A stretch of DNA of 40,910 bases, taken from assembly GCA_903895695.1 (NCBI GenBank), contig CAITUY010000109.1:1-40910 (forward strand). The letters are read 5' to 3'. The first letter of the stretch is position 1. The number at the start of each line of letters is the position of its first letter. Position numbers and translations under genes: made by a program. The notes below the pieces were generated by a model. The model had not been told where the DNA came from. It saw nothing but the letters and a program-made list of their open reading frames with translations, and ran no database searches. Positions 1 through 40,910 of the stretch are shown here, one piece after another. This stretch comes from an uncultured bacterium (GTDB lineage Bacteria > Verrucomicrobiota > Kiritimatiellia > CAIKKV01 > CAITUY01).

Positions 1-90
1 CGGTAGCCCATGGTCCGCGACTTGCGCTACCGGCCGGGGACGGCCGGCTCCATGTCCGTCTCGGCCGGGCGTTCTGTTCCAGGCATGCCA

Positions 91-1044
91 CTACCACGAG
101 GTAATCAGCGCCTGCATGTCTTTCGGCAGGGGCGCGTGCAGGTCGAGGGGCTCGCGCGTGCTGGGGTGGCGGAAGACGAGCCTTTCCGCGTGAAGGGCCT
201 GGTGCGGCAGGCGCAGGCGTCGGTGATCGTCCTCGGTCATGGCATCGGTGCAGAACCGGAGGAAGATGCCGGGATCGACGCCGTACAGTTTATCGCCGAC
301 CACGGGAAAGCCGAGGCCCAGCAGCGTCGCGCGAATCTGGTGCAGCCGCCCGGTTTCGAGGGTCACCGAGATCTCGCTGATCGGGCCGTGGATCGCGGCC
401 AGCCTCAGGTGCGTTACGGACCATTCGCCACCCGGCGGATCAGCATCGTCCAGCTTGCCGGCCACGAAGCGCCGGCGCTTGCGTACCGGGCCGGCGTCAT
501 CCGGAACGAGCCAACCTTGTGCGGTTACGGATTCAGGGAAGACGCCTTCCACGAGGACGACGTAACGCTTATCGGCACGGCGGGAGGCAAACTCGGCGCG
601 GCAGCGTTTGGCGGCGGCCGCGTTGCGCGCCAGCACCACGAGGCCCGACGTCTCGCGGTCGATGCGATTGACGAAGATGGGATCATCCAGGCCGGCCTCG
701 CTTTTGGCCCAGGCCCACAGCGTGTGATCGAAATAGCGGCCGGCCGGATGACACGGCAGGTTGGGAGGCTTGTTCACGACCAGCAGGTCGGCATCATCGT
801 AGACAACGTCCACGTCGAACCGGACGAACGGTTCGTCCCGGTCGGCGGTCAGGTATTCGATGCGGTCGCGGAACGCCAGGACGTAATCCGGCGGAGCGGG
901 ACGGTCGTTGACAGCGACCCGGCCGGCGATACAGCGCTCGAGCCAGCCTTCGCGGGTGTGATAGGGGAAATGGCTCGCCAGAAAATCGAGCAATCCGATT
1001 CCTGACCGGTCGCGCGGAACCTGAAAATGGAGGCGACGTTTCAA
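91..1044 (-). CDS. RluA-family 23S/tRNA pseudouridine synthase
   Basis: 317 aa. Conserved catalytic region NRIDRETSGLVVLA (matches HRLDxxTSG). VVNKPPNLPCHP motif and C-terminal RluA-type fold. TTG start at 1042-1044. Confidence 0.85.
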   Translation of the reverse strand: MKRRLHFQVPRDRSGIGLLDFLASHFPYHTREGWLERCIAGRVAVNDRPAPPDYVLAFRDRIEYLTADRDEPFVRFDVDVVYDDADLLVVNKPPNLPCHPAGRYFDHTLWAWAKSEAGLDDPIFVNRIDRETSGLVVLARNAAAAKRCRAEFASRRADKRYVVLVEGVFPESVTAQGWLVPDDAGPVRKRRRFVAGKLDDADPPGGEWSVTHLRLAAIHGPISEISVTLETGRLHQIRATLLGLGFPVVGDKLYGVDPGIFLRFCTDAMTEDDHRRLRLPHQALHAERLVFRHPSTREPLDLHAPLPKDMQALITSW

Positions 1045-1586
1045 GAGAGGGGGATCGTACGCACCGGTTCAGGGCGCGTCGGGTCCTTGTAGCGTGATAC
1101 GAGGGCCCGGTACATGACGGTGAGGGCAGACTTATCGCCGTCGGTCGGCATCGCCTTGATGCCGCGGTGATAGGCGGTCTCGGCTCGGGACAGATCGTGC
1201 AGGTCCACGGCGGCGATGTGGACCATCTTCACGTAGGCGTCGAGGTCGTGAGGAGTGGCCGCAGCGATCTCCTCGAGATAGGTCATGGCTCCCTCGTAGT
1301 CGCCTTTGGCACGGCGAGCGTCGACGATCCCATACATGGGCGCCGGATGCTCGGCATGTCCGGGCGGCATGTAAAGCGATCCTGTGGGCTCGGCCACGAG
1401 TTCGGCAATGGCCGGCGCCACAATGGAGGCCCCGGCGATGAAGAGGGCCATGGCAATCATAAGCGTCCCCGCTGCCGCCCAACCTCCGTCGGCCCGCTTG
1501 ATGAGCACCCACCCCGCGATCCAGAAGGGGCAGGAGCACACGCAGCGCAGGACCAGTGAGCGCAGAATGGAGGTGTAGTTGGTCAT
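1041..1586 (-). CDS. hypothetical membrane-anchored protein with TPR-like helical repeat
   Basis: Internal start MTNYTSILRS chosen. One predicted TM helix (LMIAMALFIAGASIVAPAI) then a helical repeat region. 4-nt overlap with the rluA-family start suggests translational coupling. The upstream extension in the ORF track overlaps bioB and is unlikely to be real. Confidence 0.45.
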   Translation of the reverse strand: MTNYTSILRSLVLRCVCSCPFWIAGWVLIKRADGGWAAAGTLMIAMALFIAGASIVAPAIAELVAEPTGSLYMPPGHAEHPAPMYGIVDARRAKGDYEGAMTYLEEIAAATPHDLDAYVKMVHIAAVDLHDLSRAETAYHRGIKAMPTDGDKSALTVMYRALVSRYKDPTRPEPVRTIPLS

Positions 1587-1696
1587 GCCGGGTGAATCCT
1601 GCGCCCTGTGACAAGGTCGTGTCAACTTGAGCCTCTCGCTTGACTCCCACCCGTGGCATGGCAGAGTGTGCGCTCGCCACGACGAGGAATTCACCG

Positions 1697-2677
1697 ATGC
1701 CAGACTGGAAAGAACTCAGCCGCCGAATCCTGAACGGCGCCGCGATTTCCCGTGAGGAGGCCTTGGCCGCCCTGGCCGCGCCCGACGAGGAACTGCTGGA
1801 CGTGCTGGCCGCGTCCTTCGCCGTGCGGCGACATCACTTCGGTCTCGGCGTGACCCTGCACGTGATCCGCAATGCCCAGAGCGGCATCTGCACCGAAGAC
1901 TGCGCCTATTGCAGCCAGTCCGCGGCCGCCACCGGCGATATCCCGCGTTACCCGTTGCAGACCGTGGACGACCTCGTGGCTGGCGCGCGCGAGGCCCGCG
2001 ACCTGGGCGCCATCCGGTACTGCATGGTGATCAGCGCGCGCGGTCCGGTCGAGGCCGAACTCGACAAGATGTGCGAGGCCGTGGGCCGCATCAAGCGCGA
2101 GATGCCCATCCAGATTTGCACGTCGCTGGGCCTGCTGACGGCGCCCCAAGCGGCGCGACTGAAGGCGGCCGGCGTCGATCGTTATAACCACAACCTTGAG
2201 ACGGCTGAGCGCGTGTATGGCCGGATCTGCTCCACGCACACCTACGCCGACCGCGTCTCCACGGCGCGCGTGGCCAAGCAGGCGGGGCTGGAACTCTGCA
2301 GCGGCGGAATCCTGGGGTTGGGCGAGACGCACGCCGATCGCGTCGACCTCGCCTTCGCGTTGCGCGAGCTGGGCGCCGACTCGATACCCGTGAACTTCCT
2401 CGACCCCCGGCCCGGCACGCGGCTGGAAGGGCTGAAGCGGATCCGTCCCGCCGAGGCGCTCAAGGCCCTGGCGATGTTCAGGTTCGTGAACCCCGAGCGG
2501 GAGATCCGGATCGCCGGGGGCCGCGAGGCTGTGCTCGGCGCCATGCAGGTCCTGGCGCTCTACCCGGCGAACTCGATGTTCACCCGCGGCTACCTCACGA
2601 CCGGCGGTCAGGGTTGCGAAGCCGACCGCGCCATGCTTGAAGCCGCGGGGTTTACGATCACGGCCCTGCTCGACTAG
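1697..2677 (+). CDS. bioB: biotin synthase (radical SAM)
   Basis: CAYCSQS radical-SAM cysteine motif. YNHNLETAERVY and C-terminal BioB signature regions. GAGGAA RBS 7 nt upstream of ATG 1697. Confidence 0.9.
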   Translation: MPDWKELSRRILNGAAISREEALAALAAPDEELLDVLAASFAVRRHHFGLGVTLHVIRNAQSGICTEDCAYCSQSAAATGDIPRYPLQTVDDLVAGAREARDLGAIRYCMVISARGPVEAELDKMCEAVGRIKREMPIQICTSLGLLTAPQAARLKAAGVDRYNHNLETAERVYGRICSTHTYADRVSTARVAKQAGLELCSGGILGLGETHADRVDLAFALRELGADSIPVNFLDPRPGTRLEGLKRIRPAEALKALAMFRFVNPEREIRIAGGREAVLGAMQVLALYPANSMFTRGYLTTGGQGCEADRAMLEAAGFTITALLD

Positions 2678-2684
2678 TCCCGCT

Positions 2685-3011
2685 TCAGGTGTCCTTCGGA
2701 ACCGCAGGCTTGGCTACCGGGACCTTCTCCAGCGTGATGCCTTCGGCCTCCATCTCCTTCACGATCTTGGCCGGGTCCTTCTTGATGGTCGCAATGCAAC
2801 CGCCGCAGCAGACGTAGATGCGCTTGCCGTCGTAGTCCACGTATTGCTTCTTGTCGATGTCATTGTTCTTCATCACCGGGCATTTCGTCTGCATCTTGAC
2901 GGCCTTGACTTCAGTGCCGGCTGGCGCCGCCGGTGCCGCCGTTCCATCCGCCCGAGCCGCCGCCACACCCACCAGAACCACACCCGCCATCACACCCAGC
3001 AGTCGTTTCAT
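2685..3011 (-). CDS. secreted YHS/TRASH-domain metal-binding protein
   Basis: N-terminal signal peptide (MKRLLGVMAGVVLVGVAAARA). YHS-like motif CPVM...YVDYDGKRIYVCCGGC. Confidence 0.65.
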   Translation of the reverse strand: MKRLLGVMAGVVLVGVAAARADGTAAPAAPAGTEVKAVKMQTKCPVMKNNDIDKKQYVDYDGKRIYVCCGGCIATIKKDPAKIVKEMEAEGITLEKVPVAKPAVPKDT

Positions 3012-3227
3012 TCTATTGCTCCCTTACCATGTTTGTGTCTACGTCGATCGCATTACCTTACACTATTTGCTGCCAAAATTCCTGATGAACATGATCGCCG
3101 TTCATCGGGCCTCTACCGGCCGGGGACGGCCGGCTCCAAACGCCGCCATTCGCCTGGAGCCGGCGGTCCCCCGCCGGTAGAGGCCCCAGGCGCACGTGAG
3201 GTCTCGGCCATTCCTTGCCTACACGCC

Positions 3228-3698
3228 CTACCTTGCTTTCGACCCGCCGCCGGGCATGCTGCACGTCCCGCACAGGCATTCGGTGATCAGGGCATCGAAC
3301 CGGCGGCACTGTTGCGGCGTGAGCACCCCGCGCACCCGGCGCAAGTGCGCGAGCGTCGTGCGTTCGCTGGCTTCATAGGCGCTGACCATTTCGGTTACGC
3401 GGGCCTCCGCCGCGGCGTCGCCGTTGGTGCCGGCGGCCAGGGCCTCGGGGAGACGGGCGCGGGCCGCGCAATGGCGGGCGCAGCAGTCCGTGAGCTGGGC
3501 GCCGAGTTCGGCTTGGAGCGCTTGCACTTGGCGTGTCTGGTCCGCAGTCAGGTTCAGTTCCTTCGCGAGATACGAGACATTCTGCCACGTATCGGCGCCC
3601 GGCGTGGCGCGGCGGCAGAGCACGCGCTGCGTCAGCGCGTAGGCGACGGCCGTCACAGCCACGAGCGTGAGGACGGGTATAAGCCAACGTGAATTCAT
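3228..3698 (-). CDS. periplasmic LTXXQ-motif (Spy/CpxP/ZraP-like) protein with C-terminal Cys cluster
   Basis: Start MNSRWLIPVLTLVAVTAVAYA (signal/anchor). Two LTXXQ motifs (LNLTADQ, VLTPQQ). C-terminal ECLCGTCSMPGGG. ATGA overlap with the upstream gene at 3695-3698. Confidence 0.55.
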   Translation of the reverse strand: MNSRWLIPVLTLVAVTAVAYALTQRVLCRRATPGADTWQNVSYLAKELNLTADQTRQVQALQAELGAQLTDCCARHCAARARLPEALAAGTNGDAAAEARVTEMVSAYEASERTTLAHLRRVRGVLTPQQCRRFDALITECLCGTCSMPGGGSKAR

Positions 3699-4060
3699 AG
3701 GACACCGCCTGTGGTCATGGCCAGGTAGGATCCGGCCAGCGTGTCGCGTTGCAGCAGCCGTTCGGTCTGTATGCCGAAGGCGGCGGAACGGGGCGTGACC
3801 AGCGCCACACCGATGCCGATCCCGACGCCGATCACTGCCGCGGCCGCGGCGGCCCAGGCTGGCTGCAGGAGGGTCAGCCGCAGGAACTCGATCACAGTCA
3901 ATCGGGGCGGGGTGGCCACGGCTTCGCGCCGGATCCGGTCCCACACGCCCTGGTCAAATCCAGGCGACGGTTCAACCACATGCCAGCCCTTGAGAGCCGC
4001 ACTCAGGCGGGCATCGTCGGCTCGTGTCGCATCGTCCGGTCGTTCTGTAACTTGCGTCAT
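3695..4060 (-). CDS. hypothetical single-pass membrane protein (anti-sigma-like)
   Basis: MTQVTERPDD... followed by a TM segment AAAAAAVIGVGIGIGVALV. Translationally coupled to the downstream LTXXQ gene. An alternative start lies at 4102. Confidence 0.4.
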   Translation of the reverse strand: MTQVTERPDDATRADDARLSAALKGWHVVEPSPGFDQGVWDRIRREAVATPPRLTVIEFLRLTLLQPAWAAAAAAVIGVGIGIGVALVTPRSAAFGIQTERLLQRDTLAGSYLAMTTGGVL

Positions 4061-4157
4061 TTCCGGTTTCCCTATAGGCCTCTCTGCAAGGTGTAACGCC
4101 ATGGATCGGGAAAACCCTTGCAGGGAGTTCGACGAACCGAGTGTGCGCTCGCAGTGA

Positions 4158-4192
4158 TTGACATTTGTACTAACAGATAGCACATTGCAGGC
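4158..4192 (+). promoter_or_regulatory. candidate sigma70-like promoter (TTGACA -35) in an AT-rich patch upstream of the HTH gene
   Basis: Perfect TTGACA at 4158-4163 in a locally AT-rich stretch about 30 nt upstream of ATG 4193. The -10 element is poor (cacatt/tagcac). Confidence 0.25.
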
Positions 4193-4564
4193 ATGCGACT
4201 CTCCAGCGTCAAAGTGAAGCAACGCTGCACTCAACGGCGACTAAGGCTCACCGATGTCCTGCGGCAGGCGGGCGTCAGCCGGACCGCCTACTACTCGCTC
4301 GCCCGCAAGGAATCCGTGTTGCCCAAGTCTATCCTCCGCATCGCGCGCCAACTTGAGGTCGATCCCGCAGAGTTGCTGGAAAACGAGGCCGCGCAAATCG
4401 CGCACATTCGCCGCTTGCAGGCCGAGGCGGGAGCGCTCGCGAGGCGGCATCCAGACTGTGACCGCGATGTCATGTTCAGAACACTGCTGAACCTGGAACA
4501 ACCGCCGATCGAGCGGTTGAGGAGGGCTTTGATCCGTGCACGCCGACCTGCCACTCACCGATAA
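4193..4564 (+). CDS. XRE-like helix-turn-helix DNA-binding protein
   Basis: 123 aa. HTH segment LTDVLRQAGVSRTAYYSLARKE. 29-nt overlap with the downstream nucleotidyltransferase gene. Confidence 0.5.
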   Translation: MRLSSVKVKQRCTQRRLRLTDVLRQAGVSRTAYYSLARKESVLPKSILRIARQLEVDPAELLENEAAQIAHIRRLQAEAGALARRHPDCDRDVMFRTLLNLEQPPIERLRRALIRARRPATHR

Positions 4565-5015
4565 AGAATTGGCGTTCTTGAAAGAACTCGTCCGTCAGAA
4601 AGTGGCGTTCATGGTCGTGGGCCTTTCGGCTGCCGCCCTGCAGGGCGCTCCGATGGTGACCCAGGATGTGGACCTGTGGTTCCGGGACACCGACGACCCC
4701 GGCATCCGAAAGGCGCTCAGGAAGGTGGGAGGCATGTGGGTGCCGTCCATCGACCTGAATCCGCCCATGTTTGCCGGCGAACACGTGCAGTGTTTTGACA
4801 TCGTGCTAACCGTTCACGGGATCGGATCGTTTGAGGACGAACTGGCGAACACGGTGGACGTGCGCTTGGGGACATTCTCCGTCAAGGCTCTGCAACTGGA
4901 CCGCATCATTGCCAGCAAGACGCACTTGAATCGGGAGAAGGACCGGATGGTCCTCCCGGCGCTTAGGTCAGCGGCCAAGGCACTGCAATCGCGCGGCGGG
5001 CGGGTGACCCATTGA
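4536..5015 (+). CDS. minimal nucleotidyltransferase (Pol-beta superfamily fold) protein
   Basis: GTG start with GGAGGG RBS 9 nt upstream. NTase motif hGS...DhDh: VVGLSAAALQGAPMVTQDVDLWF. Confidence 0.5.
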   Translation: MHADLPLTDKELAFLKELVRQKVAFMVVGLSAAALQGAPMVTQDVDLWFRDTDDPGIRKALRKVGGMWVPSIDLNPPMFAGEHVQCFDIVLTVHGIGSFEDELANTVDVRLGTFSVKALQLDRIIASKTHLNREKDRMVLPALRSAAKALQSRGGRVTH

Positions 5016-5072
5016 AAGCGTCGTAGCCGCCGCCGTCAGGCGGTGGTCATGGCACAGGATGGGAATGAAGGA

Positions 5073-5147
5073 AGGATTTGTTCACGCGGAGACGCGGAGG
5101 ACGCGGAGGAGAGAATCAAGAAATGCATTTTGCTCCGCGCCTCCGCG
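5073..5147. repeat. inverted repeat / hairpin with tandem gacgcggag units
   Basis: cacgcggagacgcggaggacgcggaggag ... ctccgcgcctccgcgtga are reverse complements. Lies between the NTase gene and the mod fragment. Confidence 0.4.
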
Positions 5148-5265
5148 TGACTCTCCGAGGATTTGGGTCGCCAGTGAAACCTTGACGCGAGGCGGCAGGG
5201 CGGGCAGCATCCCCAACGACCCTCACGCAACTGCTCACAAATTGTGATCGGTTCGCAGGAACCCT

Positions 5266-5709
5266 ATGCCCACACTTGACTGGATCGGGAAGCAGGCGGT
5301 GGTGAACCATCACCACACCGTGCCGTTTCATTTGCTGAAGGACGTGCCGGACCTGTCGGTCGGCGATCCCGGCGCCGGGAACCTGATCGTGCAGGGCGAC
5401 AACCTGCTCGCGCTCAAAGCCCTGCTCCCGTACTACGCCGGCCAGGTGAAGTGCATCTACATCGATCCGCCCTACAACACCGGCAACGAGGGGTGGGTCT
5501 ACAACGACAACGTCAACAGCCCTCTCATCCGCCAGTGGCTCGGCAAGACCGTGGGCAAGGAGGCCGACGACCTGTCCCGCCACGATAAGTGGCTGTGCAT
5601 GATGTATCCGAAGTTGGCGCTGCTGCGCGAATTCCTGCTGGGCGCGGAACGCCTGCGCGCCGAGCGCATCACCTTCCGTCAGACGCCGTACGAGGTGAAG
5701 ATAACATGA
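5266..5709 (+). pseudogene. truncated N-terminal fragment of a type III (beta-class) N6-adenine DNA methyltransferase Mod
   Basis: LIVQGDNLLALKALLP...CIYIDPPYNTGNEGWVYNDN (DPPY motif IV near the N-terminus). Ends at 147 aa, whereas Mod proteins are about 600 aa. Confidence 0.6.
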
Positions 5710-5739
5710 CGTTTGACGTTTACTATCAAGAAGTTGCAG

Positions 5740-5768
5740 ACTTGAAGTCACAATTTGTGACTTCAAGT
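5740..5768. repeat. perfect 13-bp inverted repeat (acttgaagtcaca att tgtgacttcaagt)
   Basis: Direct reading of the sequence. Located at the junction between the mod fragment and the DUF1016 pseudogene. Confidence 0.6.
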
Positions 5769-5777
5769 TGAGGGCAA

Positions 5778-6781
5778 ATGAGCATGAAGCAGATGACCGT
5801 CAAACCGAAGGCGGCGAAGGGAATGAGGGTGGCGCCGGTTGCTTATGCCAGGTTGTTGAAGGACGTTAAGGCGCGCATTCGTGCGGCGCAGGTTAGAGCC
5901 ACGTTTTAAGCCAACCGCGAGTTAATCCTCCTTTACTGGGATATTGGTCGCACGATCGCGGCACGGCAGGAACAGGAAGGGTGGGGTGCCGCAGTGATCC
6001 CCCGCCTGGCACGCGACATCCGCAACGAGTTGCCGGAAGTGAAGGGGTATTCGGAACGTAATATCGGTTACATGATCCGGTTTGCTCACGAATACGGACC
6101 ACCCCCAATTTTGCAACGACTCGTTGCAAAATTGACGGGCATTCAACAGTTGGTCGTGCATCTACCGTGGGGGCAGAACATCATCCTGATGGAGAAGGTC
6201 AAGGACCACGCTGTCCGGTATTGGTACATGCGGGCCTCGTTACAGCAAGGTTGGAGTCGTGATGTCCTGGCCCTGATGATCGAAGGCCAGGCGCACGAGC
6301 GGCAAGGCAACGCCGTGACCAACTTCGTGGAACGGTTACCGCCCCAGCAATCCGATATGGCGCAACAGGCACTCAAAGACCCCTATATTTTCGACTTTCT
6401 CACGTTGGATGAACCGTTCCACGAGCGTGAACTCGAAACCGCGCTCGTGCGGCATCTTGAAAAGTTCTTGATCGAACTCGGACAGGGGTTCGCCTTTGTC
6501 GGGCGTCAGGTTCATGTCGATGTGGGCGATGAAGACTTCTACACTCCAGCGATAATCCGAGCGTGGGGCTGATTCTGTGCCAGGAGGAAAAGCGTTTGGT
6601 TGCCGAATACGCGCTCAAAGGCATGCGCAAGGCGATCGGCGTTTCTCGGTATCAACTTACCCGCGCCTTGCCGAAGGAGTTCCAATCCAGTCTCCCAAGT
6701 GTCGCAGACATCGAGGAGGAGTTTTCCGAAGCACCGCGTCGAACCCCAACGAAGGCGACTCGTGCCCGGAGGCGCCCATGA
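5778..6781 (+). pseudogene. DUF1016/YhcG-family PD-(D/E)xK nuclease pseudogene
   Basis: N-terminal ...NRELILLYWDIGRTIA and C-terminal DPYIFDFLTL...GQGFAFVGRQVHVDVGDEDFY ...GLILCQEEKRLVAEYALKGMRKAIGVSRYQL match DUF1016. It carries an in-frame TAA at 5907-5909, an internal deletion of roughly 40 aa after GDEDFY, and a frameshift near 6563-6572. Confidence 0.6.
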
Positions 6782-7098
6782 TCCAACTCAAAGATTATCA
6801 ACACCGGGTTTTGGACTCGCTGCGGGAGTTCCTGTCCCAGTGCGCCCGCACGCACGATCCCGAGAAGGCTTTTGAGGCGCTCACGACCAAAGTCTATGGG
6901 CGCTCGCTGGACTACGTGCAGATGCGCGACCCGCGTTTTGCGCATATGCCCTACGTCTGCGTGCGCGTGCCGACCGGCGGCGGCAAGACCTTGCTGGCGC
7001 GATCTGGGAGGCGCGCAGCTCCGGTCGCCGCCTGTTCGTCATGCCTTCGGGGTTGGACTGGAGCGCCATTACAGCGAAGATACGAAGTGGACGAGTGA
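6778..7098 (+). pseudogene. truncated N-terminal fragment of a type III restriction enzyme Res (SF2 helicase)
   Basis: MIQLKDYQHRVLDSLREF...YVCVRVPTGGGKTLLA (helicase motif I). Homology is lost about 75 aa in, then a stop follows. The start overlaps the DUF1016 stop (ATGA). Confidence 0.55.
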
Positions 7099-7104
7099 TT
7101 CCTC

Positions 7105-7127
7105 CCTGAACACCGAACACTGAACAC
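7105..7127. repeat. dispersed repeat unit cctgaacaccgaacactgaacac (same family as 29565-29627)
   Basis: An exact 20-nt match to the reverse complement of 29566-29585. Confidence 0.5.
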
Positions 7128-7150
7128 TCGGCCTCGCCTGAGGAGGGCCC

Positions 7151-7732
7151 TCACCCCAGCAGATGCGCCAAGCGTGCGCGCAGGAAATGGCGGGCGCGGT
7201 AGAGGCGGGCCTCAACGGCTTTCTCGGAGCACTCCTGAATGGCGGCAATCTCGGCATAACCCAAGTCCTCGTACTCCGCCAGAATGAGGGCGGCGCGTTG
7301 CTCTTCCGGCAGGAGTGCCACGGCCGCCGCGATTTGGGCGCCGGTTTCGTTCGCGGACACCGCGTCTCTTGCCGTGGCTTCCGGGCCGCCGATCAGATCC
7401 CCGTGTTCCTGGATCACATCGAGTGACTCTGCGGGATGGCGTTTGCGTCGGCGCAGGTCGTCGAGCGCGGCATTCCGGGCTACTTGGAACAACCACGTCG
7501 AGAAGGCCGCGCCGGTCCGGTGGAAGGCCGGCTTCTGAATTGCCCGGTAGGCCCGTACAAATGCGCCCTGGGCAATGTCCTCGGTGTCGGCCGCGCTCCC
7601 GAGCATGCGGTAGATGAAATCCAGCACGGGCCGCCGGTAGTGGGTCATCAGGATATCGAATGCGGAGTCGTCCCCCGCTTTCACGCGCTCAACCAAGTTC
7701 CAGTCTGCCGAACCGTCGGTCACGCGGGGCAC
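7151..7732 (-). CDS. ECF-type RNA polymerase sigma-70 family factor
   Basis: Region 2 (LVERVKAGDDSAFDILMTHYRRPVLDFIYRML...IAQGAFVRAYRA) and region 4 (LPEEQRAALILAEYEDLGYAEIAAIQECSEKAVEARLYRAR). Confidence 0.85.
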   Translation of the reverse strand: MPRVTDGSADWNLVERVKAGDDSAFDILMTHYRRPVLDFIYRMLGSAADTEDIAQGAFVRAYRAIQKPAFHRTGAAFSTWLFQVARNAALDDLRRRKRHPAESLDVIQEHGDLIGGPEATARDAVSANETGAQIAAAVALLPEEQRAALILAEYEDLGYAEIAAIQECSEKAVEARLYRARHFLRARLAHLLG

Positions 7733-7762
7733 TGTACCGCGATGGGACGGAAGTCACAAGGC

Positions 7763-9331
7763 TCAGGCCTTGGGCTTGGCGTCGGGCTGGGCCGGCGCCT
7801 TGGATTCGGCGGATACCCTGCCCAGGAACTGGGGCAGGTCGAGCCCGACTTGCTTGGCCAGTTCGTGCATGGGTGGGAGGGCGCCCATGATTTTCTTGCC
7901 GAGGTTGCTGAGGCCGCCGCCTTCGGAGCCGCCGCCGTCCCACACGATGATCTTCTCGATCGGCAGGTCCTGGATGGCCTTGGCCTGGATGTTCGCGATC
8001 TCGGTCAGTTTCTCGATGATAAGCAGCGCCGTGGCCACCTGCGGATCGCCGGCCGCCTGGACCAGGTTGCGATAGCCCGTCGCCTTGCCGTCGAGCACGG
8101 CCTGGGTGCCCTGACCCTCGGCGGTCATCTTCGCCAACGTGGCGGCGGCCGCGCCGTTGGCCAGCAGGACGGCCTGCTCGCGCTGGGCGTCGGCGGCGAT
8201 GACAACGCGCTTCTTCTCCGCCTCGGCCGGCACGACGATCTCGGCGTTAAGGCGCGACTGTTCGCGCAGCGCACGGGCATCTTCAGCCAGTTTCTGGGCG
8301 ATTTCCTTGGCCACGCGGATGGCGCCATCGGCCTGCTGGGCTGCGGTTTCGCCCTTGTTGCGGGCCTCTTCCTCGGCGACCTTCTGGTTGGCGTGGTAAC
8401 TGGCCTTGGAGGCGTTGGCGTTGGTTTCCGACTGTACGGCGTCGGCATCCAGCTTGGCGACCTGCTGACGCTTGGACTTGTCGGCCGTGGCTTCACCCAC
8501 CTGGGCATCGGCCATGGCGGCAGCGACAAGCTGGCGTTTTTTCTTCTGGGCATCGGCTTCGCCGATTTCGGCGTCGGCGGTGGCGGCGGCCACGGCGACA
8601 CGCTGGTCGCGCTGGCGCTCGGCCACGCCCGTCTGGCCCCGCTTCTCCTGTTCGGCCACGTCGACGTTGGCCTGGTAGATCGCTTCGGCCGCGGCTTTCC
8701 GGCCGATGGCCTTGATGTAACCGGACTCATCTTCAATGTCGCGGATGTTGACGTTGATGAGGGCCAGGCCGATTTTCTCGAGCTCGACGGCCACCGCCTC
8801 GTTAACCTTGGACATGAATACTTGGCGGTCGCGGTTGATATCCTCGATTTTCATCGTCGCCAGCACGGCGCGCATCTGGCCGATGATGATGTCCTGCGCG
8901 ATGGCCTGGATCTGCTGCGTGGTCAGGCCGAGCAGGCGGATGGCCGCGTTTTCGGTGATGCCCGGCTGGTTGGAAACGGCTGCGGTGACGGTCGTCGGCA
9001 CGGTGACGCGGATGTTTTCCTGCGACAGGGCGTTGGAGAGGTCAATCGGAACCACGAACGGTTCCAGATCCAGGTAATCGTAGGCCTGGACCAGGGGCAG
9101 GACGAACGCCGCGCCGCCGTGCACGCATTTCGCCGCACCGCTGCGCGTCTTGCCATAGATCACCAGGATCTTGTTGGAGGGGCAACGCTTGTAACGGCGG
9201 ATGAAGGTGACCAGCAGGACCAGCACGATCACCGCCAGCAGGACACCCAGGAATAACGACGCCAGACTGGCATTCGGGACCGCCGGCGTGGCTGTGTATT
9301 GGGCGAGGGTCAAAAACGGGATCGGATTCAT
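7763..9331 (-). CDS. flotillin (SPFH/band-7 family, FloT/YqiK-like)
   Basis: N-terminal TM helix, SPFH domain, and a long Ala/Glu/Gln-rich coiled-coil (EA-repeat) C-terminus. 522 aa. Confidence 0.85.
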   Translation of the reverse strand: MNPIPFLTLAQYTATPAVPNASLASLFLGVLLAVIVLVLLVTFIRRYKRCPSNKILVIYGKTRSGAAKCVHGGAAFVLPLVQAYDYLDLEPFVVPIDLSNALSQENIRVTVPTTVTAAVSNQPGITENAAIRLLGLTTQQIQAIAQDIIIGQMRAVLATMKIEDINRDRQVFMSKVNEAVAVELEKIGLALINVNIRDIEDESGYIKAIGRKAAAEAIYQANVDVAEQEKRGQTGVAERQRDQRVAVAAATADAEIGEADAQKKKRQLVAAAMADAQVGEATADKSKRQQVAKLDADAVQSETNANASKASYHANQKVAEEEARNKGETAAQQADGAIRVAKEIAQKLAEDARALREQSRLNAEIVVPAEAEKKRVVIAADAQREQAVLLANGAAAATLAKMTAEGQGTQAVLDGKATGYRNLVQAAGDPQVATALLIIEKLTEIANIQAKAIQDLPIEKIIVWDGGGSEGGGLSNLGKKIMGALPPMHELAKQVGLDLPQFLGRVSAESKAPAQPDAKPKA

Positions 9332-9358
9332 GGGACGGGCTCCTTCTCGAAACAGTGA

Positions 9359-9961
9359 CTAGGGGATGAGTTCGACTTCAAGACTGTTGGCGCCGGTGAC
9401 CCGGACGATGCGCACCTTCGTGCCGGCTTTCGCCGCGGCGCTATTCGTCAGGCGGGCCTTGAAATGGGTCATGATGCCGCTGCAGAGCAGACGGACCTCG
9501 CCGTCGCCGCCCACCGGGATGTCCAGGTAGACCGTGCCGGTTTGGCCAACGCAGGTGGCGATCTGCATGTCGCCCGTCGCCGCCATTCGGCGGAGCAGAT
9601 GGAACGTGAGCGACACGAGGACCATGGCCGCCAGTCCCCACACCAGCGCGTAGAGCACGGCGCGGCCGGCCGGTATGTGCTGGTTCAGGTAGAGCGCGCC
9701 GCCCCAGGAAAACAGGGTGAAGAATGCAATCACCGACCGGACGCTCAGCAACCGGAACGTGGCCACCGAGTCGGCCGCATCGTGAGTCGTCTGGTGCTCC
9801 CAACTGGGCTCGGCGCTGGAATCGACGTCATGCCCGCCACTCAGCCCGGCAATCGCCGCGATGAGCTGCCACAGGAAGAACACGCTGCATACGGCGGCCG
9901 CCACGTAGAACCATTGGTTCAGCGGCTGCAGTGTGCTCCACCAGGCTGTCATCGTGTCCAT
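9359..9961 (-). CDS. NfeD-like membrane protein (YqiJ/YuaF-type flotillin partner)
   Basis: Start MDTMTAWW with GGAGG RBS. Multiple TM helices then a C-terminal OB-fold-like beta domain (GTKVRIVRVTGANSLEVELIP). Immediately upstream of flotillin on the same strand. Confidence 0.75.
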   Translation of the reverse strand: MDTMTAWWSTLQPLNQWFYVAAAVCSVFFLWQLIAAIAGLSGGHDVDSSAEPSWEHQTTHDAADSVATFRLLSVRSVIAFFTLFSWGGALYLNQHIPAGRAVLYALVWGLAAMVLVSLTFHLLRRMAATGDMQIATCVGQTGTVYLDIPVGGDGEVRLLCSGIMTHFKARLTNSAAAKAGTKVRIVRVTGANSLEVELIP

Positions 9962-10150
9962 GTTGCCTCCTGTGCCCCGGCCCCCCGGGTGATGCACGCA
10001 TTCGGGTAGTGATTATTAGTCCGTTCGCCGGGGTTTGGCGATAGGAATCGCGATGCGGGCGGCTATTGCGCCGCGGTGGGCAATGCGTTAACTTTACGGT
10101 TTCGGACGGTAGTGATCGCGGGATGTGCGGGTAAGGGGGGGGAGATCGCC

Positions 10151-11803
10151 ATGAGCGAAAGCGTTGATGAGATGAGCGGCCTGAAAACGGCGCCGCCGTC
10201 TGAGCCCTCGCCCGGGGTTGCCGTCACGCCGGGCGATGAAGCGCAAGCGGATTCGCATGCGGCCTTCGTCAACCTCCTAGGCCGGGTCGTCGGCAACTGC
10301 CGGCTCTATGGGTTGCACCATCCCCTGACGATCGGGGCCATGGAAGAGGCCTATGCCCTGCTGGTGGAAAATATGCCGACCCTTAGCGAGGTGCACCTGG
10401 CCTTCGCGGAAGGCGCCTTGATTGTGAACGGCGCCACGTTCGAAGGCAGCGGGCCGCATGTCGTTGCCCTGGCCAAGGTGCTGCAGGAACAGGGCGTTGC
10501 GAGCCTGCGGCTTTTGCCGGGCCTCACTCCGGACGAGTTCATCAAGGTCGTCGGACTGCTGACCGCCAGCCCCAAGGATGTCGCGGAGAAGCCGTTTGCC
10601 GAACGGCTGACCGCCGCGGGATTGGAACATGTCGGCAGCCGGACCGCGACTTACGTCCACGTGTATGACGACCAGGTCGTCGTCGGGAAGAAAGAGCTCG
10701 AAACCTTGGCCAAGGGGCCGGGCGTCGAGCAGATTCTGGCTTTCTTGAAAGGTGATACGACGCCCGGGCCGCAGGCGGCTTTCCCGAGCGTGCAGGCCGC
10801 GGCCAACGATACGAAGACGCTTGCCGACCTGATCATGCGCGCCACGGAAGACCGGGTCGGGCCTGAGGGCTCGGGTGGCGGCGAGTCGTTGGGCGACCTG
10901 ATGGTGGCGTGCCTGCGCCGGACGTTCGACGGCCTGCACAAGGACCCGGCCGTCAAGACGGTCAAGGGCAAGAAGAAGTTATCCAAGACGCTCGTCGTTC
11001 TTGAGGCGACGCTGCTTCAGAAACTGCGCGACATGGCCGGGCCGGATGCGGCCGCCGTGGCCGAGCGGATCACCACGTCCATGGAGGAGATGCGCGACGA
11101 GGTCGACATGAGCACGCTCGTGGCCGAATACGGGCGGCGCAAGAAGGCGGCCGAAGCGAGCGAGAAGCGGATCGTGCGGCTCATGGAGGCGGTGGGACCC
11201 GAGGGGATCGCGGAGGCCGAACTGTCGGATAAGATGGCGAAAGCCGGCGTCACCCCGGAGGGCTGGCAGACGCTGGTGGCCAAGAGCGCGAAGGTCGAAC
11301 AACCGGCGGTCCAAGGGGACGATGAGGAGTTCGGCACCGAACTCCGGATGCTCAGCACGATGCTCACGGAGCTTTCCAAGGCCATGGAGGCCGCCACCAA
11401 CGTCGACGAAGGCAATGCGGCCACGGCCGGCTTCCGGCATCTGCTGGAAAAGGCGAACGTCGAGATGCTGGCGGCGTCCGGGCGGGCCGAGCTTGCGCTC
11501 GACACGGGGCTCGCCCCGCGGCGCGGCGCGGCCAAAGAGGCGGACACGAATCCCGATCGCCGCCAGCTCCTGGCCCTGCTGGCCTCGGTGATGCAGGAAT
11601 TGCGTCAGCCCCTGTCCGTGATGGCCTGTTGCCTGGACATGCTCGTGACCCGCCGGCTGGGCGAAGTCACCGCGAACCAGGAGCAGACCCTCAAACTTGC
11701 CGTGACCAGCCTGGATCGCGTGACCTCCGTGGTCGGCAAACTGGGCAAGCTGGCCAAGGTCCCCGCGGAGGCGGGCCGGGCAATTGAAGGGAGCATCACA
11801 TGA
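10151..11803 (+). CDS. hypothetical protein with C-terminal His-less HisKA/DHp-like helix
   Basis: Start MSESVDEM (G-rich RBS). C-terminal ...LLASVMQELRQPLSVMACCLDMLV resembles a DHp H-box (hELRTPL) but has Q in place of the phosphoacceptor His. No ATPase domain is present. Confidence 0.5.
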   Translation: MSESVDEMSGLKTAPPSEPSPGVAVTPGDEAQADSHAAFVNLLGRVVGNCRLYGLHHPLTIGAMEEAYALLVENMPTLSEVHLAFAEGALIVNGATFEGSGPHVVALAKVLQEQGVASLRLLPGLTPDEFIKVVGLLTASPKDVAEKPFAERLTAAGLEHVGSRTATYVHVYDDQVVVGKKELETLAKGPGVEQILAFLKGDTTPGPQAAFPSVQAAANDTKTLADLIMRATEDRVGPEGSGGGESLGDLMVACLRRTFDGLHKDPAVKTVKGKKKLSKTLVVLEATLLQKLRDMAGPDAAAVAERITTSMEEMRDEVDMSTLVAEYGRRKKAAEASEKRIVRLMEAVGPEGIAEAELSDKMAKAGVTPEGWQTLVAKSAKVEQPAVQGDDEEFGTELRMLSTMLTELSKAMEAATNVDEGNAATAGFRHLLEKANVEMLAASGRAELALDTGLAPRRGAAKEADTNPDRRQLLALLASVMQELRQPLSVMACCLDMLVTRRLGEVTANQEQTLKLAVTSLDRVTSVVGKLGKLAKVPAEAGRAIEGSIT

Positions 11804-11879
11804 TCCGGGTGACTCAGAGCTGGGATGACGGCGTGCTGGACGATATCCGCCTGATGGAGATGCACAACATCGACCTGTT

Positions 11880-12584
11880 TCAGCCGCCGGCCACGCCCAC
11901 CCGGTCGCAGTAGCGGCGGATGACGCACTCCGGGCACTTGGGCCCGCGCGGCAGGCACAGCGTCTGGCCGTAGGCCACCAGGTAGCGGTTCCACGTCTTC
12001 CAGTAGCGTTTCGGGAGAACCGCGCGCAGCTTCATTTCCGTTTCCAGCGGGGTCCGCGTGCGCAGCAGGCCCAGGCGGTTGCAGATGCGGTGGACGTGCA
12101 CGTCCACGCAGATGCCGGGTTTGTCGAAGGCCTCGGTCACCACCAGGTTGGCGGTCTTGCGTCCCACGCCGGGCAGGCGGACGAGTTCCTCCACGGTGTC
12201 GGGGATCCGGCCTCCGAACAGGGCATCGGCCGTGTCGGGGAGTTGCTTCAGCATCCGCGCTTTAGTCCGGTAGAAACCGACCGGGTAAATCAGGCGCTCA
12301 AGCTTGGGCAGGGGCAGCCGCCGCAGGTCGGCCAGCGAGGTCACTTGTTTGAACAGGCGCTCGGAGACCAGCGTGGTCGTCTGGTCCTTGGTGCGGGCGC
12401 TGAGAATGGTGGCGACCAGGACCCGGAACGGATCGAACGTGCGAACGTCCATGAAATCCGCCACGGGCGTATGGCGGCTTTCGAAGTACGCCCGCAAGGC
12501 CCTGTGAACGGGCACGACATCGGCGATCTGCATCGGGATAAGATAGGCGGAAACGCGCCCGCCGTCGACCGTCATGTCGGGCAT
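11880..12584 (-). CDS. nth: endonuclease III (DNA glycosylase/AP lyase)
   Basis: HhH-GPD: LVRLPGVGRKTANLVV. [4Fe-4S] cluster: CLPRGPKCPECVIRRYC. Start is ambiguous: the ORF extends to about 12611 (TTG), with internal Met candidates at 12584, 12575 and 12533. Comparison with E. coli Nth (211 aa) favours one of the later Met codons. Confidence 0.85.
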   Translation of the reverse strand: MPDMTVDGGRVSAYLIPMQIADVVPVHRALRAYFESRHTPVADFMDVRTFDPFRVLVATILSARTKDQTTTLVSERLFKQVTSLADLRRLPLPKLERLIYPVGFYRTKARMLKQLPDTADALFGGRIPDTVEELVRLPGVGRKTANLVVTEAFDKPGICVDVHVHRICNRLGLLRTRTPLETEMKLRAVLPKRYWKTWNRYLVAYGQTLCLPRGPKCPECVIRRYCDRVGVAGG

Positions 12585-13183
12585 TACACAAAGAACGCCG
12601 TGGCCGGACAAGGTGTCGGCGCATCACGACATCTTGTCGGCTGATACCTGTCGTCTCCACCCGACTGCGGCCTTTTGGCGGCCGAATCGTGGCGAAATGG
12701 GGCCTGCCGATCACTGGTACAGTCTGTGCTAAAGCCTTGGTTGTCACCGAAAGGCGATCCGAGAACCCTCCTGCCACGAGGAGCGGAGCCGCTTCCGGCT
12801 CCGGCCCTTCGACGGCGCTCAGGGCAGACCGGCGCGGGAAGCCGCGCCGCTCCGGGAAGAGGCAGAAAGGTTCTCGGAAGGCTCTAAGAATCTGGAGGTA
12901 TCAGTTCTGGGGCGGTGCGCCACCTGCTGGCCGAGCCGGAGGATCGGTCGGAGCACCGGAGCACCGCCCCGAGTCTTTCCAGGACTCCGGCGCGCCCGGC
13001 TGAGCCCCAACTCCCCCTTGTGCCGGGACAGGAGGAGTCGTGCAGTCTGGATTCACGATGCGCCAAGCTGGATCGAGGTTCGCGCGGTCTTCTTGTGCGG
13101 GGTACGGCAGTATGATACAGGTCGCGGCCTACGGAAACGGCGTGGTGGCGTTTCCGGCCTGGGCACGGCACTTTGGAGCGACC

Positions 13184-15439
13184 ATGAACGAGAAAACGGA
13201 CACCAAGCATCTGAACCTGACGGCCCCGATCGATCGGTGGGATGAGGCGATTCCGCTGGGCAACGGTTTGTCGGGCGGACTGCTCTGGGGCGAGGGGCGC
13301 ACGGTGCGCCTGTCGCTCGACCGCGGCGACCTCTGGGATGAACGCGCCTCGCCGATCATTGGCGGCCTGGACTGGAACTGGGCGACGCTCCGTCGTCTGG
13401 TACGGGAGCGTAAGGGCGAAGAGATCTCGCGTACTTACGATACACCCTATGCGGAAGCGTACCCGACTAAACTGCCCGGGGGGCGCATCGAACTGGATCT
13501 GCCCAACGGACTGGCCTGCGCGGGCTTCGACCTCGATCTGAACACGGCCGTCGGCTCTGTGACGTTGGGGACAACCGGTCGGCTGGACGTGTTCTTCTGC
13601 GCAACCGAACCGGTGGCTCTGCTCCGGGCGACGGGGTGTGTGCCGAAGGTGCGACTGGTGGCGCCGGGCTTCGGGCAGGGCGGCAGCACTGGCGACAAGA
13701 CGGATGTGAGCCAGGGTTCGCTCAGTCGGTTGGGGTATCCGCCGCCGCAAGTCGGCGGTGAAGGGGATGCCGTCTATTTCCGCCAGGAGTGCGCGCAGGG
13801 GTTTGCCTATGCGGTGTCGGCCCAGTGGCGGGCGACAGCCACGGGCTGGGAAATGGCGATCGCCATGACCACCAACCAGGGCGGAACCGATCCTGTCCGC
13901 CAGGGGCTGGAGCGGGTGTCCAACGCGCTGGCGCGGGGATTTGATGCCCTGCTGGCATCTCACGTGGGTTGGTGGCGAGACTTCTGGGCACGGTCGTCCG
14001 TGCGGTTGCCCGATGCGGATCTCGAACGCCATTACCGGCTGGTGCAGTACTTCTACGGAGCGGCCTCGCGGCGCGGCGCCCCGCCGATGCCGTTGCAGGG
14101 AGTGTGGACGGCGGACGAAGGCACGCTGCCGCCTTGGAAGGGCGACTACCACAACGACCTGAACACGCAGTTGACCTATTGGGCCTATCCCGCCGCCGGT
14201 CACCTCGAAGAAGGCCTGGCGTTCCTCGACTTCATGTGGTCGCTGCTTCCCCGCCACCGTCAGTTTGCGCGCGACTACTTTGGCGTCAAAGCCGGGGCGG
14301 CCGTGCCCGGGGTTATGTCGCTGGCAGGCCGCGAAATGGGTGGGTGGGTCCAGTATTCCCTGTCCCCTACCAGTGGTGCATGGATCGCCCAGCAGTTCTA
14401 CCTGCATTGGCGGTATTCCATGGACCGCCAGTTTCTGGCGGAAAGGGCCTACCCGTACATGCTGGCCATGGCGGAATTCCTGGCGGAGATGCTGGAGCCG
14501 GATGCGCAGGGCAAGTTGAAACTAGCCTTGTCCAGTTCGCCGGAACTCCACGAGAACAGCCTGGAAGCCTTTGTGCAGCCGAACTCGAATTATGACCTGG
14601 CCTTGTTGCGCTGGCTTTTTGCGGCCGTGGCGGAATCGGCCGCTGAGCTGGGCGAGGCCGCGGCGGCGATCTTCTGGCGGCAGAAGCTGTCGCAGTTGGA
14701 CGATCTGCAGGTTGTCGAGAAGCCGTTGGATTTTGCAATGCTGAGCGCCGACGTCAATTCCGCCCTGCTGGTGGCGCCGGGCGAGTCCCTGCGCGAATCG
14801 CACCGTCATTTTTCGACAGCCATGGCCATCTATCCGCTGGGGTTGCTGCATGTCGAAGGCTCCGAGAGCGAGCGGCGCATCGTGGCGCACACGCTCAACC
14901 AACTGGAGATGCTGGGCACGCAGTGGTGGGTCGGGTTCAGTTTCTCGTGGATGGCCTGTATGCAGGCGCGGTGCGGGCGGGGGAACGCGGCGATCGACTA
15001 TCTGCAGCGCTATCTGAACGGATTTGTTTCGCGTAACGGGTTCAACCTGAACGGCGATTTCAAGAATCAGGGTTACTCCAGCTTCAAATACCGGCCTTTC
15101 ACGCTCGAGGCCAATTTCGCCGCCGCGCAGGCGGTGCACGAGATGCTGCTGCAGGGCTGGGGCGGGAAGCTGCGGGTGTTTCCGGCGGTGCCGGATGGGT
15201 GGGCCGACGTCGAGTTCGATGAACTACGGGCCGAAGGCGCGTTCCGCGTCAGCGCCCGGCGCAAGCAAGGACGCACGGTCTTCGTCCGCCTTGTTGCCGA
15301 ACGCGATGCGCTCGTTAAGCTGCAAGATCCTTTTGGAGGCCAGTCTGTAAAGTGGTCGGTGAACGGCCTACGTCGCGAGGGCGACCTGTATGTGGGCAAG
15401 CTGCGCGCCGGGCAGGTTGTCGAGGCGACGGCCGGGTAG
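13184..15439 (+). CDS. glycoside hydrolase family 95-like protein (alpha-L-fucosidase-type)
   Basis: GH95 N-terminal signature W(D/E)EA(I/L)P(L/I)GNG and motifs LQGVWTADEG, GDYHNDLNTQLTYWAYPAAGHLEE. Start taken at MNEKTDTK (GGAG RBS). An upstream GTG at 13040 is an alternative. Confidence 0.7.
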   Translation: MNEKTDTKHLNLTAPIDRWDEAIPLGNGLSGGLLWGEGRTVRLSLDRGDLWDERASPIIGGLDWNWATLRRLVRERKGEEISRTYDTPYAEAYPTKLPGGRIELDLPNGLACAGFDLDLNTAVGSVTLGTTGRLDVFFCATEPVALLRATGCVPKVRLVAPGFGQGGSTGDKTDVSQGSLSRLGYPPPQVGGEGDAVYFRQECAQGFAYAVSAQWRATATGWEMAIAMTTNQGGTDPVRQGLERVSNALARGFDALLASHVGWWRDFWARSSVRLPDADLERHYRLVQYFYGAASRRGAPPMPLQGVWTADEGTLPPWKGDYHNDLNTQLTYWAYPAAGHLEEGLAFLDFMWSLLPRHRQFARDYFGVKAGAAVPGVMSLAGREMGGWVQYSLSPTSGAWIAQQFYLHWRYSMDRQFLAERAYPYMLAMAEFLAEMLEPDAQGKLKLALSSSPELHENSLEAFVQPNSNYDLALLRWLFAAVAESAAELGEAAAAIFWRQKLSQLDDLQVVEKPLDFAMLSADVNSALLVAPGESLRESHRHFSTAMAIYPLGLLHVEGSESERRIVAHTLNQLEMLGTQWWVGFSFSWMACMQARCGRGNAAIDYLQRYLNGFVSRNGFNLNGDFKNQGYSSFKYRPFTLEANFAAAQAVHEMLLQGWGGKLRVFPAVPDGWADVEFDELRAEGAFRVSARRKQGRTVFVRLVAERDALVKLQDPFGGQSVKWSVNGLRREGDLYVGKLRAGQVVEATAG

Positions 15440-15447
15440 GATTCTAT

Positions 15448-16506
15448 ATGAACGGTAACTCAACAGCGCTTACACGCGAGGAAGTGCGGTCGGTCGTCGA
15501 GGGCAGAGCCCGGACGCGCCGGGTGCCGATGTGCATCCATTTCTGGGTGCACCCGGACGAGTTCGGCGAGCGCAAGCAGGCGGTGCTCGACCTGCTGGAC
15601 CGGTATCCGTGCGACCTGCAGTGGGGTTCATTCCATATGCCCGCGACCTATCGCGGCGACGATTCGGCCTGGCCTGAGTACGCCTGGCTGCCGTTCGCGA
15701 ATCCCTACAAGGGTCGGCAGGTGGCAATCGATTCCGCCGTCGCCCTGGAGAACTGGGACCGGCTCGACGAGGTCATTGCGAAGTTCCCGCGCGCCGACTT
15801 TCCGGCGCTGCTGAAATGGATGCCGAAGCCCGACGGACGCTACCGCCTGGCGCACTGGTGGTTCTGTCTGTTCGAGCGGCATTGGTCCCTGCGCGGAATG
15901 ACCCAGGCGTTGACGGACTACTACGAGTATCCGGAACAGACGCACCGGCTTTTCCAGGCACTGACCGATTTTTACTGCGGCATCATTGCGCGCTGTGCCA
16001 AGGAGTCGCCCTTTGACGGCCTGCTGACGTCCGACGATCTCGGAACGCAGAGCAGCGGGTTCTTTTCGCCGGCGATCTTCCGCGAGTTTTTCAAACCCTA
16101 TTACCGGCAGATCTTCGACACCTGCCACCGCCACGGCGCCCAGACCTGGATGCACGCGTGCGGCTGCGTGCGGGAGTTCATCCCCGACTGGGTTGAAGTT
16201 GGTCTCGACGTGCTGCATCCCATCCAGAAGCACACGATGGACGAACAGGCCATCGCCCGGGAGTTCGGCGACCGGCTTACCGTCTTCACCGGCCTGGATG
16301 TGCAGCAGGTCATTCCCTGGGGCACGCCCGAGGATGTGCGCGCGGAGGTGCGGCATCTCCTGGACTGCTTCTGGCGCCCGGGCCAGGGGCGCTGCCTGAT
16401 CACCGCCGGCAACGGCATCAACGGCGACTGTACCCTGGCCAGCCTTGAGGCTTTTCTGGACGAGAGTTACCGATACGGCGCCACAACGGCTGCTAAAGGA
16501 ATCTAA
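15448..16506 (+). CDS. uroporphyrinogen decarboxylase (URO-D)-like family protein
   Basis: 353 aa with the TIM-barrel URO-D/MtaA-like fold (ACGCVREFIPDWVEVGLDVLHPIQ). Sits in an operon between GH95-like and GH38-like genes. Confidence 0.7.
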   Translation: MNGNSTALTREEVRSVVEGRARTRRVPMCIHFWVHPDEFGERKQAVLDLLDRYPCDLQWGSFHMPATYRGDDSAWPEYAWLPFANPYKGRQVAIDSAVALENWDRLDEVIAKFPRADFPALLKWMPKPDGRYRLAHWWFCLFERHWSLRGMTQALTDYYEYPEQTHRLFQALTDFYCGIIARCAKESPFDGLLTSDDLGTQSSGFFSPAIFREFFKPYYRQIFDTCHRHGAQTWMHACGCVREFIPDWVEVGLDVLHPIQKHTMDEQAIAREFGDRLTVFTGLDVQQVIPWGTPEDVRAEVRHLLDCFWRPGQGRCLITAGNGINGDCTLASLEAFLDESYRYGATTAAKGI

Positions 16507-16511
16507 CCGAC

Positions 16512-18605
16512 ATGACATCACCCTCTATTCGCACGGTCCATGTGATCTTCAAGACGCACCTGGACCTTGGCTTCACCGATACTGCCGCGAACGTGAAGCA
16601 CGCCTACATGACGCGGTTCATACCACAGGCGCTGGCTTTGGCGCGCGAGTTACGCACGGCGGGCGGGCCGGACCGCTTTGTGTGGACCACCGGTTCGTGG
16701 CTGGTCTACGAGTTCCTGGACCAGGCTTCCGGCGAGGCGCTGCGCCAGATGGAAGAAGGCATCGCGGCCGGGGACATCGTCTGGCACGCCCTGCCGTTCA
16801 CGGCGCACAGCGAGATGATGGACGCGGGGGTGTTCCGCTTTGGTCTAAGCCTGGCGCGCGAGCTCGACCGGCGCTTCGGTCGGGTGACCATTGCCGCGAA
16901 GATGACCGACATTCCGGGCCACACGCGCGCCATCGTGCCGCTGCTTGCCGAGGCGGGGGTGCGCTTTCTGCACATCGGGGTGAACCCGGCCTGCAAGGCG
17001 CCGGATGTCCCGGAGGCGTTCATCTGGCAGACGCCCGGCGGCGAAAGCATCCTCGTTAATTACTCCAAGTCCGGCTACGGCGACGCGCTGTCCGTGCCGG
17101 GGCTCGATGAAGCCTTGGTATTCGCGCATACCGGCGACAACAACGGCCCGCCCCCGGCGGAGGCGGTTCACCACACCTTCGCGGAGTTGCGCGCCAAGTA
17201 TCCCGGCGCCGAGGTGCGCGCGTCGACCATGGATGCCTTTGCGCGACGGCTCAACGATTTCTCGTCCGCTCTGCCGGTGGTCACCGACGAGATCGGCGAC
17301 ACCTGGATCCACGGCATGGCGACTGACCCGGCCAAGACGGCCGGCTTCCGCGCCTTGAGGCGCTGGCGGGCGGCGCGCGCGGAGCAGGCGTTCTCGCCCG
17401 ATGAGGCGGCCCGGTTCAAGCAGTTTAGCCGGGCACTGCTCTGCATCCCCGAACACACGTGGGGCAAAGATTACAAAACGTGGCTCGGCGATTATGCGAA
17501 CTATGACCGGCCGGGCTTCGAGGCAGCGCGGCAGGCGGATGTGGTCACCGCGCCGCCGCCGGCGGGGCTGGAATACACGTCCCGGTGGTCCGCGCAGATC
17601 CCGCGCCGTACCTATTCCGGTATGGAGGCCTCCTGGACTGAGCAGCGCGAGTATCTGCATGCAGCGGTCGCGGCGCTGGGCGCCGGGCAACTGGGGCAGG
17701 CCGCCGCGGCGGCTCTGGATGAACTGAAGCCGGCGCGGACGAACCACCATCTCTATCGCGCCGTCGCCGCCGGGGTTCCCTTGGTTTGCGGCGGTTTCGA
17801 GGTGGAGATTGACCCGGCGTCCGGCGCCTTGCGCCGGTTGCGTGAGCGGAGCGGGGGACACGACTGGGCCGATGCCACACACCTGCTCTGCGCGTTCTCC
17901 TACCAGACATTCTCTGAGGCGGACCATGACCGGTATCTCAAGGACTACACGGTGCGCATGGACGAGCCTTGGATCTGGCCATGGGCGCTCCAGGATCTGT
18001 CGAGGCCGGGGCTGGCCATTGCCGGCCCTCGGAGCGCGGTGCACGGGCCGGCGCGCGTGGAAGGCGTCTGGCATTTGCATGAAAGGGACGCGGACCGGCT
18101 GCTGGTGGAACTGGCCATGCCCCTGGCGGCGTGGGAGCAAGCCGGCGCGCCGCGAACGGTGACGATCGAATACCGTTTCCCGCACTCGGAACCGGTGATC
18201 GACGTGATGCTGCAATGGTTTGAGAAGCCGGCCAACCGGATGCCCGAGGCGCTATGGTTTGCCTTCCACCCGCGGGTTGCCGCGCCGGAGGCGTGGCAAC
18301 TGGACAAGATGGGGCAGTGGATTTCGCCGCTCGAAGTCATCCGCAACGGCAACCGCAACCTGCACGCCATCGATCGCGGCATTCGTTACCGCGGCAGCGA
18401 CGGGCAACTGATGATCGAGAGTCTCGATGCGCCGCTGGTGGCGCCCGGCGGGCCGCGCCTGCTGCACTTCGACAACCGCCAGCCGCCGCTCGAGCAGGGC
18501 ATGCACTTCAACCTCTATAACAACATCTGGTCCACGAATTTTCCCATGTGGTACGAGGAGGATGGCCGCTGTCGGTTCCGCCTGCGCTTCGACGGTAACG
18601 CCTAG
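16512..18605 (+). CDS. GH38-like N-terminal domain protein (DUF5054-type putative glycoside hydrolase)
   Basis: N-terminal VHVIFKTHLDLGFTD...DRFVWTTGSWLVYEFL...GDIVWHALPFTAHSEMMD parallels the GH38 N-terminal catalytic domain motifs (HSHxDxGW, RRFxWxE, GGWxMxDEA). Confidence 0.55.
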   Translation: MTSPSIRTVHVIFKTHLDLGFTDTAANVKHAYMTRFIPQALALARELRTAGGPDRFVWTTGSWLVYEFLDQASGEALRQMEEGIAAGDIVWHALPFTAHSEMMDAGVFRFGLSLARELDRRFGRVTIAAKMTDIPGHTRAIVPLLAEAGVRFLHIGVNPACKAPDVPEAFIWQTPGGESILVNYSKSGYGDALSVPGLDEALVFAHTGDNNGPPPAEAVHHTFAELRAKYPGAEVRASTMDAFARRLNDFSSALPVVTDEIGDTWIHGMATDPAKTAGFRALRRWRAARAEQAFSPDEAARFKQFSRALLCIPEHTWGKDYKTWLGDYANYDRPGFEAARQADVVTAPPPAGLEYTSRWSAQIPRRTYSGMEASWTEQREYLHAAVAALGAGQLGQAAAAALDELKPARTNHHLYRAVAAGVPLVCGGFEVEIDPASGALRRLRERSGGHDWADATHLLCAFSYQTFSEADHDRYLKDYTVRMDEPWIWPWALQDLSRPGLAIAGPRSAVHGPARVEGVWHLHERDADRLLVELAMPLAAWEQAGAPRTVTIEYRFPHSEPVIDVMLQWFEKPANRMPEALWFAFHPRVAAPEAWQLDKMGQWISPLEVIRNGNRNLHAIDRGIRYRGSDGQLMIESLDAPLVAPGGPRLLHFDNRQPPLEQGMHFNLYNNIWSTNFPMWYEEDGRCRFRLRFDGNA

Positions 18606-18700
18606 GCGCCCGGGCGACTCCGGACTTGGAGCTTTGACCGGGATTGACGGGCGTGGTGCGTGCGACTACCCTGATTGCCACATCAAGGAGAGGTCGTCTC

Positions 18701-19765
18701 ATGAATAAAGATTCCGTCGATTTTCTGCGCGAACTGGTTGCCACGGCAAGTCCTTCCGGCTACGAGTGGGGTATTCAGGCCATTTTGCGCAAGCGCATGC
18801 AGCCGTATTGCGACGAAGTCCGCTCGGACGTTCACGGAAACACGATTGGCATTGTGAACGCCGGGGCGCCGTTGCGCGTCATGCTGTCCGGTCATTGCGA
18901 CGAGATCGGGTTCATGATCATGCACATTGACGACAAGGGCTTTCTATACTTCTCGTCCGTGGGTGGTATCGACCCGGCCGTGATCGGCGGGCAGCGGGTG
19001 ACGGTGCACGCGAAGGCGGGGCCGGTGTTCGGGGTCATCGGCCGCAAGCCGATCCACCTGCTCGAGCCCGACGAGCGCGGCAAGCCGCTCAAGATCCACG
19101 AATCGTTTATCGACATCGGCGTGCGGAAGAAGAAGGAAGCCGAGAAATTCGTGGAAGTCGGCGACTACGCGACCATCGACGTGGGGCTGCGCGAGATGCA
19201 GAACGACCTGGTGGCGGGTCGCGGCTTCGACGACCGGGCCGGCGCATTCGTGGTGGCTGAGACCCTGCGGCGGCTCGAGGGCAAGAAGCTCAAGGTCGCC
19301 GTTTACGGCGTCACCAGCGTTCAGGAAGAGATCGGCCTGCGCGGCGCCCACACGAGCGCCTACGGCATCGACCCGCACGTCGGGATTGCCATCGACGTCG
19401 GGTTCGCGTCCGACTTCCCCGGATGCGATCCGAAACGGACGGGCGAATGCTCCCTCGGGAAAGGGCCGACGCTTCATCGCGGGCCGAACATCAACCCGGT
19501 GCTGGGGCGCCTGATGGAAGAAAGCGCCAAGAAACGGAAGATTCCTTTCCAGATTACGGGCGAGCCGCGCGCGACCGGCACCGACGCGAACGCGATGCAG
19601 CTCACCCGCGCTGGCGTGGCCACCGCCCTGCTCAGCGTGCCGAACCGTTACATGCACACCCCGGTCGAGGTGATTTCGCTGGAAGATCTCGACAACAGTT
19701 CGCGGCTGCTCGCGGATTTCCTGGTCGAGTTGAAGCCCGACCAGACGTTCGTGCCCGGGACGTGA
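18701..19765 (+). CDS. M42-family metallopeptidase (FrvX/YsdC-like aminopeptidase)
   Basis: AAGGAGAGG RBS. M42 motifs MLSGHCDEIGF, GRGFDDRAG, SVQEEIGLRGA. Confidence 0.85.
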   Translation: MNKDSVDFLRELVATASPSGYEWGIQAILRKRMQPYCDEVRSDVHGNTIGIVNAGAPLRVMLSGHCDEIGFMIMHIDDKGFLYFSSVGGIDPAVIGGQRVTVHAKAGPVFGVIGRKPIHLLEPDERGKPLKIHESFIDIGVRKKKEAEKFVEVGDYATIDVGLREMQNDLVAGRGFDDRAGAFVVAETLRRLEGKKLKVAVYGVTSVQEEIGLRGAHTSAYGIDPHVGIAIDVGFASDFPGCDPKRTGECSLGKGPTLHRGPNINPVLGRLMEESAKKRKIPFQITGEPRATGTDANAMQLTRAGVATALLSVPNRYMHTPVEVISLEDLDNSSRLLADFLVELKPDQTFVPGT

Positions 19766-19768
19766 ACG

Positions 19769-20623
19769 ATGGGGTTCGGTCCTGCCTATAAAGTGGCGAC
19801 GGTCTACGGGATTCCGATCCGTCTTCACATCAGCTTGGTGTTGCTCCTGCCCCTGCTGGTGTGGGCGTATGGTCCGGTGCGCGGCCTCATCTATGGGGTT
19901 TGCCTGCTGCTGAGCATCGTGCTGCACGAGTTGGGGCATTCGGTCGTGGCCATTCGCAAGGGCTGCCGCGTGCGGCAGATTCTGCTGTTGCCGATCGGGG
20001 GCGCCGCCCAGATGGAGAGCATCCCCAGGCGTCCTTGGGACGAACTGCAGATGGCGCTGGCCGGGCCGGCCGTGAGTGCGACGCTGTTCGCGCTGCTGTT
20101 CTACGGCGGCGCTCACCTGCCGCTCCGGCGCAGCGGACCCTTTCTCGGCACCTTGTTCAACGGCGTCCAGGAACTCGGCCTCGTCAACCTGGTGCTGGCG
20201 GTTTTCAACCTGCTGCCGGCGTTCCCCATGGACGGCGGTCGCGTGCTGCGCGCGTTGCTCGCGCGGCGGCTGGGACGGCTGAGGGCCACGAAGATTGCCG
20301 CGCGGATCGGCCGGGTGATTGCGGTGCTGATGCTCGTGTGGAGCGTCTACCTGTGGTATCTGGGCGTCGGGTTCAACATGCTCGGCGTGGTGGCCGTGTT
20401 CATTTTCTGGGCGGCCGGGGCCGAGTACCGGGCCGTGCGCTACCAGGAATGGCAGCGCCTGCAGGAGTGGGGCGACTGGTCGTGGAGCGAAGACGAATCG
20501 GTGGATAACACCGTCCGGATTTCCCCGCCCGCCTACCGGCAGGGCCCGCCCGACGAAGCGCCCTTGCATCCCAATTTTCGTCCGCGGCGTTTTCCGGGAG
20601 GCTGGTTCCGCTGGCGCCGGTAA
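19769..20623 (+). CDS. M50-family site-2 protease-like zinc metallopeptidase
   Basis: HELGH zinc motif within a TM helix and LLPAFPMDGG motif. Multi-pass membrane protein. Confidence 0.7.
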   Translation: MGFGPAYKVATVYGIPIRLHISLVLLLPLLVWAYGPVRGLIYGVCLLLSIVLHELGHSVVAIRKGCRVRQILLLPIGGAAQMESIPRRPWDELQMALAGPAVSATLFALLFYGGAHLPLRRSGPFLGTLFNGVQELGLVNLVLAVFNLLPAFPMDGGRVLRALLARRLGRLRATKIAARIGRVIAVLMLVWSVYLWYLGVGFNMLGVVAVFIFWAAGAEYRAVRYQEWQRLQEWGDWSWSEDESVDNTVRISPPAYRQGPPDEAPLHPNFRPRRFPGGWFRWRR

Positions 20624-20632
20624 GCGTCCCGC

Positions 20633-21289
20633 TCAGCCCTCGAGCGTGGTGAAGCCTTCCCGGATCGCGAATTTCGTGAGCGACGCCACGTTGTGGGCGC
20701 CGACCTTCCGCATGATATGCGTACGGTGCGTTTCCACCGTCTTCACGCTGACGTGCAAGTCCGTGGCGATATCCTTGGTGCTCTTGCCTTCCGCGATCAG
20801 TTGCAGGATTTCCTCCTCGCGGCTGGTCAACTCGATCTTCTGCGGTTTGCTGCGCGTGGGCTTGGTATGGCGGACGAACTCCTGCAGGACGCTGCCCGCG
20901 ATACGAGGGCTGATATAGAGTCCGCCCGAGGCCACCGTCCGGATGGCGTTCGAAAGCTCGGAAAAGGCGCAGTCCTTGAGCAGGTAGCCGCTGGCGCCCG
21001 CCTCAAGCATGCCGGTGACGAAGCGGCGGTCCGAGTGCATGGACAGCGCCAGGATTTTGAGCCGGGGCTGGCTTTCGCGCAGGCGGCGGGCGGCCGCGAT
21101 GCCGTTAAGGTCCGGCATGGCGACATCCATGACCATCACATCCGGCGAATGCTGGGTGGCCAAGCTGATGGCTTCGTTGCCGTTGGTGCCTTCGCCCACG
21201 ACTTTCATGTCCGGCTGCTTCTCGAGCAGCGACCGCAGGCCTTCGCGGATGATCTGGTGATCGTCACACAGCACGATTCGGATGCTCAT
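20633..21289 (-). CDS. NarL/FixJ-family response regulator (REC + LuxR-type HTH)
   Basis: REC domain (VLCDDHQIIREGL...VMVMDVAMPDLNG...KILALSMH). LuxR HTH (LTSREEEILQLIAEGKSTKDIATDLHVSVKTVETHRTHIMRKVG). Confidence 0.9.
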   Translation of the reverse strand: MSIRIVLCDDHQIIREGLRSLLEKQPDMKVVGEGTNGNEAISLATQHSPDVMVMDVAMPDLNGIAAARRLRESQPRLKILALSMHSDRRFVTGMLEAGASGYLLKDCAFSELSNAIRTVASGGLYISPRIAGSVLQEFVRHTKPTRSKPQKIELTSREEEILQLIAEGKSTKDIATDLHVSVKTVETHRTHIMRKVGAHNVASLTKFAIREGFTTLEG

Positions 21290-24008
21290 GGGGTGCCTCC
21301 TCTTCCTGCCTTGCCGCCGCTTTCACAGGGGCCGCGAGCGTGATGCGCGTGCCCTTGCCCGGTTGGCTCCAGATCGTCATTGCGCCGCCGATCAGTTGCA
21401 GACGTTCCTGGATGTTGAACAGTCCCAGACCCTTCCGGCCAAGCCCCCGTAACTGCGCGGGGTCAAAGCCGGCTCCATCGTCCTCGACGACGATTTCAAG
21501 ATGCTCTCGCGTGAGGCGAATGTCAACGGCGATTGCAGTGGCCCGGGCGTGCTTGATCGTGTTGAGGAGTAATTCGCGGACCGATTGGAAGAGCGTCACG
21601 CGTTCGGCAATGTCGGCCAGCTCGGGGGCGTCCTTGGTGGTCACGCGGATCGTTACGCCATGCTGATCGCCCAGTTGTTCCGCGAGCCACTCGACCGCCG
21701 CCGACAGCCCGATCTCATGCAGGACGGGCGGGCTGAGCTGGAAGGTCAGGGACCGCGTGTCGCGGATGGCCTCTTCGATCAGGCGCACAACGGGTTGGAG
21801 TTGCCGTTTGACGGGAGACTCCGCGGCGGCTTTCACCCCTTCCAGCTTCATCTTGCAGAGGACAAGTGTTTGCCCCAGCCCATCGTGCAGGCTGACGGCA
21901 ATCCGGCGGCGCTCCTGTTCGCCGGCCACCGCCATCTCGCCCGCGAGGTGCCGAAGCTGATGCTGGTAGTGGGCCATCTGCTCTTCGGCGGCCTTGCGCG
22001 CCGTGATGTCGTTAAAGATCGTGGCGATACGGCCTTTGCGCGGACTGAAGAACGACAGGAAGAGGTGTTTCTTCCCGAACGGGACGTAGGATTCGATCGA
22101 GGTCGGCGGCTGGCCGCGGTCCAGCGCCGTGTAGATGTCCAGGAACATCGGCCTGCCGTCAGGAACGAACTCGGATGCGCGTTTGCCGACGACCTCGGTG
22201 GCCTTCGCGCCGAAGATGGCCTCGGCGGCCGGATTCATGGCGGTCACCAGGGCATCGAAGGGTACCCCGCCTTGATCGTAGATCAGATCGTGGAGCACGC
22301 AACCCTCGCTCATGGACTCGAACAGTTGGCGGTACTTCTGTTCGCTTTCCTGCACGGCGGCCATCATGAGCCGGCGCTCCGTCACGTCCCGCGACAGGCC
22401 CATCACGGCCGTTACGTGACCCGCGGCATCCTTGATCGGGATGAGGCGGGTATCAATCCACACGGGGTGGTCAGAATCGAGCACGTCCGGAACTTCCGCG
22501 ATAAACGACTGCCCTGTCTCCGCCACTTGCCGGATTGCCCGGGCATGGCGCTCGGCCACATCCGGTGTGAACAAGTCCTGTTGTCGCTTGCCGATCATCT
22601 GGTCGGGCGTCAGCTCAAACTGCCTGGCCGCGATCGCGTTGGCATAGAGCACGGTGCCGTCAGGCGTGACCAGGTACATCATGTCGGGAATCGAGTCGGC
22701 CAGCAGACGGTATCGCAACTCGGTCTGCCGGAGGTTCGCTTCGGCCCGGCGGTGATCGGTGAGGTCGTGAAAGGTTGCGAGCAGGTGCGGCGTGCCGTTG
22801 CGTATGAAACGCGTGAACGTGGCATCGAGCCACGTTTCGCGACCGAACGAACTGCGCCCGTGGACGACGTCGGCCCGGGGCTCACCCGTGACCAGGGTTT
22901 CCATGGCCAGCTTGAGCATGCCCGACTCGCGCCAGGAGGCCAGCCGGTGGATGTTCTGGCCGAGAATCTGGTCGACCCGGGCATTGACAATGTGGCCCAT
23001 GGCGGGGTTGGCCGACACGCATTGTCCGGTGGCATCGTAGGTCGCGATCCCCACGGGTGCGGCCGCAATAATCGTCTCGTTCACGGCGGCCAGTTCGGTG
23101 ATCCGGGCTTCGGCTTCGTGCTGTGCCGTTACATCCGTGAGCAGGCATTGCAGGTGGGTGGCGGGAGCGCCGGACGGTGAGGGGATGGCGACTACGTCGT
23201 CGTGCACCCAGCGCACGGCGCCGGCCTGCGTCACCAGTCGGTGCGTAATGGCGAACTGCCGGTGCCCCGCCTCGATGTGGTCCTGAATCTCGGCAAGCAC
23301 CCGGGAGCGGTCCTCCGGCAGCATGATATCCTGCCAGCGTACCCGGCCGGCCGTCAGGTCCTCCGCCGAATACCCGAACTGCCGGACGCTATCCGAAACG
23401 TACTCGATCGTACTGCCCGACGGCGTCCACGCGATGATCGCGGCCACGACGGGGCTTCGATCCACGATGTCCTTGAGTTGGCGCAAGCCGGCCAGCGCAC
23501 GGTCCATGGCTGTCTGCTGTTCGTGCGCGTCGGTGACGTCGCGGGCAATGCCGACGAAGCGTGTGACCGCGCCATCGGGGTCGCGGGTGAAGTCGCAGAA
23601 TCCCTGCAATCGGCGTACCGAACCGCCGGGCCGGATGAACCGGTGGGTGTACTCGGCGGGCTGCAGGGTGGCGCGCACTTTCGCCATGGTGTTGGCGATG
23701 ACGGTGCCGTCCTCCGGCGGCGTGCAAGCGGAGATATTCGCGTAGGTCAGGGGAAACGAGTCGCGCGAACGTCCGTAGATGCGGTACATCTCTTCAGACC
23801 ACACGGCGGTCTCGGTGGCAGGATCGTACTCCCAGCTTCCAATGCCGGCGAGGCGTTGGGACTCCCTGAGATGGCGTTCGCTGATCTGCAAGCGTTGCTC
23901 GACGACCTGACGTTTCACGATCTCCTGCTGCAGGCGGTCGTTCAGGCTGGCGAGGTCGTCGGCGCGGTTGCGCCCGGGCTTTGTGGATTCTGGGTCCGAA
24001 TGGGGCAT
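21264..24008 (-). CDS. multi-PAS sensor histidine kinase (HisKA_3 + HATPase_c)
   Basis: 914 aa. Several PAS/PAC repeats. HisKA_3 H-box ERRRIAVSLHDGLGQTL. C-terminal ATPase (GLGLFNIQERLQLIGG). 26-nt overlap with the response regulator. Confidence 0.85.
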   Translation of the reverse strand: MPHSDPESTKPGRNRADDLASLNDRLQQEIVKRQVVEQRLQISERHLRESQRLAGIGSWEYDPATETAVWSEEMYRIYGRSRDSFPLTYANISACTPPEDGTVIANTMAKVRATLQPAEYTHRFIRPGGSVRRLQGFCDFTRDPDGAVTRFVGIARDVTDAHEQQTAMDRALAGLRQLKDIVDRSPVVAAIIAWTPSGSTIEYVSDSVRQFGYSAEDLTAGRVRWQDIMLPEDRSRVLAEIQDHIEAGHRQFAITHRLVTQAGAVRWVHDDVVAIPSPSGAPATHLQCLLTDVTAQHEAEARITELAAVNETIIAAAPVGIATYDATGQCVSANPAMGHIVNARVDQILGQNIHRLASWRESGMLKLAMETLVTGEPRADVVHGRSSFGRETWLDATFTRFIRNGTPHLLATFHDLTDHRRAEANLRQTELRYRLLADSIPDMMYLVTPDGTVLYANAIAARQFELTPDQMIGKRQQDLFTPDVAERHARAIRQVAETGQSFIAEVPDVLDSDHPVWIDTRLIPIKDAAGHVTAVMGLSRDVTERRLMMAAVQESEQKYRQLFESMSEGCVLHDLIYDQGGVPFDALVTAMNPAAEAIFGAKATEVVGKRASEFVPDGRPMFLDIYTALDRGQPPTSIESYVPFGKKHLFLSFFSPRKGRIATIFNDITARKAAEEQMAHYQHQLRHLAGEMAVAGEQERRRIAVSLHDGLGQTLVLCKMKLEGVKAAAESPVKRQLQPVVRLIEEAIRDTRSLTFQLSPPVLHEIGLSAAVEWLAEQLGDQHGVTIRVTTKDAPELADIAERVTLFQSVRELLLNTIKHARATAIAVDIRLTREHLEIVVEDDGAGFDPAQLRGLGRKGLGLFNIQERLQLIGGAMTIWSQPGKGTRITLAAPVKAAARQEEEAPHEHPNRAV

Positions 24009-24139
24009 GATCGACTCCGGTGTGACGAGAGCATGCCGCGGCGGAAAAGCCGTGTCAAGGGACCTTCACGTTTGATCCCGGTGCCGCGTTCTGTTACGGT
24101 CCGTTCCACATGCGGCCGTGAGCCGCGGGAGGTCTCCAC

Positions 24140-24661
24140 ATGAGTGTCAGAGCATTGAAGGCGGCGGTGCGCGACGTGCCCGACTTTCCCAAGCCCGGCA
24201 TCCTGTTCAAGGATATCACGCCGATTCTCAAGGACCCCGCCCTCTTCCACGAGGCGATCGGGCTCTTTGCCCGACGGCACCGGGGGAAGGGAATCCGCAA
24301 GGTCGCCGTGATCGACGCGCGCGGATTTCTCTTCGGCTCGGCCCTGGCCTACACGCTCAAGGCCGGGTTGGTCCCGATTCGCAAGAAGGGGAAGCTGCCG
24401 TACCGGACGTTCGAGGCCACCTACGATCTTGAATACGGGTCCGCGACCCTTTCAATCCACACCGACGCGTTCGAGCCGGGCGAGCCGGTGTTGCTGTTGG
24501 ATGATCTGCTGGCCACGGGCGGCACGGCCCTGGCGTCAGCGGAGTTGATTGAGCGCGCCGGCGGCCGCGTGGTTGAACTGGACTTCCTGATCGAGCTGTC
24601 GTTTCTCAAGGGTCGCGAGAAACTGGCCCGGTACCCGATATTCGCGCCGATCCGGTTTTGA
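24140..24661 (+). CDS. apt: adenine phosphoribosyltransferase
   Basis: PRPP-binding motif VLLLDDLLATGGT and an N-terminal sequence typical of APRT. GGGAGG RBS. Confidence 0.85.
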   Translation: MSVRALKAAVRDVPDFPKPGILFKDITPILKDPALFHEAIGLFARRHRGKGIRKVAVIDARGFLFGSALAYTLKAGLVPIRKKGKLPYRTFEATYDLEYGSATLSIHTDAFEPGEPVLLLDDLLATGGTALASAELIERAGGRVVELDFLIELSFLKGREKLARYPIFAPIRF

Positions 24662-24668
24662 CCGGCCG

Positions 24669-25694
24669 TCAGTGCGCCTGCAGCAGCGCCAGCAGGCGCT
24701 GGTCCAGGGCGTGTCCGTGCCAGTCCTGGTACGCGACGTCCTTGCGGCCGGAATCCAACAGGCCGAAGGTCCCGCGAAAGTTCCAGAGCGCGAAGCCGAT
24801 GCCGTGGCCGCCGAGGATTTCCAGCACGTCCCGGAACCAGGCCAAAAAAACGGTATGCGGCGTTTCGCTGTAACAGCCGCCTTCGCCGCAGTGAACGCCG
24901 ATGCCCTGGGCGAACAGTTGCGCCCATGCGGCGTAGTGGGCCTCCAGGCGGGCACGGTCCCAGACTTGGCCAAAGTGGTCACCGCCCGGCCATTGCGGCG
25001 TCGGGAAGCGTTCGCCCCCGACCCACGGCGCCTTGTAATGGCTGATGCCCATCGGCAGGTAGGCCCGACAGCTTTGAGCGATGCCGAGATCCGCCAGCTC
25101 GGGAATCGGGTCGTTGCCCCAGCTCAGGCCGTCGGCGATGATCAGGCGAGTCGGGTCTGCTTCCCGGATGGCGCCGGTCAGCGCGCGAATGACGCGTTCG
25201 TGCTGGACGCGGGTCATGGCCTCGCAGGGCGCGAGCGGTTCGTTAAGCAGGTCGAAGCTGAGCCGCGTGGAAGGAATGGCGCGGTACCGTTGCGCGAAGG
25301 TGCGCCAGTGGTGGCAACAGGCCGCCAGCGCGTCGGCATCCTGCCAGAGACTGCGGGGCTCGGGCGGCGGATTCACGCAATAGCCCGGCGCTCGATGCAG
25401 ATTCAGGCAGACATGGATGCCGTGGCGTCGCCCGAGTTCCACGGCGGCATCCACCTGCGCCAGGACCGGCTCGTCCATTTCCAACCATCGTTCGGGACCG
25501 GACCAGCAGTGGTAGGACATGGGCAGGCGTACAAAATCGAACCCCCAGTCGGCAATCCACTGGAAGTCGGTCTCGCGGAACGGCGGGTTGCCCCGTTTGC
25601 CTGCGGCGTTCTTGGCCGAGGTGTCGGCCGAGAACTTTTCCAGGAGGTTGAAACCGCGCCAGCGCGGCAGGACATTTTTCGGAGTCGTCGTCAT
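24669..25694 (-). CDS. glycoside hydrolase family 5 protein
   Basis: FDLLNEP (GH5 acid/base NEP motif) and HVCLNLH. Start MTTTPKNV with GAGG RBS. Confidence 0.7.
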   Translation of the reverse strand: MTTTPKNVLPRWRGFNLLEKFSADTSAKNAAGKRGNPPFRETDFQWIADWGFDFVRLPMSYHCWSGPERWLEMDEPVLAQVDAAVELGRRHGIHVCLNLHRAPGYCVNPPPEPRSLWQDADALAACCHHWRTFAQRYRAIPSTRLSFDLLNEPLAPCEAMTRVQHERVIRALTGAIREADPTRLIIADGLSWGNDPIPELADLGIAQSCRAYLPMGISHYKAPWVGGERFPTPQWPGGDHFGQVWDRARLEAHYAAWAQLFAQGIGVHCGEGGCYSETPHTVFLAWFRDVLEILGGHGIGFALWNFRGTFGLLDSGRKDVAYQDWHGHALDQRLLALLQAH

Positions 25695-25701
25695 GGTTGC
25701 C

Positions 25702-26703
25702 TCAACGTCGATAGGGCATCGGTTCGCACAACGCCCTGATGTTTGCTTCAGGAGTACCTGGAGGTATTTCGCAGCCGGCATTCACCATGAACGGGTTTCC
25801 CACGTCCTCGTACGTCCGGCGCACGGCGGCCTTGATGTCGGCAGGCGTGCCCCTCTGGACGACGGCGACCGGGTCCATGTTGCCCGCCAGGGTCACCCGG
25901 GCGCCTACGATCTTGCGCACAGTTGCCATTGAAACCAGGTGATCCACGTCGAGGATGTCCACGCCCAGATCCGCAATGCCGGGAAGCAGATGGGTGATGT
26001 TGCCGCAGATGTGCAGCCTCACCCGGGCGCCCATGGCCCGGATCGCGGCGATCAGGCGTTTTTCCCGGGGCTGGATCAGTGTCTCGTAGGTGCGGGGATC
26101 GATCTGGCTGGCAATGGCATCGCCGACGCCGACGGTATCCGCGCCCGCCGCCACCTGGGCGCGCGCGAACGCGATTCCGACTTCCACGCAGACGTCCATC
26201 AAGTCGGCCGCATAGCCCGGGTCATCCATCAGGTCCAGCAGGAAAGAGGTCACGTCGCGCAGGTCGGCGGCCTCCGCCGCAGGGCCCTCGATCCAGCCAA
26301 GGATCGAGTACTCGCCCCGGAACCCGGCCCGGTAGGCTTCGACGGCTTGGACGCGATCCCGCATGCGCTCCGACTGCCTGGGGTCCGGCTTCAGGAGGCG
26401 GGACAGATCCCGGTCGTGCTGGAGCGGGTGGGTGCTGTGGGGCGGGCCGTCCTTGACATATTCAACCGTGGACCCAAACCCCTGCGTTTCCCGATAGGAA
26501 TCTGAAATCGTGCTCAGTTGATCGAAGCCGAAGCGCCGCGCGCACTCCACGTTGGCCCGGGCCAACACCCGGTAATCGGAGGCGAACGCGGCATAGTCCG
26601 AGCCGATGGCCTCGGCCGCATACTGCATCACGATCGGGATCCTCGGAACGTAATCCACGGGGCGTCCCTCGAGGACGCCCTTATAGCGTTCATATCCATT
26701 CAT
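25702..26703 (-). CDS. uroporphyrinogen decarboxylase (URO-D)-like family protein
   Basis: 333 aa URO-D/MtaA-like (RLHICGNITHLLPGIADLGVDILDVDH). 4-nt overlap with the upstream MFS gene. Followed by GH5. Confidence 0.7.
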   Translation of the reverse strand: MNGYERYKGVLEGRPVDYVPRIPIVMQYAAEAIGSDYAAFASDYRVLARANVECARRFGFDQLSTISDSYRETQGFGSTVEYVKDGPPHSTHPLQHDRDLSRLLKPDPRQSERMRDRVQAVEAYRAGFRGEYSILGWIEGPAAEAADLRDVTSFLLDLMDDPGYAADLMDVCVEVGIAFARAQVAAGADTVGVGDAIASQIDPRTYETLIQPREKRLIAAIRAMGARVRLHICGNITHLLPGIADLGVDILDVDHLVSMATVRKIVGARVTLAGNMDPVAVVQRGTPADIKAAVRRTYEDVGNPFMVNAGCEIPPGTPEANIRALCEPMPYRR

Positions 26704-28010
26704 GGTGTCTTCTCTATTACTCGGATCTCCCCGGTTTCCGCAAGTCTGCCGTCGTCATCGTTCGCAACGATTCCCTGGCGAACGTAAATCGGGTGGAGGA
26801 GCGTACGCAGGGATGGAAGCTGCCGGGCAAACCCGATCGACCCGGCGATGCAGCAGGCCCCGCCGAGGATTGTCATCAGCGGGGCCCCGATGAACTGCGC
26901 CAGCACGCCCGCGAGAAGGCTGCCGAGCGGCACCATGCCCATGAAGGCCATGGAGTAGAAACTCATGACCCGCCCGCGCTTGTCGTCGTCAACGATCGTC
27001 TGGAGAATCGTGTTCGTCGAGGCTGTGTGCACCATTAACCCGATCCCGATCACGGGCATGATCGGGAGGGTCAGCCACAGACGTTTCGACAGCCCCAGCG
27101 CGATGAGGCCTATGCCGCATACGGCCGGGGCCCAGGCAATTACCCGGCCGAGCCCGCGCACGCTGTGCCGTCCGGCCAGGTAGAGCGCGCCCGCCAGCGC
27201 ACCGGCCGCGGCGGCCGAAACGAGGAATCCTTGCGTGCGGGCGTCGCCGTGCAGGATCTGCTCGGCGAAGATCGGCAGGAGCTGCGCGTAGGACGCCCCG
27301 GCCAGGCTGACCAGCGCCAGCAGGAGCAACAGGGAGCGGATCGGCGCAAAGCCGAAGGCGTAGCGGAACCCCTCCTTGAGGTTCTCGAGGACCGCCGTCT
27401 GGCGCCCGACGCGCGGATTCGGCTGGACGCGCATCATCAGCAGGCCGGCCAGCACGGCGATATAGCTGAGCCCGTTGAGGAGGAAGCATAGGGCTTCACC
27501 GGTGCTTGCGATCAACAGGCCCGCGATCGCCGGCCCGATCAGCCGGGCGCCGTTGACCATCGAGGAATTCAGGGCAATGGCGTTGGTCAGGTCCTCGCGC
27601 CGGTCGATCATCTGGAGCAGGAACGACTGCCGGGCGGGCACGTCCACAGAGTTGACGGCTCCCAGCAGAACCGAAAGTGCGATGATCTGCCAGATCGCGA
27701 GCGTGCCGGAGTACATCAGGCCCGCGAGCATGAGCGCCTGGGCCATTGCCAGCAATTGCGTCAAGATGATGAGCCGGTGCCGGTCCACGCGGTCGACGAG
27801 CACGCCGGCAAAGGGCGCCATCACGAACGTCGGGATCCGCGCGGCGAACCCCGTGACGCCGAGCAGAAAGGCGCTGTGGCTCAGGCGCCACACGAGCCAG
27901 GCGACCGCGGTCATCTGCATCCAGGTGCCGATCAGCGAAAGACCCTGCCCCATGAAGAAGAGCCGGAAATTCCGGTGCCGGAGTGAGCGGAAGAGCAGGC
28001 GCGGGTTCAC
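26700..28010 (-). CDS. MFS transporter
   Basis: 12-TM MFS architecture with N-terminal NPRLLFRSLRHRNFRLFFMGQ. True start uncertain: candidates are GTG at about 28010 or ATG at 28166. The ORF track extends to 28241. Confidence 0.7.
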   Translation of the reverse strand: MNPRLLFRSLRHRNFRLFFMGQGLSLIGTWMQMTAVAWLVWRLSHSAFLLGVTGFAARIPTFVMAPFAGVLVDRVDRHRLIILTQLLAMAQALMLAGLMYSGTLAIWQIIALSVLLGAVNSVDVPARQSFLLQMIDRREDLTNAIALNSSMVNGARLIGPAIAGLLIASTGEALCFLLNGLSYIAVLAGLLMMRVQPNPRVGRQTAVLENLKEGFRYAFGFAPIRSLLLLLALVSLAGASYAQLLPIFAEQILHGDARTQGFLVSAAAAGALAGALYLAGRHSVRGLGRVIAWAPAVCGIGLIALGLSKRLWLTLPIMPVIGIGLMVHTASTNTILQTIVDDDKRGRVMSFYSMAFMGMVPLGSLLAGVLAQFIGAPLMTILGGACCIAGSIGFARQLPSLRTLLHPIYVRQGIVANDDDGRLAETGEIRVIEKTP

Positions 28011-28283
28011 GGGTGTGTTCGACTGCGCCCTATCATGGCCGCGTTGCCGATGGCGCGCAAGACCCTTGGGCACCCGAAGCCCATCGCCCGACGCTTCTCT
28101 GATGTGGGGCGGATGTCCCCATCCGCCGCTGCATTTCCCAGGCGGCCAGAGACGGCCGCCCCACATTGCGCTTCGCTCCTTCGCGGACAACACGCCCGGC
28201 CTCGGAGATGCGCCACCCCACACGTTGCGCAAGGGTCGCACAACGGTTGAACAACCCGCCCGCTTCCGCTATCCTCTCGCCCC

Positions 28284-29555
28284 ATGAACATTTTGGTCGT
28301 AGGCGGCGGAGGGCGGGAACATGCCCTGGTTTGGAAACTGGCGCAGGATAGCCGGAAGCCCCGGTTGTTTTGTGCGCCGGGTAATGCCGGGACCGCCGAG
28401 CTGGCCGTGAACCTGCCGATCGCGGCCGAGGATGTACCCGCGCTCGTGGCGTGGGCCAAGGCCAATCGCCCCGACTTAACCGTGGTCGGCCCCGAGGCGC
28501 CGCTTTGCGCCGGCCTGACGGATGCCTTGCAGCGAGAAGGACTGCGCGTGTTCGGCCCGTCGCAGGCTGCTGCGCAGATGGAAGGCAGCAAGGTTTTTGC
28601 CAAAGATGTGATGGTCGCCGCCGGCGTGCCCACGGCCCAGTCGCGCATCTTCACGGACGCTGCCGAGGCCGTGGCTTATGTGCGGCAGTTGGGTGCCCCG
28701 ATCGTCATCAAGGCCGAAGGCCTGGCCGCAGGCAAGGGCGTGACCGTGTGCGCAACCGTGGCCCAGGCCGAGCAGGCCATTCGCGAGTCGCTCGTCGACC
28801 ACGCGTTTGGCGCGGCCGGTGCCCGGGTCCTCGTCGAGGAATTCCTCGACGGCGAGGAAGCCTCCCTGCTCGCGTTGGTGGATGGCGAGCACGTGGTGCT
28901 GCTGTCCTCGGCCCAGGATCACAAGCGCGTGTTCGATAATGACCAGGGTCCGAACACAGGCGGCATGGGCGCGTATTCGCCCGCTCCCGTGGTAACGGCC
29001 GAAATGCTGCCCGTCATCGAGCGCGAGGTTTTCGGCCGGACCCTGGCGGAACTGCGCAAGCGCGGGATCGTTTACAAGGGCGTGCTCTATGCCGGGCTGA
29101 TGATGACGAAGGCCGGGCCCAGGGTGCTGGAGTTTAATGCCCGGTTCGGCGACCCCGAGACGCAGGTGATTCTGCCGCGCCTCGAGGGCGACTTGATCCC
29201 GGCGCTGGAAGCCTGCATCGACGGGACGCTGGCACCCGGGCATGTGCGCTGGAAGCCGCAGGCATGCGTGTGCGTCGTGATGGCGGCTGGCGGCTATCCC
29301 GGCGCCTATGCCAAGGGCCACGAGATCCAGGGCCTCAAGCAAGCGGCGGCCGTCAAGGACGCCGTCGTGTTCCATGCCGGCACCAAGTTGCAGGATGGCA
29401 AGGTCGTCACAGCCGGCGGCCGCGTGCTCGGCGTCACGGCGCTTGGCGCAGCCCTGCCGGCGGCCGTGGCGCGCGCTTACGAGGCGGTGGGCAAGATCGC
29501 GTGGACCGGCGCGCAGTTTCGCAAGGATATCGCGGCGAGAGCATTGAAAAGGTGA
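28284..29555 (+). CDS. purD: phosphoribosylamine--glycine ligase
   Basis: MNILVVGGGGREHAL...; ATP-grasp motifs. 423 aa. Confidence 0.9.
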   Translation: MNILVVGGGGREHALVWKLAQDSRKPRLFCAPGNAGTAELAVNLPIAAEDVPALVAWAKANRPDLTVVGPEAPLCAGLTDALQREGLRVFGPSQAAAQMEGSKVFAKDVMVAAGVPTAQSRIFTDAAEAVAYVRQLGAPIVIKAEGLAAGKGVTVCATVAQAEQAIRESLVDHAFGAAGARVLVEEFLDGEEASLLALVDGEHVVLLSSAQDHKRVFDNDQGPNTGGMGAYSPAPVVTAEMLPVIEREVFGRTLAELRKRGIVYKGVLYAGLMMTKAGPRVLEFNARFGDPETQVILPRLEGDLIPALEACIDGTLAPGHVRWKPQACVCVVMAAGGYPGAYAKGHEIQGLKQAAAVKDAVVFHAGTKLQDGKVVTAGGRVLGVTALGAALPAAVARAYEAVGKIAWTGAQFRKDIAARALKR

Positions 29556-29564
29556 AGAGGCAGG

Positions 29565-29627
29565 TTTCAGTGTTCGGTGTTCAGGAATTCATTTTCGCTG
29601 AACACTGAAGCCTGAACACTGAACACA
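29565..29627. repeat. REP-like hairpin element (inverted copies of the cctgaacac[c/t]gaacactgaa unit)
   Basis: tttcagtgttcggtgttcagg ...loop... ctgaacactgaagcctgaacactgaacac in the purD-purE intergenic region. Same unit as 7105-7127. Confidence 0.5.
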
Positions 29628-29647
29628 CTGACGCTGAGGAAATTCAG

Positions 29648-30178
29648 ATGAGCAAAACAACTGCAGAAGTGGCCATCGTCATGGGCAGCGATTCCGACTG
29701 GCCGTTGCTGGAGGAAACCTACAAGACGTTGGTCAAGTTCGGGGTGGCCTGCGAAGTGCGGGTCATGTCCGCTCACCGCACGCCGGACCTGGCGACGGCC
29801 TTTGCCAAGAAGGCGGCGGCAACCGGGGTCAAGGTAATCATCGCGGCTGCCGGCGGAGCCGCGCACCTTGCCGGCGTCATGGCCGCGCAGACGACCCTTC
29901 CGGTGATCGGTATCCCCGTGACCAGCAGTTTTCTGGATGGGCTTGACTCGCTACTGTCAACCGTGCAGATGCCCGCGGGCATCCCGGTGGCGACCGTGGC
30001 CGTGGGCAAGGCGGGCGCGGTAAACGCGGCCCTGCTGGCCGTCCAGATCCTGGCGCTGGGGCAGCCGGCCCTGGCCCGCAAGTTGGTGGAGCACAAGCGG
30101 GCGCTGGTGGCCAAGGTCAAGGATGGTAACGCGCGGATTCAAGCGGATGTTGCCCGGAAGGCTGCGGCCCATGTGTAG
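29648..30178 (+). CDS. purE: N5-carboxyaminoimidazole ribonucleotide mutase
   Basis: [12 protein letters not shown]...[29 protein letters not shown]. Confidence 0.9.
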
Positions 30179-30239
30179 ACTCCACGATGCTTACGCATTT
30201 GAGGTAGGGCGTGGGCGTCCTCGCCCCGCCGACAAAGAG

Positions 30240-31214
30240 GTGCGGCAGGGATGCCGCTGCCATACCTTTCTGGCGCCGCTATCAGCCATCGTATTGCTGG
30301 CCGCTGCCAGCGCCAGCGCCTTTGAATCGGTCGAGGCCCTCACGGGATTTTTCGACACGAATGGCATTCCATATGACCGGACCAACGTGGTCGCGGCCGC
30401 CCTCGGCGGCGCGCTGCAGGCGGTTGATTCCGGCGCGCGTTTCGTGTCTGCGGAGGCCGCCCGGGCGCTCGTAGCCCGCGGCGAGCCGGTGCTCGGCCCG
30501 TCTGGCTTCACCAATTTGACGACGCTCGATGCGGTGGAGTTGTGGCCGGAAGGGCTTGCGTATCTCAAGGTCAACGCCCTCGGGGCGGGCAGCGGCGCGG
30601 AGGTCCTCGCGCACCTTCGATGCCTCAGTGACCGGACCGGTGTGATTCTCGATTTGCGCGGGGCGGATGGCGCGGACCTGGAGGCCGTGGCGGCGCTGGC
30701 GAGCCCGTTCCGGTGCCAGGGCGAGCCGCTGTTTACGGTAAGTGACCTGCGCGGCCGCGAACTGGCGGCCTACACGGCCACCTCGGCGGTGCCATGCGAA
30801 GTGCCCCTGATGGTGCTGACCGACCGGGGCACGCGCGGCAGCGCCGAGGCCCTGGCCTCCTGTTTCCGCGGCGTGCCGGGCGTGATGACGATCGGCATGC
30901 CGACGTGCGGCGAGACGCAACTGCGCGAGTTACTGCCGTTGCCCGACGCCTCCTTCCTATACATCGCGACCCGCCGGCTGGTTCCGGCCGGCCGGCCGGC
31001 TTACGACCGGACCGGCGTGCAGCCCGATGTCGAGGTGACTGTTTTCGATCCCGGGGCCTTTGCCAACGGCGATTCGCCGATCCGCGGCCGCACGGCCAGC
31101 GCCAAGACCGTGCGCGACCATGAACTCATGCTGCGGGTGGGCCACGATGTCGTGCTGCGCCGCGCCGCGGATATCCTCCTGGGCCTCAAGGCGCTGGACC
31201 ATGTCGGACTCTGA
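30240..31214 (+). CDS. S41-family (C-terminal processing) peptidase-like protein
   Basis: Signal-like N-terminus (FLAPLSAIVLLAAASASA). S41 core GVILDLRGADGADLEAVAALAS...LMVLTDRGTRGSAEALASCF. Start is a putative GTG. The ORF begins further upstream and overlaps purE. Confidence 0.6.
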   Translation: MRQGCRCHTFLAPLSAIVLLAAASASAFESVEALTGFFDTNGIPYDRTNVVAAALGGALQAVDSGARFVSAEAARALVARGEPVLGPSGFTNLTTLDAVELWPEGLAYLKVNALGAGSGAEVLAHLRCLSDRTGVILDLRGADGADLEAVAALASPFRCQGEPLFTVSDLRGRELAAYTATSAVPCEVPLMVLTDRGTRGSAEALASCFRGVPGVMTIGMPTCGETQLRELLPLPDASFLYIATRRLVPAGRPAYDRTGVQPDVEVTVFDPGAFANGDSPIRGRTASAKTVRDHELMLRVGHDVVLRRAADILLGLKALDHVGL

Positions 31215-32265
31215 CCCCAGCCTGATGAGAGTCGACGGTCGCAAGCCGGGCCGGCAGGCCGTGGCGCAGGCCGCCCGCCTCTTGCGCCAGGGTTCCCTGG
31301 TGGTTCTCCCCACCGACACCGTCTACGGCGTGGCCGCCGATCCAACCGTGCCCGGCGCCCTGGAGCGTCTCTACGAGGCCAAAACCCGCGACCGCGGGAA
31401 ACCCATTCCCTTTCTTGTCGCCGATATCGCCGAGGTGGCCCGGGCCGGCGCCGCGATGGGCTGGCGGGCCCGGCGCCTTGCCCGGCGCTACTGGCCCGGG
31501 CCGCTTACGCTGGTGTTGCGAACGGGAGAGGCGTACGAGGGTTTTCGCGTTCCCAACCACCCTGTGACCCTGGCCGTGCTGCGGGCGGTCGGCGGCATCC
31601 TGCGCGTCACGAGCGCCAACCGCAGCGGCGAGGCGGCGGCCTGCGATGCGCCGGCGGCGGCGGCCGCGCTCGCGGGCCGCGTCCGCTTGGTGCTCGATGC
31701 CGGGCCGGCGCCCCTGGGCGCGGAGAGCACGGTCGTGCAGGAGGATGGCGAAACCCTGCGCATCCTTCGCCAGGGCGCCCTGCCGGCGGAGGCCGTCCGG
31801 TCGAGGCCGCTCGTTGTCATGGTGTGTACCGGCAACATCTGCCGCAGTCCCATGGCCAAGTACCTGCTGCGCCAGTGGCTCGGGCCCGACAGCCCGTGGG
31901 AGGTCGAGTCGGCCGGCGTTGGGGCCGTGGGCGGCCAGCCGGCCAGCGAGGAAGCCGTGATCGCGCTGGCGGAAAAAGGGATCGATGGCTCGCGGCATCG
32001 AAGCCGGGCCCTGGATGAGGGGCTGGTTGACGCTGCGGACTTCATTGTGGTAATGACGGACGATCATCGGCGCATCGTCCAGCAGCGATTTCCCGGGGCG
32101 CGCGACAGGGTCTATCTGCTGAAGTCGTTCGGCCCCGCCGAATCTGACGAGGATATTGCGGACCCGATCGGCCAGTCGGTGGACGTTTATCGCGATTGCC
32201 GCGACGAGATGAATGCCGCCATGCCCGACTTGGTGTTGCACCTGCACGAGTGGTTGGCCGGTTGA
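31201..32265 (+). CDS. tsaC: L-threonylcarbamoyladenylate synthase (TsaC/YrdC domain) fused to low-molecular-weight protein tyrosine phosphatase
   Basis: YrdC motifs ([27 protein letters not shown]). C-terminal LMW-PTP P-loop [12 protein letters not shown] and DPIG..DVYRD. Confidence 0.8.
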
Positions 32266-32291
32266 AGCCGGCGAGGAAGGACCCAGGACTC

Positions 32292-33974
32292 ATGAAGATT
32301 GCCATTGGCGCCGACCACGGCGGCTACGAGTTGAAAGAATCGGTCAAGCGCGCCTTCGAGCAGCGCGGCATCGCCATCGAGGATGTCGGCTGCCACGACG
32401 CCACATCCGTCGACTATCCCGACTATGCCCGCGCGGTGGCGGGCCTGGTGGCGGAAGGCACGGTCGAGCAGGGCGTGCTGATCTGCCGGACCGGCCTGGG
32501 CATGAGCATGGCGGCCAACAAATTTCCGCGTGTTCGCGCGGCACTGTGCATGACTCCCCGCATGGCGGTCGCGGCCCGTTCCCACAACAACGCCAACATC
32601 CTTGTGCTCGGGGGGGACATTGAGTCGCCAAGCCAGGCGGCCGAGATCGTGGGCGCCTGGCTGGAAACGCCGTTCGTGGGCGAAGCCCGTCACCAACGGC
32701 GCGTGGACAAGGTCGACGAGATGGGCGGCACGGCGGTCGAGATGGGGGCTGTCGCCGAGGTCGACCGCGAGATCTACGATGCGATCAAGCACGAGGAGCA
32801 GCGCGAGGGCTCGACGATCGACTTGATCGCTTCCGAGAATTATGCCAGCCGGGCCGTGCGCGAAGCGCAAGGCTCGCTGATGACCAACAAGTATGCCGAG
32901 GGCTATCCCGGCAAGCGTTACTACAACGGGTGCGAATTCGTGGACGTGGCGGAGCGGCTGGCGATCGAGCGGGCCAAGGCGATCTTCGGCGCCGAGCACG
33001 CCAACGTGCAGCCGCACTGCGGGTCGTCGGCCAACATGGCGGTGTATTTCGCCGTGCTGCAGCCGGGCGACACGATCGTGGCCATGAGCCTGGCCCACGG
33101 CGGACACCTCACGCACGGGCACAAGGTCAACTTCTCCGGCCGCTTTTTCAACATCGTGCCGTACGGCGTGAACAAGCAGACCGAGCGCATCGACTACGAC
33201 GAGATCGCGGCGCTGGCGCGCCAGAACAAGCCAAAGTTGATTGTCGCCGGGGCGAGCGCCTATCCGCGTGTCATCGAATTCCAGCGGCTGCGCGCGATTG
33301 CCGACGAGACGGGCGCGATGCTGATGGTCGACATGGCCCACATCGCCGGGCTGATCGCCGCGGGCGTGCACCCCAGTCCGGTGCCGTATGCCGACTTCGT
33401 GACCACCACGACCCACAAGACCCTGCGCGGACCGCGCAGCGGGTTGATCCTGTGCCGGGCGAAGTATGCCAAGGATATCGACCGCACCGTATTCCCGGGG
33501 CTGCAGGGCGGGCCGCTCATGCACACCATCGCGGCCAAAGCGGTGTGCTTCAAGGAAGCCATGGAACCCGGCTTCAAGGCCTATCAGCAGCAGGTCGTCA
33601 AGAACGCCCAGACGCTGGCGGCGTTTCTGGCCTCGCACGGCATGCGCATCGTGTCCGGCGGCACGGACAATCACCTGATGCTGGTTGATCTCACGCCGCT
33701 CAAGACGACGGGCAAGGATGCCGCCACGGCGCTGGAGAAGGCGGGCATTATCGTCAACAAGAACGCCATTCCGTTTGACGCGCAGCCCCCGGCCGTGACG
33801 TCGGGCATTCGCATCGGCACGCCGGCGGCGACCACGCGCGGCATGGCCGAAGCCGAGATGCAGCAGATTGGGACGTGGATCGTCGATGCGGTCAAGCACC
33901 AGGCCGATGACGCCCACTTGGCGGGCATCCGTGCCCAAGTTGTTGCGTTCGCCGCGAAGTTTCCGATCCCCTGA
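32292..33974 (+). CDS. glyA: ribose-5-phosphate isomerase B fused in frame to serine hydroxymethyltransferase
   Basis: N-terminal RpiB ([16 protein letters not shown]...[18 protein letters not shown]). It runs with no stop into GlyA ([41 protein letters not shown]...THKTLRGPR). GAGGAAGG RBS. Confidence 0.8.
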
Positions 33975-33996
33975 CGCGAACCGTTCCCCACAAAAA

Positions 33997-34030
33997 GGAA
34001 ACCGCGGCTTCGGAGCCGCGGTTTCCTTTA
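33997..34030 (+). terminator. rho-independent terminator after glyA
   Basis: ggaaaccgcggct tcgg agccgcggtttcc followed by ttta. Confidence 0.6.
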
Positions 34031-34332
34031 CAGGGTATTGCCTCCTGAGGGGCACCCCAGTCGGCCAGTGGGCGTGGGAACCGTTGATTGCACTCTTTGG
34101 TGCCGTCCCGACTTGCCTACCGACCTCAGGTCGCCTTCTTGTTTGAGCAGGGCATGTGCCGTGGACACGCCTCCGGTCATGTTTGACAGTATATTGGCGT
34201 ATCCTTTGCCGGCACCGGACAAGTGGCGCCAACCAGCCCCCGCGTGGTCCGTTGCGCGGTGTTCTCCGCTATGCGTGAACGTGTCTCATGTCTCGGTGTC
34301 CTGATACATGTCCGGCGGGGAAGTGTTCGGAG

Positions 34333-34438
34333 TGCGTGGTTCTTAGTGCGTGGTTCCTGGTTGTGGGAGTTGGAGAGTAGGACGAACCGTGAGCGAGACT
34401 GCGAACCAAGAACAAAGAACCACGAACCAAGAACACCG
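34333..34438. repeat. imperfect inverted repeat (gtgcgtggttcttagtgcgtggttcctggttg ... gaaccaagaacaaagaaccacgaaccaagaacac)
   Basis: Arms are near reverse complements. Lies in an 890-nt intergenic region. Confidence 0.4.
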
Positions 34439-34917
34439 TAGTTCGTTCCCCGCTTGGGGGCGCCTGACCCCCAAAAAGAAGTAACCGCGGTCTCATTCCG
34501 CGGCTACCCTTCACAGGAAGCGTCCTGTCGGCGTGCCATTCAGCCAGTAGTCGTGGCCCTTTTCCGTCGCACCTTTGGCGCGTTTCCACGAAGTCTACCA
34601 ACGTCAGGTCTGCCTTAAGTAATGAGCACTGCGCGTGCCCCGGACCGGTTGCGCGGCTGGTTTGACCGTAAATTGGCAGTCGCTTGGCGGTCTGCGGACA
34701 TTGCATGAGGAAAGGTGGAAGGTGGGTGGTGGAGGGCCGGATTTGCGGGCAACCCGAAAGGGTGGGACTGGCCACACGTGTTCCACACCGAGTAGCCTTG
34801 CGCCGAGCCCGGCGAGGCCACCGCCCGGCGATTGCACATCGCGGAGCGGTCTGGTATGGTCCGGCGTTCAATGGTGGCGCAACAGAGCGCCGGAACCGGT
34901 TGATGGAGCGAGCGACA

Positions 34918-35886
34918 ATGAATTTGATGGGCATCGACATTGGCGGCACCAAGACGGCCGCCTGCATCGGCAATGATCGTGGGGAGATCCTGGCGTCCAA
35001 GCGCATGCCTTCGGCCAGCGATACGATCGAGCACTATCGCAAGCAGATGCTCGAGCTTTGTTACGAGACGATTGCCAAGGCGGGATTGAAGCCGGAGCAG
35101 ATCGACGCCATCGGCATCTCGGCGCCGGGTCCGCTCGACTGCAAGCGCGGGGTGTTGATTGCACCGCCGAACAACGTGGGTTGGCGCGACGTCCCGATCG
35201 TGGACATGGTGCAGAAGTCGTTCAAGGCCCCGGTGTTCTGCAACAACGACGCCAATGCCTGCGCCCTGGCGGAGATGCTGTTCGGCGAGTATCGCGGGGT
35301 GAAGAACTTGGTGTACCTGACGTTCAGCACGGGCATGGGAGGCGGCATCATCGCCAACGGCGAACTGATCCAGGGCGCCACCGACACGGGCGGCGAGGTG
35401 GGGCACCACACGTTGGACCCCAACGGACCCCTGTGCGGATGCGGCCAGCGCGGCTGCTGGGAAGCCTATGTGGGCGGCCGCAACGTGGCTGAGCAACTCA
35501 AGGCCAAGATTCGCGACGGCAACGTCACGACCACGATGGTTGAAAAGGCGGGCGGGATCGACAAGATCGACGTGCGGGCCTTCGAGCAGGCGGCGCGCGA
35601 GGGCGACCGCTTTGCGATGGCGGAGTGGGACATGTTTACGGACCGCGTTGCGCAGGGTATCGGCAATCTGATCATGATCCTCAACCCCGACGTCATCGTG
35701 CTCGGCACCATTGCCATCCACACCGGCGATTTCGTCATGGGCCCCATTCGCGACAAACTGCCCAAGTACACTTGGGAGTGGCCGCTCAAAGTCTGCAAGG
35801 TAGTGCCCAGTTCGCTGGGCGGCAAGATCGGCGACCTGGCGGCGCTCGCCGTGGCCGTCACTGGCCTCAAACACGCAGGTCAGTAG
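34918..35886 (+). CDS. ROK-family sugar kinase (glucokinase / N-acetylglucosamine kinase-like)
   Basis: MNLMGIDIGGTKTAA (ATP-binding). ROK zinc motif CGCGQRGCWEAY. GGAG RBS. Confidence 0.8.
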   Translation: MNLMGIDIGGTKTAACIGNDRGEILASKRMPSASDTIEHYRKQMLELCYETIAKAGLKPEQIDAIGISAPGPLDCKRGVLIAPPNNVGWRDVPIVDMVQKSFKAPVFCNNDANACALAEMLFGEYRGVKNLVYLTFSTGMGGGIIANGELIQGATDTGGEVGHHTLDPNGPLCGCGQRGCWEAYVGGRNVAEQLKAKIRDGNVTTTMVEKAGGIDKIDVRAFEQAAREGDRFAMAEWDMFTDRVAQGIGNLIMILNPDVIVLGTIAIHTGDFVMGPIRDKLPKYTWEWPLKVCKVVPSSLGGKIGDLAALAVAVTGLKHAGQ

Positions 35887-36408
35887 CGGCGGAGGAAGTG
35901 GAGGGCGCCGCTCTGGCGGCGCCGTGACTGGAGCGTGCCCCTCCTCCGTCGCGAGTTTGGAATGGATTAGGCGTGTGCCGCTGGGATAGAATTCCACCGT
36001 GATCAAGCCATGCGTCCATATCGCCAAGTCCTTTCGCGACGCTGATGAATGGGACATAAGGCAGGCGATTTCCATGCCGCTGGCCAGACGGTTAGCACTG
36101 GCGGAGGAGTTAAAGCGCCGAGCCTACCCTGGCGTTTGAAAAGGACCACGGGAATGCCGCCGAGGGAAACCGGTGCGTCGCGTTTCGCCAGCGACATAAG
36201 GCAGTTTCTGGAATGCCTGACGACGCAAGGTGTTCGCGATATTTGAACCGTGGATTCTAGTTTCTAGGTTTGACCCTTGGGGCCGCACATGGCGGTTCCT
36301 CCTGATTGGTGTGCTGACTGACCAATCATTCGGCGGCGAGGAAGGGGTGTCCTGCCGGGCGGACCCGCATGCCGTGGTGGTGCAGCAGCCGGGGCTACGC
36401 CGTACCGT

Positions 36409-36879
36409 TCAGCGTGGGGTTGGGGGCATTCTCTGTTGTTCGATTTGGGTGCACACATCAAACAGCCATTCGACTCCCGTGTCGACAACCTTCAAGTCAT
36501 TTGGCCGGATTTCCAATTCTGATGGCGACTTGGGGTGGGTTATCCGGTCCCTTATCTGGTATGCCTGAAGCAATGCGCACCAGCCTTTCTCCTTCTTGTT
36601 GACTCGGTACGTCGAGCACAGCGCTTTCGCAATGCCGTTGAGTGCAGTCTCAATGCTGTCCTTGGTCGACTGTCTGCTGAGCAACTGCCCCGCGTCACCG
36701 GCTGCCGCCTGATAATGAAGAGCATACAAGAATGCTTCTACGTAAGCAAACTGGGCGCGGATGAGGCAGCGCCGCTGAACCTGGCCATCTGGCGCGGCAT
36801 TGGCGGCTTCAACGCAGTATGCGACATCCGTGGAGTTCAAGAGTCGTGCGGCTGTGAGCGCTGTGTTGTTGTACTTCAT
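36409..36879 (-). CDS. hypothetical small protein with candidate HEPN R-x4-H motif
   Basis: 156 aa. Strong GGAGGAG RBS. R110-DRIT-H115 fits the HEPN Rx4-6H motif in a predicted helical protein. Lower-GC island. Confidence 0.45.
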   Translation of the reverse strand: MKYNNTALTAARLLNSTDVAYCVEAANAAPDGQVQRRCLIRAQFAYVEAFLYALHYQAAAGDAGQLLSRQSTKDSIETALNGIAKALCSTYRVNKKEKGWCALLQAYQIRDRITHPKSPSELEIRPNDLKVVDTGVEWLFDVCTQIEQQRMPPTPR

Positions 36880-37051
36880 CTGTCTGTCTCCTCCATTCTG
36901 TTTCTGTCACCGAACTATACTATAAGACAACACGACCTTTCGGGGACTAGTTGCCTACGCGAGCAGCCTCTTGCCGCCCGAGCAATACCCGAGACCTCAC
37001 GAGATTCTGGCCCAAGCCACTATCGGCGTCAGTCGGGGCTAACCTAATCAG

Positions 37052-38260
37052 TCACTTACTGCTGCTGTTCCCATGCTTGTTTGTTTCATCGGTGCTGGCT
37101 TGCGGAGGAATGGATGATGACGCTCTGCCGCGGTCGTCTGTGAAAGGTGATGTCATTGGCAGGCCAGAGAGGGCGGCTAACATTGCGTCACGGGTGTCAC
37201 TCAATCCAGCAAGGTCGTCGTACCACTTCTGCTGTTGGGCCGACCGTGCCATAAACGCTTTAAACAGGTCTGACTCTTGTGCGAAGCGCCGAGCAAGTGC
37301 CTGATAGTTGGCATCGGTCTCCAGAATCTTATCAGTGACCCGTTCGATCTGTTCGGCACCATAGAGAAGCGGAAAACCCACTGCGTAGACCTTCTTGACC
37401 TCATCAATCGTCTTCTTCGCCACCTTGGCATTCAGATGTTCTTTCGCATAGCTGATGAAGAGCTCTGACGAGTACATTTGGAGCGAGGTGTTTGCCGTTT
37501 GGCGCAGTTCCTCTCTCAATTCCGGGCGACATCCGATAGTCTTGCCACGGACTTTCCACCACCAGTCATCTTTCCCGTCATTCGTTACAAAGATGATCCC
37601 CTTCTTGTCACCCGCTGCCTTTTGGAGTATTTCCGTCCATACCACCAAATCGCCGTAGACTTGGTTGCCTTCCTTCTTGTTGGGACCCTTTGTGTCACAG
37701 TAACCCGGCGGAATATCATTGCCGTATCGCTCTTTGCCATCGACATAGAGTTTCTTCAAGTCCTGAGCGGAGAGACCGGCTCCTACCTTGCCAGACAGGA
37801 TTGCTTCGATTTGCGGTAGAATACCGTCTGCTTTGAGGTGATCGGGATGTGACTCCATCTGCTTCTTGATGTCTTCGTCAATCTGATCCAGCGTATCGGT
37901 GAGCCTCTTCTCTATCGCCTTTTGGTCGAGAATTGGGTGGGTACGAAAGGTGAACAGCCTCCTGAGTTCATCATCCGCATGCTTACGAAGCACCGCAACC
38001 ATCTTGCGAGCTTGATCAAGCAAAGTCACCTGGTCTGATATGACCGACGGCCGATTCCGGAAGAACTCCAGTGCGACTTGGCGTGGAATCCACAACTGGC
38101 CTCTGACCTTACGAATGACCTCCAGGCATTCCCCTCGTGTCTTCTCTGTGTAGCGGTAGAGATCAAGCAAGACATTCGTATCGAGCACAATAATACCGTC
38201 TTCCCAGAGTTTTGCGATTTCGGCTTCTGGCAAGGGCGTGTAGCTTTCAAATTCTTTCAC
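37052..38260 (-). CDS. PIN-like nuclease domain (DUF4935-type) protein with helical C-terminal domain
   Basis: N-terminal acidic-residue pattern of a PIN fold: IIVLDTNVLLDLY, IPRQVALEF, YGDLVVWTEI, IIFVTNDGKDDWWW. Lower GC and A/T-ending codons unlike neighbouring genes. Confidence 0.55.
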   Translation of the reverse strand: MKEFESYTPLPEAEIAKLWEDGIIVLDTNVLLDLYRYTEKTRGECLEVIRKVRGQLWIPRQVALEFFRNRPSVISDQVTLLDQARKMVAVLRKHADDELRRLFTFRTHPILDQKAIEKRLTDTLDQIDEDIKKQMESHPDHLKADGILPQIEAILSGKVGAGLSAQDLKKLYVDGKERYGNDIPPGYCDTKGPNKKEGNQVYGDLVVWTEILQKAAGDKKGIIFVTNDGKDDWWWKVRGKTIGCRPELREELRQTANTSLQMYSSELFISYAKEHLNAKVAKKTIDEVKKVYAVGFPLLYGAEQIERVTDKILETDANYQALARRFAQESDLFKAFMARSAQQQKWYDDLAGLSDTRDAMLAALSGLPMTSPFTDDRGRASSSIPPQASTDETNKHGNSSSK

Positions 38261-38496
38261 GGTTTTGGCACCTCAACACCAACGGCTATTAGTGGGGCAA
38301 GATAGTCTTCGACGTGAACGGAATCAATGGTGCATTTCACCATTTACGCCATTAGCGGCTACGAGGTATGGTGAGGCTGTGCCCTCAGAAGGGGGAGAGG
38401 GGATTGGCCGAGGCCGATGGACTGAAGGCGGTTGGAATCGTGGCGACCGGGACCCGTGGCCGGATGGACAACCAGGCGGGTCAGAAAGGGCAACGA

Positions 38497-40425
38497 ATGC
38501 AAAATACACCAGAAGAAGAACTCCTCGCTTGCCATGACAACGTCAGCCCAACCCTCAACAACGTTGTCGCCACCATCCGATCAACGACCGTTCCAATCGA
38601 TGCCCCCTATGATGTCGCTCAAGCTGCCGTTACCGCCGCCCTAGCAACTCCGCTCCGATCAACCACTGTCCCAATCGATGCCCTTTATGCCGCCGCCCAA
38701 GCGGCCCTTACCGCCGCCCTGGCCGCTCCAAGAGCTTCCTTAGCCAGTGCTTACGCCGCGTTCGCCGCCCTAGAAGTCGACCACGCCGTCCGTGACGTTG
38801 TCAACGAAGCCAAAGCTACCGCCGCAAAGTGCGCCGACGCAGAATGCGCCGACGCCAAAGCGGAGGCCCGCGCCGAGGCCCGCGACGCAGCCTATGAGGC
38901 CGTTGCCGACTTCTACGACCCGAGCGACCCAACCTACGCCGCAACCCTCGCCGAACTGGACGATCGTTACGACCCGGGCAACGCCGCAGAATATGCCGAC
39001 CAAGTCGCGAGAGACGAGTACTTGAACCGATCCCCCGCCGCAGCAACGAACGCGGAACGTCGTCTTCATCGCCGTACCAGCGCCGCCAGTGCCACCCACG
39101 CTGCTGCCGAAGAAACCTATGCTGCCGTCCAAACTTCCATTTCCGCTGCCCGCACCGCCCTAAGCGCGGCCCGCGCCGCCCGCGCCACCGAAAGTGTCGC
39201 CCGCGCCGCAGCCCACATTGCCGCAAGTGCAGCCAGTGATGCCCCAGCCGCCCACCGCGCCCACCAAGCCAGCTTTTATGACGACCAAGACGCCAGATAC
39301 GATGTCAACTATAGTACTGCCCGCGCCGCCGTGGTCGCCGCCCGTGCTGCCGTCCAAACCGCCACCGGTGCAGGCAGTGACGCCGCAACCATTGCCGCCC
39401 TTAATGTAACCGTCAGCGCCGCCGCCGCCGTCTCTTACGCCGCCTACAGAACCGCCTACAAAGCCGCGGAGACCAACTCCCGTGCCGAACGAACAGCCCG
39501 CGCCGCCTACGCCGTCGTTGCCGCCGCCGCCAGTGCCGCCCTAGACTCTGTCGCCGATACTGCCTGCGCCACCGCCGAATGCGCTCTCGTTGCCGCCGCA
39601 CAGGCCGTGAAGGTCGCCTCCACAGAAACCGCCGTCGCCGTCGCCTGTACCCGCCGCGTCTCCTGTGCCACCCGAGACGCAGCCTGTGAGGACTGTATGT
39701 ACTGCACTGCCGGCGAAACCGCGAACTCGCCGGCCGTTGTTGCAGACCGTGCCGTCTCCGAAGCCGCTAGTTCCGCCGCCCTAGTTGTCGCTTGTGACGC
39801 CACCAGTGCCGCCTACGCCGAGTACCACGCCGCCTGTACCGACCTACGATCCGCTTGTGCCAACCCAATGACCGCCTTAACAACGAATGACGACATCACA
39901 AATCCAAACATCCGCGCCGACTACCGCGCCGACTATACAGGAGCCAGTGCCGCCTTCGAATACGCCAACGGATTCGTCGCCGCCACCCACATCATCGCAA
40001 ATGAAAATTGTGATGCCGTCCAAACCGCCCTGCTTGCCGCCCAAGCCAACCTAAACGCCGAGTGCGTCGCCACCAATGCCGCCCACCACAGATGCAGTGA
40101 CGCCGCTGCCGATGTCCGTGCCGCCTACGCCGCCGCCGAAACAGCGCTTTCCGTCGCCGCCCAAGCCGTCAAGGTCGCCACAGCCGAAATCGATTTCGCC
40201 TTTGCCTGCCCCACCGACAACGGTGTCGCCGCCGATCGCGCTGTCTGTACCGACGCCCATGCCACCTTCGAAGCGGCTGACGCTACACTTGCCAGCGCTA
40301 TTGCCGATGCCCATGCCGCTCAAGACGCAACCAAGGAAGCCAATGCCGCTCAAGACGCAAGGAAAAGGGCCGCGCTCGCTTCACCGGATATCACTTGCGA
40401 CAGTGAGGATGGGCTTCCCTTCTGA
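38497..40425 (+). CDS. extremely alanine-rich repetitive Cys-containing protein of unknown function
   Basis: ORF is uninterrupted from 38368 to 40425 (685 aa); an in-frame alternative start lies at 38464. Roughly one third Ala. Internal tandem 26-aa repeat (RSTTVPIDA[P/L]Y...), duplicated AAQAVKVA[S/T] blocks, about 20 Cys. Codon usage (cta, tta, aga, agt, caa) differs from flanking host genes. Confidence 0.45.
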   Translation: MQNTPEEELLACHDNVSPTLNNVVATIRSTTVPIDAPYDVAQAAVTAALATPLRSTTVPIDALYAAAQAALTAALAAPRASLASAYAAFAALEVDHAVRDVVNEAKATAAKCADAECADAKAEARAEARDAAYEAVADFYDPSDPTYAATLAELDDRYDPGNAAEYADQVARDEYLNRSPAAATNAERRLHRRTSAASATHAAAEETYAAVQTSISAARTALSAARAARATESVARAAAHIAASAASDAPAAHRAHQASFYDDQDARYDVNYSTARAAVVAARAAVQTATGAGSDAATIAALNVTVSAAAAVSYAAYRTAYKAAETNSRAERTARAAYAVVAAAASAALDSVADTACATAECALVAAAQAVKVASTETAVAVACTRRVSCATRDAACEDCMYCTAGETANSPAVVADRAVSEAASSAALVVACDATSAAYAEYHAACTDLRSACANPMTALTTNDDITNPNIRADYRADYTGASAAFEYANGFVAATHIIANENCDAVQTALLAAQANLNAECVATNAAHHRCSDAAADVRAAYAAAETALSVAAQAVKVATAEIDFAFACPTDNGVAADRAVCTDAHATFEAADATLASAIADAHAAQDATKEANAAQDARKRAALASPDITCDSEDGLPF

Positions 40426-40484
40426 CACCCTAGCAGAACCTGTTGACGGAACGACTCCCACGGCTCTTCGATAAGTTGAGTGCG

Positions 40485-40910
40485 ATGACACGCATTTACG
40501 AGCATTGGCGACAACTGCGAGGCGACAAACGCCTCTCGCCTTGGCGACGGGCGCGACTGGCGGCCGCGATGGAAACCTTTAAGACGGTTCCTGACCTTCT
40601 GCGTTTGGCGCGATTCTGGCGGGATTCGGGCTCCAGCCAAGCGGAAGAGAAAGTGCGGCTGTGCCTGAAGATGGCCGAGACGATGGCAACGACGAGGGAC
40701 GACTGGGGCGAGATTGCCGTGCAATACAGCAAGCACCTTTGGATTTTCGGACGGCATCTCGGAAATGAGGCACTGCGGTGCATGCGCAGAGCGGAGGCGG
40801 TTGCGGAGACCTCCGTAGATTGGGCGGGGTTCGCCATCGATTGGTATCGCCTTTCGGGCACGGACACACGGCGGCAACTACTCCGGTGTCTTGGAACGGC
40901 CTTGGCAAAG
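40485..40910 (+). CDS. hypothetical protein (3' partial, runs off window)
   Basis: Open frame from ATG 40485 to the window end (142 codons) with protein-like composition (MTRIYEHWRQLRGDKRL...). Not in the supplied ORF track, presumably because it has no stop. Confidence 0.3.
   Translation, partial: MTRIYEHWRQLRGDKRLSPWRRARLAAAMETFKTVPDLLRLARFWRDSGSSQAEEKVRLCLKMAETMATTRDDWGEIAVQYSKHLWIFGRHLGNEALRCMRRAEAVAETSVDWAGFAIDWYRLSGTDTRRQLLRCLGTALAK

Follow-up and report, generated by a model that had tools for sequence, protein, structure and literature searches.

A compositionally foreign segment with predicted PIN_8 and HEPN nucleases and an orphan alanine-rich protein

The right end of the 40,910-nt stretch of DNA analysed here (the window) is compositionally foreign and lies in a chromosomal region that is otherwise rich in GC and made up of housekeeping genes. 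With a little more confidence than doubt, we read it as horizontally acquired DNA, at least 4.6 kb long, that follows a ROK-family sugar kinase gene, carries two independent effector-type nucleases together with an alanine-rich orphan protein and a truncated open reading frame (ORF), and represents mobile cargo and not a conserved defence system.

Composition and limits of the segment

Across 36.0–38.5 kb, GC content in 1-kb windows was 0.57, 0.568, 0.543, 0.538, 0.523, 0.509 and 0.528, which is 3.1 to 5.4 standard deviations under the background of 0.649 ± 0.026 (window up to 35.5 kb). This bears out the GC drop that the original prediction had placed at about 36.25–38.3 kb (0.51–0.57 against the background elsewhere in the window); the only other dip was found at about 5.75 kb (0.558). 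Third codon positions were atypical as well, with a GC3 of 0.65 in the 156-aa ORF, 0.60 in the 402-aa ORF and 0.65 in the alanine-rich ORF, against 0.81 in the ROK kinase gene and a mean of 0.815 ± 0.037 in 30 background genes. The 3'-partial ORF at 40443–40910 (+ strand), which had no family match, has a GC3 of 0.68, and the low-GC3 segment therefore probably reaches the window end. The codon-atypical island proposed earlier (36250–40480) thus holds for its genes (GC3 0.60–0.68 against 0.82 ± 0.04, n = 30) but probably not for its end at 40480. We place the atypical segment, from its GC and GC3 profiles, at 36257–40910, with its right end cut by the window and its left end provisional.

The left flank is of host type. 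It consists of housekeeping genes (purD, Sua5-LMWPTP, RpiB-SHMT and ROK), the last of which is the ROK-family kinase gene at 34918–35886 (+ strand; Pfam ROK, 2.9e-63), recorded in its 322-aa form on five contigs. The sequence of one independent contig (L003, n = 1) diverges from that of the window precisely at 36256|36257, a possible alternative junction, and no empty-site contig was seen among the contigs compared. No integrase, tRNA or flanking direct repeats were found in the window and the right border lies outside it, so the argument for a mobile-element origin of the segment is one from composition alone.

The predicted nucleases

All three ORFs of the segment were found as first described, at 36409–36879 (− strand), 37052–38260 (− strand) and 38368–40425 (+ strand). 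The second encodes a 402-aa protein with a complete predicted VapC-group PIN_8 domain and four acidic residues. It matched Pfam PIN_8 (PF18476) at 6.8e-63 and 213.1 bits, with a cut-off of 26.1, over positions 1–227 of the 227 of the profile and hence over the full-length model, and D27, E65, D204 and D232 were invariant among 34 PIN_8 homologues. The earlier description of a PIN-like protein with a conserved Asp pattern was right in kind, but PIN_8 fits better than the proposed PIN_12/DUF4935, which scored only 39 bits. The fold resembles VapC-type PIN structures and is confident for residues 1–290 (the nuclease domain, 37391–38260, − strand), including a long helical insert at residues 60–137; the protein also has a PPGY region. 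Residues 296–402 and the stop codon (37052–37375, − strand) make up a variable tail of low confidence (pLDDT 37–57) that is unaligned across the family, the homologues spanning about 72% of the query. This 107-residue tail is lineage-specific and probably disordered. The large helical C-terminal domain that had been suggested is accordingly to be replaced by an unconserved tail. In a survey of PIN domains, PIN_8 was described as a VapC-group family of unknown function with 4–5 active-site residues that is probably active, and genes of the related family DUF4935 were said to be monocistronic for the most part (Matelska et al. 2017, PMC5499597). From its conserved residues, the PIN_8 gene product is probably an active nuclease.

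The 156-aa protein (36409–36879, − strand) has the four-helix up-down bundle by which the HEPN superfamily is recognised, and an invariant R-x4-H motif. The motif that had been noticed, RDRITH (residues 110–115; 36535–36552, − strand), is present and conserved in family alignments: R110, H115 and P116 were invariant in an alignment of 39 sequences, R[NDH]RxxHP was found in 147 of the 153 top matches, and RDRITH is invariant within the close clade of the window protein. The family has motifs of its own (RRxxxRxxFAxIEG, GW and RxRxTHPK) and is large and uncatalogued, with over 2000 clusters when grouped at 50% identity; the window protein and ten relatives had no sequence match in Pfam, NCBIfam, PADLOC, PHROG or PDB. 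This HEPN protein, too, is probably an active nuclease, judging from its motif.

The alanine-rich gene and the palindromes

The alanine-rich ORF opens at 38368 and runs for 685 codons to 40425 on the + strand; a TTG start at 38404, inferred from a gene call on another contig, gives an acidic repeat protein encoded by 38404–40425. Alanine makes up 32% of the protein, with GCC used for 154 of 208 alanine codons, and the gene contains degenerate repeats whose spacings are all multiples of 3. A partial form was called as a gene on two other contigs. We conclude that the ORF is real; its product is an orphan, for which no homologues and no Pfam or PHROG match were found.

Small palindromes are present at both of the places previously indicated, though they are not clearly enriched. 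The first, TGATTGGT-N10-ACCAATCA (36303–36328), has 8-bp arms, lies downstream of the HEPN gene and is not followed by a T-run. The second, AATGGTG-CATTT-CACCATT (38326–38344), has 7-bp arms, lies in the divergent intergenic region between the PIN_8 and alanine-rich genes and could be an operator. Eight hairpins with 7-bp arms were counted, where Markov shuffles gave 3.6 ± 2.4; the observed number was reached in 7 of 100 shuffles, so that an enrichment of hairpins of such size is not clear. Neither terminator-like nor promoter-like sites were in excess.

Both nuclease families elsewhere

Both families are carried by DNA that is mobile or variable. PIN_8 was found on 72 plasmids, in 175 IMG/VR stretches and in one cultured phage, and also as phrog_9788. 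At 80 viral PIN_8 loci, 19 of the 150 neighbouring ORFs closest to PIN_8 encoded phage integrases, and PIN_8 often adjoins the integrase on prophage contigs. Its conflict-type neighbours include HerA, OLD/AbiEii-like ATPases, DNA methylases, SMODS, RhuM and integrases; at one locus (L088) it comes after a Toprim-like protein and a GajB-like helicase, and on a Ruegeria plasmid it lies within an ATPase/DEAD-helicase operon. Some homologues are found among ordinary metabolic genes, and the commonest arrangement in the sampled loci was a free-standing gene. From this context, in which both families behave as mobile conflict genes, a defence role may be inferred. The original prediction had offered either a novel defence module or mobile-element cargo; the occurrence of PIN_8 on plasmids, in viral stretches and beside prophage integrases favours cargo, and the three-gene module was not upheld.

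The families are also linked in a different way. PIN_8 heads an operon with HerA, NurA and a DNA methylase at four loci (L103, L109, L119 and L128) and at two more where the contig ends within it (L104 and L143), and the HEPN family heads such an operon at two (L044 and L052). Apart from this first gene, the operons are orthologous (L044 against L119: 53% identity for HerA, 42% for NurA and 47% for the methylase), and the two families are mutually exclusive at the first position. This mutual replacement provides comparative evidence for both families being effector modules, and it suggests a restriction-modification-like HerA system that we did not find described in the searches made and that is absent from the PADLOC v2 models. 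The window has no HerA, NurA or N6_N4 methylase gene between 34 and 40.9 kb; downstream of PIN_8 come the HEPN gene and then ROK.

These neighbourhoods bear on the possibility that the nucleases serve routine cell physiology, for instance the processing or turnover of RNA or its stress-induced decay, and were transferred without any part in conflict with phages or plasmids. In about 26 Sphingomonadales species, a HEPN family gene occupies a shared syntenic position next to yebC, ruvC and ruvA, so part of this family looks vertically inherited, a pattern unusual for a defence gene; housekeeping neighbours (tRNA synthetases, aconitase and others) are common near both families, neither of which matched a PADLOC model. 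We nevertheless consider this explanation unlikely, as PIN_8 is strongly tied to plasmids and integrase-proximal prophage ends, and both families join the HerA-NurA-methylase operon, HerA-effector pairs (SIR2-HerA and DUF4297-HerA) being established antiphage systems (PMC11291478, PMC11472057, PMC11514289). The distribution is also patchy, and near relatives of the HEPN clade of the window are very rare, with only two found by a word-index search of 5.8 billion proteins.

The segment might instead be what is left of a larger element now in decay (a prophage end, or a multi-gene system without its former ATPase and methylase), its genes being relics in the process of being lost. The 370 nt that separate ROK from the island (35887–36256) contain no intact gene in six-frame translation, and their frames, broken by stops, may be gene remnants, some of which read as decayed genes by eye. 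A second low-GC patch at 4–7 kb, where a fragment of a methylase and a YhcG/DUF1016 nuclease in truncated form are encoded, indicates that decayed foreign DNA exists in this genome, and the window lacks the integrase typically adjoining PIN_8 in prophages elsewhere, as well as att-like repeats. However, the three ORFs are intact and long with every catalytic residue kept, the PIN_8 domain covers its entire Pfam model and PIN_8 commonly stands free, and the right part of the element may lie outside the window. A remnant is therefore improbable.

Association of the three genes

It is equally doubtful, or slightly more so, that PIN_8 and HEPN, perhaps with the alanine-rich protein, form one lineage-restricted abortive-infection or toxin module in which one partner could act as sensor or restraint of the other. 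The two nuclease genes point the same way, and the 172 nt separating them contain no terminator-like site, but the HEPN gene has a ribosome-binding site of its own. The three-gene arrangement recurs on contigs from several samples, but these are 100% identical and represent one population, not independent evolutionary observations. Mutual control is conceivable, as neither nuclease has a visible antitoxin: the flanking intergenic ORFs measure 22–61 aa and lack ribosome-binding context, and the upstream neighbour of PIN_8 is the divergent alanine-rich gene. HEPN-family genes occasionally occur near further members of the PIN superfamily, namely PIN_3 (three loci) and NYN (a Salinivibrio replicon), and at one locus (L147) PIN_8 is preceded by a HEPN gene of another type, whose motif is RNTTAH.

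Against these observations stands the test set in advance for the three genes as one module, whether their homologues co-localise. Both nucleases were found together at none of 243 loci with a homologue of either (0/80 genomic HEPN loci within 10 kb, 0/80 metagenomic PIN_8 loci and 0/83 viral loci), and the closest homologues of each nuclease lack the other. In the HerA operon the two substitute for each other and do not pair, and no relatives of the alanine-rich protein were found. In the loci examined, neither family has a fixed partner. Even less probable is a more specific version, a two-nuclease abortive-infection module, restricted to this lineage and possibly with the alanine-rich protein as sensor or inhibitor, built from effectors used singly elsewhere in the undescribed HerA-NurA-methylase system.

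Proposed function and significance

Under the favoured reading, that of mobile cargo, the segment would have been gained horizontally downstream of the ROK kinase gene. The PIN_8 protein would act as a metal-dependent endonuclease and the HEPN protein as a metal-independent RNase cutting in a dimer cleft. Because no antitoxin gene is present, we infer that each would be silenced by intrinsic or transcriptional control. Infection or stress may then trigger nucleic acid cleavage by each nuclease, which could lead to growth arrest or exclusion of the invader, and the adjacency of the two genes would reflect the clustering of such genes in an island and not a two-component machine. A free-standing nuclease without an inhibitor requires a control mechanism, and none is visible in the sequence.

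The island alone is an ordinary case of foreign DNA with predicted nucleases. The HEPN family, in its more than 2000 clusters, is recognised by no public model library, and current defence-finding pipelines would therefore miss it.

Comparison with known systems

The original prediction could assign the genes to no named defence system, and we agree: the three proteins had no match in PADLOC-DB v2 (E ≤ 1) or NCBIfam. The window PIN_8 protein resembles its Pfam family in its full-length match, its four acidic residues and its solitary gene, as in DUF4935, and differs in its lineage-specific tail; as no function is known for the family, belonging to it reveals little about role. With VapBC type II systems it shares the PIN fold and the VapC-type acidic catalytic site, but no antitoxin gene lies upstream of it or overlaps it, it is three times as large as VapC, and it carries the 78-residue helical insert and the PPGY region. 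The HEPN protein differs from known HEPN toxins and effectors (HEPN-MNT, the C-terminal HEPN of AbiA, Csm6/Csx1 and sacsin HEPN) in its family-specific motifs and in lacking a sequence match in Pfam, NCBIfam or PDB and an MNT partner; no ORF next to its gene in the window encodes a minimal nucleotidyltransferase, nor was one among the recurrent neighbour families listed for 52 family loci. With regard to the HerA-coupled systems SIR2-HerA and DUF4297-HerA, the window itself lacks the operon genes, and the operon elsewhere is a four-gene unit in which NurA and a DNA methylase are also present; like the effectors of these systems, however, homologues of both window nucleases stand directly upstream of a HerA ATPase.

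Composition and borders of the island

The segment downstream of the ROK kinase gene (34918-35886, + strand) is foreign DNA. In 1-kb windows, its GC content at 36.0-38.5 kb is 0.51-0.57, which is 3.1 to 5.4 standard deviations under the background of 0.649 ± 0.026 determined up to 35.5 kb. The GC3 values of its 156-aa, 402-aa and alanine-rich ORFs are 0.65, 0.60 and 0.65, against a background of 0.815 ± 0.037 (n = 30 ORFs) and 0.81 for the ROK gene. The GC drop and atypical codon usage of the original prediction are thus borne out. The right end proposed at 40480 does not stand: the ORF cut by the window end (40443-40910) has a GC3 of 0.68, so that atypical DNA probably fills the window up to its last position, with the right border outside it.

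The left edge is probably at 36256|36257. A contig seen in two samples (L003; JGI 3300022555) is identical to window positions 36257-37152, while its last 31 nt on the ROK side (L003:897-927, opposite window 36226-36257) are unrelated to the window left of 36257 and absent elsewhere in it. Either an alternative junction, placed precisely at the low-GC left edge, or an artefact of assembly or of the contig end could account for this divergence. The 370 nt between the ROK gene and the edge (35887-36256) are gene-less and hold stop-interrupted reading frames only; by eye, pieces such as FASDIRQFLECLTTQGVRDI, followed by a stop, look like fragments of small genes. At the end of another public metagenome contig (L002:3536-3558), 23 nt without a match in the window resemble an Illumina adapter (TCCCTACACGACGC.TTCCGATCT) and were therefore taken as an assembly artefact.

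An empty-site allele was sought via the identical ROK protein, and the island was present on every contig reaching far enough. Around the island, no att-like direct repeats, terminators or promoters were found above chance, sites resembling promoters or terminators are not in excess, and both a tRNA scan and an Rfam scan of the window were without a match. The two small palindromes described as flanking the island are indeed present; there is no clear enrichment of hairpins of similar size (8 were counted, vs 3.6 ± 2.4 in shuffles, with 7 of 100 shuffles reaching 8).

The remaining window is chromosomal housekeeping, including purD, a PAS histidine kinase, ROK and two ORFs that appear to be host-chromosome gene fusions: Sua5/YrdC with a low-molecular-weight phosphotyrosine phosphatase (31060-32265), and RpiB (residues 35-173) with serine hydroxymethyltransferase (SHMT, residues 187-562; 32196-33974). 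In a second low-GC patch (4000-7100; GC down to 0.56), positions 5266-5709 carry a weak DNA-methylase fragment and positions 5994-6572 a truncated YhcG/DUF1016 PDDEXK nuclease (GC3 0.66); the patch has the appearance of a further, decayed insertion of foreign or restriction-modification type.

Proteins encoded by the island

The 402-aa protein (37052-38260, - strand) matches Pfam PIN_8 (PF18476) end to end (6.8e-63, 213 bits), with PIN_12/DUF4935 as a weaker related match (39 bits); the earlier call of a PIN-like nuclease was right in kind and wrong in naming the DUF4935 family. More than 130 homologues with 30-54% identity were found, all covering just the first ~72% of the protein. In a 34-sequence alignment, D27, E65, D204 and D232 are invariant, as are PPGY and DWW motifs. 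The AlphaFold model has a pLDDT above 90 over residues 1-290, where a long helical insert (60-137) interrupts the PIN core, and of just 37-57 over residues 296-402. Together with the limited coverage by homologues, this points to a non-conserved and probably disordered tail, rather than the large helical C-terminal domain that had been proposed. The name PIN_8 yields papers on plant PIN8 only, and nothing was found in the literature on PF18476.

The 156-aa protein (36409-36879, - strand) carries the R-x4-H motif RDRITH at residues 110-115. It has no match in Pfam, NCBIfam, PADLOC or PHROGs, and the HEPN family to which it belongs is without an existing model in these collections. A word-index search gave just two relatives (41-45% identity, RDRITHPK invariant). 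A profile built from the protein and these two relatives, searched against 1.84 billion cluster representatives, retrieved 2254 proteins at E<1e-3, of which 453 reach E<1e-10, mostly of ~200 aa; ten of the matches were likewise without a Pfam match. The pattern R[NDH]RxxHP occurs in 147 of the 153 top matches, and R37, W100, R110, H115 and P116 are invariant in 39 diverse members, the two residues of the R-x4-H motif included. The island holds an intact domain of the predicted nuclease PIN_8 and an intact HEPN domain. When the island proteins were scanned against PADLOC, NCBIfam and PHROGs, the sole match was the function-unknown phrog_9788 (PIN_8), and no named defence system was matched; a PDB sequence search with the PIN_8 and HEPN family profiles gave no match.

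The large alanine-rich ORF (38368-40425, + strand) is real, as had been claimed, and two other contigs have a partial gene call in the same place; judging by the spacing on one of them, the called start is probably TTG 38404. The protein contains 32% Ala, mostly encoded by GCC (154 of 208 Ala codons), and is acidic (D+E 12.5% vs K+R 7%). All spacings of its degenerate repeats are multiples of three, in line with a coding sequence. Searches for homologues or a family gave nothing, a weak negative as regards homologues because the word index was swamped by this low-complexity query and did not return even the protein itself. Exact look-ups with six candidate starts gave no match; four of these begin with GTG or TTG, which may have been rendered as V or L, not M.

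Distribution of the two nuclease families

The PIN_8 family is mobile: it is carried by 72 plasmids and one cultured Clostridium phage, and IMG/VR has 175 confirmed stretches with it. At 80 viral PIN_8 loci, the 150 ORFs lying nearest, all within ~620 nt, include 19 phage integrases and the host gene mutS five times, which suggests that PIN_8 often sits near a prophage end. Prophage ends are a common site for accessory genes. Neighbours of metagenomic PIN_8 genes include HerA, OLD/AbiEii-like ATPases, DNA methylases, SMODS, RhuM and integrases as well as housekeeping genes, and on a Ruegeria plasmid PIN_8 lies inside an ATPase/DEAD-helicase operon. The longest-aligning homologue (window protein residues 4-382, 40% identity) is preceded at its locus (L088:420-5783) by three genes: one for a Toprim-like protein similar to what the PADLOC RT-Toprim models have as their effector part, one for a GajB-like UvrD helicase and one for an unknown protein of 461 aa; the tail of the homologue has a tandem repeat, AIDALGYRS[DN]IENAIKNATLGAGMSKA, in about four copies. 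At L147:5017-5829, just upstream of PIN_8, lies the gene for another type of HEPN protein (motif RNTTAH), which by eye resembles the TIGR02391/Abi_C kind; a shorter related ORF lies upstream of PIN_8 in L135.

The context of the HEPN family is more mixed than that of PIN_8, and plasmids and viral contigs seldom carry the family. It is found near transposases, Fic, PIN_3 toxins, HerA and housekeeping genes; a Salinivibrio replicon has it flanked by a DUF2971 gene and an NYN-domain gene, and ParDE and HipA systems lie no more than 5 kb away. In ~26 Sphingomonadales genomes (loci within L009-L083), spread over the order, it occupies one syntenic chromosomal site beside yebC, ruvC and ruvA, a conserved position that suggests vertical inheritance, and the family perhaps has a non-defence role in that lineage.

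Probably independent nucleases on foreign DNA

We lean slightly towards reading the island genes as independent conflict-type nucleases on a foreign island, with a putative role in defence. Judging from their superfamilies, the four acidic residues of the PIN protein would make it a metal-dependent endonuclease, and the HEPN protein would be a metal-independent RNase with its R/H site formed in a dimer cleft. Each would be inactive until triggered, and would then degrade nucleic acids, leading to growth arrest or exclusion of the invader.

That the nucleases have non-conflict cellular roles seems unlikely; the Sphingomonadales synteny is in keeping with such roles, and the phages, plasmids and prophage ends that carry PIN_8 are in keeping with conflict. 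It is improbable that the island is a decaying remnant: the gene-less stretch beside ROK would fit decay, and the catalytic residues of both domains are intact. A cooperative module, slightly more doubtful still, would fit the adjacency of the genes in the window, and is opposed by the failure of homologues to co-localise, which the original prediction had itself named as counting against it.

None of 80 genomic HEPN-family loci, found by a genome scan with a motif-selected HEPN alignment and covering up to 10 kb of flank, encodes PIN_8; none of 80 metagenomic PIN_8 loci (53 with at least 600 nt downstream) encodes the HEPN family; and none of 83 viral-contig loci has both. Contigs repeating the gene arrangement of the window are 100% identical to it and thus count as one observation. 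Downstream of the closest PIN_8 relative (54% identity, L006/L007) come small ORFs that are unrelated, and the next-closest (P0003) stands alone among metabolic genes; the closest HEPN relatives lie downstream of a UvrD-like fragment (L005) and among small unknown ORFs of a Kiritimatiellia MAG (L008). No credible antitoxin-sized ORF was found beside either nuclease gene, and a separate ribosome-binding site (GGAGGAG) precedes the HEPN gene. Neither nuclease has a fixed partner or antitoxin, and both families are mobile or variable. The idea of a novel defence module finds only partial support: the foreign DNA and its intact domains bear it out, the grouping into one module does not.

Comparison with known systems

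Both families also head a recurrent four-gene operon, in which the first gene is followed by genes for a HerA-like ATPase (~700-750 aa), a NurA-domain protein (~455 aa) and an N6_N4 DNA methylase (~375 aa). The first gene encodes PIN_8 (346-349 aa) in L103, L109, L119 (5980-11777) and L128, and in L104 and L143, where the contig end cuts the rest; it encodes a 185-aa HEPN-family member in L044 (9953-15238), an Anaerolineae MAG, and in L052, Candidatus Leptofilum. HerA, NurA and the methylase of L044 and L119 share 53%, 42% and 47% identity. From this alternation, the PIN_8 and HEPN families are predicted to be functionally interchangeable modules of one system type, which argues that both are effectors and not partners of each other. 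The four-gene arrangement is absent from the PADLOC v2 systems, and no description of it was found in the literature on HerA, NurA and methyltransferase in defence. This operon with swappable first genes and the unmodelled HEPN family are the by-products most worth pursuing.

Established antiphage systems include HerA-effector pairs such as SIR2-HerA and DUF4297-HerA (PMC11291478, PMC11472057, PMC11514289). Unlike the four-gene operon, the island has no gene for HerA, NurA or a methylase in its vicinity.
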